64,000 bases of DNA from Phallusia mammillata (GCA_965637545.1 OZ281496.1:22382001-22446000), one strand, 5' to 3'. Positions 1 through 64,000 are shown, counted from the first letter of the stretch. Notes: a model not told the origin generated them from the letters alone. Numbers and translations: made by a program.

Positions 1-1140
1 GCTTATGATCAGCTTCTGTTGTGTTTGCCTGCAAAGTGTGCCGCGGAAGGAAATTTTAGTTCTTTAATGCGCCGCATGGTAAAAAAGTTTGAAAACCACT
101 GATGTAGAGGGTAAGTATTTTAGTACCTGAAGTAGCCTACTTTTGGGTTTAGTCCACGACGGCGTAGGCCAATATATATATTCAACTGAAAATTTGTCAG
201 CTATGAGTTTTTCAGGTGTAGCAAATAGGTTTTTAAACATAGCTACCAATCTTTTCTAAACTCAGTTTTCTTTTGGTTCAGAGGTGAAGGTATTATAGCT
301 TCACAGCTCCACAAATTATTCCAGATTTGTTGTTTACTTATTAATTTTACAGGTGAAAAAAACACTTACCAAACTGAAGCGGATGGGCCTGACTGACGCT
401 GTCGTAAATCGGACTGTGGATGTCTTGAAATGCGTAAGCTTGAGACATCGTGCTTTTCGCCAAACTCTGTTGTTCTTCTCCTGCCAGTCGCTCTTTCAGG
501 TGGATTGGATCAATTTCTTGCCTGTAAGTAGGAAATCATGAATAGGAAAAATTATATATAGAGATCAAAGCGATATTTATTAAAACATTATTTTCGGTAT
601 TGACGGAACGCCGGATTGATTATGTTTTTACTCAAAAATTGCTGTCATTAATCAAACCTAAGGATTTCAAACCCATTGTTTGGTCGTGAGGCAAATGTAC
701 AAGTTTTGAAAGCACTCTAACTAAGTATCTAAAGTTTAGATTCTAAACAATTAGAATGATTTGAACAAAATATTGAAAGAAAAGTGGATTGTTAAATTCG
801 TTAACCACTATGTGGCAAATTAACATCATTGAAGACTTTGTTTATTATTTTACAACTTGACTTTATATTTAAATAATATTTACAAAAGGGTTGTTGCATG
901 TATAATTTATGTATGGTGGAATTTTCTTGTGATTCACCATGCAAAATTATTGTGGGCCAAGTCTATATTCTTAGTTCTGTATACCTCTAAAATCGAGGCA
1001 CTTACGGCGGACAGTCTCTTTCGCAAGCTTTAATTCAGCCGGTTTAAACTATTTTCCGATACTTCGAAATCCAAAAAAACATACAACCACTACATCTTAA
1101 AAAAACGATACCTAAAAAACAGTTAACAGCAAATTATTAC

Positions 1141-1482
1141 TTACTTGAAAAGTGGCGCTGCTCCAGAAAGTCCTGTGCTTGGATCGAAGCGGGGAATATG
1201 GATTCCATTTTGTTCTTTAACGCCCGGCAATTGATGCATAGCGCTGTGGCTTCCGTGGGGCGAAGTGTTAAGCGGCGATTCGCGTATCAGACTGTGCCGA
1301 GTCGGTGTAATCGGCGGGGTTTTGTCGTGAAACACGTGATTTGCCTCTGATGTAGGACTCATGCTCGTGATAAGGTGAGGGAGTGAAGACGATGAAGAAG
1401 AAGAGCTGTTACGTACTTTAGTGTTGGGGAGTTTGTGGTCTTTCTTCCACTTCATGCGACGATTTTGAAACCAGATTTTGAC
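1141..1482 (-). CDS. Hox4: Hox4 coding exon 3 (helix 3 [11 protein letters not shown] plus Ser/Pro-rich C-terminal tail)
   Basis: Acceptor cgttacag|GTC AAA ATC TGG. ORF 1141..1527 ends in TAA at 1141-1143. Confidence 0.95.
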
Positions 1483-4400
1483 CTGTAACGGGTAACAGAT
1501 CTTTGAGCAAATATTTACGATATACAAGACGGTTTTAGTTCAAGTTTTGCTTCAACAAATATAACAGATTCAAAATCCAAGTAATTTGCAATTTCCGGAA
1601 TTTTTGTGTGTAAATAAAGTCAGTGAGTAAACAATTTTTTGTTGAACAAACGTTCCACAACATTTAGCATTGATTTGTTGACAGTTTCTCTTATTGCTAA
1701 AAAGGTAAGAGGGTTTGTTGCAGGTTGTTTGAGGTGATTGGGTTTGATTGTTTACGTTCACTCTGCAGCTAATGTTGACATTACCTTGCCAAAGCTTACC
1801 GGTAATTCTGTGCTTACACTGGGGATCGGCGTTACGCTCGATAACCTTTTAGACAGTTCCTTAATGGCTTGTTATGGTAAATTTGACAGCTTGTGTTTGA
1901 AGTTTTTAAACCGCTTGCTGTGGTTTATCCTTAAATGGGAGTTAACAATTGATTTGATTAAGTTGATTGGCAACAGTGGTGCAAATGAAAACACTTCATC
2001 AAATTTTTATTAAAATACACCCTAAATTTTATAGCTAGTAGATCAATCAACTTTAATCTGTTCAACCATTTATAATAATTTACTGTTATGTAAAGAAACC
2101 GTATCTTCGTGGTGCACATCTACAGATTGCAGAAGCCACTTGGTGCTGAACAAATAAGATTCAATTTACATGTCAATGTGTGTAAATAGAACATGCATTA
2201 CATTTGTTCTTCCATTCTAGCTGATTCATTACCCTCTGATCACATTAATCCCCTCCTGGTGTCAGTCGGTTTTGTGCCTCCGTCCATTTTAGGCGCGCAA
2301 AATCACTGTTTAGGCGGTTCAGACTTCTACCCTGCTTTGGGGAAGCGAAGGAAATCAATCAGATCGACAGAGGGCTCGAAATTTCGCGGCCACTGTCAGC
2401 TTTCTTCGCCGCGCGAGCTAATTAATTTGCCCTGTGCGGAAAGGATGAGGTTTTGTGCCGTCAACGCTGTTCGCCATAAATCGTAGCAACCTCGGCACGC
2501 TGTAGATATTTTCAGCGGCATTCTGACACCAGTGCTCAGGTTGCTTGTGAGGCGCCGACCGCACAGTGCAAATGTACACGATTCGCCGGCCCCGTAACTT
2601 CATTTCTAACCGCAACTTAGTTGACTGTTCATCAATAATTAGGCAGAAAATAGAAACATTATGCCGTGGATGCTTGTACATGGAAAAACTAACGCACATT
2701 TCCGAACCTGGTGCCAGTTATAACATTGGTACAGTAATCACTTCTTTGTCGCAACATTCTTTGTATTTGAGGCTGCGTACATGGGGTTTTCCGAATGATT
2801 GAATCCACTTGAAAAAGTATCTCAATAACGGCTTATGTTAGATTGAGATATGCCGGCAAGACTGCCAGCCTTATCCAATAGTAGTATTTAAACGAAACCA
2901 TACATATATACAATACGCATACATTTTTGTATCAAACAGTGGGTGAACAGCACTTACGCGGGATTTTCTTGAACATTTGTTATTGCACACACCTTTACTT
3001 TCTGCACATTTAGAAAAAATGGTGAAATTGCACAGAAACTTGCGTAAGTAATACGACTTTTGTAATTTTCACTGAAGCGTATTGAAAGCCTTTATATTCG
3101 CATGATCACCTAGACGACGTATACATTTTCACGTTACGATTTACGATTGATGGTTAATTTGCCTACATATTATTTGAACCTTGGTACAACAACCCCAACA
3201 CGTTGATCTTACAGTCACGACGTGCGACTTTTTAGTTATTTCAATCACTGATCTATGCAAAATCTTCTCATCAATCGCTAAAAGTTTGACAGCTTCAAGT
3301 TTTTGTTCGTTTCATAACAGCAGTCGTCGCAATTCGTGAAAGGTCAAACGAATCGGACGAGCGCAGCACTCTAGTTCTTCCAGTTTCTTACAAAATAGCG
3401 TGAGAGCAGTTTAACGCTGGTATTGTCACTAAACATATCATTAAATTTATTTGCATGGGAGGAAATTGTTATTGACTTTTCTAGCTGCATATTAAGATAT
3501 ATCCGTTCTCAGTCTCCACTGAAAAATGCGTGTTAATAACCTAATTGTGATTCTATTCGGTTGTGTGAAACTGCTCCATAGTTTATTTTATTGTAAAAAA
3601 GTCCGGACACCGTATGATTTGCCAGTTGTCACAAATAAAGATAAGATTAGGATTTGTTCAATAATTATAGCGTTTGAAATCTCTTAATAACAAACAGCGA
3701 CCTTTTAGGCGTTTCAAAATGGAACAAACGTATTTAATTTACCGTGATCATTGGGCACTGTATTACCTCATGCATTAACTAACCTGTCGTTCACTTAGAC
3801 ACAGGTTATGTGCAATCTCAATCCGTCGCCTTCTGGTCAAGTATCGGTTGTAGTGGAATTCCTTTTCCAGTTCCAACACTTGATGGCGCGTGTAGGCGGT
3901 TCGCGGTCTCTTTCCCGGATCCATTCCGTTAATCACTAGACACAAAAACGACGTTCCAAAATGAAGATGCACGAAACTTGATAGCGAAGCGCTTGCAACA
4001 ATGAAACAAATGACTTGGCTATCAAGTATCCGAAGTTGCAAGCTTGAAATCTACTGACGTAGAGGGGAATTAACTTTATCAGCGCGATGGTCGGTAATTT
4101 TCAACGAAACTTAACGCATGTTGGGGCTTAATCGATCAGCGAGGAGTGTTAGGTGCTCTGTGCTCAGCTGATGCCCCGAAATAGCTTTACAACAAACAAG
4201 TTTATTAAAGCTATCCGTCGTATAATTAATAGTGCGGTGCACGTAGGGGAGACAGTTGACGAACTTCCATTAAAAGAGCTAAAACTCATTAATTAAGCGT
4301 TCAGCACCAAACGACAGCCTCGCTGTGCTTCCCCAGCTATGGGGGAGAAACTTCCTGCTGTTTTCGCTCTACCTGTGTCTGTTGGGCCTGGGAGTGCGAA

Positions 4401-7400
4401 TCAGCACTGACGTAGCATCCTGCGTAAACGCATGCGGTGATATACGGCGAATAAGCCTGACAAAAGTTTGTGTATATTTCCATTAAAAGTCCCGAATCGT
4501 GCAATTGTTATTTGTGCACAAGCACAAGTTTTGCTTTCAAATTAAACTTTTCCTTAGATAACTACATAAATTTCCCACTATTCACTTTCGTATGATACAG
4601 TGTATTGCTGTGTTTAAATGATATGCCTCAGACATAACGCTTAAAAAAGGAATTTCTAGTCATGGACCCAGTAGCTTCTTTTGTGGATGAGTTTGTTTTG
4701 TGTAATGGTATTAGCATCCGATGGTATGCACCTAATCGCATTGAAACGGGATTCTGAAACCGCAAACCAGAGGCTGCTAGCGGTGCCACGCGTACCTTTG
4801 ACGACTGATAAATTACACCGCATTTATCAATATCAAACTCCCTGTGGCTGTGATGCATCACCATGCAAGAGCGTTACCTTCCTCAGCGCTGTCAGCTAAA
4901 AAAACGCGACCCAAAGTTTACTTTTTGAAGTGGAGTTCGAGATGTTTTGCTCTTTCATTGTGCTTTGCCGCTAAAGAATTATGACAGCTAATGCGTCGTT
5001 TCAAGGGCCCGGACCGCGAATAAACCGCACAGGCTTGGCAGCAGTTGTGATGTATCGACATTTGAAGTCGTATAAGCACACAACGGGTTGTACTTGACTG
5101 CCAGACCGCCGGGGACAAGGCGAACACCACAATGGCTTAGCGATGTGTGTTCAACAGGGCTAGCCGTGTTTGAAAAGCTACTGGTGATGTTTAAACACAC
5201 TGCCTACTGTTATCTGTCCCAGCCACCCGGGGTATGCATAGCTCACGGTTACAAAGGCACCTAAAGGGAGAATGTGCCATTGCCCTTGATCGGCCTTTGT
5301 GTAGCTTGTCTGGCATTGGTGAGCTCTTTTTTGCCTTTTTATTGTATTGGCAAACAGCCAGAGTTATCGCATCGTCAACTCCTAGGTTTTCTCTGCACTG
5401 GATTTTTATGGATGATTTTTTTGTCTTTTCATGTCAGCATGCGGTTTTAATGTGTACTAAAAAAACCTTGCAATTGAGTTATAATTTTGATGGATATGTT
5501 AAAAATATGTCAAAGTTTTATCGCGCCTTATCAGTCCTAAATTAAAAAAGTAAAACAATACAAAATCTCCCAAACACGCCCTCATCTATTATCTTGTGTC
5601 ACACCACAGAAATTCGATACAATACATTAATCAACCATTAAAACCTAAACATTTCGCTAGATTGGAACCCTATATAAGCTCTAGTTGATTCCTCAGTAAT
5701 GGCGCTTCTTGTTAATTGGCTATCATTGCATGACTAGCAATTTCCTCTTTATTCCTCATTACCTCCATTAGATCCCTGTCACCTAATCTGGAGGCTGCTG
5801 CAATTATTAGACAGCGTTTATTGGACTGCAAATGTGATCTTATGACAAGCACTAACTTATAGTTGTAAATTGAATTGGTTGGAAATTTAGGGGCACTATC
5901 CATGGTTAGAAAGTATGAATACAAAAAGTAAAGTTAAAAAAATTGTAAGTAACAAGACACTTTATATCTTTTCGCGGTATTGAAATGACCACTGTTGTAA
6001 TGTACGCCTACAAGGTAACATTCATTCAAGCCGCCATTTTGTTTGTGGTAAAATCTGTTTAAAACGAACAAAGCGTGTGTTAAAAAGGAACTTCAAACAT
6101 TTGTACGGTTATCTATGTAAATTCTGCAAATGCAGCTGAGCATCTCATGTTACTATTCCAGTTGGCAAACGACTGTTTGAAAAATAGAGGAAGCAATATA
6201 CAACGGAAACCGAAAGTACGTACGGCCTACAAGCGTGCCCCTACTTCGGTTGCATTGTAGTTTTACTTGTTGCAGTAGGTTTTTGTTAAAAATGGCAGCT
6301 TGGTTAAAACAAGTTGGTTTGATCAGTTAAAATTAAAACACTGTTTACACATATTCAATATATATGGAGGTTTGCAAAAACAATCCAAATGGTATACATT
6401 TGTAAGCTTACATTTTGTGTAACATGCAACTTTTACATGTTATAAGGGAAACTTTAACATGTATCTAAACTATTTTTGTTTTGTAAGTTGAATTTAAACC
6501 AAGAAATGTTAAATCAGAATATTGAATTTAAACCTAAATGAAAGTCAGACAACTCGATAAGGCCAAAAATATCTCGTATGTCATCCCTAACATTGTTACA
6601 CTAAGTGCAAACACCCAGACCGTACAACTACTGTCCTTAAAATTAACTTTGTAGGTCGGTAATTCTACTGAACTGGGTAAGTGCGTGCGTAGACAAAACC
6701 TGAACACGCAAATCTTACGAAATTTCAAGATTGTATCTAAAATTGCGACTCAAATCGTTATCTTGTTTAATTCGTTTTAACAGTCACAATATATGTTTCC
6801 CTAAATGCAACAACCACAAAAAATATTTGGCCATTATGCAGAACAAATTAGATACAACAGCATCAGGCATTTTAACTTTGCCGAACATGCAAATACCTAA
6901 AGATTTCAGTCTCGTATACTGAGGCTTTATAGATGCAAATTGATGAATTACATCAACTTAACTCATTCCCGGAGATTTAATCGCCTTTGCTGAGTTCTAA
7001 ATCACTTTGGTCAGTAATTTGGTGAAACGTGTATGCCTGGATATAGCCATTAGCAGACAAATGTCAATCAAAGTCCTGGAAAGGCTGTATCCCCAAGCAG
7101 CTGGGATTTAGCCTTTATCATCAAATCGCTAACAAATGAGGTGGATCGCCCAGTGTTTGCACTGTCCACATACTGGGTGTCCAGTAAATTTACCGAGCAA
7201 TCTTGAAAGCAAATTTTTTTGAATCTGTGGCAATGACGTATTATAGCTGATCCGGACACGTGACAAAGTACTTAAGGCTTAATTGGCTGTGAACGCAGCG
7301 ACAAAAACCCTCTTGTCAACGTACTTTTTCAAGAGCATGTTTAAATTGTGAAGTTTTTTTTGCTATTTTTTGTCTGCTACAAGTTGTCATAAATAGAATT

Positions 7401-8861
7401 AAGGTTAAAAGAGGCAAACAGTGATCATTAGTTTAAGCATTGCTTTAAATGTTTTTTAGCCATGTTTAGTTCAATGAAAATGTTAAATCTCGGGTTTAGT
7501 TTTGTTCGTGGTGACAAATGGAACTCTTACAGGCCTGTTATGGATGGTCCACACTCGGCTATTTTGGTTGCAAATGTTTCGCGACGTGCTTTCTTACAGT
7601 CGCCGCTAAAACTCGTGAAAGGTCGCAGCGAAAGATTTGCGCGCAAAATTTCAAGTTGGAGCCAGAAACTCCCTCCGCTAAAGTTCTCATGACATTATTG
7701 GACATTAAATCTTGGCTCAGATGGACTTGTTTTTGCATTTCGGTGTCCTTTGTGTTGCCAAGCTGCGCTGTGTTGATCGATTTTTAGCAATGTTCATGGG
7801 CCTGATGTCGGTGGAAGCGGTGCTAAGGGGTTTCCCTATCGTTTACAAGCACGTTTGTGTACATGGACCGCAACGCAACACTTTAGGGGTCTTTGCGGTT
7901 GTCAGTAGTCACGTGACCAGGACTTCCTGGTCCACGTAATTTATCGGGTTCTTCCTGGCTGTAGACAGCGTACAGGAACTGGTTCTGGGGGCAGTCGAAG
8001 GCTGCAAACTGGTAAAATGCCCTCATTTCCGCCCAGGTCTGATGCATTGCTGAATTTAGCGGCGCAACCCATCACCTGTGGACCCTTGTTGTTTTTGTCA
8101 AACCCGGTCGGAAGCTATTCCGGCAATTCTTCCGCCCGCGCAAAACTTTGTTGTGACGTTCGAGAATATTAATAGCGCTTGACTCAGCGTACCGTTGTTT
8201 TGAAAATAACTAACTGTCTGTCTCCGATTCACACTATGAAAAAAGTGCTTAGCCCCGAACTAATAACGTCAAATCAAACCTTTTTTACTTGTTTGTGCGA
8301 CTGCTTTTTCGACTCTTTGGGACATTGCATTGAACTCGGTGGGCAAAATCACAAACATTACACAAGAAAATGTGTCTATGCGCAAAGCGTTGTGCAACAA
8401 AGTTTAAAATGCCACCTAAATATTATTATGAAAGAAAACTTACCATGGCTGACGTGAATGCGTTTCATCCAAGGATAAACGACAGGAGGCGTTGAATCTG
8501 ATCCATGACTGTCTTTCCCAAATTCATCTTCGTGAATGCCGTTTTGCGAGGTCGGTGAGTTAATGTTGGTGCCGAGTGGTGTTGGAATGCGGCCGTTTTG
8601 ATTGGCATCATTGGGCGTATGAACACCACGTAAGCCATGAATGCTGTGCATTGCGAGATCAGGACTTGTTGATCCGCCGTTGGGCGTGTGAAAGTACTGC
8701 ATGTTCACTAACTCGCCTTTGCCACTAGCGCTACTAACACCATTGTAGCCGTTCATCGTGGTTGCGTGGCTGCTCTTGGTAATGTCGTGCACCATGGGGT
8801 TATAGGTCTTTGTCAGGAACTCTTCGTCCACGCTGACATTGGGTTGATCGAGGACCGACAT
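1141..8861 (-). CDS. Hox4: Hox4 (Deformed-class homeobox) gene; CDS = complement(join(1141..1482,3784..3935,8444..8861))
   Basis: Hexapeptide [12 protein letters not shown]. Homeodomain [58 protein letters not shown] followed by DHKLPNTK, which is diagnostic of paralogy group 4. GT-AG junctions have matching phases (1 and 0). The start codon is uncertain: 8861 is the first ATG after an acceptor at 8905/8906. Confidence 0.95.
3784..3935 (-). CDS. Hox4: Hox4 coding exon 2 (homeodomain residues 1-44)
   Basis: Acceptor ttttgtgtctag|TG ATT AAC completes the phase-1 codon GTG. Donor CAG|GTTAGT at 3783. Confidence 0.95.
7909..8134. promoter_or_regulatory. ETS-site cluster in Hox4 intron 1 (candidate enhancer)
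   Basis: Seven GGAA/TTCC cores, one GATAA and the palindrome TCACGTGA in about 225 bp. Confidence 0.4.
8444..8861 (-). CDS. Hox4: Hox4 coding exon 1 (N-terminus to the YPWM hexapeptide)
   Basis: ORF 8376..8882 encodes [17 protein letters not shown]. Donor CATG|GTAAGT at 8443 (phase 1). The reading frame is open up to the acceptor ttgtttgcag|G at 8904. Confidence 0.9.
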
Positions 8862-11800
8862 GCTGCTGCTGTTGTTAATCAATGCTACGCTGTCAAGCTT
8901 TTCCCTGCAAACAACAATTCAGTTGGCACATTATTAATTACGTCGACAAATGATCTTTTGACGCAGTGGGTTTCATGATATTTTTGACCTACAAAGTAGA
9001 CACCACGTTTTCGTGACAACGTATTTAACTAGTTGAACTTTGCAGTGTTCAAATTGATTGATGTTGGACTTTTTGTGTACAATGGTCCACAATTGTTTTA
9101 CAACTTTATTCATCAAAAAAATAAGGAAAATCCTCGGCGTTTTGAAAAGTTGGTTACTGTACAACTATATGGTATGACAAAAAAACTAAAATCAGTGCTA
9201 TAACCAATTATATGAAACAAAACTCAAAAGAAGAACATTGCAATGTTGCATAGATTGTTGAGCGAGGTTTACCCCTTTATATTAGTCAATTGGGGAAAAA
9301 TGATGCATTATCTAGTGTCAATACTGTCTTCTTAAATTTGGGCCATTTTGTCCGGAGCACCGTGACGAAAACTGTCTGAACCATAATGTATACAATCCTG
9401 AAACTTTTGTATAAACCCAGATCTCCGAATAATAGCGGATGTTTATGTGAAAAACCGCAGTATTAAGCTTTAAACAGGACTTCCGTGCTGTTTCACGCTT
9501 CAAAGCAGACCCTTTTTGAAATTTTCACCAAAATTCTAAACACGCGCAGAAACCCTGAACCATGATACAACCAACAATGCAAAATGGCCTCATTCTTCCT
9601 AACCACCTTAGGTCATTGCTACCTGTCGCGCAGTCAAGCAACTGTGACACCCCTATGGAGATGAAATATGTTGGGAATCTGCCTCGTACTTAAAACACTA
9701 GTACCAGCGCCCACAGCTTGGGCTTCAACAACGCAACTCTCACTGTGACAAATTAATCGACGTCGTCCAGCAGCTACCCTTACCCCAACCTTTTTTCGCG
9801 GCAGGGCTAAAGCGAGTCCCTACGTCACAGAGCTTGGTTGATGGGGTTCGTGCGCACTAGCGCCATTTTGTTCTCTACCTTAGCGTTTTCTTGGGGCATG
9901 ATCTCATGACACATGACTGGTTGTAGCATAAAACATTTTTTCTGGTCAACTGGCACATCATACCATGTACTTGGGCAATAGCTAATGTTTATTTCAATTT
10001 AACAACATCAATCCGATCTAGTTTTCTAGTCGTGTCAGCAAATCGTTAACTTGGCACTTTTTTCTGTAGTATAAATTTAAATTTAACTTACCCTTCCCGG
10101 TGTGTTTTGTTGATTATTGTTTCAATTACAGTTTAACCATAATTACTTTCTTTCTGTCTCTGGGACCAGTCAGGTATTAAATGCTGCTTACGTTTTAAAA
10201 TCTAAGTCTTTTTATGATATCTTTCTTACTTTGCACCTTTTTAACCTTCCAAACGTTAACAAAGCAGTTTTATTTGTTTTGCCAAGCCATAAAACTTCTA
10301 ATCATAAAGTTGTAAAACCATATCCGTTCTTTAAGGCGCAAGGCTTTTTAAAAAATGTTCCAGGGAATGATACTATGTACTGAATTGTTAAACACAACAG
10401 ATACTATGTACAAAAGAGAGGTAGCTCGTTGTATATGATTAATCTCGGTAGCTGAGCTGGTTTCACAACGCATATCCCTAAAAAGATAGTCGCATAAAGT
10501 TGATATTGCAATTAATCAGATAACTCAGAATTTGTAAACTATCAAACAATTTCTCTTGTGCTGCTGGAATTTTTCTAACTGTGTTTAACTCAAGAAACAA
10601 CATGTGCTGTGTTTGCGGTTCTATTTCCTTTTCGCAAGCAGCAATATGGTCGCGTGTCGCGTTCCTTGAGTGTTTCCCTTTCATCCGACTTGCCCAGCCC
10701 TGGCTCGATTCCGCTACCCTAGCTTTCGCTGCGGGAAAACGCGCCAGATTTTCCGCAACAAGACCGCCCGATGCCACGATTGCGGTGTGCAGCATGGCAG
10801 GCTTGCAGCTGTGTACTCTGCTAACTGGCGGAAACGCTACGCGAGCCGTTCTACAGCGCTATCCTGGAGACATGTTGATTCTGGGAAGTCGCTTTCGTTT
10901 GCAATACAACACTTTCTGTTCGGTAGCATGCACACAAACGCCCCTATGTAGCTGTTAATTCATTGTCGGTGGTATCGAAAATTGCTTGACACCGAAGGCG
11001 GTTTGAGTAATGGAATCTTCGACTTCCGAAATCATCTACTTCGCATTTTTATAATTTTCTTCCATTTAAATTCAATTGTGCCCATATATAAGTGTCAGAT
11101 AGTGATAGCAGCCCTTGGCACTATTAATTGCTCATTTTCGGTGTGCATGCTTATGGAATTTCTTTCTGAAGGGAACAACTATAAACAAACGCACTGGCGG
11201 TTTTGTATACTATAAGAAACGACAAACTTTAGGTGGTAACGAAGATCCAATTCCAATCATAACAAAGCGTGTTTCTGTTATCATTAGTGGTTTAAACCTG
11301 ATTGAAATAATCATTTTTGTGATCGTATGGAAGCAGTTTGCAAACCGTTTGGTTTATACAACAAATTTCGTAACAAAATTTAAATTTAAAACAAGTATTT
11401 TGACACAAAATTAATTTGTTTTGTTTACAAACGTTTGGTCAAAGACAGAAACTGATTGACTTCTTTTTTGTTTCTTCACACAAAACAAAGGTGATAAACA
11501 TAACAATAAACAGTTGACAATCTTTTTAGGAGAGGAGTTTATTGTGCTTTAATAAAGGAAAATTGGGTACTACAGAATGGTCCTCAACAGTGTATTTTGT
11601 CACAATCAGCTGTCAAATACTGTACCCAGCCCAAAGCTAGAAAAACCCAAAATGAAAAATTCCCCTCGCTTGCTGAACAAGCGCAGAGAATTGATTACGT
11701 GCAATTTCACAGAATGCTGAGAGGCAACATTGCAATTTCCCACGACTAAGAATAGTCCCCTCATAAGTTGCGTTAATAACTCAAACTGGCCAATCCTCGC

Positions 11801-13643
11801 TGTGTTCGCGTGCCAATGGGGCCATCGGTTATATTCGTGACAGTGTCCGAACCCCAAGAGCTAAAATACTTGTTTGGATTTGCAACAACCGGAAATGCCT
11901 TGTCATTAGAACAAGGAAATTAATTTTCAACAAAGTTTCGAAATTTCATTTTCGAAAAGCAAGCATGACGATACTTGTCAAAGTTTCATCATTATTTTAT
12001 TTTCACTATAATGTGCTGCGCTTTTATTGTTTCGTTTCATGACGATTTCACAAATAACGTAATTATATAGCTGTTCATGGAAACTAAAAAAATGCAACGG
12101 CTTGCTTTTGGTACAAGGTCGCAACGTTGGGTTATGCCAGCTGACGCAACATTGTGGCAACACCACAAAGCATTCCGTTACATTTCCGTTGACATGTTTG
12201 GCGCCTCCACACACACTGTGCGCAAACACAGTTCACACATTAACTGGTCGCCACTAAGTATTTTCTTCGTAACGAAACAAAGCTAATTGTAATGGAATAT
12301 GTGTAACGTAAAAATAACCAGCTTCTCCTGCTTTTGCTTAAAACTTTTAAGTCCAAGAAAGTTTTTTGTTTGGCCTAAGTTTGTTTCATTACCAACATAT
12401 TGCTGAATGATTGTGTAATATTTGGGAGTTGGGAAACGTCAAACGCTAAAACATGTTGCAAAATGTTACCGTCATTATTCGTTGGACTTTTTTGTTATTA
12501 ACCTTAAAATATAAGAAATATATCACAATACACGCAGTTTAATGATTGAAGTTATGACATTTTCCATCGTAAAGAAAATTACCCATTGACCTTTCAAATA
12601 TTTTTTCAAAGCTTACAGGATATCTTATCCGAAGTAAATGCGTATGTAAATAAATAAATGCCCTTGTGTAAACATTATTTTTAGCTATTGCGTTTGTTTG
12701 ATATGGATCATAGCTTAATGAAGGGTTTGTTCGTAGAAATTGAGTTGGTCGCCTTTTACAAGGGTCTATAAACCGGCGTATAAAGGTCGGAAACCACGTC
12801 ATACTAATGAAGGTGCACAAAGCATAGCAAGAGGGCAAGTGGCTTTATAAAGGTATAAAACTTGTGTTTAAAGTTTTGAAACTATATTCATATTTTATAA
12901 AAAGTGCCCAGGGAAGAAAAGAGGGCTATAGTCACCAAAACACAAGCTCAATTTTAGCACAACCATGTTGTAATCTAAAACCAAAAATTACAGTTCAGAT
13001 ACCTTATTATCAAATTGGGTTTGTGTCACAATTTCAAACGTCGGTCTCTCACAAGTTCGTTCAGTATAATAAAGCTATCTCGTTTAAAGCCCTTTTTTCG
13101 TATGGTAATGAAAGTGTCAATTCTATTACAAGTACTTATTTTTCAAATTTTCCGAATTGTGTTATTTTTAAAAGCATTGATTCTTTACAATGACATGGAT
13201 CCCAATTCGGTAGTTCGGGTCTCTCTGTTTAGGGTCTCAAGAGGTTTGTTGTGGGGAAGAGAGTTCGTTTGAGTTGCATCAAAAAAAAACATGTATTGTT
13301 TCCTGTTTTTCTGCCACTAGTTTCGTTTATACCCCCTTTCACGAAATCAGTATGTTTGAATGATGGCTTAACCAGTTCCATACAGCGTTTTTTTTTTTTC
13401 AAACTTCGCGCCCCAAGCATTTTGCCAGGAATCGTATTTGATCGTGCTAAGGGATGTTTGTTTCGCTGCGCGTTTCTGCAGCTGGTCGCTTGCCAACCTG
13501 CGTGCGTTCATCTCTTCCCATTCGCATCACCCGATCACGGAAGGGGAACAACGCCGCCGTCGAGTCCACTTATATGTGCATTCGGCTCCGATTTGCACTG
13601 TCACCACGCGCGCTGCACCGTCCCGTGCCTTATCACGTACGAG

Positions 13644-13729
13644 TGACGTCATTAAACGCACTTCCGACACAGATCGCCGTGACGTCATCGACCGCGGGCG
13701 TCCAGCTTCTGTCAGGCGAAATGATTAAT
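13644..13729. promoter_or_regulatory. Candidate Hox4 cis-regulatory module: CRE-ETS-CRE-Meis-Pbx/Hox
   Basis: TGACGTCA 13644-13651, CACTTCCG 13659-13666, TGACGTCA 13680-13687, CTGTCA 13709-13714 and TGATTAAT 13722-13729, within a CpG-rich patch. Confidence 0.5.
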
Positions 13730-16700
13730 GCGATTTTGCTATATTTCAAACGCGTGACGACTTGGCGAATATGGTTGGCAAAAGGCCGATGCACGAGGGG
13801 CTTTCTCAGGAAACGTGCGAAATGTTGCCCACAGTTGTATGTTACAGAAAACACGAAAGAAACTGTGTTTCAACGTATCAAACCGCAAGCAGAAACTCTT
13901 TCAAATCAATCTCTTTCGAGCATAAACGAAAAGCCATTTCCACTATACAAATCTATGCACTGTCATCTATTCCTTTTTCTATAACACTAAAAACACCTGT
14001 ACCAATTTTGCCATTCAAAAGTACGTGATAAAACTCTATTTAAAACAATCCTTCGATGATGCGTGTTTATCCTTTGCAAAATGCAATACCGCGCACAGAA
14101 GCTGCGACTTTCTGCTTAGGCACATACAAGTTGACTGGATCACACAGAGCAATCCAAGTTTACGCGTGGGTCGATTCGTCATTTTGTCACCACCACTCAC
14201 CTTAAACTTCACATGTGCGTGGCCTTGTCTTGCGCAAGCCCGCCTTTTGTGTGTTGGGGGCTTCACTCAGCATTTGGCAAACTCCACAAACGTAAACCAG
14301 TCGCTACCGGTGCTTTGAAGGCAATAGACACCTGCAAGCGCCTTAAGTAAACAGCAACGCCTGTGTATCTCCACAAGCATTTTCCCAGGCGCGATCCCTT
14401 TTCGCTGCCCATCTAGTGGTAGCATCGACTCTTGTTCAAGGTTTTACAGCTTTTAATTATCGGAAAGCTGACCTGACTATTGTACGAAACCTGACTCCCA
14501 GTCGTCCAGCCATGGACTGGTCACTGTCATGGACTGACCGGTGCGTCTGGACGCGGTAGCTTGATACGGACGTCAGGTGCTCAGGCTCTCTGTACGGCGC
14601 CGTATACAAACAGTGCGCGTATTTGATAAACGAGTGGAGTCAACGTCAAGTGATATAGATGAGCTGGACGGTCGGTTCACGACTGGATCGCCGGGCAAAA
14701 TCTACGAATGAGGCGGAAAACGGCGGAGCGAGACCGGGGTTAATAGTTCAGCGTTGCCTGATGTTAATCCAGTGGTCGAACGGTCCGGCGAGCAAATAAA
14801 GAGACGACGGCCTCTTGATTTGGGCGAGAGTGTGAAATGATGAATCACTTGTGGCTGCTCGACCGCTTTAGAGTGTTTTCGCAGCGTTGAAGCTGTTGTT
14901 GAATACCCTGGGATACGGTGAACTTAGCGTCGGGGCGTCAGTTACTGCTGAAACGAGAATCGTGCTCAAATAGGTATTGTTTGTTTACTTTCCTGGTGTT
15001 GTTATATAATGCCGGAAGCTCGTTTTCAACGCAAGTTCATGTTGAAGCTCCTTTTGGCTTGTATCCACGTGGCCAAAATTTCTTATATATTATGTTTCCA
15101 GCGGCGACTCGACCTTGTGTGCAGATCATTTAAGACAATCACGGTATTTGGTCTTTCGACTGCAAGGATGCATTTTTCATTGATTTTTGTAACTTGGAAT
15201 GCACAACTCGAAATCACAATTTCGGAAATTTTTAACCTGCCATTCTAGTTCTTGTTGCATTTTTTTTCAAAAAAGCACTTCAGTTTCTGTATCGGCATTT
15301 TACAATAATTTTACAAACTATATTCAACACTAATCTTTGCTGTAAAAATCCCAACAAGTTAGCTTATATTGTATTTTTTCTTGAAACAGTAAAAATATTT
15401 TATAGAAACTTCTTTGCACATTAAAAATGAGACTTAGGATTAATTTCTTAAATTTTAAACTCAAATAACTTCGATTACGTCCTGTATTGTGAAGTAGTCG
15501 CAAAGCAGTTAAAACACACGAATTATAAGGCTTTTCAATTTGTTGTATGACGGTTTCAAGTGGCATCAGCATTAGCTTGTTATATTGAAGCACGTTGAAT
15601 TCTACAGTCCATAACGTTTGTAGGCATATGGTAAAGTTTAATACTAAAACGTTATGATAAAAAATATATAAACTTGTTTGAAACTCCATAAAAATGAATA
15701 CTAAGACCACAAGGAAAAAACAGTTTGATGGGTGGAAAGTGCGATTAACCACAATATAATTTAAACATAGCTTACAATTTTTCCTTTAAACGTTGTTGCA
15801 TTTAATCCACAAGCAAACTAAAAATGTTATCGATTTATTGATCATATTCGCGCAAACCAATTTGTTGTACCATTCATGAAGATTATTATCCGACATTTTT
15901 TCTCAACAGAAACAAAGCGGTCAGCAAAAAAGCAAAAATAAATTTCTTAAATAAAAAACAAACCATTTTATAAAAGACGCGTTTATAATATTTTTGTCTG
16001 TAAATTTATATTGTTGGTTTAAACACATTGACTGCTTTTTATATTCCGGGTCTAGTAAAAAGGCTGAGACTCTGCAAAATGGCAGTTTAACTTTAAATGT
16101 TAGCAACCACATCTAGCCTTGAAGTCGTCTACTGCTCACGCTGTCTAAGCTGCACAAAATCTAAGATACATCAAACTTTTGTGTAGTTAAAGAACCAGTT
16201 CCGCAGACAGTAGCGCAAGTTAGGGACGAAGGTGATATCTTGTTACAGTCGTCAGTTTTTCATCGGACTGTACGCATTATTAATCAACGAACGAAGATTG
16301 TGTTTTGGGTTGTCGGACGCTTTTTCCGCTCTGAGAATTTGAACAAAACTTTATGCTACCGTGGGTTACTGACAAGCTCATGGGTCATGGGAATAACCTT
16401 AGCAGTCTTGTTTGTAGCGTAACAGTCTTGTTTGTAGATAATTAATGTGTAGTTTGACCCCAAGGTTAGGTTTACATAGCCGCCGGAGTTTTTCGTTTTC
16501 TCGAATGTAGTCTCCTTTTACAGGTATCATCTTTGTTGACTTCAAAAAGGAAAAGGATACTAGATTTGTGTAAAATACAGTGAGGACGTTATTGTATCGA
16601 TCTCAAAGATTTTCGTGCGTTGCGTTTGTCCAAAACACACAATTAGCCTTGCAATTCTAAAGCAAATGGTATTGGGTGCGACAGCGACTATTGTGATGAA

Positions 16701-17196
16701 AAATTAAAAACGATCGATCCCTTCGCAAACAGTGTTATTGTTCTATTCCGTCTTCAATACCCAATGGGATTGCAATTTTACTTCAATCACGACAAACATA
16801 CCAAAAGAAAAGTTTATTCTTATAAAGTACCTCATGAAAAAATACCATCATTTGCTGTCGTTGGTCTGTTACAGCAACATATACATACAATTGCACACAC
16901 GTTGAAAAAACAATCAAAGTGCAACAGCACTGAGTTATGAAATCCACGCTTTGGCATTACAAAAACAGTGTTGTTTTCTTTCAGTGTTTTGTGATATGAA
17001 ACAAATTATTGGAGTTGTTTACTGGAATGCATGCATGTCAGCGATATCTGTCGCCGAAAGTAAACTTGCTTCTATCCAGGTATGGACTGAAATATCCAAC
17101 CAAAGTTTCACGTTATAGTTTGTAACTCGCTTTGCATGACGGAATTACATGCGCTGACCCAGAATAACCTTTCGTCAGTTGGATAAACCCTTGTCA

Positions 17197-17547
17197 TTAA
17201 GTGAGCTTAAATAGAATATCAGTCACGCGACTGCACCGAGGTAACGTTCGGTCGGAACAAAACTTGCCTAGGACATTAAATTCATCGTTTCGTAATTCTC
17301 CTGCAGTGCCAACAGGAACATATTTCAACTTGTGCATTGCGGTTCTGCAATCTTGTTGCACTTGCTCCACCATGTGGAAGTCTAAGTTGTCGCGCCATTC
17401 CCGCCAGGTGGCACTAGAGTTGCGCGTCGTTGTATATGGATCGTTGATAATAAGTTCACGCAATTTTTTGCGTCCACGCAATTTTTCCTTCAACATTTTT
17501 CTTTCCACTTTGTAGGCTCTCGTGTCACCAACAAGATTTAATTGTCC
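17197..17547 (-). CDS. CHST: CHST terminal exon
   Basis: Acceptor taacacag|GGA. Encodes NDPYTTTRNSSATWREWR...VQQDC...LKYVP and ends at the stop at 17197. Confidence 0.88.
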   Translation of the reverse strand, partial: GQLNLVGDTRAYKVERKMLKEKLRGRKKLRELIINDPYTTTRNSSATWREWRDNLDFHMVEQVQQDCRTAMHKLKYVPVGTAGELRNDEFNVLGKFCSDRTLPRCSRVTDILFKLT

Positions 17548-20500
17548 CTGTGTTAATACATAAGGGTTTTATGTGACTACAAAAAGCCCTACGGTATGGC
17601 GCGATTTGTTTTGAATGTTAAACTTCGCTCACATTTGAGTTTAATACACAGCCAATAATAGTTTTTTCATGCGATCAAAAACATTGTAACTTACAAGATA
17701 GGACTTTTTTAAAACTTTTTTCTTTGTCCTAACAACAAGTCCATAAAAAATGTTTAGTTTTCCGCTTGCCGGATGGTAAGAATAAGTTTTTTGACTTCCG
17801 AGTGTCTCAATACACTTGCCTAAAATACTTACATTTACCCCCAAAGCATGTCAAGTTTAGTACCGATTGATACCCCATGCCATAGAAAAAACAGTATTTG
17901 GTGAATCTCTTTAAACTTCATGTGACTTATACCTCTGTGTTGGAAGTAATCCATTTTTCCATTGCTGTGGTCATGCTCAGTCCAACGAACTTGTAGATTT
18001 CGCTAGCGATATGCATTGGACGTTGACATACATCTTCATATCTTTAAAATTGACAATTCACTTAACATTACGTTACAACACATACTCGGATTAAAAATCA
18101 AACCTATTCAATAATATGCATGCATCTTACATTTTTGTATTTGTTGAACGTTTATTGGTGATTGAACTGCAGAAATCTTTACCTTATGACTTTGTATTTT
18201 CCATCGAGCCAAGTGTTTTGTGGGTCAAACCCAATATCCAAACTGTTTTCCATTCTTTCGCAAGTGACACCGATTGCTTCGAAACCATATTTCCCCTCAA
18301 GTTTCTTGCGAGAACCAAGAACCCCTCGAGGATCACGAACAAGATGTAGAATCTACACAAAGAAGTATTTGTTGTATAAATGGCGGTCCTGCACTAAACC
18401 TTGACTTCAAAACAACGAAACTGGGCGACGTTTTTAGCTACCAAGCACAGCGTTGCAGACAATCACAACAGTTAATGTCAACCAGTTTCTATTTGGTCTG
18501 TGATGTAGAAAATCTGTAGTTTTCTGGTCAATGCATTATTACCCATATAGTGGTCTATGCATGAGGTTAACTGTTAAATGTTTGTCGAAACATTAACATT
18601 TGATCAAATTAACATGCCGAATCGGAGTTGTAAGTCGGATCGAAGTCGGGTTTGGATTAAATAAAACGTTCGGGTCTGATTTCACACTGGACAACATTTT
18701 TACCCACTTTTCTGGCATAAATTCTTACCAATCCTGTATCAAAACTTGTGCAACCCCAGTTTAAAGGCAAAGCATGTCATTTGATGCCACTTCTACCACA
18801 GTGCTTATTTGCATACATCCGGCTTGACATATACTTTTATAGTACAGTACATCCGACCTACTAACCTTAATATCCAACGAAGGGTTTTCAAGTAACGGTT
18901 TCAAGGTCATGAGGTCGCAAATCCGAATAACCTTGATGGCGGTCAAGTGAGATATTTCACACATTTCTGATGCCACTTCTGAATCAACGGGATCACATTC
19001 CCAGCAAGCTTTGGGAATCTTGCAAAATTCTTCTGAACACATTCGTTTTGACTTCTCCCTGCAAGGAAATGCAAACACTGTCAGTCTTCGCGGCTTGTTG
19101 CCAGGGAAGTTATTCAATAGTACAAGACTGCGACATATCATCATCAACTATTTATCAATACAAAAACGAGGGTAAATACAAGAAAGCAATAGGGACATTG
19201 TAAATACAGTTGTCTTTCCGCTTTTTCACAGTGTTACGCACCAACGCTAGCAAAGCATTGTTAATTAGGTAACTACAGCACAGTACAAAAACATCATAAT
19301 CATGTGTCATTTTAACTTTATTTACTATAATTTATAACTAGAGATGGAAGCAGTGCACACTGTTTCGATCTTATAACTGAAATATTCAAATGTATCAATC
19401 AAGGGGTAAATCAATCTCTGTTTATCTATTCTGTATCATTGGCAGCACACGACGTACCGAAAGCAGAAGTTTTGCTGCAGACATAAGTTCGCAGAGGTAT
19501 AATCGCTTTGTTTTCTTGAACCCTTGTCAATAGGCAAAGAATCCTGATTCGAAATGTTGCATTGAAACAAGTTTGTGAGGTATTCAACACGAAGTGGATC
19601 GTCAATTTTGGCACATCCATATCCGAACGGCAGAAGTGGCTCGAAGTGGAAAAATACATCAGGACGTTGGTTGAAGAGTTGGCCAAAAAATGTAGAGCCA
19701 GATCGGTGGCTTGTTAGAATTATTACCCCTAGTAACAAAGATAAAACGCTGAAACAAACTAGAAGAGTGGCTTTCTGATATACTTCCATTTTATATATTC
19801 TATACGATATTTACCAATTTACTATACACATCATTTGATCTACACATATGATTGTTTTTGTAAACAAAAACTAATGGGTCCCCACACGCATGTTTGTGCG
19901 GATTTACGGTAAACAAATGTTGCGGTGATTTTTACATTCTTAAGGACAAATTTTTAGAAAGCATTAACCCAACAATAAAAAAAATTGTTCGTATTCTTTT
20001 TGCACTATTATTGTCATGTAATTACAAAAACATTAAAAAAACGTAACAAAGACTTAAATCTAATCTCTTGCTTTAACCCAGATATAGTCCTCCCAAGGTC
20101 GGGCAATTTTTTTTAGAAAGCTGTAACAGTTGTGTTACAGACACTTTAAATTAAAAAGCAATTTGCTACAAGTGTATACATAACAAATTGTTTTTCATTT
20201 AACTTTGTTTCGCAAAATGAGTACCATTGACCTGTAGTAACCTCTCAGGGTGCACACGCCAAACGACTGTTTGACACCGTTTTCAATAGCACGCCGTCAT
20301 TCGTGTTCAACAATATTGTTAAGCCTAATTTATACATGCCTTGAGTATTGACTCCTAAATTGATTGTTAAAAAAACGCTACGTTATGAAGAAAGTTCTGA
20401 GCTGTGTTTGTAATACCGACTAGTTGACCTTAAGTAACCCGTGATCATGCGGCGGCCAACCTGACAGCGAGCATTTAAAAAAACATTTATTTGGCAAAAA

Positions 20501-21878
20501 AGTCAAGTTAATTTTTTCATCTTAACTTTTATTAACAAAGTTTTTCTTGACATATACAAAACCGAAGCACGGTTATTAGGCTTAAATCACGTCATAGGTG
20601 TAAAACCTTCGCCAAAACTAAAAATGTGAGTGATAACTTAATAAAACGACATAGCATTGCTGTGCAAAACAGCTGATTTCTAATCACTGAAACGATGTCT
20701 CGTAAAACGTCTGTCCGACGTCAAGCTGAGCCCTCCCGCTATCGTAAACCAGTGAGTTACTCTCTTGGTACTTCTGCCTACAGTGTCTTTCTTGACCAAA
20801 CGAGCGTTAGACACATTTACGTTTCGGGGGCCTGTGGGTGAATCTCTGGGTCATACGGGGTCAAAATTCACATGGACCATCTTTAGACCAATATCTGTAA
20901 TGTGTGTAAAATTGAAAAAGTTTGAACCATTCTTTCTTGACCAAAACGTGGGAACAAATCCGCGCAAAAAAATTCACGTTTTGGGGTGCTGTGGGTGAAC
21001 CGAGGGATCAAACGAGGTCAACATTCACATGGACCATCTTTAGACCAATACCTATTATGTGTGTCAATTTGAAAAAGATTGAACCATTCTTTGTTGACCA
21101 AAACGTGGGAACAAATCTGCGTTAGAAAGAAAAAAAGAAAAAAAAAATATATAGACAAAAACAATATGTGTCCCCTTCAGGGAAGGGGACCCATAATAAT
21201 ATATAAAGATAAAACTTATCCTATTAAGGCACAGAGACTGTAGAACCCATAAATGTCTTTGAGATTTGTTGCAGTGTGCAGAAGTTGCTATATAAAATTT
21301 TGAAAAGCAGTTTTTGCTGCGATTCCGTTGGCGATAAAAACGGCACAAAAACATTGTGATGCAGAAAATTACCGAACTGACTGAGGTGAGAAGGTTGATT
21401 TATTTGTCCAAGGCAAGCCAAACTACACTAAGGTTTTTCCACCAGTCATCTTTTGGTTGTTATTAACGGGCATGTGAAAAACATTATCAACCAGACCACT
21501 AAGTCCGCGCAGTTTCTGACACAATACTGAAAAGTCTGTTAGTAAGTCAGCCGTGGTTTCCGCTGACGGGCAAGTTAAACACAATGCCACCTTAACCACT
21601 AAGCCCATACCTTTTCGTCTTTCTTGCGATTGCTGGACATGTTCAATCCACGGCGTTTGCTTCATTTTAAAGTCATTCCTTCTCGTTGGTGTGTCCCCCA
21701 CACTTTGCATAGCCTCATACAAACATAACGCTAAGAATGTGATAACGGCGGAGCGAATCGTAAAGTTCCGGTAACGGCGAAATCTGCAGTTCTGGGGTAT
21801 AGGAAATCCTATTCTTGACATCTCTCCTCGAAAGTTATGCATTCGAATGTCGTTCACCCATGGGTTACCCGGAGTCAT
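17197..21878 (-). CDS. CHST: Carbohydrate 6-O-sulfotransferase (CHST1/CHST3/GlcNAc6ST-like), type II Golgi membrane protein, about 453 aa; complement(join(17197..17547,17933..18041,18183..18352,18866..19058,19458..19728,21611..21878))
   Basis: 5'-PSB motif TSHRSGSTFFGQLFNQRPDVFFHFEPL, 3'-PB motif ILHLVRDPRG, and RYEDV and W-x6-DPY-x3-RNS-type C-terminal motifs. Basic N-terminus followed by a TM segment (RFRRYRNFTIRSAVITFLALCLY). All five introns are GT-AG with consistent phases (1,2,0,2,0) and the exons total 1362 nt. The exact orthologue cannot be determined by eye. Confidence 0.9.
17933..18041 (-). CDS. CHST: CHST exon 5
   Basis: Hand-translated as (R)YEDVCQRPMHIASEIYKFVGLSMTTAMEKWITSNTE. 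Flanked by ttttaaag| and GAG|GTATAA. Confidence 0.88.
18183..18352 (-). CDS. CHST: CHST exon 4 (3'-PB motif ILHLVRDPR)
   Basis: Hand-translated as ILHLVRDPRGVLGSRKKLEGKYGFEAIGVTCERMENSLDIGFDPQNTWLDGKYKVIR. Flanked by tgtag| and AG|GTAAAG. Missing from the ORF track. Confidence 0.9.
18866..19058 (-). CDS. CHST: CHST exon 3
   Basis: Encodes MCSEEFCK...AIKVIRICDL...PLLENPSLDIK. Acceptor ttgcag|G, donor AAG|GTTAGT. Confidence 0.9.
19458..19728 (-). CDS. CHST: CHST exon 2 (PAPS 5'-phosphosulfate-binding loop RSGSTF)
   Basis: Acceptor atctttgttactag|GG GTA ATA. Donor CG|GTACGT at 19457. Confidence 0.9.
20815..21122. repeat. Tandem dimer with a 157-bp period in CHST intron 1
   Basis: TTCACATGGACCATCTTTAGACCAATA at 20867 and 21024, and TTGACCAAAACGTGGGAACAAATC in both copies. 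Confidence 0.9.
21611..21878 (-). CDS. CHST: CHST exon 1 (cytoplasmic tail, TM anchor, stem)
   Basis: ORF 21423..21878. Donor AAAG|GTATGG at 21610 is phase 1, matching the next acceptor. The start could instead be a downstream Met (21842 or 21821). Confidence 0.75.
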
Positions 21879-24800
21879 TTGAGAACAGCGCCGCCGGTTG
21901 CGGGGGTCGTAGCACAGGAGGTTATCCAGGTTTTGTCCTATTGTTTTCTTCCGGCATGCCGCGCCGCATTAAATTGTTATGGAACTTTCTTACTGTAATA
22001 CTGAAAAACAACACAATATGTTATAAGCAGGAATGTATTCAAGTCCAAAACTATAGCGCGACCTGGGTTCCAACCCAAAAATACAAGCGTGTAACGTGGT
22101 AACCCCTATAACTCGAAATAAGCCCTAAAGTAAACGGAATTTATCATTTAAACGCAACCGATTTAGAAGTTGGGTGCGAATTTAGACCATTGTTTTCCAA
22201 CTTAAGACCAAACCAACCCCGACTTACAGCTCTGCTTCCAAGCCAATAAAACAATATAATATTATTCGAAGTTTGTGATTGTCCAGCTTGATTACCTAGC
22301 GTAGCTTACATTTTCTGATGACACTACATACCTGCTTGTTGTTCAACTAAATATCTGCATTAAAACGTATTTTTCTTACCCTTTATATATATATATATGT
22401 CCTTTTACCTCCAAACGCTCCCTTTCTGGGCACGTACCACGTTAACTACTTTATTCAGTGCTTGTTAAGTTAATCACGCTATTCAGTGTAGTAAAGTAAT
22501 TTTGTACTACTAAAGGTAATGTAGCGCTAACATTATATAGTTCGTTCCTATATACACCCAAATTGTGTAACCAGCATATCATTTAACAGAGACACACTGT
22601 ATATCAAGGTCGTGTTCTCTGACAACCGGAACTTTAAATCGACGCTTGTTTTGTTCACTGCAAGCCTCAGGGCAATGCGCATGTGTTTAAATTAATGGCG
22701 TTGTTATGACGCTACATCCGTGATAACACAATAAGGCATGAATTGTTACAATGTCGGGTTTCTCTTGAATAAAGCTAAGTTACTAAATCATTACGCGCCT
22801 GATCGGTAATAAATTGAAACTTAATGAATGTGCGTTCTATTTGTGTACAGTTATGAAGGTGCCAGTTCTAAATGTGTACCACACATTCTTGACTAAATTT
22901 TTAACAAAGCTGTTTGTTCATTTATTCGTGTTTACCTTGAAACTTTAAACTTTATGAAAATGTATTATTAGTATTTTTTTCCATCCCACTTTCTAATAGA
23001 GGAAAATATGTGTACCCTGCCTATAGCGGTGTCTCATTACCTTGTTTGGTCACAGACTGTGTAAAATCCTTACAATAGTTGTTAAACCTTAATGCTAAAC
23101 AATCTGCAAAAGTCAAATTCGAAAAGATTAAATATCTGCTTGGGGTGGATGAGATTAAACCTAATTATGTTAGATAAACAATTAAGTTCACCTAAACTTA
23201 GACGTTTGGACCCCCTAAAGCATTTTCACCGACACCCAAGAGGTTTTTGAACCTCGTATTAAAATGCCCTGGTAAACGACTGCACTATACTCATCTACAC
23301 GACGAAAGCAGCTTATTTATCCAACTATTTTTACGGTAAAAATACAAAACGACTCAGGAAACTACGAAAGTAAAATGCGACCTGTGTTGTTGGTCAAGCG
23401 TGACGCTCTAAGTATAAGGCTGTGACTTTAAAGTGCTTTACTTGGTGCCCACAAGCCTTTCTTCGGTTGACAGACTTTAAAAACAAATGTAACCCTTCTG
23501 GTCTACTCGACCTTCGTCCATTCAAAGTCTTTCCTGTTTATAGCACCTACACTTCAAACTGACCTTAAAAGCGGAGAAGTCCTAATACTTTGGTCAAAAT
23601 CAAAGATTTCGTTTGTCAAGTTCGTAAGAACTGAAACATGTAATGTATTGCTCTTAACATGGTTTGTAGCTGCCATAAAGAAAACCTAAATAACAGAGAA
23701 CTATTTGATGCCCGTAATTCCAGACTTTAATGTTTACCAGGCAAATACGGATGACAACACGGAACCCAGCATTACACTCGAGTGGTATTTAAACATTGTT
23801 AAATGTCCAAGTACATTGATTTTTATTACCAAGAAGGTTTCTGATGCAGAGAAAACTATCGTGAACTGAAATCTGAACGTTTAAAACTGAAATCACTAAC
23901 GTAACATTGCTAAGGTTCATTAGCCTGATAGTAGAAGCGTCTGAATAAACAGACCGACATTAAACATAACTGTTGAGTGACTGTGAGCCTTAACTGTGTA
24001 ACGATGTGGATTAAAGCTTGGTTTCCTTAAGACTGGTGTTATAAACTGAGTATCACTATCAATGCGCGAAACAAAATCCTCCTTTGCTGAAGCTGTCTGT
24101 AGAAATGCCCACAGCTATAGCGTTTACATGCCTGACTGACTTTGCTTTTGACAAGAAACCTTTTTTTCTGTGTCGCCGTCTTCGCCAACAGGAGACGCGA
24201 ATTACTACAAAGGAGAAATGGTTTTGTTTCGTAACGTTGTTCGCTTTGTTTTTTTATGTTCCACTATGTCTCGGTTAATCTGTACATCCTCTGATGAGGT
24301 TCTTTCTGTTCTTTGTATTTGTAAAAAAAAGCTAACCCTGTCTGTCGTCCATCTGCAGTCCACCTCTTACGCAACGCTGTGAGAAGTGCCTTTTGTAGTT
24401 CGGTGGTAAAACTACTTGCTGTATATCAACGACTATTTTCGCCTGTGATTATCAACTTTAGTTTTGAAAAAACGGTCTAAGTCAGGTCTTTTCACCCTTT
24501 TTGCTTTGCCTGTAAATATTCCTCAGTTTTTTGAAAATGGAAAGCCACTTTCGCCCACAAACGTAATCTGTATTGTGTGAAAGTTTGTACCGCGTACAGA
24601 ATTGTTCATCACGCCTAGAAAAGCTTCTATACTTTGTAACCGCTTCAGTCCACTGACAAAGGCTTGTTTTAAGTACAATGCAAAAACCGAAAAGGGTTTA
24701 CCAACATGCAACGAACGCTTTGTGCAACAATTCCCTGCAACCAGAAAACAATCGATATCGAAACTAATCGATTTTCGTTCACCACAATTACTTGTTTTTG

Positions 24801-24936
24801 CGAATCGAGACCAACCAATGCAATTAACAACAAGTTCAACCCCTTTTTGTGTTTACATTTTTTCATTAGCTACAGTCTTTGTGGGATCAGTCAATTTGTC
24901 GCAAAGAATATGTCGACTCCCTTTCCTTTAAGCCTG

Positions 24937-25417
24937 CAGGGGTTCCCAACCTTTTTTCGATCTCGTACCACTTGGACGCTCTGTTCTGCCACGCGTACCA
25001 CTTCTTGCAGAACAACTGATTTAATCGAATCATATTTTATTAAGAAGAAGAATATTGGCCTACTAAAATAACACTAAAGCACGGCAACTAAATTTAATGA
25101 TATTTTTGTTTTTGTTTACTGTCCACCAATTGACCGAGCAATCATTTGACATAATCAACGCCAACTGTCCGACAGTGTTGTACGGTTTTTTCAAAGCAAC
25201 TGTGCTTCTTGTTGACAATTGACATGACCTGTTTGTAGATCGTAATGATACGAAACAACAGAAATAGTTACGTAACAATAAGAATAGGCTTGGGGATTTT
25301 TTTGTAAACAAAACCAGATGAACAAAATATAAAGTTGTGAATCCAAATTTTGTAAAAAGAAAGCTACTCGCGTACCACCTGAAAAACCTTCGCGTACCAC
25401 AGGTTGGGAACCCCATG
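24937..25417. mobile_element. hAT-type MITE in the CHST-NEB intergenic region
   Basis: TIR CAGGGGTTCCCAACCT / AGGTTGGGAACCCC(A)TG with subterminal CGTACCAC repeats at both ends. The TSD is not clean. Confidence 0.8.
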
Positions 25418-26849
25418 CTTTAAGGCGATAACAGCACTACCATTGTGTAACCGCATATGAATTTCCCACTTGAAATATATAACATGTCAAATTACGTAAG
25501 GTTGATGATGTCCAGTTGTTCTTTATGATAAGACTTGTCACTTGCAACTGTCAAAAGAAGGTTCCTATTCGAGATTAGGTCATTACTTAGGCGACAAGGC
25601 ACACAGTATATTTTAGGCATCCGAAATTGTGTGTCCAATAAGAGTAATATGCGTGAGCATGAAAACCGTTAGATGAAACGTCTAGTTGGATCTATGCATA
25701 GCATGGTCTTTGGTTTGACCTGAAATAATTTTGTGAAGCCTTGAAAGGCAACATAGTGTATTTTGCCAAACGTTGAAGAAAGATATAGGCCTATTTTATT
25801 GTACTCATTGAGTGTTGCTCGCAGTATAGCCAACTGAGTTTTTTAATGCACACGAAGAGACATAAACTTTGGGATATAAACTTGGGTGTTAAGGTTTTAA
25901 ATGGACCGAGACAGCTTTAAGCAGGCCTTAGTTATTTTTGAAGTGTTGCACCCAAAACAAAATATGACTGGTGGTATTGGACATTAACGTAAATGTTTTA
26001 GATGTAAAAGTAAGTGCGCAAACATATAATCAAGCACATGGTTTCGGTAACGACTATCGACTATACGCAAAAAATCGATTTTCGTTTACATTCCGTTGCA
26101 TTTAAGCACCCAGTGTGTTCACTTAAATAAACTACTCGCGCATTCGGGAGTTTATGACTGAGCCATGCTAATTCATGAAATATGCAAACATATGAGCTGC
26201 GAGTTTCGCATGAAACATTTATGCTGCAAAGAGTGGCGTTTTAGGTTTCAGTCTTAACACTTAGGTAACGCGTTTTTTAAATACATAGTTTTGTTTAATT
26301 GAATTCGAGCAATATTTATGTAAGGTGCGGCCATGTTGAGGAAACATCGTTGCTACTTAAGAAAATGGAAGACTGACAACGTTTACTCAGTCTGTGCTGA
26401 GGTTTAAATGTTAAGCAAAAGTGCAAAAACATCCAAAAGAAATAGTTAACATACACCCAGGCCTAATTCGTAGCCGAATCAAAAACATATGAAATGTTTT
26501 GCGATTGTTGTTTACTTGTTTGTGATAAAATGTATTTACTCTTGATCTGTATTCAGTTTTTAATGAACTTGAACTAATCAGTTACAGTTTTCCTGGCATA
26601 CACACTAACAGAGACGCGAAGTTTAGTTATCATTAACTACTGACACAACATCAAGCTAGTAAGGTCGAGTATTGCATGGTAGCACTTCGCTCAAGCCAGC
26701 TGTTGGTCGATCAGCGTTTATTTATAACCAAGTCGACGCCGTAATCAGGCCGAAAGCGCTCTTGCCGACAGCCCAAGCAGCATTGGAAACTTGCCGATAA
26801 GAGCCTGATGCCTTTGTAGTTTCCAGTTTTGTTTATAGTGTTTGACCTT

Positions 26850-27300
26850 TAGAGAGTTACATCAACTGTTTTGCTTATGCTAACTTAGCTGTTCGCTAGT
26901 GATAAACTTTATAGAGGTTTAATTGCCCAACTATTGTCACGTTTATATGTGTTTAGTTTCGTAGAGTGATCTTTATCAGCACTGTCTTTCCCTTGTATAG
27001 TTGCTCACTTGTATACTAGTGTAGCATGGGTTGTGTCCATTTACCTTTGCCACCTAGCAGCAAGATATTAGCATTAAGTTCAAACTGTAGTATTGGCCTT
27101 TCGTCGAAGGGTTCTTTACGAAAAGGTGCTTGAGTGAAGGTATATTGTCAGGCAATTGGTGTTGATATAGCGACGGCAATCGTCACGCTGAAACCGTATA
27201 GTAATATAGTGGTGTATGTTCGCCAATGTGAGGTTGCAGTCTAAAGCAAGGCCCATGTTGGCCTGTGCAAATCTGTTTTCTTATCAGGAAACTGGTGTTC
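26850..27300 (-). mobile_element. Decayed Penelope-like reverse-transcriptase fragment (candidate)
   Basis: Frameshifted minus-strand translation gives QANMGLALDCNLTLANI, CRRYIN, YLHS-HLFVK, LNLMLIS, NGH...YTSI, LVYK and TYKRD. These are in the same order as the PLE RT motifs Q..G.AMGS.LSP.LANI, RRYVDD, YLNS.HP.IKF, FLDVLI, TSVYRK and YKR. Judged by eye only. Confidence 0.4.
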
Positions 27301-27418
27301 GCCGATGTTATACTGTTGTTTGAGCAGACAAGCATGTACGGTATGTTAAATTGGATCCGTCAAAGTTAAATGTAGCCTAGTGTGCTGTACCGACTAGGAA
27401 TCTTAGTCACATACAGTA

Positions 27419-27592
27419 CAGTAAACCTCGGTTAAGCCGAATCCTCGCCTAATTCGGACAATTAAAACTTGAGGTATAAATGATCTGTAATTTGGTAAGG
27501 CTTTAACTAATTGACATCGGTTAATCCAGATCTTCGCCTAATCCTGACAAATTTTTGGTCCAAACAGGTCTGGATTTACTATAGGTTTGTTG
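27419..27592. mobile_element. Possible Tc1/mariner (pogo/Tigger-like) MITE remnant
   Basis: TA|CAGTAAACCTCGG left end, a decayed right end GGTTTGTTG|TA, and an internal repeated TCGCCTAAT. Confidence 0.4.
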
Positions 27593-28428
27593 TAAGTGAA
27601 AATATTCAGCTTGAAACAGCTAAAAAACGTAGAAAAATTGATTGCAAGCATAATAAATCCCAAAACCAATGCATGCGAACCTAGCGAACTGTTGTTATTA
27701 TCATGGCATTAGTGCAATTATGGTATTATTTGTCTAAATGGACGCAAAATAACAAAAAGCTCAAAACTCAGTTATATTCCACGCGTATATAATAATGTAT
27801 GTAATGTTTTCCGCATTCCGTTTCGCTATGTTTTGTATACCTTGTTTGATAACGATTCAGTGTTACGGGTTGGATACGATTGCTGTGACAACATGACGTA
27901 GCAATCAAAAACGTCATACCGCTGGGATTGACAGCAACAGCCGACAGACTTAAACCCAGACGCAATACGTGTGGTTACAAGACCTTCGTATGTCAACCCT
28001 TGTTGCAGTCTGTAGAGTAAAATGTACGTTTTGTCTTAGGACTCTAACTGGTAAAAGTTGGGAATAATCGTAAGAACTGTTAATTGTTTTGGATATCAGT
28101 GAAGTTTACATCTCACCAAGCCTTCTATTTTGGATTTAGTAAATTTTAATACAACATTAAAATAGGTAAGTTGGGTGACAATTTCATGTTTGTGCATTAA
28201 AATATTTCCTTGAATAAGTTTATTTATGGAGTTTCTTTGTCAAATCGTGATGCCAAGAAGCTTAACTAATCATGAACTGCCTAAACAATGGTCACTTTTG
28301 GCTTTCTTATCTTTTTGCTTTCTTCTTTAATTAAGATTTCTATTGTTAACCACTATCAACGGCTATTCTTCATCTTTCTGTCTTTTGAGTCGTGTTTTCT
28401 TGCTTATCGGTTGCATAGCAACATCAGG

Positions 28429-31400
28429 ATGGCATCTGATGACGAGCAACTGCAGCAGCAGGTAATACTCGCACCGCTTCGTGTGTTGGCGAACTTATTT
28501 TCACTTTAACCAAAACGTGTTTTCTCTTTTATGTTACTTGGTTGTTACTACTTTTTGTTACTTTGCAACGTTTTTCGGTCTAGTAAACCAAACATAACCA
28601 ATGTAAAGTTTGGGGTATTTTAGATATTAATTGAAAAATGTGTGACAAAAAAAAGTTACACCGCCCAACTTGACAAAAAACACATTTTGGCGACAAGGCA
28701 CAAGCTAGGCTATTATCCAGCTAAAATTATGTAATTGTGTGGAAAAATCATTTGCGAAGGCAAAACTCGATTCCAAGCCCAAAAAAGAAAAGCATGGGAA
28801 GAAGAAAAAATATCTTGTGAAAAAGAAGAAAGGCCAATCGGATGAGCAGAGTGCCCAACACGCTAAGAAAAAAGTTTTAGCGAAAATTCCGTCAGCATCA
28901 AAATTGGAGGTTATTTCGACAAAAACCGCTCCAGAACAGACACCTCACACAAAATGGGAAACACACCAAGTTGATGGTGATTTACCACCACAAGAAACCG
29001 AAAGCAATGATATTGACCAATACAATTCCTATGTTGACAACGGTGGCTATGAGACATACTTCTTGGAAGATGATCAGAGTCTAGGCGATGACGTCACCTA
29101 TCAGGTTACGACGTCATCAACCAGATGCTTGTCAAACGTCATCGCCCTGTCACAGTCGCGGTCGTTTCATGTCTGATTGTCATTTCGCTTGGCGCCGTTG
29201 ACAATCTTTCGTCACGTATTGCGTAAAAAGGTTATGACGAACCAGGTTACTGCAAGTTGCTTGACTTGTCCGAATGACCCGGCGCGCCTGACCCATATTC
29301 ATCCAGACATAAAAAAGCTTGATCGCGATTCGTCCCCGGGAATGTCTTGGGTTCGAACCTCGTGAAAAAAAATCAAAAAGTTTGGCTGCAGTCATAAACA
29401 TCGGCATATATCCACACACGAACACATAAAATCGTCAATCTTTCATCATTAAAGTGTTTGGATTTAATGGTTTGTTATAGCACAGCGAAAAATGCAAGCC
29501 AATATTTACGTTTAAAACATATGAAGTTTCGATATTTACTGTTATCGTCTAGTGAATAAAACCAACAGAAGGAATGTAACTTGATAACGCACAACATATG
29601 GCTTGTATTTTCGTGCTAAGGACCATGCATGAATTGCATTACCATTTATTACAAGTACAGTTACACAATTTTGAATATTAAAGGTATCATATCACTCAAC
29701 ATGTTCTTTTACAGGTTGTCGACGACATGTCGCAGGACAAGTGGAAGGGAAAACCAACCGCTTATATGACACCGCAGATGATGCATGCCTTGAAAATGTC
29801 GCAAGTTCAAAGCCAGGTATATAAACATTATTCCAGTTAGTTTTTCCTTACGTTTAAGCTTAATCATTAAGCCCGGAATTTTTCACTACACAAAACAGGC
29901 CTTTTTGTTAATAAATTAGTGCCTAAGCAAAAAATAAAATAAAAACGCTTATCAAACCGCAGTATTCTGTAACCTGAGAACCTTTAGGGGAGGTGTCACT
30001 TTTTGCCGAATAGTAACTTATCAGTTCACAAAAATGTGTTTTAACAAAATATGGGGCTGGAGTCTTAAGCAAAGCCCCAAATGTGGTAAAAATTGTAAAG
30101 TCAATTGGTAATTTCCGCTTATAAACCTATGTTTGCTGACAAATAGCACAAATACAAGAAACAGTACAACGAAGAAGTAAAGGGTAAGAGCTTTAAGGCA
30201 GCTGGCGTGTCTTTGAATGCACAGAGGGTGAAACAAAACACAGGCATACAAAGTCTGGTACGTAGAGTTGGATCTTGACCTCGCACCAAGATGCGTACCA
30301 GTATCTAAACAATTGTGAACATTGTAGATAAAATACCATGAGAGTTTTGAAAAAGCGAAAGGCTTGGGTTACACTCAAGTGGCCGACACCCCCCAATATG
30401 ATCGGTATAGAAAACAAAAGGAACTAAGTGACGTAAGTAGGTAAATGTCGTCACTGACCTCTCCCTTTCTCCTGTTCTCTTCCAGCCAAACCTCTTTTTC
30501 TTATTCTTTCCTTACACTAAAATCACATCTTTTCAAAAAATTTCATGCTTTCGCTGTCCCGTTTCCGGTAACGTTTCTTTCTTATTTTCGATATCTCTTT
30601 CATTTGCTATTTCCATTTCTTTCTTTTTTTCTACCATCAAAGGTTGACTATCAACGTGCTATGAAAGACATTAAAGGCAAATATAACCTTGATGCTTGTT
30701 TGCCTCTTCTGCCGGAGGTGGAAAACGCAAAACGCGTTTCAAAAAATACCAGCAAGGTTGGTTTTTACATGAAAGCTTGCATCGTTTGTGCCCAAAAATT
30801 GGTTTACTTGGAACGTGTTTTCCTATATCTCAAGCCTCGCTATTTTATCCGCCTTGTTTGTGTGACTTTTGCATGCTGGATTGAAGGTTTGGTTTTATCA
30901 TTTTTCAGTTTATTGCACAATCAATTTTCTTTGTTTTTAAACATGTTTTTTAACCCTTTGTGCTTTATATGCGTTAGGATCGACAGTAACCATCATCTAT
31001 TCTTTACTTTATAAGCTGAAGGGATGGTTTACTTGTTTGGCTAAAATTTTGTTGCTTGCGCTGATTTGTTTGATTATTTGTTTCGTTTTTATTGCGTTTT
31101 ATCGCATTTTTCTTTGTGCTTGCTTTCATCTTTTCCATTGTGTTGCTATTCATCTTGGTTCATGCATCTTGGTTTTAACCTGCATCCAGATTCAGGTAAG
31201 ATCTTATAGAAACTGTCGTAGCTGAGCAAAAATAATTACATATTGTAATGCGAATTTTACAAAGCTGTTTCAAAATGCCTTTTCATTAGCCGACAATGTA
31301 AAATAACAGTATGTCGAAAGAGTTCAATAAAGCATGTGTTATAAGCAATAATCATTACACTCCTACTTGTTTACAAAGAAACATATTTCTTACGTCAGTT

Positions 31401-31561
31401 TTTGTCGTGTTAAGGGCATTCTATTGACTTATACTTTTATACAGAACGAGTACCGAAAAGGTTTGGAAGACGTTAAAGAGAGATTTACAGGCTTTCAACG
31501 ACTCCGAGCATCTGATTATTTGGACGTTCAACGAAGTTTGAAAGCTGCTGAACTGTCCGAC
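28429..31561 (+). CDS. NEB: Nebulin N-terminal exons: 28429..28461, 29715..29816, 30147..30257, 30328..30432, 30643..30756, 31445..31561
   Basis: MASDDEQLQQQ | VVDDMSQDKWKGKPTAYMTPQMMHALKMSQVQSQ | HKYKKQYNEEVKGK... | IKYHESFEKAKGLGYTQVADTPQ...LSD | VDYQRAMKDIKGKY...PEVENAKRVSKNTSK | NEYRKGLEDVKERF...ELSD. All junctions are phase-0 GT-AG. The first 33-nt exon is the least certain. Confidence 0.8.
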
Positions 31562-34500
31562 GTAAGTGAACAGATTTTCCCAACTGTGCAAACACAAAAG
31601 TCACAAACAAAGTCCGTGTATAGTGTCCCTAAGTTTTAAAATGACTTTAAAGACACGATAAACGGCAAAGGCACGTTGAAAGTTAACGCTTAATATACAA
31701 CCCACTGACTGCATATTTTGTCTATCCCACGGGATAAAGGCAAAGAAAATTCGTGGCCTGCTTTTGGTTTTCAAGCGAACATATTTGAGAAATTGAAATT
31801 GTATTTTCATGACTTTATTGGTGTGTACTTCATATTCGTATCTTTTTAATCGTGATTTTTGTGCTTACTTTGCAGAGTCGTTACAAGGAGGATTGGGAGT
31901 ACGATAAAGGCATTGTGTGTTTTCCTGCAACCTTAACACCGGGTTACGATACTCTGGTTTCTGCGCAACGAAACGCAAGCGACGTAAGTTGTAGTTTTTT
32001 TCAATGCAGCCAGCTAGAAATCTGTCTGTCCCCACGAAAGCTGTCTCAAGCTTAACCATTAAACTGCTGGATGAGCAATACTTGGTTATATATTATGCCT
32101 GGCAGCAATAGCCTATTTCTGTCTTAAGCTTATTGCAATTATTGCGTAACTTGTTTAAATAGACACAATAAAAATAAACGGAAAACATACAGGAACAGTA
32201 CAATTAAAGTATACTTAACAATGATAGTAAACAGACAAATCGACGACCTGTGTTGTCAAACTGAAACATACATGGACAAGTCCAAGACAACAAGTTTGAA
32301 TTAAGAAGAAACGTAATATCTACAAGTGTTTTATGAGCCAAACAAGTGTTTTATTTTAAATTGTATAAACTGGATAGTCTGATCTGATTCTTTCTTTAAA
32401 AAAAACAGAACGCGTACAAGGAAGGTTTGGAAAGCACATTGGAAAATGTTCACTTTGACCCGACCAAGACCGACCTGTACAAATGCATTCAGGACAATCT
32501 CAAGTATATTAGCAGTGTAAGTTAAACATATTTCTTGACAAAAATTGAAGTTGATAACCAAAGGTACTCAACCTACCAACAGCTTTTTCCACTTACCCTA
32601 CCTACATTTAACGTATGTGTTTTGTTTGTTATCGTCTATAACAGGGGTGTGCAACTTGTTACTGTGGGGCCAAATGCAATTGGCAAAATTAGATCGCGGG
32701 CCGTACCTGTGTATAACACAAGGTGATTTTACTTTTTTGGTCGCATAAAAAATAGCACCGGGCGCATTAATCTCCTCAAAAATATATGATAGTTGGACTC
32801 GTTTGCCAGTACATTTGAAATCCAACCGTCTCTGCGGACCGCATAACGTTTATTGAAAGGCCGCATTTGACCCGCGGGCCGCAGGTTGCACACCCCTGGT
32901 CTTTAATATGAAACCGTTTTTCGATCGTTATCACTGTTCCAATGTGATTATGAACATATTTGTTATTTCATAACAGAATGAATACAAGGCAGATTATGAA
33001 AAGCATAAGGCGAAATACACTCCAGTGGCGGTCACTTCGCAAATGTTGCTTGACCGATCACTTCGAAACATCAGAAGTTGGGTTTGTACACCTCATACTT
33101 GCTTAGGTTGTGATTCATGCTTTTAAACTCAATTTCCATGCTCTTTAGAACTCCTACACCGCTTACGCCCGAAAACTGTGGGAACATTATCACCTTGTGG
33201 TTCCAGTTCCACTTATTGCACAAGCAATTGAGGTAAAACGACATTTTTGGCGTCTGTTTGCTACAGCATTGGCTACAAACAACCAGTCGTGTTTTTTTTC
33301 GTAGACTGCCAAAATGACTTCTGACAAATGGTACAAAGCCGACTACAAAAAAGAATGCATTGGAAAATCGGGCCCAGCCAACATCATTAACTACCCGGAG
33401 TTACAACAAGCCCGCAAGGCCGCTGGATTTGCCAGCAAGGTATTGTAACCTATTTCGTTTTCTTTTTTTGATTGTTAGAGCGGAATTCGCCCAAATTTGT
33501 GTAAGCTATGTGTGGATCTAAAAAGCACCTTACCTAATAACAAAAATTTTATCAGAGTAGCATAGCCATCTTATGACTCAAAGGTTTCCACAAAACTATA
33601 GTCAAATTTCACTACTGATGACCATAGTTCTGTCAAGGCGTTTGGATGTTTGTCAGTTAAGCTACGCAATAGTTTCTATTGATAGAAATGTGTCTGTGTA
33701 TTTGTTTCTGATTTGACGTTTGTATGTAAACTTCGCAAATAGTGCGTGGCCAGGGTAACGTTAAAAGTATACTCAACTTTACCCCTAAAACTCTCAAACA
33801 CTGCTGATTGTTATTGCAGGTGGAATATAGAAAGGATGCTGACAAAGCAAAGAGTCATTATACGATGCCTCTTGATGCTCCCGATTTCATCAGAGCGAAG
33901 AGCGCTGCCGAAAAAAGCGACGTAAGTTTTCAAATCAACAAAGTAACTCTTCAGCGCAGGTTAGAGCACCTGGCGTAATTGGTAGTTGTCGCAAAGAAAT
34001 TGTCAGGTGTTGTAATGAACAAAACTACCTTACCGTTAATTGCGACAAGGCTAGGTCTCTTTAGTACCACATACAGCTTTATCAATTGGTGCAATCACAG
34101 CTACGAAACGTGTGGGATTTAAAAGTAATACACGACATTCAATCTCTCTTCTCTTTCTAAATGTCGATTAAGGGTCCTAAAACCACTGCCAATTAGTCAA
34201 TCAAACGACAGCTAATAATCAAGTCTTTGCTTAATACCATATAGCGTCTAATTTTTCTTTTTTTAGATCCTGTACAAGAAGCAGAAGGCTCATACCATCG
34301 CTAACTTCCAGGGTTATCAAAAGCTGGACCCAAGTCACCATCCTGTTGTACAGAATGCTGAAAAGGCCAGTCAGCTACAATCTCACGTAAGTAAAACTCT
34401 TTTAATTGGTCTCTTTAGACCAGTGGTTTTTGTTCTATCGCTGCGTACCACTTAAACTCTATTTGAATGGACGTATCAAGAGATAGGTCTGAAACCATCA

Positions 34501-37500
34501 GGGTTAGCAATTCTAAACCAATGTCGAAGACAAGAGTATCGCCATAAAAGGCTGAACAGTTGGGTCAGTTGAGTTGCAATTCCTGACCACCTGAAAAGCT
34601 CATGCGCACTTCTACTGGTAGGCGCACCATAAACTGAGAACCACTGATTTAGGCAAATAATAAACATTTAAACAGTAAACGCGTTTTGCTTGCTAATAGT
34701 TCAAAGTCACGAAAAAAGCTGTTGCAATGGACAGAAATTAGGAAATAGTATTCTTCGGACTGTTTTGCAGAAAAACTACACTGAAGATTGGGATTATGAT
34801 AAACAGATGATATATTTTCCTGCTCATATTACCCCTGGTTACGAATCTAGCGCTGAAGTCAAGAAAGTGCAAAGTGACGTAAGTATCATATTTTTGTAAA
34901 TATTTAGTCTTCAAATTTTTTTTTAAATGTTTAGTCTTCAAATGTAAATTCGTCCTTTGTTAGCAGTCTGATATAAATTCAGTTTAGTAAGAATTAAGTT
35001 TATTTTCTTTTAGGCCCAGTATAAGAAGGATCATGAGCAAAACAAGGCCAAAAATACTTTCGACGTCACTGGCACTCAGAGATATGAAGAAATGAAAGCA
35101 ACACACAGCGCCACCTCTGATGTAATACTTTAAGTCGAACTGTATTTAGTTTTATCATATGTGTCTTGTTTTTACTTTGATCGACTCTTCAAGTATGAAC
35201 AATTTTTCCACAACCAATATTGTATACCATGTTAGCCACATCTGTTTGGGACATTTCTGATTGAAAATATTTGATTCTATTTCAGGTCAAATACAAGGAA
35301 GGTTTTCGAAAGAATCAGGGAACTGCCATGCAGATTCCTGAAACTGAAGAGATGGCTCGATCCAAAGAACTGTATCCTGTTCTAAGCAAACAAGCTTATT
35401 CAGAGAAATCCAAGGAGGCACATAAGAATGTCAATGTCGGACCAGGTAATAAAAGCATTGTTAATCATTCCACAAAAACCTATCTAAGTGTTTTATTCAA
35501 ATGTGTAATGTAAGGAAGTTTGATCCAAATTCTAGTGTGTACGTTTCAACAGTCTATTCAAGATTTGGTCAACGTTTGTTTCTGATTTTGCTTTGGTCTT
35601 TAGACAGCAATCGACAGTAGAAACTTTGATACGTAACTTTTTAAAACGGATCATTCTGTGTTTAAAATCGTACTTTCTTTCCAGATATTCAGGAAATAGC
35701 ACACGCAGTTGACACCCAGAAACAGGCGTCAACCAACCAATATAAGATGGACTATAAACAGAACATGGTCGGTAAACCACCAGCTGACCCTACATCAGCC
35801 TACCCAGAACATACCCTGCACAAGAAAATGACTCAGCTTACCAGCAAGGTAGCGTTATGCTCATGAAACTTTGGAACATTTTTACACTGAATACTTACCT
35901 ATCCACACCAGCAAAACGCACTTGTTTTAAATTTTCTGATTTGTGTCTTTTTTGGCCTTTTTTCGCAGGTTTGTGCACAAGCACGCTTTCGATAATGGGT
36001 TTATGTTTGAATAACTATACTCTATAGCAGGGGTCCGCAAATACTTTTTGACGCGACCCTAAAAAAATTGCTCTAAATTCTCGCGACCCAAGCATTTAGT
36101 TAGCATGTAAGTTTGTGGAAAATACTAAACAACTAAATGAGAACCGCATGCTTGCACAGATGCGCTTAATTTATTACATTGTTACATAGACTGTATGTAA
36201 CAGTTACATAGTCATATGTAACAATGTAAAAGCTAATTAAAAGGTTGGAAAAGCCGAAGTTCATTAATGCCGTAGATGCGATACTTATATTCATGGGAAA
36301 TTTAAAATATTTCGCGACCCAGACTAGAAGGTCTCGCGACCCAAATTTGGGTCGCGACCCACTATTTGCGGACCCCTGCTCTATAGTAGTTACCCATTGG
36401 TGTTATACTTGATATTGTCATCTACATGCAATAGTTTTATTTTATTGTACACAAAACGTGAAGGAATAACTTGCTATGTAAAAATCATTTGCATATAATA
36501 TCTTGATCACTAAGGCTTAAAACAAGAAGTTCGGGAGGTTGAACTTGACTCATTTCCATTTCCTCTGCGATCAAATTAGTTTTGAGGTTAAATTTTTATT
36601 CCTGTTCTTTTGTAGCCCGAGTACACCAAGGATTCAGAAAAGTTGCTTCACCGACACCAGCTTCCTGTAGATGCTCCTGAGTTTGTCCGTGCTAAGCAGG
36701 TTGCTCTACAAGCCAGTGATGTAAGTTAAAATATGTGTCGCACTGCATTTTCCATTTAATATTACACAAATTAAATCAGCTCCAACTTTTGTTCTGTGAA
36801 ATTTATTATATAATAGACAATAGTAGATTCTATTTGAATAAGGAAGTAAACAAGTCAGAAATTTTTTAATGGTTTATTATACTGTTGATGTTGAACTTCG
36901 TTCTATATATATGTGCTTTAATTTGCAAGTTAAAGTGTGAAGTATAAATTGTAGGTTTTACTCGAATAAACCGAGCTAAAGTAAACGGTAATTAATGTAA
37001 TCAAAACCCATACAATTTACTGTTTTTACACAGTTTTTGTCGTATATTTTAGATCGAATACAAGAAGCAGAAACAGGAGACAGTGGATCAATATCGTGGT
37101 TATCAGACTTTGGACACACAAGATCACCCAGTTGTACAGCGCGCTGCCCAAGCTGCCCAACTTGCTTCTGAGGTACGTTTTAGTTATTTATCTCCCCATC
37201 TTTAACTCGTTATACTCATTTGAAAATAAATCGTTGCAGAAAGCGTACAAAGAGGATTGGGAGTACGACAAACAAATGATCTATTTCCCTGCTCACATCA
37301 CCCCTGGCTACGAGTCCAGTGCTGACGTCAAAAAAGTTCAGAGTGACGTAAGTAACTGTATTTGTCTATTGCCTGATGGTTATAGGACAGGCGTGTTGTT
37401 TTAGAGCGAGGTTGTTACCAATCTGGTATTTGCTGAACCAATGAGAGTCTATTGTGTTGGATGGTTTGAAGGGGAGTTTTGTAATCATTTTTAGTGACCT

Positions 37501-40500
37501 AGTCAAAACAGCTGCAGTTAAATTTTAATTGGGAGCCCGCGAACTCAATACATCAACATTTTACAGAAAAGGTGTTCTTTTTTACAAATACAAGTCAAGG
37601 ATTACTGCCTTGGAGCTTTAAAATCTAAAAAAAAACGCCATTTGAACATATTAAAACCAGACTTGGCTGAAAGTTGAGATAAATGTAGTACATTATTCGA
37701 TCAAGCCGGGTTTATTTAGTTGATAGAGCGCCAGCCCCAGCTATCCTGCTGTCGTGGGTTCGAATACCACCGCAGGCGAGAATTTTCTAGATTATACTTT
37801 GCCATGTGGAAATGTTTGAATGACCGCCAGTAAGTCTGGGGTGCTTTAAGTGTTTAAATTCTAATCACCTACTGATAAAATTGACTGTTTTTTTCCAGGT
37901 CAGCTACAAGAAAGCATTCGAGAAAACCAAAGCACGCAATGAGTTTAAACCAACGGACACAGAGCGCTACAAAGAGATGAAGCAAATGGACAATGTTGCA
38001 TCTGATGTAAGACTTTATTTGTGGAATTAATTATTAGCAAAACTTTTCTATACGTTGCGACATCTATTTTAGCTTATAGCAGCATGTTTGGGATAAATTC
38101 CATAATGCCTGATGACAAAATTTGAATGTACGTTTAAATATACCTAAATCATTACATGTGAAACGAGTTAGTTTTTGTTTTTTGGTCAGAAACAGTATAT
38201 CACTATAACTTATCTATCGTAAAATGCTTAAATATCTGCAACATCAATCAGTGACTCTGTCAAAATTGTAGCAATATATTTTGTCTTCATTTATTAATTA
38301 TAACTTTAGATCAAATAATGAATTTCCTGTCGTTTTTTATCGATTCACATGTAACCCCCTTTTTCGTCTCCAGGTTAAGTACAAGGAGGAATACGAGAAA
38401 AACAAGGGCAAGGGATCAAGTATTTTGGAGACGCACGAGATGGTGCTGTCGAAAGAATTGCGACCCGTGCAAAGCAAGAAGTTGTATACGGAACAGTCGA
38501 AGGAGATGCATAAGAACGTCAACGTTAACAAGGGTAACCATCGTCGGTGTTTTTGATGCTCGTAGTTCGGCCAAGCAGTTGCACAAACTGATCCGAGCAT
38601 TAAAATTACATGTTCATGGCCTGCTAACATACGAAACCGGTGACGTTAGGGATCTTGGAAAGCTAAAAAACTAGGGTTGTATTTGGAATTTATGTGACGT
38701 CACAATGAACCGAGCATTAACATGTAATGCTGAGTATTCAACCAAAATATGAAATTTGCAGTTTTGGCCTATCCCTAGTACTTGCAATGGTATTCGAACA
38801 CAGGCGTAAGAATACTTAACAGCGAGGGCAAAATATAGTTTTGTTTAGTTCTTTTTTTGTAAAGGTGAGATAAAATTTCGACCCTAAAACCGTTTCGATT
38901 GAAATGTTCACCTGGCTTAATCTGTATGTAATTAGATGGCCAGGAGATCGCTCTTGCTGTTTCATCTCAACAACTTGCTTCACCTGGTCCTTACCGCAAG
39001 GAATATAAGCAGAAGATGGTCGGTAAAGGACCCACAGATCCAGCAGTGGCTTACCCAGAGCATGATCTTCATAGAAAGGCGTCTAACCTTGCTAGCAACG
39101 TAAGTTGTGTTATAAGTTATGACATAATGTGTATAGTTTATCATATTATGTACACGCTCAAGACCTGTTTGAAAAGTCGTCCATAACAAAAACTTTAAAA
39201 AAAAGTTTAAAGAAAAGGAGAAAGATAAAATCACTTTTTTACCTAATAAAGCACGAGGTCTTTCGTAAATCAAGTAAAGTAAAAAGAAAACGTAAAATAC
39301 TTTAACCTCAAGTCACAAAGAAGACTGTTATGCAGCATTAATACATCTTCTTTTCACAAGGCTGACTATCAGAAGGAAGCTGCAAAAAACATGGCTCGCC
39401 ATCAACTGCCAGTTGATGCTCCTGAGTTTATTCGAGCCAAGGAGGCAGCGAAAAATGCTAGTGACGTAAGTTAACATAAACAAGTTAAAATTTTACGCAA
39501 CTAACGTACTGTACACAATTTTTTATTAACTTAAAGTTTATTTCTGAGTTGTTGTTGAGTTTCTTTAACGTTGCAGTTTTTGAAACAAACATTTGTTTGA
39601 TCAAAAAGTGTATCTTGTTTACAGCTTGAATACCAGAAGCAAAGGAATGAAGTGATTGCCAACTACAGAGGTTTCCAAACTATGGACAGCTCCGAACATC
39701 CCATCGTTCAACACGGGATTAAGGCAGCTGAATTGGCATCAAACGTTAGTGAACAGTTTGCATATCTTTTATACTGTTACCTACCCATTATCATTGCATT
39801 TGCATTAACACAGACAGTAACGGTAAAGTGGTGAATCAAACAAATTTAAATAAATGCACTGTCTATTTCAAAAAGGTGTATATATGTTTTACTCAAAGAC
39901 TAATAAATACCGGAATAAATAACAACTGATTGACTAATTTTGAAGCACCGGGCTACCGTTCTTGTACTGAATGTTGTTCAATTGAAAAATGGTTGTTAAT
40001 AATTCAAACGTCTATTTTGTGTTTGTTTTAACCTTTTCGCTTAATTAAACAAAAATACCCACTGAAGGTTGTCTAAACCAGTGGTCGGCAACCGCCGGTC
40101 CGCGGCCCGGTACCGGTCCGCGACGAGTTGGTTACCGGGCCGTATAATTTTCAGGTTAAATGCTACAAAACATTTTGCCCATGTATCCCGGGGTTGATAA
40201 ACTAATTTAACGTTTTTATCTCTAAATATTTGTAGTTTTTTTTGAAGACCGGTCCGCGATAAAATTTCACCTTCTAAAGCGGTCCGCAGTGCAAAAAAGG
40301 TTGCCTATACCCCTTGTCTAAACAAGTCGAAATACGCCCCAGACATACGCATTTCGAGTATTTTGTACGTAAAGAAATCGCTTTCAATTTTTATTATGCT
40401 GCTAGGTTTTGCGTTTTAATCCACCGTTATTGTGTTATGTACAGACGCTATATACTGAGGACTGGGATTATGACAAACAAATGATTTACTTTCCTGCTCA

Positions 40501-43500
40501 TATTACACCCGGATACGAATCAAACGCTGACGTCAAGAAAGTTCAAAGTGATGTAAGTAATTTTGAAGTGGTTACTATGGGTGATGCAATAAAGTTTGTA
40601 CAACACGAAACTTTTCCGGATAGGTTTCGTACAAAAAAGACTTCGAAAGTAGTAAAGCGAACAACCAATTTCGACCGACCGACACCGAACATTACAAGGA
40701 TATGAAGAAAAATGAATCAACCTCGTCTGATGTAAGTCCCATTATAATGTTTTGTCAAAACTTTATTTTTTAACTTGCAAGGGTTTTTTTTCTCCAAAAC
40801 TTCCTCATTTCTCACGCACTGGTTTTTTTGTATGTTTTTTTTTAAAATCCAACTGCCAAATCGGGTTTGTGAAGTCTCTGATCAAAAACGGTCTAATCTA
40901 ATGAAAACATGTGAATAAATAGAAGTAAGGTTTACTCTTCTGACGTGTCGCTTGTTTATTAGCAGCGTTTTAATAACAATAGGCGAATTTTAGTTTTTAA
41001 TTACCTCATGTTGTTTTATCTTTTTCTAAATGTTAACAGGTTTTTGTATTTGCAAGTTTGAATTCTAAAGTTTTATTCAAAGACTATTAATCATTGCGGT
41101 TCAATCCAAGATCTACAATAACAGCATTTTGGTTCGTTTAAATTGATCTAGGTCAAGTATAAGGAGGAGTACGAAAAGAACAAGGGAAAAGGTTCAAATG
41201 TTGCCGAGACGCACGAGATGACTTTGTCCAAAGAACTTCGTCCTGTGCAAAGCAACAAACTTTACACAGAACAATCGAAGGCAATGCGCAAAAATGTTAA
41301 TGTCGGTTCAGGTAAACCCAAGACCCTCTGAAAACATTTTGTTTGTTGAAACAAAAGCTTGTTTAGCGGGCGGTAAATGAAAAAAAGTGGGACAGTTGTA
41401 AACTAAATACGAAATGCTTGCTCTTCTAACGGTTATCAAAGATTACGTAATGCGAAATTATAACGAACTGTTTTTTGAAAGTAATTCTGTTGTGTGTGTT
41501 TTTGTGTGTTATGTGAAAAAAAAGCGTAGAAAAAAATTTTTTTTTTAAAAGACGTGACCAAACTTCTTGATTTTGTACTGGTATAGCCGTATAGACAAAT
41601 GATTTCGATTTGCAGATATCCAAGAAATCACCCACGCGGTGTCAGCACAGAAGCTGTCTTCTGACCAACCTTACACTGCCGACTACAAACAGCAGATGGT
41701 TGGCAAGGGAAGAAGCGACCCAGCAAACGCTTACCCCGAAGTGAAACATCACCGCGATGTTCACAAGTTTGTCAGCCCGGTAAAACTCTTTTGTAACACT
41801 TACTGTTGGTTAGAAATGGGCAAAACTACAATTGTTTTGTGTGAACTTTCTCGTAACACTGCTAGCAAGCATACTCGGAATGATGTGTTGAAAATTAGAT
41901 TGATTACAAATTACTTAAAAGAAAGTCCGCTTGGGTTGTCATTAAAACTATAGTTTGAAAGCTTTAAGAAACACATATCTTAGTATTTGAATACTGGTTT
42001 AATCAGGTTGGTCGTTTCCACCAATACCTTTATCAGTCCTGGCTTAAAAACAAAGTAGTAGCAGTAAATGTTCTAAGTTTCCAGGTTAATGTTGATATCA
42101 TTTAGTTCGAATTAACACAAATAATAAATATCCGTTTTATCTTCATGTAAAACACGTTTTTTTGCCCCACGCAAGCCTAATTTGTTGTAGCTTCTTTGTT
42201 AGAAATCTGTTGCCCATCACATGACATAACATATTCTTTGCGGCAAAAAAACTAAAAAACTGTAATGGGTTTCTACATAAATAAACTGCAATAAAATTAC
42301 ATCTTGTAAACAACTGACCAATGTTAATTTTTCAGGCTGAATACCAAAAGGAAGCAGAAAAGATGATGCACCATCATAATCTGCCACTCGACTATCCAGA
42401 GTTTGTTCGAGCTAAAACAGCGGCTAAAAATGCCAGTGATGTAAGTACTTCAGATTCGACCAAATTCGCTGCTAAGTTATCACGAAATCAGCGGAAAATG
42501 TATATTTGTTGAAGTTGTAACAAAATATTGTGGCATATTATTTTGGTTTTTGCACTTTAGATTGAGTACCAGAAGCAGAAACAAGAAACTGTTGACAAGT
42601 ACAAGGGCTTTCAAACCATGGACAGCACTGAACATCCTATTGTACAACGTGGAATTCAAGTAGCAGAACTTCAGTCCAACGTAAGTGGAAAACATGCCCA
42701 TGCAATTTAATTCTCTTGAATAAAATTTTGTAAACCAAAGCAAACAAAAAATAAAAATAAATATAAAAAATTAATTGAAATAAAATTTAGTGACTAAATT
42801 AAAATTTTATTTTTACTAAATTTTAGTCCAATGAAAATAAACAAGAATTTTTTTGTGTTGTGAAATCATTTGTAGGCTTTGTACAAGGAAGATTGGGAGT
42901 ACGACAAACAAAACATCTACTTTCCTGCTCACATCACCCCTGGTTACGAAGCAAATGCTGACGTCAAGAAAGTCCAAAGTGACGTAAGCACCACTGTTGC
43001 TAACGAATCAACTTAAAAAAGCATCATGCTTAAACTATTTGGTTTTTATTTCTTGCAGGTTACATATAAGCAACAGTTTGAACAAAACAAGGACAAGAAT
43101 CGGTTTGATGTCACCGACACTGATCGCTACAAGTCCATGAAAGATGCGGAAAAAACTTCATCCGATGTGAGTATAAGTTCTTGACTTTCTTTCTTTGGAA
43201 GCTGTATATAAAATCTTGTTTAATATGCTTCAAACCGAGGCAACAATTAAAATCCATTTCAAATTTTTAGGTAAAATACAAAGAAGATTACGAGAAAAAC
43301 AAGGGTGTAGGACTTTTGCCGCTCGCTGAGTCAAACGAGATGACGCTTTCCAAAGAACTTCGTCCAGTCCTGAGTAAAAAGATGTACACGGAAAAATCAA
43401 AGGAAATGCAACAGACGGTCAATGTCGGATCAGGTATTAAAAAAATATTTAGAAATGCTCTGAGATCACATTGTCGGTCTCGTTTTATAAGCCTACAGTG

Positions 43501-46500
43501 AAAGCATATTTCTTAATGCTTGAAATTCTCTTAAAAATATGGGGTAAAACTAGCACATTAAGCATGAAAGTAGGTTTTGGAATAGCTGATGTAATTGTTG
43601 TTTTGTAGCAATGAACAAAAAAGAACAATACTGTTTTCTAGTACTGGCGTAAAAATGTATCCAGTATTTAAGACAAAATTTACAAACAATTCAACAAAGT
43701 TATGGTGTTGCTTGTTTTCCCTAAACTGACTACAATTGTGTAAAGGTTTTAAAATGTATTTTAATAGTTTCTTGTATTGCAACAGCGACTTAGTATTTAC
43801 GTTCTATTTTTGTCTTAAAGACATTCAAGAAATCCAGCATGCGTTGGGCGCACAGAAGGTGGCGTCTGATAAAACATATAAGCAGGAATATAAGACTAAA
43901 ATAGTTGGAAAGGGGCCAGTGGATCCAGCCAAGTCTTATCCCGAGTATGACAGACTTCGCGAAGTGAATAAAATCATTAGTGTGGTAAGTTAGTTGGGGT
44001 CATTTGTGTAACCAACGTCGCGCAACCTTAAACTATTGCAGGAAATAAATGGTTTGTGCTGTTTCGTAGCCGGAGTATCACAAAGAAGCCGAAAAGATTA
44101 TGCACCACCACAATCTTCCCCTTGACTATCCCGAGTTTGTGAGGGCAAAGGTCACCGCTAAAAACGCCAGTGACGTAAGTTTTCTATTGTGAAGATCCTG
44201 ATAAAACTATATTGCTACCAAACTGGCGATCCGCTACGACAATGCTGTGCGTCATACGAGGCCGGCAGCAGTGCTTGTGATGCGACATACGGCGGGCTTT
44301 CCAATTAACCCCCCCCCCCCCCCCCCGTACATGGCCCTGCTGTGTGGCTCCGTTGGTAGAGCACCATTCCCCGAAAAGGCTTTTGTCGTGGGTTCGAATC
44401 CCACCACATACTAGATTTTTGAACCTGCTCCTCGCTATATGGGAACACTTGGAAGACCACCTTGATTCGTAGCAATTGCCTAGACGTGTTGTACTATAAT
44501 ATTTCCTATATAAATCCTATATTATGTCGCTTTTTAGAGGGAATACCAGAAGCAACGCAAGGAGGTGATTGATACTTACAAAGGATTCCAAAATATGGAC
44601 AGCAAAGATCATCCCATTGTCCAACACGGAATCAAAGCAGCTGAACTAGTTTCCAATGTAAGTTTCAATACAAAACTATGTACAGGTTAGGATATAGGAA
44701 TAGCATTCCAGAGTTAACATATACTGTACTTTGTAACAAAAATTTCATAACAAAACACTTTACAGTTTAAGACATAGCTTCCCAGGGGAAAACATATGCC
44801 GTACTTTAATATTGGCCCTATACCTTGTAGGTCACATCGGGGTGACGTCATTTGACGTACTTGACGTATTTTGACGTAAACATACTTTGTTTTTAGGCTT
44901 TGTACAAGGAAGATTGGGAGTACGACAAACAAATGATTTACTTTCCTGCTCATATTACACCTGGTTACGAGTCGGCCGCTGACGTCAAAAAGGTTCAAAG
45001 TGACGTAAGTGCACCAGAATGGGTGAAAATGCATCGTGCAAGCGAATATGCTCACCAATGTTTTTTGCAGGTCACTTACAAAGGAGATTTCGAGAAAAAC
45101 AAGGACAAGAACAACTTTAAGTTAACCGACACCGAGCACTACAAGGCAATGAAGGAAACTGATAAAACTTCTTCTGATGTAAGATTTGTTGAAAAACAAA
45201 CTTAAGTTGCGGTTCGGCAATGGGTTAATTGTATGAAGCTCACTAAAATAACCCCTTTCAGGAAATAATTCTGAGGTGATAAATCAAAGGCCAGGACAGT
45301 GAATTTGGCCCAGCAGAAAATATTTTGCAAAAATGTCCTGGCCCACTATATTAATAATATTTCAAGGTTTCCTTATCTTAAGATTTTTTGACAGACTTCG
45401 GTACTGTTTTAAGGTGATTTATTTATTTCAAACTACCACTTTCCGAGGCCACAAAACAAGAGTAATATTAAAATTACGATGCAAACACTTTCGCCTTTGC
45501 TATGTAAATAAACAAGCTACAAAGTCATCTTGGGAAAATTATCTTATTCTTCAAGTTTATGGTGTTGCTTCGTTTAGGTGAAATTATGTTTTCTTTAATG
45601 TACGAAGCTGTGCTGTTAGCAGAGTAAATCACACAATAAATGAAAAAAATTGCTAGGGTAATGTCTGCATACGTACATGTTCGAGGACGATTTTCTATTT
45701 TGTCTGTTTCGCCTTATAATATAAGGACAAACGTTACATGTGACACTACACAGGTTAAGTACAAGGAGGAATACGAGAAAAACAAGGGAACTGGATTTTC
45801 GCAACTTGCCGAAACTCACGAGATGGTGCTGTCCAAAGATCTTCGTCCTGTTGTAAGCAAGAAGCTTTACGAGGAAAAGTCCAAGGAGATGCACAAAAAT
45901 GTGACAGTTGGACAAGGTAAACAGATTGAGCTTTATTGTTTCGCATGGCTATGGTGTAATCCTCAATCTGGCCATATAAATGTAAATATGAACTTCTTTA
46001 GATTATCTGCTTTAAAATCGTTTTTGATTAACAGATGTTCAGGAAATTGCCCATGCACTCTCGACTCAGAAATTGTCTTCTGGTCAAAACTACAAGGCCG
46101 ATTATGAAAAGAACATGGTTGGCAAAGGACCAGCAGATGCTGCGAAGTCTTATCCTGAATACGATCATCTTCGCCAAGTCAGCAAACAATCCAGTGCGGT
46201 AAGCTAAATACCTTTTTCATGTGTTAATGAAAATTACTTAACATACGTTTAGTTTGAACGAACATGGATTAATTTTTTTGTCAAATGCAATCTCTTATCT
46301 CATTTTTTCTGTTTTTATTCAGGCTGAATATCACAAAGATGCTGAAAAGATTATGCATCATCACAACCTACCTTTGGACTATCCGGAGTTCGTTAGAGCG
46401 AAGATTACAGCTAAAAACGCCAGTGACGTAAGTGTACATTTAAAATTTTCGTACATTGCTTCATTAAACTTTGTCTACAATAGATATCCTGTGGATTTCT

Positions 46501-49500
46501 GTAGACTTTGAGCGTTTTGCAAAATTAAGCGCTGAGGACTTTATCGTAAATAATCAATAGATCAATTTGAGAAGAAACGATAATTTTTGTTTTTCATTTT
46601 CCATAAAAGTAATGCAAAATAATAAAAGGTTGAAAACAATTGGTGTTCTTGTGTTTCTTTTTAGACTGAATATAGAAAGCAGCGCAAAGAGGTGATTGAT
46701 ACTTACAAAGGATTTCAAAATATGGACAGCAAAGACCATCCCATTGTCCAACACGGGATCAAAGCTGCAGAACTGATCTCGAATGTAAGCAAAAACATTA
46801 TCTCAAACGTTATATTTGAACAACGCATTTTACCTCAGTTTTTGATATTGGAGTGAAAGTTGTAAAACACTTTATTGTAAACAGGCACTGTATAAAGAAG
46901 ATTGGGAGTACGACAAACAAATGATTTACTTCCCAGCTCATATTACACCCGGTTACGAAGCAAATGCTGACGTCAAGAAAGTCCAGAGTGACGTAAGTGC
47001 TTTTGAAAATGGCAGTCTCTCCACAAGTGAAGAGTACAATCCAATTTAAAGTTATCCTTTTTAGGTGATATACAAAGAAAACTACGAGAAAACTAAAGAC
47101 AAGAATCACTTCTTGATGACTGAAACAGATCGGTACAAGGCCATGAAAGAGAGCGACAAATCAGCCTCTGAAGTAAGTAACATTTTTTGTTCATTTATTT
47201 CTAGTTAGTTTTCAAACAATTTTATGTGATTTTGGCAAAAAGCATTTTCTGAAAAGCTTTATTTATTTTTGCTGGAAAATTTAGGTCAAGTACAGGGAGG
47301 ACTATGAGAAGGAAAAAGAGAACGGCAAAGGAATGCAGGTTGCTGAAACACACGAGATGGTGCTTGCTAAAGAACTGAAGCCAGTCCAGAGCAAGAAGAT
47401 GTACGAAGAAGGGTCAAAAAAATTGCTCCCGAAGGTTCAAGTAGGATCAGGTAAGAAAACGGAAAATAGTTGGAAAATTGAAATAACTTGAACTGGTCTA
47501 GGGTTCACGTTCTGTCGAACTTAATTTGCTGTTAGAGGTTTTAAGCCATTCAAAAAGTTTTGTCAAAAATCTGTCTCTTTTGTTTGATTTTGAACTTGCC
47601 ACATCATTTTTATAGAGTCGAGGCTTGTAGTTTAAACTTCGATTCACCCAGCTCGTTGCTTGGTGGATAAAAACTATAAAGAACCTTATGTCTATTGATT
47701 CCAGTTCACAAAAACATTACGTAATTCGTTCTTGTATGTTATCGCCTTTACGACATTGTCAGTATCTGTAAGCAATTAGCATGACACGTTTTCAGTTGAG
47801 CTAAAACATTTTATTGCGTAGTGACGTTACTTCTTTGCACATGAATCGTTGTGCCTGTTGAGTACATCCCAACATTGTTTCCACTTGCAGATATTCAGGA
47901 AATTACGCGAGCCGTGTCATCACAAAAACTCGCATCAGATCGTACTTATCATTCCGAGTACGAGAAGGAAATGGTGGGAAAAGCGCCACAAGATTTGGCG
48001 AAATCCTACCCAGAATATGATAGACTGCGTGATGTGTCCAAACTCACCAGCAAGGTTGGAAATGCGATATTCACAAATGGATAATAGTTATAGCATTCAA
48101 CCATTGCATCGTTTTTGAATACTAATTGATGATCTTATTCATGATATTTCCTTAACTGATATTAAATGATGTGGTAGTTTGAATTTGAGCTTCTTGTTGT
48201 ATTATGCTGGTTTTCAGCATCGTCCAGCAATGGGTTGTCAAGAATATTTTTAGTGGCCTACAGAGCTGCTTTAACTTAGTATTTTATTATCAAATAAGCT
48301 GTTATAATCGCTCATGACCGTTTATCTGTACATATTTTCAAAGTTTGACTGCATGCAATCAGCCCAAAACCACTAATTTTGACCAAATATTCAGGTTGTG
48401 GCAAAAGTTTTTGGGAACCACTGCACTTTCTAAATAAATGCACAAAATACATATAAATCTTTGGTGGTTTTAGGCTTTGTATCAGAAAGATGCGGAGAAA
48501 ATTATGCATCACCACAACCTGCCGCTTGACTATCCCGAATTCGTTCGCGCAAAAGAATCCGCCAAGAACGCCAGTGACGTGAGTAACATTATGAATATAA
48601 AGTAACAAAGGTCAATAGAAACTGTATCTGTTCTAAGCTTTTATATTGTTTTTTTTTTGGAAATGGTTGTCCATGTTTTTGTAGAAGTAAATAGTTTTAG
48701 GTTAAGTATTTATTTTGTGTTTAATTTAATTTTTATTATTAGATTGAATATCAAAAGCAGCGCAAGGAAACTATCGATAAATATCGTGGATTCCAAACAA
48801 TGGACAGCAAAGACCATCCCATTGTTCAACACGGAATTAAGGCTGCCGATCTCATATCCGATGTGAGTTAATTGTAAAGTTTATTTAAATTCTAAACATT
48901 GAATACCCAAAGACATGTAAATACAATTGATGTATATCGTACGCCAACTTTGTTGTACATACTTTACATACTATGCTAAAATTTTGTTATTTTCAAAGAA
49001 GTTGTTTACGTAACTCATAGCTAAAGTTTGAACTACGTTTGTGCTTGGCGTCTTGCAGAGACTTTACAAGGAAGATTGGGAATATGAGAAGAATCTTATC
49101 TTTTACCCAGTCCATGTAACACCTGGTTACGAGCAGGCTTTGGAAGCAAGCAAGTTCCAAAGCATGGTAAAACTGTCTACACGTTTTATCTTTCTAATAA
49201 ACCACAAACAAGCTTAAGCACATATTTCTTTAGGCTGCATACAAGAAGGATGCTGAGAAATCGAAGATGAAAAATAACTTCCGTGTGACTGATACGGAAC
49301 AATATCAAGCTGCACAAAACCTTCTTAATCTTGTGTCAGAGGTAAAATGTCCAGATGGTTGTATTTGTAAGTCCCAGTCACATAATGCTTTTCAATGACA
49401 GTGCAGCTACAGCCAGGTTCACCTGTGCTTTCTGCTACTTCGCGCTCATAACGCTTAAACTTTACGTAACTTTGTCCTGCTTGATTGTGGTAGTGGAGGG

Positions 49501-52500
49501 GTCGGCAACCTTTTTCGCTCAGATACAGTAAAGTGTGTATTATGTTTCCAGATGTACACCGTGTGAGCCATGTACTTTTACTTTAAATAAAACGAATTTT
49601 TAAAATCTTGACCAACAAAAAAACATTGTGTTAAGAAATGATGTTAAGATTTGTCTAAGAGCGACACGCAGTTATCAGAAAAACTACATCTGACTTACAA
49701 GTCATGGGTTTCCTACCCCCGTTCTGGGGTATTTGTCTTGAAATGTTTCTTTCACTAAGCGAAACAAACTCTACACGATTATTTTATTTGCGATACAATA
49801 TAATTTTATCTGAATTTATTAGAACAAATACTCTGCCGAATACATGGAAAACCGTGGCAAGGCTTTACATTCGATAGCTGAGACCCCTGAGATGGCAATC
49901 TCCAAATCAGTTGCACCGTTGCTAAGCGACAAGACATACACGGACAAGGCGAAGAGCATTATGCAGAAGTACAATCTGGACTCCTGTAAGTCTTTCCTTG
50001 ACTTCAATCCTCTTTTATTATAAATTGATTTTATTGTCCGAAAAAAGTTTAATTTAGGTCACCATATTTCAATGTATTAAAGAATTATTAAAACCTTTAC
50101 GTATTTTGCTAAAATATTTTTTTTTGCTTAAACCGTGATTTGTAAAGTGTATTTGGTGGAAGTTTAAATGTATTCTATTGTGTGGTTTTCAGCAACACAA
50201 AGCATTGCCCATGCGCTTGGAACACAGAAGTCATTCTCTCCACATGGCTACATGGTCGATTTTAAGAAAAATATCATAGGAAAAGCCCCTTCGGATTTGG
50301 TTAATTCGTACCCAGAATATGCCGTGGCACGAAACGTGACAAAAATGACAAGCAAGGTACAAATAAAGCTACACAAATGCTTATTTCCTAACATTACAAG
50401 ATTTCAAAAATTGTTTGCATGTTTGCCCATTGTCAGTTTTAGAAATATTATTTTCTCCCCCAGTCCCTATGTTTACAAATTAATTTCGAAAAATTGTTGC
50501 AAAAATTTAATTAATTAATAATATAACATTTTAACATTTCTACAAAATTTTATAACATTTCTATAAGTGTAATCCTAGAGAACCTCTAACGAAGTTGAAT
50601 AATTGATTTTTCACTTTTGAAAGAATGCCAACATTTATTTAACTCAAGGATTGTTTAATTTGCTACCGCTTTAACTCTCTGACCGACACCTTTGCATAAA
50701 TGATTCAGGTTTTAACATTTCCATTTGCAGTCTGGATACGGAAAAGAAGCTGACAAGATAATGCACACTCACAATCTCCCACTTGACTATCCGGAATTCG
50801 TCAGAGCAAAACAAAACGCTAAGAATGCAAGCGACGTAAGTTACATGTGTATATGGTTAATTGAACAGGGTACCACAGTACGCTGCAGACAGTGTGTTCA
50901 TTGCTTTTAACCTATATTGTCTGAATACTGAGGGGGGCTCTAACATCTTGGACGAGAACCACTGTTTTAACCCCTTTCACAAAAAATCTACACTTTACTT
51001 CTTTTTAGGTTAAGGTATCAAAATCAACCAATTCTATGACTGTCACTTTTATTTGTACCCACATGGATATTTTTCAATTCTTATGATAAAGTTTTTTTAT
51101 TTTTAGGCGGAGTACCAGAAGCAACGAGCTGAGGTGATCAACCAATACCGTGGATTCCAAACCATGGACAGCAAAGAGCATCCAATTGTACAACAAGGAA
51201 TTAAGGCTGCTGAACTTGTTTCAAATGTAAGATTATTTTATGCCAATTATGTGATTTTATGGAAGAAGTAAGGCTAGGGCTGTGATAAATAGTAAATTTC
51301 TCCAAACCGTTTTTCGTGCTTTTACCATTAGCCCTTTCACAATCTCTACCTTAAAGCTTATCAAGACCGAATGTCCGTCTGGGTACATTCTAAAAACAAC
51401 TATTACCCAAAAATTTCACATTTAACAAAACAATACAGTTACCAGTTAGTACGTTTTCTGAATAGTTTGCTTCATAATTATTTCTCAACGGGGTAATCTT
51501 TGATAAAACGAAAAATTATATTTTCTTTCAGGCACTGTACAAGGAAGATTGGGAGTACGACAAACAAATGATTTACTTCCCAGCTCATATTACACCCGGT
51601 TACGAATCAGCAATGCAGGCTAGCAAAGTTCAAAGTGATGTAAGTGTCTTTAATTATAAAAACATTGTTCTTTTTTGACTATTTTTGCTGCTTTAGGCCA
51701 TCTACAAAAAAGGACACAACGAAAACAAAGCTGCAAACAACTTCAAAGTTACCGACACCGATCAATATAAAACAACTAAAGAGCTTGGTGACCTACTTTC
51801 AGATGTAAGTTAGACTTACTGTGGAACAAACTTGATCAGTTGCTGTTTTTTTTTAAGTGTATACTGACTGTCAACCATTGTAAGCCTTATCTGTTTCGGG
51901 TTTTGGTCGATTTCGGGCTTGAGCTTAAATAACAGACATAAGTCGTCCCTAACTTGGCCTCATTTGTGCCGCTACAATTTTCCGGCCTCAATCTGGCTTT
52001 TTTTTATGTAAAAAATCAGGTTCTGACCTGGTTTAGGACTTATACTTTTGTTTCTGGCCTCAATTCCAGGTTTTCCATTGCCTTGTGTTTAAACGTTTGT
52101 TCTTACATTGGTAGAACCTGATTAGAGACATTCTTTTGTAGAAAAAGTACAAAGAAGCTTATGAAGCTGAGAAGGGAACAAACCGAACTCAGGTAAAAGA
52201 AACTCCTGAAATGAGAATTTCGAAGTCAATTGCTCCACTTCTTAGTAACAAGCTGTATGGCGATGACGCCCGTCGTAAGATGAAGGAATACAACTTGGAT
52301 ACTTGTAAGTTTGTTAGTTTGGACTTTCTAAATACCCGAAATCTTTTTGTGTTACAAGCAAAACGTTTCTGTTACCGTTACGATTTCTTTGCTAATCATG
52401 CTCATGCTGACATGAATTGAGGTTACTCATATAATAATACAAATCCACAGACCGGGATATTCTATGTATATTAGATTAAGCTTCAAACTAACGTAAAGTT

Positions 52501-55500
52501 AAGTCTGTATATTTTAAGTTGTTTGTTAAGATTTCGCATTAACATTACAGAAATGGTACATGCAATCGTTATGTATATATTTATAAACTACATTATTCAT
52601 CGTACCTTCTAGCGATGCAGGCAATCTCTCAGGCATTAGCTGTACAGAAGGTTGCGTCTACCAGCAAATATGTGGACCACTTTAAAAAGGAAATGGTGGG
52701 CAAGGCACCGGCTGATATCGCAAAATCTTACCCCGAATATGATCACGCTAGAAAAGTTTCCAAATACACAAGCAAGGTAACATTGTACATTGCAATAGCT
52801 TGTTATGTATTTTAATTTGTGCTAGTGTTGCAACTTTCGTGAGATTACGTTATACGAAGTTTCTGTCTTACAAAGGTTAGTGGTATTTTTGTAATTGTTT
52901 TTTTTTTTTTTTGCTTTTCAGGCTTTGTATTGGAAGGATGCCGAGAAACTCATGCACACCCATAACTTGCCATTAGATTATCCAGAGTTTGTTCGCGCCA
53001 AACAGAACGCCAAGAATGCCAGCGATGTGAGTTAAAGCACATAAGAGTCATAAAGCTGACAAAATGAAATCTTTACAATACCTGTTAAAATTGTCTTTAA
53101 ATATATTGTATTCTGAACTAAAAGGTCCTCAGCCAAACCAATCTCTTTTTGCCCCTAAGTTTTTGACGTTGTAGATTTGCCTTTATTTGAAGTAAATGAT
53201 TACAATGTCAGTTAAAAGTGTCTTTAAGTGTAATATATTTTGAGCTTAAACAGTTCGTCAGCCAATCCAATATCTTTTTGCTCGTTATTTCAGTGTTAAA
53301 ATTTTTGAAGTTGTAGATTTGGCTTCATTTGAAGTAAATGATTACAATCCCGGTAAAAGTGTCTTTAAGGGTATGGTATTTTGAACCTAAACAGCCCGTC
53401 AGCCAAACCATTTGCCCCATATACATTGTAATGTTAAAGTACTCGAAGTCGTCAATTTGTTTGCTTGAAGTATTTGCGGTAAATGTTGCCTCTTTACAAA
53501 ACTGCTTTCTACTTTGCCTTTAGGCCGAGTACCAGAAGCAACGCAAAGAAGTGATTACAAACTACAGAGGCTTCCAGACCATGGACAGTAGAGACCATCC
53601 CGTGGTACAACACGGCATCAGAGTCGCTGATCTTATTTCCGACGTAAGTGGCGTCAAGGGAATAAGCTTTTTTGCATTGAAGAAGTCGGGCCATATTATG
53701 ACGTGCGGGCATTGTTTAAAATAGATAAGTGCCAGGCGATTGCGCATGTGTTCCGAGTTATTGCAGCATTGCGGTGCTAAAGTTTGTTCTAGATTTAAGA
53801 AGTCAGCTACTAACATATGAACAAATAGTCTGTGAAAATGATTGTTTGAGATAAATTTAGGTTTGAAAAACGTGGTGAACAGCGATTTATTGTAAAGTAT
53901 TACAGCAGTAGTTATCAGTTGGTGGTCCATGGTGACTTTTGGTCCGTTTTGGATGACCTTCAGGACGTCCACCATATTTGATAATAAACTGAAGAGAGAT
54001 GCATATTCTATATAAAAAGAGGGTCCAATTGTTAGCTGTCAGTAACTTTGTGTCACTTCTTAAAATTCAGTTTTTTTTAATATACGTATATGGTTTGCTT
54101 ATTTACCCCCACCTAAATTTAGTCAATGGTATTGCTTATTTTAGAGCTGTAGTCCATGGCCTCAAGTAGAGAATCACTGCATTATAGCTTTTGGCATGAC
54201 ATTTATCACAAAAATTAGGCATACAAAACTCAATATTTAATCGTAAAAGTTTATTTTAATTGCTCAGTTGAATGAAGGGATAAGCAAAGATTCGCCTGTA
54301 TTGTATACGTGTGGCTCTTTGCACAACAAAACATTTGTTTTTAACTGGCGTAATGGCTCTCAGCGCAAGTACAAAGAGGATTACATGGAAGACAGGGATG
54401 TGATTTACTATCCAGTTCATTTGACACCTGGTTACGAGACTGCAGTCAAATCCAGTGAAAATCAAAGCGACGTAAGTACCTCTACTCTATGTTGAAGTGT
54501 AATGAAAATGTTCACCAAATAAGTAAATATGATTCCGCAGTCATTATTTTCTAAACTGCAAAATAGTAGTAGGTTTTGCTACTAGTACCAACTTGTGAAG
54601 AGTGTTTACTGGACTTGTACAAAATAGGAAAACAATTTTTTTTGTCATCTCAACTTAAGGTGGCCTACAAGAGTCAGTATTTGAAGGAAGCAGCCAAAAA
54701 CAATTATCTTTTCACCGAAACTGACGAGTATAAAAGTCAAAAGGGTTTGGCGGAATCTCTGGAAGTAAGTACATTTTTTATTATTTCAATACTACAAACA
54801 ACCATGTCGTTTGTTAGTGCAATGTGGCCTATCGTAATCATTGAAATTATATTTAAATTTTTTTAATTAGCCTTGGCTAACAAACGCAACGTAGTTGGTC
54901 TGCAGGGTCATGTATGGATATTTAACAAATCACGAGAAAATGATACTGTTTTATTATATTAGTGCTTTACAGACCTTTCAATTTAAATTCTAACGCCATT
55001 TTATTAACAATAACATTAATTGTTTGTAGCGTTACAAAGAAGATTATCCGAGGGAGTTCCAAGCCTTGAAACGCACACCAGAGATGCAAGCGTCCGACAT
55101 GGTTCGTTTTTTGCTCAGCGATGCGGCTTATACCAAGGATGCAAAGAAGCGAATGGACATTTACAACGTTGACCTCCAGGACCAGCGTCTGTCACACGCC
55201 TTGCATGCGTCCAAGGTAACTAATGCATTACGTACAACACATTTCAGCATTGCGGAAGCAGACCCAGTTCGGGCTTGGTTTTTTTGACGAACAGGCTTGA
55301 TTCGGGCCTTACTACAAGTTCTGTGTCCGTATTTTTTAGATAAAATTACCTAAGTAGCTAATTGCTGGACTTAACCTAATGCCCAACAGGCCTAAAACTC
55401 TCGATTTGCTTCATATCACACTTTTACACATACTTTTGTCAGTTAAAGTAGAAAAGAATCATTTTTTTCATGTTTTGTTAGCTGATCGAGTTTGCAAGTC

Positions 55501-58500
55501 AGTATCTCTCCGTAAAAGAGTTTACCTTTACCAAATGTTTCCGTATTTGAAAATAAACGTTTGCAAACTTGTTCTGTAACCCCTATAGATTGGCTCCGAG
55601 AACAAGTACAAACACAAGTTCAACAAAGAAATGGTTGGCAAAGCTCCGAATGACGTCACAATTTCACATCCCGAGTATGATCTGGCGAAAAAAGTCTCCC
55701 GTATGGCAAGCAAGGTAAGTCCTAATCCTTCGACATAAAGTGATCCCAATAAGAATAAATTTAACTTTATAGGAAAATTGAAGTTTTTTAAGCTAATGAG
55801 AGAGTTATAAAACTGAAAACTTGACTTTTTCAGGCCAAATTTCACATCGTTTTGGTTTGTTTAAAACTATAAAAGAGTAAATCAAATGCATAATAAAGGC
55901 CTTAGTTAAAATAGAACCATGCACTTTTTTCTATTTTACTACTGTTTTGTGCAGAGCGAGTACGTGAAAGATGCAGAGAAGATAAAGCATCGTCATAATC
56001 TTCCTGTTGATTACCCGGAGTTTGTCAGGGCTCGAGAATGCGCTAAAAACGCCAGCGATGTACGTACTTAAAATAATAAGCCTTATTCAACATTGGTATC
56101 AAGTCTCCATTTAGGTTTTTGGTTCAGACTAGCCCAGTGGTTCGTAAACCCGCGATTACATTATTTTTTTGTAATGTTACTCACGTAATCTTTCTCTGAC
56201 GTCATAGTTATTTTTGTAGGGTGGTTTAGAAATTTATCTGTTTTTTTCAAGGTTAAAAATAACAAGGGCTAAGAACCACTAATCTAGTCGTTACCAGACA
56301 CACTAAATATCTTAAACTGCTAACTTTCTCTTACTTACAACAACAGGTGTATGTGTACGACGGGCGTTTTACAACAATGGTGTTTATTTAGGCGGAATAC
56401 CAAAAGCAAAAGAAGCAGACGATCGAAAAATACCGCGGCTTTCAGACAATGGATAGCAAAGACCATCCCGTTGTACAACACGGAATCCGAGTTGCCGATC
56501 TCATTTCTCACGTATGTGTTGCCAGTTTTGATGCTTTCCACATAATTTCATTTGGGATTTAATTTTAGATAGTAGAAATTTAACTGTGGAAGCTGTTTCA
56601 GTGCAGTTGTTGAGCAAGCTGTAGACAAGACATAAGCTGTATTGGCCAGTGTAGCCACCTAACGGCACTCCAGTTTTTGGGAATAACAGGCTAAAAGTCA
56701 TGCCTTACCTATTCTTTTGTGATTCAATTGTTGCTTTAACACATGATAAATTTTTTAAATTTTATATACTATTATTTTTCCATTAATAGGAACTAACATT
56801 ATCACTTGTCATTTATTACAGAGCAAATACATTGAAGATTATATGATCGACCGCAACATTGTATATTATCCAGTACATTTGACACCAGGATACGAAGCCG
56901 CAACGAAAGCTAGTCAATTCCAAAGCGAGGTGCGTGACTGAAATTATTACCTTTATTTCGCCGAGGGCCGTTTAAAAATTGACGAGTGTGGGAAGTATAG
57001 TATTTATTGAATCTTCTAATCCCTGTCAATGGGAGTATTAGAAAAAAACTTCAAACATTCAAGTTTGTAATTCTGTTTGAATGTGTTATTTTCTTAAGTT
57101 TTTCTTATTGCCTGATCGAGTACTAAAAGCGCCCCTTTAAATAGCGCTTCTAAATTTTGGGGCCTATGGTTTGTCAAATATTTTGAGCTCAGTATGTTTA
57201 TCTTTCATATTTTATTGTGGACCTTGGTATTGGTTGATGTGAAACCTTGTTTTTCTTTAGCTGAAGTACAAGGAAGGTTACAAGAAAGGCCAGACCGATT
57301 TCCGCTTTGATCCAACACAAACTGACATGTACAAAACTGTGAAGGATAACCAAAACGCTTTGAACGATGTAAGTGGCTTGGAATAAATCAAGACGGACAA
57401 ATCTGGTTAATCGCATATCCATTTTGCCAAGCTTTTTATGCAATTAACCAGCACTGTTTTTCATAAGCTTGAAATTCCCAATTCCATGCCAATAAAAGGA
57501 ACATGCGATTAATTAACCCTATATTTACCTATGTTCCAAGTCTTTTTGAATACATTCCCGTGATGCATCCATGTCCTCTCATTCTGGGTTTAAATATGTG
57601 TTTCTATTATTCTCACAACATAGTTCGATACATCAATGTCACAATACAGACTTCGAACTGTTAATATCATTGGAATTAATAAATGTATTTTTTAGCTATC
57701 ATAGGCTTTGTGTTTATTTTACAGAAAGCTTACAAGGAAGACAGCAAGAAGACCTTGGAAACAGGTTTCACGCCTTCAGCTCAAACTCAAGAGATGGAAA
57801 TATCCAACAAGCTGAAACCTCTTGCACCGAGCGAGTATCAGAAACGCGCCAAGGATCTTCTTCACAAATATCATCTTAACGTCGAGCTGCCGGTAAAATT
57901 TCTTTATGAAAATTTATGTGACCGTTTATGTGCTTAATTGGTATCAGCTTTACCTGTGACATAACTTTTATTTCTCTTTCTGCATTTTTTTGTCTCAATC
58001 AAATGTTTTTATGTAAATGACACCTTGCTATTGCTCTATGAAATTGCCTCTCGGCCTTTTACGTATTTTTCAGCACAGATCGAAAAACTCGTGTGACTGT
58101 GATATCTTTGTGCTTGTTTATAGATACCGATGATGCTGTAAAGGCGAAATATATACTTTTTAAATTCATAAGCATGAATGACCAAATGCGTTCATAAATT
58201 TGAAGTCTTATGACTAATTCGTTTTTGGATTTCGTTATTTATCGATAGTTTGTTGTTAATCCCATTTTTGGATGTGTTGAATTCGTGAACTTTAATTATT
58301 TATTTGCTTACCCTTTATCTTACATAATATGTTGCTGCTTCAGGAAATCACACATGCAGTGTGTTTATCACAACTCGTGTCCAAAAACAAATACACGAGT
58401 GACTACAATACCAAGATCAAGGGCGCGGCTCCATCCGACCTCGCGAACTCGTACCCTGAGTATCTTCATGCACGGAATGTCACCAAACAAACCAGCAAGG

Positions 58501-61500
58501 TATATTTTGGATGATTGTTAAAAAATCAAAACACTGACCATTCTAAACGAACTATGTTCACTTAAAACAAGACATTTTCGGTACCCAAATGCTGCTATAT
58601 GTAAAAGTGCATAGCAGACTGTCATTTCATCCATTTATTTTATGAATTAGTTCAGTTTTTGTTTATTTAATAATAAAGCTTTTTTGACAGATTAATATTT
58701 ATGAAATAAGTTTTGTTTGTAAGGGATCGTTTTGGTCGCCGCATGTGGTAAAGTTTTTTTTACAAAAGTATTTAACCTTACAGAAAGAATACACGAAAAC
58801 TGGTGACGAAATTCGCCATCACTTTACAATGCCAGTGGATACACCTGAGTTGACCAGAGCAAAGGAATCAAGCAAGAATGCCAGTGATGTAAGTTGAGTT
58901 TTTTTTTATGAATGAAGTCTGTTTGAAACCATGCGTTACAGAACGTGGAGCTTAGGACGGCTTAAATTAATTCTTCCTTTACAGCTTATTTACAAGAAAC
59001 AACGCAAGGAGGTGATTGACAGTTATAAAGGATTCCAAAACATGGACAGTAAAGATCATCCCATTGTCCAACAAGGAATCAAAGCTGCCGACTTGTTCTC
59101 AGAGGTAAGAATAGCTTGAATACATACATATGTTAAATACACCCATTAGTGATACAGTAAAGGGATATGAAACATGTATCCATTAAACTAAAATGTCGTG
59201 TTAAGGGGTTAGTTTTGAGATTTTTTGGTTCTGGCCGCCTTAATACAGCCCATGACACCAGTTTTCCAGCTCCAGTATTCAACAGTTGTTATGCCAATGA
59301 ATTTGCTGTAAATTGTACGTGTGTAAGTTAAGGCATTTATCATACAAGCCCTTATATTATCCCTGTCGATTTGTTTAAGTTTCATTGACGTTTTTCACTG
59401 AAGTTGTCGTTAAGATTAATCATCAAACCTGTTTTGGTTGATAATGATAACGGCAAGTCGATCTGGTCTTTGGGGTCAGGTTCGGGTTTGGGCAGGGTTG
59501 TGGCCAGTTTGAGGCTGGAATTTCAATAAAGCGGACTGGATTCGGTTCTGACTTCACAATTTGTATTTTAACATGTCGTAAGCAATAACTAATTTGTACA
59601 TTAAACTAATTTGTGTATTAACATGTCGTAACTCGTAAGCAATAACATTTTACGATTTTAGCGCAAGTACAAAGAAGACTACATGGAAGACAGAGATCTC
59701 ATCTATTTCCCTGTCCATCTCACCGCGGGATATGATGCTGCAGTAAAGGCAGGAAAAACTCAAAGCGACGTAAGTGTCTGTTGTTTAACGACACATTTTT
59801 TGTTGTTGTGAGATTTAGACGTATTGTTGTTTTTTCTCCAGACTGTGTACAAGGCCAAGCATGAGAAGGAGAAACAAGCAAACAGGTTTAATCCGGTTCA
59901 AACTGAAGGCTACGAGGCTGCAAAGCAACGGGCTGACACTGTTTCCGACGTATGTATTTTTTTATAGCGCTTGATAACTGACTTTGATATTTTTCGTTAC
60001 TTGTTTTCATGCTGAAAGTTTATGCTGAAATCTATTTTGTTCGTAAGATTTATTGTTGAACGTGTGTTACGAGGGATTTGGTACATTTGCTTTTGGTTTG
60101 CAGAAAAACTATAAGAAGGCATTGGATGAATTACCTGAAAACTTTACCGCAGTGGACGACTCCATTGAGCACCAACATCTGAAGGCAATGAAAGGATTGA
60201 TGAGCAACGTAAGTTTAAGGATTCCTATTTATTGCACTTGCTTATATGTTTGAAATTACTCCAACCTAGGGGTCACCAAGCCTTAGAACGCCTCGTGTAA
60301 ATTTACTCATGCCAAGACAAAATGGTTTCACGTGCCAACATCGTTGTATGCTATAGCGGTTTGTGTGAGCTGATTTGAACAGTGATTAGAAAGAAGGTAG
60401 ATTCGTGCTTTTAGGCTGCTTTTGCACCAAGACTATCGTTTTAATAATTAAGTAGCTTAGACAAAACAAAACTTCCAATAGCATATGTGGCAAATAGGGC
60501 AATAGCATTAACAGCGAGTGTGGCAATAGCATTAACAGCGATTGTTAAAAGGTCCGCAAAAAATTCTAACTGTATACATGAGCTTGCTTTAATCAACATC
60601 TAGCTTCTTTGGTTTTCCTATGTACAAAAATCAATTTTACTGCATAAGAAACAATGATTAATGCATGTACATGTAATACACCGAAAAGCAAAATGATGTT
60701 TTCACAGAAAGACCGTCCAAAATCCAGTGTATCAAACCCTAGGTCCAACAGAATTAACCGGTTTACACAACATTTGCACAGAATATATAAGCCTATTTCA
60801 CCTAAGTTGTTTGGCATGTAGGGTTGATTTTACTTCAACGTATACTTTATTTTCCACAGAAAGCTTACACCGAGGACGCCAAGAAGACCCTGGACAAGTA
60901 CAACATCAATGCTGATGTTATCGACATTGCACATGCTTTGATGACCACACCTCTTTTGTCGGGTGTTGCATACCGCAAACACTTTAACAAAGAAGTCAAG
61001 GGTAAAGGGGTTTCGGGCAGTGGAATTGAGAACTACCCTGACCATGTAAAGGCTATGGACAACTCCAAGTTGTCTAGTAAGGTTAGTAAAAACTTTCTCA
61101 TAAACAGATATCTGAATGTACTGCCTACTGTGCCTCATGGAAAACGAACAAAACAACATACTTTGTACAAAAAACAATTTCTTTTGAGGCTAACTAAATA
61201 AAATATCATTTTGTTTAAAATGAAAGTGGCTCTTGATGTTCAGCTAGCATGTGCTAAACTTCATACCCTGACAAGCAATTAAAACAAAATTGCGCGGGAT
61301 TTAAACACTTTACCAGCATTGAATGATAAACCGTTTAAATACACTTGCAGATCCATATGATACATATACCTGTGAAACGTTTTTTTAGACGGCTTACACA
61401 AAAGACAACGAGAAGGTCATCCACAAATACACGATGCCTGTGGACACACCAGAACTGAACAGAGCAAAAGAGTCAGCCATCAATGCCAGTGATGTAAGTT

Positions 61501-64000
61501 AAATGTTACGATATCGTCGTGGTGCTGTATTATGATCATAGGAAAAGCCTAATCCTTTTGTATGTGACTAACTGAGGTATAAAACGCGTTTGTATGTGTT
61601 TAGTTGGAATACACCAAACAACGTAAAGAGGTGATCGACAATTACCGAGGATTTCAGACCATGGACAGCAAAGACCACCCTGTTGTTCAACGCGGAATCA
61701 AAGCAGCTGATCTCATTTCAGAGGTAAGTTTTTTTGAAACGAATTCCACAGAAATTAAACAACTCATCCGACCTTTCGACCCCTCATTCTGTTAAGTTAT
61801 TTCAATTGCTTGTTGAGCAAGTGGAAATTTGATTCAATATACCTAACAACACTAGTATACTTGGGCTCAAATATAGTTGTTCTGATCGCAATCATAGATA
61901 ATAATCCAATACGGTTGGTATATAAAATATGTCTAGCAACAACTCTATATTTATTTAAATAGTATACTAAGGCTTAAATATTTTTTTCTTATGGTAACCA
62001 TACACATCAAACTAACACAATTGTTACAGCGAAAATACAAAGAAGATTACATGGAAGATCGAAACCTAATCTACTATCCAGTGCATTTGACTCCGGGTTA
62101 TGAAGCCGCGGTAAAAGCGAGTCAGTATATTAATGGGGTAAGTCAAATAGCATTGAAATTATGCAAGTGCCGTAAATTTTTATTAAACATTTAAATTTTT
62201 TATTTCATTTTTTAAAATTTATTTATTTATTTTTTGTTCTATGACAGCCGAGTTACCAAAAAGCATACAAGCGCGACAGGAACGACTTCCGGTATGACGT
62301 AACAAAAACGGAAGGATACAAAACACAACAGGATGTTGCGAAATTGGTTGACGTAAGTTTTGACGTCATTTTAGCCTTTTTTGTTTTCTTTGATATGATT
62401 ACTTTTTTGTTCCTTTGGCTCTTACTCTTGTAACTTTGTTTAATTATCTTTTTTTCTGTTAAAACTGACAATCTTTCTATAATTTGCATTAAAACCTTGA
62501 CAAATATCCTAGTCCAGTGCTCTTCAACCTTTTTTGGTTTGGTGAACCAAAGTTGTTGTGACGAACTCATGCACCCTGTTTATTTAAAATGTACACTGAG
62601 GTAAAAAGTGATATGAAAAATCATTATACATATCATCATGTCAATTAACTCCAAGCATATGTTCGAGAATTTTCTATGAAACATCGCCGAAAAACACTCA
62701 ATATCCTAACATAATCCGAATGTAACACAGACACTATCAAACTTGACACGGGGATAAAACATTGAAAAAGTTACCCAGTTAAAACCGACCTCTTTTTCTA
62801 ATATCCTGAAAGTCAAATATTAATGGTTCATTAAAGGTTTGTGATGCACCCTAGTATACCTTTTGGCACTGGTGCACCCCATGCATATTTTGGTGCACCC
62901 TAGGGTGCACCGTGCACACCGGTTGAAGAGCACTGTCCTAGTCTAACCAATAAGACCTTCTTTGTGTTTGATCAATGTTATACTAGAAAAAACGGAAGCT
63001 TAAGTCGTCTAATTGTTTTGAGCGTTTGAATATAAAGTAGTTGTAGAGACTCAAGCCGCATGCAGGCTTCCTTTACTTCCGTGAGCGTATCACAAGATTG
63101 TGGAGTTTGGCAAAGAGAAGCGATTTTTTATTTTCCAAGCGCCAACTGAAACTATCCATATCTTGCAACGCCTAAAAAATATTCTTTTTGTCCCAATGAA
63201 AACTTCAACTGGAATACAGATAAAATCTTATGTTGTTTTATCAACAAATTTTTAGCTCTTCCAGCAGTCTTTATTATAAAAAGCCGACGTTTCGATGTCC
63301 CATACGAGACACCATTCCCTGGGTAATGACACAAACTGAAAACACAAAGTTGCTAAAAGGCAAAAAGGGCAGTGAAACACACATAAAAACGGAGGTAAAA
63401 AAACGCAGTGCGTTCCTTATAATGAAGACTGCTGGAAGAGCTAAAATTAGTTGATACATTATACCTGGCAGCAACAGTTTATTCGTTATATTGATTTAGT
63501 TCAGGGTTGGGCAACCTTATTTACTGTGTGGCCAATTACAATTGTCAAAATTAGATCGCGGGCCGCACCTGTGTATAGCACAAAGTGATTTTGCTTTGTT
63601 TCTTGCCAAATATGCTTAAATACAAGCAAAATTTGCATTTGATTCTAGCCACATATTGCTAAGTGGCAGAAAATAGCACCGGGTGCATTATTCTGCTCAA
63701 AAATATATAATGGTTGAACTAGTTTGCCAGTACTATTGAAATCCAAGCGTCTCTGCGGGCCGCACAACCTTTAAAGAAGGGCCGCATTTGGCAGGCGGGC
63801 CGCAGGTTGCCCACCTCTGTTTTAGTTGAACAAAGGAATGATTTTTATACTTGGTCTTCAATTGCATTATTGTAAAACATTTTTTGCAGCATGAATATAA
63901 GACCGATCCGTCAGAACACAAGTTTACACAAGTATCTGACGGTCAAGATATGGAACGAGCACGAAAGGTGAAGCCACTAGTCAGTTACTGGTTTTACAAA
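28429..64000 (+). CDS. NEB: Nebulin (giant thin-filament protein), multi-exon gene continuing past the window end; about 82 core exons in the window
   Basis: Dozens of 102-222 nt exons encode ~35-40 aa modules with the nebulin S(D/K)xxYK and PE motifs. Most introns fall at phase 0 inside SD|xxY. Modules recur with a 7-module period. Confidence 0.93.
28721..29104 (+). CDS. Candidate nebulin cassette exon (Lys-rich, then acidic/Tyr-rich segment)
   Basis: ORF 28739..29176 is open from the acceptor tattatccag| (28720) to CAG|GTTACG (29105). It is 384 nt and phase 0-0, compatible with the flanking exons. The donor is weak. Confidence 0.45.
29089..29239. promoter_or_regulatory. CRE (TGACG) cluster near the 5' end of nebulin (candidate muscle enhancer)
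   Basis: TGACGTCA at 29089, ACGTCA at 29111 and 29136, CGTCA at 29210, TGACG at 29235. Confidence 0.4.
31190..31195 (+). CDS. Candidate 6-nt microexon (ATT CAG, Ile-Gln) in nebulin
   Basis: ttttaacctgcatccag|ATTCAG|gtaaga preserves the frame between two phase-0 exons and follows a long pyrimidine-rich tract. Confidence 0.45.
31876..34386 (+). CDS. NEB: Nebulin super-repeat 1: exons 31876..31983, 32409..32516, 32977..33081, 33149..33232, 33305..33439, 33820..33921, 34267..34386
   Basis: Begins SRYKEDWEYDKGIVCFPATLTPGY. Seven phase-0 exons were hand-translated without stops. Confidence 0.88.
32642..32898. mobile_element. hAT-type MITE (family shared with 63502..63819)
   Basis: 14-bp perfect TIR CAGGGGTGTGCAAC. 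TSD GTCTATAA/GTCTTTAA matches at 7 of 8 positions. Confidence 0.88.
34421..34646. mobile_element. Degenerate hAT-type MITE
   Basis: CAGTGGTT ... GAGAACCACTG ends. Flanks CTTTAGAC/ATTTAGGC match at 6 of 8 positions. Confidence 0.6.
34771..37172 (+). CDS. NEB: Nebulin super-repeat 2: 34771..34878, 35014..35121, 35286..35445, 35685..35848, 36616..36720, 37053..37172
   Basis: Begins KNYTEDWDYDKQMIYFPAHITPGY. Six exons, with a phase-1 intron inside module D. Confidence 0.9.
36028..36378. mobile_element. hAT-superfamily MITE, apparently young
   Basis: Perfect 16-bp TIR CAGGGGTCCGCAAATA / TATTTGCGGACCCCTG, perfect 8-bp TSD CTCTATAG, and subterminal CGCGACCC repeats. Confidence 0.93.
36827..36872 (+). 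pseudogene. Spliced-leader (SL) sequence / putative SL RNA pseudogene in a nebulin intron
   Basis: 36827-36842 is ATTCTATTTGAATAAG, identical to the 16-nt Ciona SL as I recall it. It is followed by GAAGT (GTAAGT lacking the T) and a T6 tract at 36862-36867. Confidence 0.6.
37240..39744 (+). CDS. NEB: Nebulin super-repeat 3: 37240..37347, 37899..38006, 38374..38533, 38936..39099, 39361..39465, 39625..39744
   Basis: Same six-exon pattern and GT-AG phases as super-repeat 2. Confidence 0.9.
37705..37830 (+). mobile_element. tRNA-derived SINE copy
   Basis: A-box-like TTTAGTTGATAGAGCG and B-box GGTTCGAAT. Shares TGTCGTGGGTTCGAAT-CCACC and a similar 3' body with the 44333 copy. No complete cloverleaf. 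Confidence 0.6.
40079..40315. mobile_element. hAT-type MITE
   Basis: Starts CAGTGGTCGGCAACC and has a degenerate right end (GGTTGCCTATACCCCTT). Perfect 8-bp TSD GTCTAAAC. Internal GGTCCGCG repeats. Confidence 0.82.
40445..42680 (+). CDS. NEB: Nebulin super-repeat 4: 40445..40552, 40624..40731, 41152..41311, 41616..41779, 42336..42440, 42561..42680
   Basis: Same six-exon pattern. Confidence 0.9.
42876..44657 (+). CDS. NEB: Nebulin super-repeat 5: 42876..42983, 43059..43166, 43271..43433, 43821..43984, 44070..44174, 44538..44657
   Basis: Same six-exon pattern. Confidence 0.9.
44333..44462 (+). mobile_element. tRNA-derived SINE copy (next to a C18 tract at 44309-44326)
   Basis: A box TGGCTCCGTTGGTAGAGC, B box GGTTCGAATCCC, followed by a non-tRNA tail. 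Confidence 0.65.
44897..46784 (+). CDS. NEB: Nebulin super-repeat 6: 44897..45004, 45071..45178, 45754..45916, 46035..46198, 46323..46427, 46665..46784
   Basis: Same six-exon pattern. Confidence 0.9.
46885..48862 (+). CDS. NEB: Nebulin super-repeat 7: 46885..46992, 47065..47172, 47285..47450, 47891..48054, 48474..48578, 48743..48862
   Basis: Same six-exon pattern. Confidence 0.9.
49059..51226 (+). CDS. NEB: Nebulin super-repeat 8: 49059..49166, 49234..49341, 49823..49985, 50193..50356, 50731..50835, 51107..51226
   Basis: Module A is a variant (WEYEKNLIFYPVHVTPGY). The phase-1 intron in module D is retained. Confidence 0.9.
51532..53643 (+). CDS. NEB: Nebulin super-repeat 9: 51532..51639, 51697..51804, 52142..52304, 52613..52776, 52922..53026, 53524..53643
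   Basis: Same six-exon pattern with the phase-1 intron in module D. Confidence 0.9.
53105..53490. repeat. Degenerate tandem repeat, about 2.7 copies of a 130-142 bp unit, in a nebulin intron
   Basis: CAGCCAAWCCA at 53130, 53259 and 53400. TTTGAAGTAAATGATTACAAT at 53186 and 53328. Confidence 0.8.
54364..56511 (+). CDS. NEB: Nebulin super-repeat 10: 54364..54471, 54660..54764, 55030..55215, 55589..55714, 55955..56059, 56392..56511
   Basis: Module A reads RKYKEDYMEDRDVIYYPVHLTPGY. All introns are phase 0. Confidence 0.88.
56135..56281. mobile_element. Degenerate hAT-type MITE remnant
   Basis: CAGTGGTTC ... AAGAACCACT ends with similar CTAG-containing flanks. Confidence 0.45.
56822..59104 (+). 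CDS. NEB: Nebulin super-repeat 11: 56822..56929, 57261..57368, 57725..57892, 58344..58499, 58784..58888, 58985..59104
   Basis: All introns are phase 0. Exons were hand-translated without stops. Confidence 0.88.
59662..61723 (+). CDS. NEB: Nebulin super-repeat 12: 59662..59769, 59842..59949, 60104..60208, 60860..61081, 61389..61493, 61604..61723
   Basis: All introns are phase 0. Modules D and E share one 222-nt exon. Confidence 0.88.
62030..64000 (+). CDS. NEB: Nebulin super-repeat 13 (partial): 62030..62137, 62248..62352, 63890..>64000
   Basis: RKYKEDYMEDRNLIYYPVHLTPGY; PSYQKAYKRDRNDFRYDVTKTEGY; HEYKTDPSEHKFTQVSDGQDMERARKVKPLVS, which runs off the window. Confidence 0.85.
62515..62935. mobile_element. 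hAT-superfamily MITE, apparently young
   Basis: Perfect 15-bp TIR CAGTGCTCTTCAACC / GGTTGAAGAGCACTG, perfect 8-bp TSD TCCTAGTC, and subterminal TGCACC repeats. Confidence 0.93.
63250..63446. repeat. 30-bp inverted repeat (29/30 identical) around a 137-bp spacer containing a hammerhead-like motif
   Basis: 63250-63279 TTTTAGCTCTTCCAGCAGTCTTTATTATAA versus 63417-63446 TTATAATGAAGACTGCTGGAAGAGCTAAAA. Confidence 0.85.
63502..63819. mobile_element. hAT-type MITE, second and longer copy of the 32642 family
   Basis: Alignable along its length with 32642..32898 (caaaattagatcgcgggccg, aaaatagcaccggg, gtttgccagtac, gcgggccgcaggttgc) but 61 bp longer. TSD ATTTAGTT/TTTTAGTT. Confidence 0.85.

What the first reader, a model, noticed from the sequence alone, without database searches (positions are those of the whole stretch)
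36827..36872. Perfect tunicate spliced-leader 16-mer inside a nebulin intron, laid out like an SL RNA with a crippled donor
Seen: 36827-36842 reads ATTCTATTTGAATAAG on the sense strand of nebulin intron 36721-37052. It is immediately preceded by AG and followed by GAAGT AAACAAGTCAGA AATTTTTTAATGG. Known (from memory): this 16-mer is the trans-spliced leader of Ciona, donated by a short SL RNA of about 46 nt with a GU donor and a U-rich Sm-like site. A rough hand estimate of a chance match in 128 kb of ~36% GC sequence is about 3e-4. Inference: this is a dispersed or retroposed SL RNA copy. GAAGT is GTAAGT minus one T, and an intact AG|SL|GT here would be a 16-nt frameshifting poison exon in a giant muscle gene, so losing the donor would be favoured. 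Alternatively it is the 5' end of a retrocopied trans-spliced mRNA (a relict SL). Either way it suggests SL-bearing sequence is mobilised in this genome.
Basis: partly seen in the sequence, partly recalled or inferred. Interest (0 to 1): 0.78.

Follow-up and report, generated by a model that had tools for sequence, protein, structure and literature searches.

The report
Orphan spliced-leader copy in nebulin intron
An exact copy of this sea squirt's 16-base spliced leader sits, apparently inert, in an intron of a nebulin-repeat gene; it is one of roughly 600-1000 scattered leader copies that look like leftovers of leader-capped RNAs copied back into DNA, and it is not a leader-RNA gene.

Summary
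The 16-mer is exact at 36827-36842 on the sense strand of a confirmed intron (36721-37052) of a nebulin-repeat gene, and it equals the published Ciona spliced leader (SL). It is not chance: about 0.8 exact copies are expected per genome, and 3860 are found. About 2890 of these are true SL RNA genes in a 553-bp tandem array 11 Mb away on the same chromosome. The other 600-970 or so are dispersed.

In a sample of 70 independent dispersed copies, the base just before the SL is G in 56%. The gene has C there. An extra G is the usual mark of reverse transcription through a cap, and the window copy has it.

The 30 nt after the SL resemble this species' SL RNA intron only marginally (p about 0.04-0.06) and lack its hairpin. 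They also do not fit the main SL-headed repeat family, which is hammerhead-like. They are single-copy in the genome.

One RNA contig splices the intron out whole. DNA contigs from three studies all carry the copy unchanged.

Verdict: an ordinary, fixed, orphan SL relic. This scan has already reported SL-headed retrocopies elsewhere in this genome.

The parts
36826..36826 (+). G immediately 5' of the SL; probably the extra G added when reverse transcriptase reads through the RNA cap
   Evidence: G at -1 in 39 of 70 independent dispersed SL copies (binomial p 1.7e-12 against 18% G) and in 23 of 46 orphan copies. The SL RNA gene has C at -1. Position -2 shows no excess of A.
36827..36842 (+). Exact 16-nt spliced-leader sequence (orphan genomic copy)
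   Evidence: Identical to the published Ciona SL and to the exon of about 2890 tandem SL RNA genes in this genome. Unchanged in DNA contigs from three studies.
36843..36872 (+). 30 nt after the SL, origin unassigned. Contains a shifted GT at 36846-36847 and a T6 run at 36862-36867.
   Evidence: Single-copy in the genome. Marginal resemblance to the SL RNA intron (p 0.036-0.059). No hit to the hammerhead-like family HMM even at E 1000. Position-weight-matrix p = 0.011, or 0.05 given a GAA start. Resemblance to the class D tail vanishes against an A-rich null (p 0.19-0.33). No SL-RNA-like fold.
36721..37052 (+). Host intron of a nebulin-repeat gene, removed as one piece
   Evidence: An RNA-type contig joins 36720 to 37053 with GT..AG ends; no junction at 36826/36827 or 36845/36846 was listed. 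The flanking exon matches the Pfam Nebulin repeat.

Best explanation
The feature is an inert, fixed relic of a spliced-leader-capped RNA whose 5' end was reverse-transcribed and integrated into an intron of a nebulin-repeat gene. It consists of one cap-derived G plus the complete 16-nt SL. It is not an SL RNA gene and takes no part in splicing of the host gene. It belongs to a genome-wide population of roughly 600-970 exact dispersed SL copies, many of which head retroposed repeat families. Shown here: its SL origin, the G signature at population level, the absence of SL-RNA features, normal splicing of the intron, and its presence in three DNA data sets. Inferred: the integration route, and how far the inserted piece extends past the SL. 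Because the SL is perfect and dispersed copies are on average only about 8% diverged, the flank should be close to its original state. So either the insert is little more than the SL itself, or its parent transcript has no other copy in the assembly.
For: The 16-mer is exact. About 0.83 copies are expected per genome and 3860 are found, with 0 for the reversed control. 2887 are array-type SL+GTAAGCAT, which leaves up to about 970 dispersed copies. Chromosome C1 alone has 86 in 36 Mb. Copies with exactly one mismatch number about 1009, against a control of 51 at up to one mismatch. The 1-mismatch to exact ratio implies roughly 8% mean divergence. G at -1 in 39 of 70 copies, p 1.7e-12, while the gene has C there. 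The window copy has this G. The base after the SL is G or A in 59 of 70 copies, as at exon starts. Several families begin exactly at SL base 1. An RNA-type contig removes the whole intron. DNA contigs X1, X3 and X4, from three studies, cover 36805-36872 without differences, although X4 differs elsewhere in the intron.
Against: No poly(A) tail, no convincing target-site duplication (the best direct repeat is a 9-mer in AT-rich sequence) and no parent sequence elsewhere in the genome. The retroposition of this particular copy is therefore inferred from the population, not shown. No empty allele was seen. Only contigs, not raw reads, and only one RNA-type run could be laid, so rare use as a mini-exon is not excluded.
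Confidence: 0.6

Rival explanations
1. Retropseudogene of the unspliced SL RNA (SL exon plus intron-like part) whose GT donor was later crippled.
For: After the SL comes G-AAG, against GTAAG in the gene. A T6 run lies 19 nt after the SL, against 26 nt in the gene. The anchored alignment to the real SL RNA intron gives p = 0.036 (30 nt) and 0.059 (45 nt).
Against: The alignment needs many gaps and matches only about half of its aligned positions, next to a 16/16 perfect SL, which neutral decay of one block would not give. No ACUCC/GGAGU hairpin. Copies with a clear SL-RNA intron start (GTAAGCAT) are rare outside the array: one of 86 on C1. Two other unrelated families gave similarly marginal p values, so an A-rich flank finds weak matches easily.
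Confidence: 0.12
2. Decayed member of one of the SL-bearing repeat families. One candidate is the hammerhead-like family (SL, 3-6 nt, CTGANGA, hairpin, GAAA, TATATAT), which makes up most SL+GAA copies. The other is 'class D', about 240 nt of conserved sequence, then the SL, then about 20 nt.
For: 92 copies genome-wide start SL+GAA, and most of them are hammerhead-like. The window flank matches a GAAGTGAAGATGTCA variant at 12 of 15 positions. Position-weight-matrix p = 0.011, or 0.05 given GAA. The best upstream and downstream local matches are to class D and class A members (p 0.053 and 0.105).
Against: nhmmer with the family model finds a true SL-less copy elsewhere in the window (58125-58161, E 1.7e-6) but nothing at 36843-36912, even at E 1000. 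MAFFT cannot place the flank in register. The core has 3 of 6 defined bases wrong and there is no helix II. The class D upstream HMM gives no hit. The class D tail similarity disappears with an A-rich null. A perfect SL argues against heavy decay.
Confidence: 0.13
3. DNA-level capture of a short piece of the SL gene array, for example filler DNA at a repaired break or gene conversion.
For: The array of about 2890 units lies on the same chromosome, 11 Mb away. The insert may be very short.
Against: The gene has C, not G, before the SL and GT after it. Neither gene flank is present in the window copy.
Confidence: 0.05
4. Chance match in AT-rich intron sequence.
For: The 16-mer is AT-rich and lies in an AT-rich intron.
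Against: About 0.83 exact copies are expected in the whole genome, against 600-970 dispersed copies observed. The reversed control gives 0. The prior that any one dispersed copy is chance is therefore about 0.1%.
Confidence: 0.01
5. Functional element of the host gene: a cryptic 16- or 19-nt mini-exon (poison exon) or an intronic regulatory site.
For: AG precedes the SL and a GT lies at 36846-36847 (GAA|GTAAAC). The copy is identical in three DNA data sets.
Against: The one RNA-type contig splices 36720 to 37053 directly. The stretch before the AG is A-rich, not pyrimidine-rich. Identity over 76 nt is expected anyway at about 1-2% haplotype divergence.
Confidence: 0.03

Closest known systems
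Relict spliced leaders and SL-tagged processed retrocopies, as described in dinoflagellates (Slamovits and Keeling 2008, cited from memory)
   Same: A complete SL stands in genomic DNA where only a mature or capped SL-bearing RNA could have put it. Some families in this genome even carry tandem partial SLs (L004 and L006).
   Different: This copy has no recognisable cDNA body, poly(A) tail or target-site duplication. The organism is an ascidian. No paper in the searched library describes this for tunicates.
Ascidian SL RNA gene (C. intestinalis: 46-nt RNA, Sm motif AGCUUUGG, about 670 tandem copies; PMC7986045)
   Same: The same 16-nt exon sequence.
   Different: No GT directly after the SL, no intron hairpin, and no gene-type upstream sequence. 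This genome's own genes use a different intron part from C. intestinalis (no AGCTTTGG) and sit in a 553-bp tandem array.
SL-headed hammerhead-like short repeats of this genome (my class A; scan notes s1-375378 and s1-351708); compare the minimal hammerheads of Penelope-like elements (Cervera and de la Pena 2014; Lunse et al. 2017, cited from memory)
   Same: The SL is followed by GAA, the commonest start of that family.
   Different: The CTGANGA core, helix II and the GAAA-TATATAT part are not recognisable, and the family HMM gives no hit.
5' extra G of LINE-mediated retrocopies (reverse transcription of the cap; established for mammalian L1, cited from memory)
   Same: One untemplated G directly before the first transcribed base.
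   Different: Here it precedes a trans-spliced leader rather than a transcription start. It is shown only statistically, across copies.

Membership tests
Functional SL RNA gene | SL exon immediately followed by a GT donor | tested here: not met
   The window has AAG|GAAGT, while array genes have AAG|GTAAGC. A GT exists 3 nt later.
Functional SL RNA gene | Intron-like part with a hairpin and a U-rich Sm-like site, as in this species' gene | tested here: not met
   The gene folds its ACUCC/GGAGU hairpin. The window RNA has no such hairpin (z +0.61). Only a T6 run is shared.
Functional SL RNA gene | Gene-type upstream sequence and tandem 553-bp unit | tested here: not met
   The window upstream is AT-rich intron ending in ..tag, while the gene has ..caaaacggc. 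The intron is single-copy.
Unspliced SL RNA retropseudogene | Downstream sequence homologous to the SL RNA intron part | tested here: inconclusive
   Anchored alignment p 0.036 (30 nt) and 0.059 (45 nt), heavily gapped.
SL-tagged retrocopy of a trans-spliced RNA | Complete SL at the 5' edge, with a cap-type extra G | tested here: met
   G at 36826. Population excess of G at -1, p 1.7e-12.
SL-tagged retrocopy of a trans-spliced RNA | Body matching a parent gene or element | tested here: not met
   The intron and the 118 nt after the SL match only themselves in the genome at E up to 10.
SL-tagged retrocopy of a trans-spliced RNA | Poly(A) tail and target-site duplication | tested here: inconclusive
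   No A tract. The best direct repeat is TTTATTATA, a 9-mer in AT-rich DNA, roughly 0.2 expected by chance (my own rough estimate).
SL-headed hammerhead-like repeat (class A) | CTGANGA core 3-6 nt after the SL, covarying hairpin, GAAA, TATATAT | tested here: not met
   The core has 3 of 6 defined bases wrong. nhmmer gives no hit at E up to 1000, while a true copy at 58125-58161 scores E 1.7e-6. MAFFT places the flank out of register.
Class D repeat (SL internal, about 240 nt conserved upstream) | Conserved upstream ..gtttattaat..ctgtttatg and tail g.aataaaataagtt | tested here: not met
   The upstream HMM gives no hit. Tail similarity p 0.19-0.33 against an A-rich null.

The most novel reading that the evidence does not exclude
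The copy is an 'SL-only footprint'. A cap-proximal cDNA of about 17-20 nt (extra G plus SL, perhaps plus a few bases) was made by internally primed reverse transcription, or captured at a DNA break, and was left in otherwise unique DNA. If many of the orphan copies are like this, the genome would hold a so far undescribed class of micro-insertions that record the 5' ends of trans-spliced RNAs. About half of the sampled dispersed copies scored as orphans under my rough sorting (46 of 91; a few are mis-sorted class A members).
Probability: 0.3. Interest if true: 0.5.

Novelty: new member of a known kind. Interest (0 to 1): 0.3.

Why it matters
On its own this copy matters little. It is inert and is spliced out with its intron. 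Its value is as one data point in a genome-wide picture: an ascidian genome with hundreds of dispersed SL copies that carry a cap-type extra G. These copies show that trans-spliced RNAs, including transposon RNAs, were reverse-transcribed to their very 5' ends and integrated. They mark RNA-derived DNA precisely and could be used to date retroposition and to find retrogenes. They also warn annotators that an SL in genomic DNA is not evidence of an SL RNA gene. The paper library I searched held no description of this in tunicates. The scan has already reported it at other places in this genome.

Tried and rejected
1. A search for a C. intestinalis-type SL RNA gene (SL, GT, then AGCTTTGG) found 0 in this genome. 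The species uses another intron part.
2. Rfam scans of the SL gene unit and of ten class A loci gave no SL RNA or hammerhead family hit, only spurious miRNA-like hits on a palindrome.
3. Class A membership was tested four ways, all negative or marginal: anchored pairwise alignment (p 0.1-0.4), position weight matrix (p 0.011, or 0.05 given GAA), nhmmer (no hit) and MAFFT (out of register).
4. Class D membership: BLAST gave 74% identity over 69 nt including the SL. The upstream-only HMM and a composition-matched test did not support it.
5. By eye I saw a second motif at 36879-36912 (ACTGTTGATG ... TATATATAT). nhmmer did not pick it up, so I dropped it.
6. The target-site duplication search was inconclusive.
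7. I looked for an empty allele in DNA contigs from three studies and saw none.
8. ARAGORN found no tRNA in 35900-38000, although 37750-37790 has a tRNA-like GGTTCGAAT box.
9. Two ORFs in an interruption of the SL array had no Pfam domain.
Exons were scanned one by one.

Full report
**Observation.** The window reads ATTCTATTTGAATAAG at 36827-36842 on the + strand. It is preceded by ..aatagtAG and followed by GAAGTAAACAAGTCAGAAATTTTTTAATGG. This is the only match in the window at up to 2 mismatches; 100 shuffles give a mean of 0.08. The 16-mer is the published spliced leader (SL) of Ciona intestinalis. That species' SL RNA is 46 nt long, has the Sm motif AGCUUUGG and has at least 670 gene copies (PMC7986045).

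The host intron is real. An RNA-type contig (run X7) joins 36720 to 37053 with GT..AG ends and continues 37170 to 37238. Exon 36616-36720 matches the Pfam Nebulin repeat (E 1e-4, 22.5 bits against a cut-off of 20.1).

**Is it chance?** From base composition, 2.2e-4 exact copies are expected per window and 0.83 per genome. The window's own genome has 240 Mb, and the window lies at C3:22.38 Mb. It holds 3860 exact copies, against 0 for the reversed control. Chance is excluded.

**The real SL RNA genes of this species.**
- 2887 copies read SL+GTAAGCAT.
- Most sit in a 553-bp tandem array at C3:11.1 Mb.
- One unit reads ..caaaacggc|SL|GTAAGCATCATACTCCTCGGAGTAACTTTTTTCCAC...
- The RNA folds an ACUCC/GGAGU hairpin just before the U run.
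- There is no C. intestinalis-type AGCTTTGG gene.

So this species uses the same SL exon as Ciona with a different intron part. From memory, and unchecked, C. savignyi has SL gene repeats of about 552 and 575 bp.

**The dispersed copies.** Subtracting the array type leaves at most about 970 dispersed exact copies. Chromosome C1 has 86 in 36 Mb, which scales to roughly 570 genome-wide. About 1009 further copies have exactly one mismatch, against a control of 51 at up to one mismatch. The 1-mismatch to exact ratio implies a mean divergence of roughly 8%.

I fetched all 86 C1 copies and five from C2 with their flanks. After merging copies that share upstream sequence, 70 independent copies remain.
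- The base before the SL is G in 39 of them (56%; p 1.7e-12 against 18% G). Position -2 shows no excess of A.
- The SL gene has C before the SL. The G is therefore not copied from the gene.
- An untemplated 5' G is what reverse transcription through a cap leaves. This is established for LINE-mediated retrocopies; I cite it from memory.
- The base after the SL is G or A in 59 of 70, as at exon starts.

The copies fall into classes:
- **Class A.** The SL is joined 3-6 nt before CTGANGA, then a hairpin of variable sequence, then GAAA and TATATAT. Homology starts exactly at SL base 1 and runs 50-130 nt.
  - The layout matches a minimal hammerhead ribozyme. RNAalifold finds the hairpin, with some compensatory pairs, but Rfam gives no hammerhead hit.
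  - Two earlier notes of this scan (s1-375378, s1-351708) gave me the hammerhead lead. I checked it only this far.
- **Classes B to E.** In these the SL lies inside a longer conserved repeat.
- **Orphans.** About half of the sample has no shared flank under my rough sorting (a few are mis-sorted class A members). Among these 46 copies, G at -1 is again 50%.

**What the window copy is not.**
- *An SL RNA gene.* It has no GT directly after the SL, no hairpin (z +0.61) and no gene-type upstream sequence.
- *A convincing unspliced SL RNA pseudogene.* An alignment anchored at the SL end gives p = 0.036 (30 nt) and 0.059 (45 nt). It needs many gaps, and only about half of the aligned positions match. 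A 16/16 perfect SL beside such a flank does not fit neutral decay of one inserted block.
- *A recognisable class A member.*
  - Anchored pairwise tests give p 0.1-0.4.
  - A position weight matrix gives p 0.011, or 0.05 given the GAA start.
  - nhmmer with the family model finds nothing at 36843-36912 even at E 1000, while it finds a true SL-less copy at 58125-58161 with E 1.7e-6.
  - MAFFT puts the flank out of register.
- *A class D member.* BLAST suggested similarity. An upstream-only HMM gives no hit, and the tail similarity vanishes against an A-rich null (p 0.19-0.33).

Three unrelated comparisons each gave marginal p values. The A-rich flank finds weak matches easily.

The whole intron, and the 118 nt after the SL, match only themselves in the genome at E up to 10. 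There is no A tail, and the best direct repeat (TTTATTATA) is within chance for AT-rich DNA.

**State in the population and in RNA.** DNA contigs of runs X1, X3 and X4, from three studies, cover 36805-36872 with no difference. X1 may be the assembly's own sample. X4 differs at six other places between 36986 and 37091, five of them inside the intron. So the copy is older than that haplotype split, and no empty allele was seen. The one RNA-type contig removes the intron whole, and no junction at 36826/36827 or 36845/36846 was listed. Only contigs, not raw reads, could be laid, so rare isoforms are not excluded.

**Mechanism.** The best reading is a fixed, inert relic of an SL-capped RNA whose 5' end was reverse-transcribed and integrated: a cap-derived G followed by the SL.
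- *Shown:* SL origin, the G signature across the population, absence of SL-gene features, normal splicing, and presence in three data sets.
- *Inferred:* the integration route and the length of the insert.

Because the SL is perfect, the flank should be near its original state. Either the insert is hardly more than the SL (a cap-proximal cDNA fragment made by internal priming or captured at a break), or its parent has no other copy in the assembly.

It is not supported.
- GT after the SL is enriched among dispersed copies (16 of 70 against about 6% expected, p 1.8e-6).
- A GT is still present 3 nt downstream (GAA|GTAAAC).
- The sequence before the AG is A-rich, which makes a poor acceptor.

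**Comparison and novelty.** The closest known cases are the relict SLs of dinoflagellate retrocopies and the extra 5' G of LINE-mediated retrocopies, both cited from memory. I found no paper on SL-headed retrocopies in tunicates in the library. This scan has already reported SL-headed LINEs, retrogenes and hammerhead repeats at other places in this genome, and two other orphan SLs in introns. This copy is one more member, and a poorly informative one.

**Verdict.** The general idea, that SL-bearing sequence is mobilised, is supported. The specific SL-RNA layout is not. Interest is low to moderate.

Noticed in passing
window 58124-58210 (+): A copy of the hammerhead-like family without the SL. 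ATACCGATGATGCTGTAAAGGCGAAATATATAC.. follows directly on a splice-acceptor-like cttgtttatAG (nhmmer E 1.7e-6). It looks like the unspliced source form. The SL-headed copies elsewhere start at exactly this point, which fits trans-splicing at this AG.
   Followed up: partly
G000:C3:11.108-11.193 Mb (L062, L063): The SL RNA gene array (553-bp units; about 2890 copies genome-wide) is broken every 10-30 units by gaps of about 4.7-5.1 kb between SL positions. One such interruption (L063) holds ORFs of 206 and 536 aa with no Pfam domain at E up to 0.001.
   Followed up: partly
L004, L006, L121 (C1:1154677, C1:2181258, C2:846102): A repeat family with conserved upstream sequence carries the exact SL followed by one or two partial SL copies (for example SL+TCTATTTGAATAAG). 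This resembles the stacked relict leaders of dinoflagellates and hints at repeated rounds of trans-splicing and retroposition.
   Followed up: no
L007, L081, L086 (C1:2319418, C1:17160431, C1:22998372): Some hammerhead-like SL copies sit in perfect inverted repeats: the reverse complement of the flank, sometimes with part of the SL, stands just upstream. These fold-back arrangements gave spurious miRNA hits in Rfam.
   Followed up: no
L103, L024, L092 (C1:32352315, C1:5221364, C1:29188483): Here the SL is followed almost at once by an A run (SL+C+A10, SL+9 nt+A7, SL+GC+A6). These may be retrocopies of extremely short SL-capped polyadenylated RNAs, or the product of template switches from a poly(A) tail to the SL.
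   Followed up: no
window 36001-36402 and 37743-37800+: Two very high-copy repeats lie in neighbouring introns; contig depth rises by a factor of 100-1000. The second has a tRNA-like GGTTCGAAT box, which suggests a tRNA-derived SINE, but ARAGORN calls no tRNA. One X3 contig joins G+SL+GAAG (21 nt) to sequence like 37752 onward, so an SL-headed copy of that repeat may exist elsewhere.
   Followed up: partly
L009-L014 (C1:2.628-2.691 Mb): A segmentally duplicated block with about 5.9-kb spacing carries an SL-headed hammerhead-like copy at the same position in each unit. That copy was therefore amplified by DNA duplication, not by new insertions. Counts of dispersed copies overstate independent events.
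   Followed up: no
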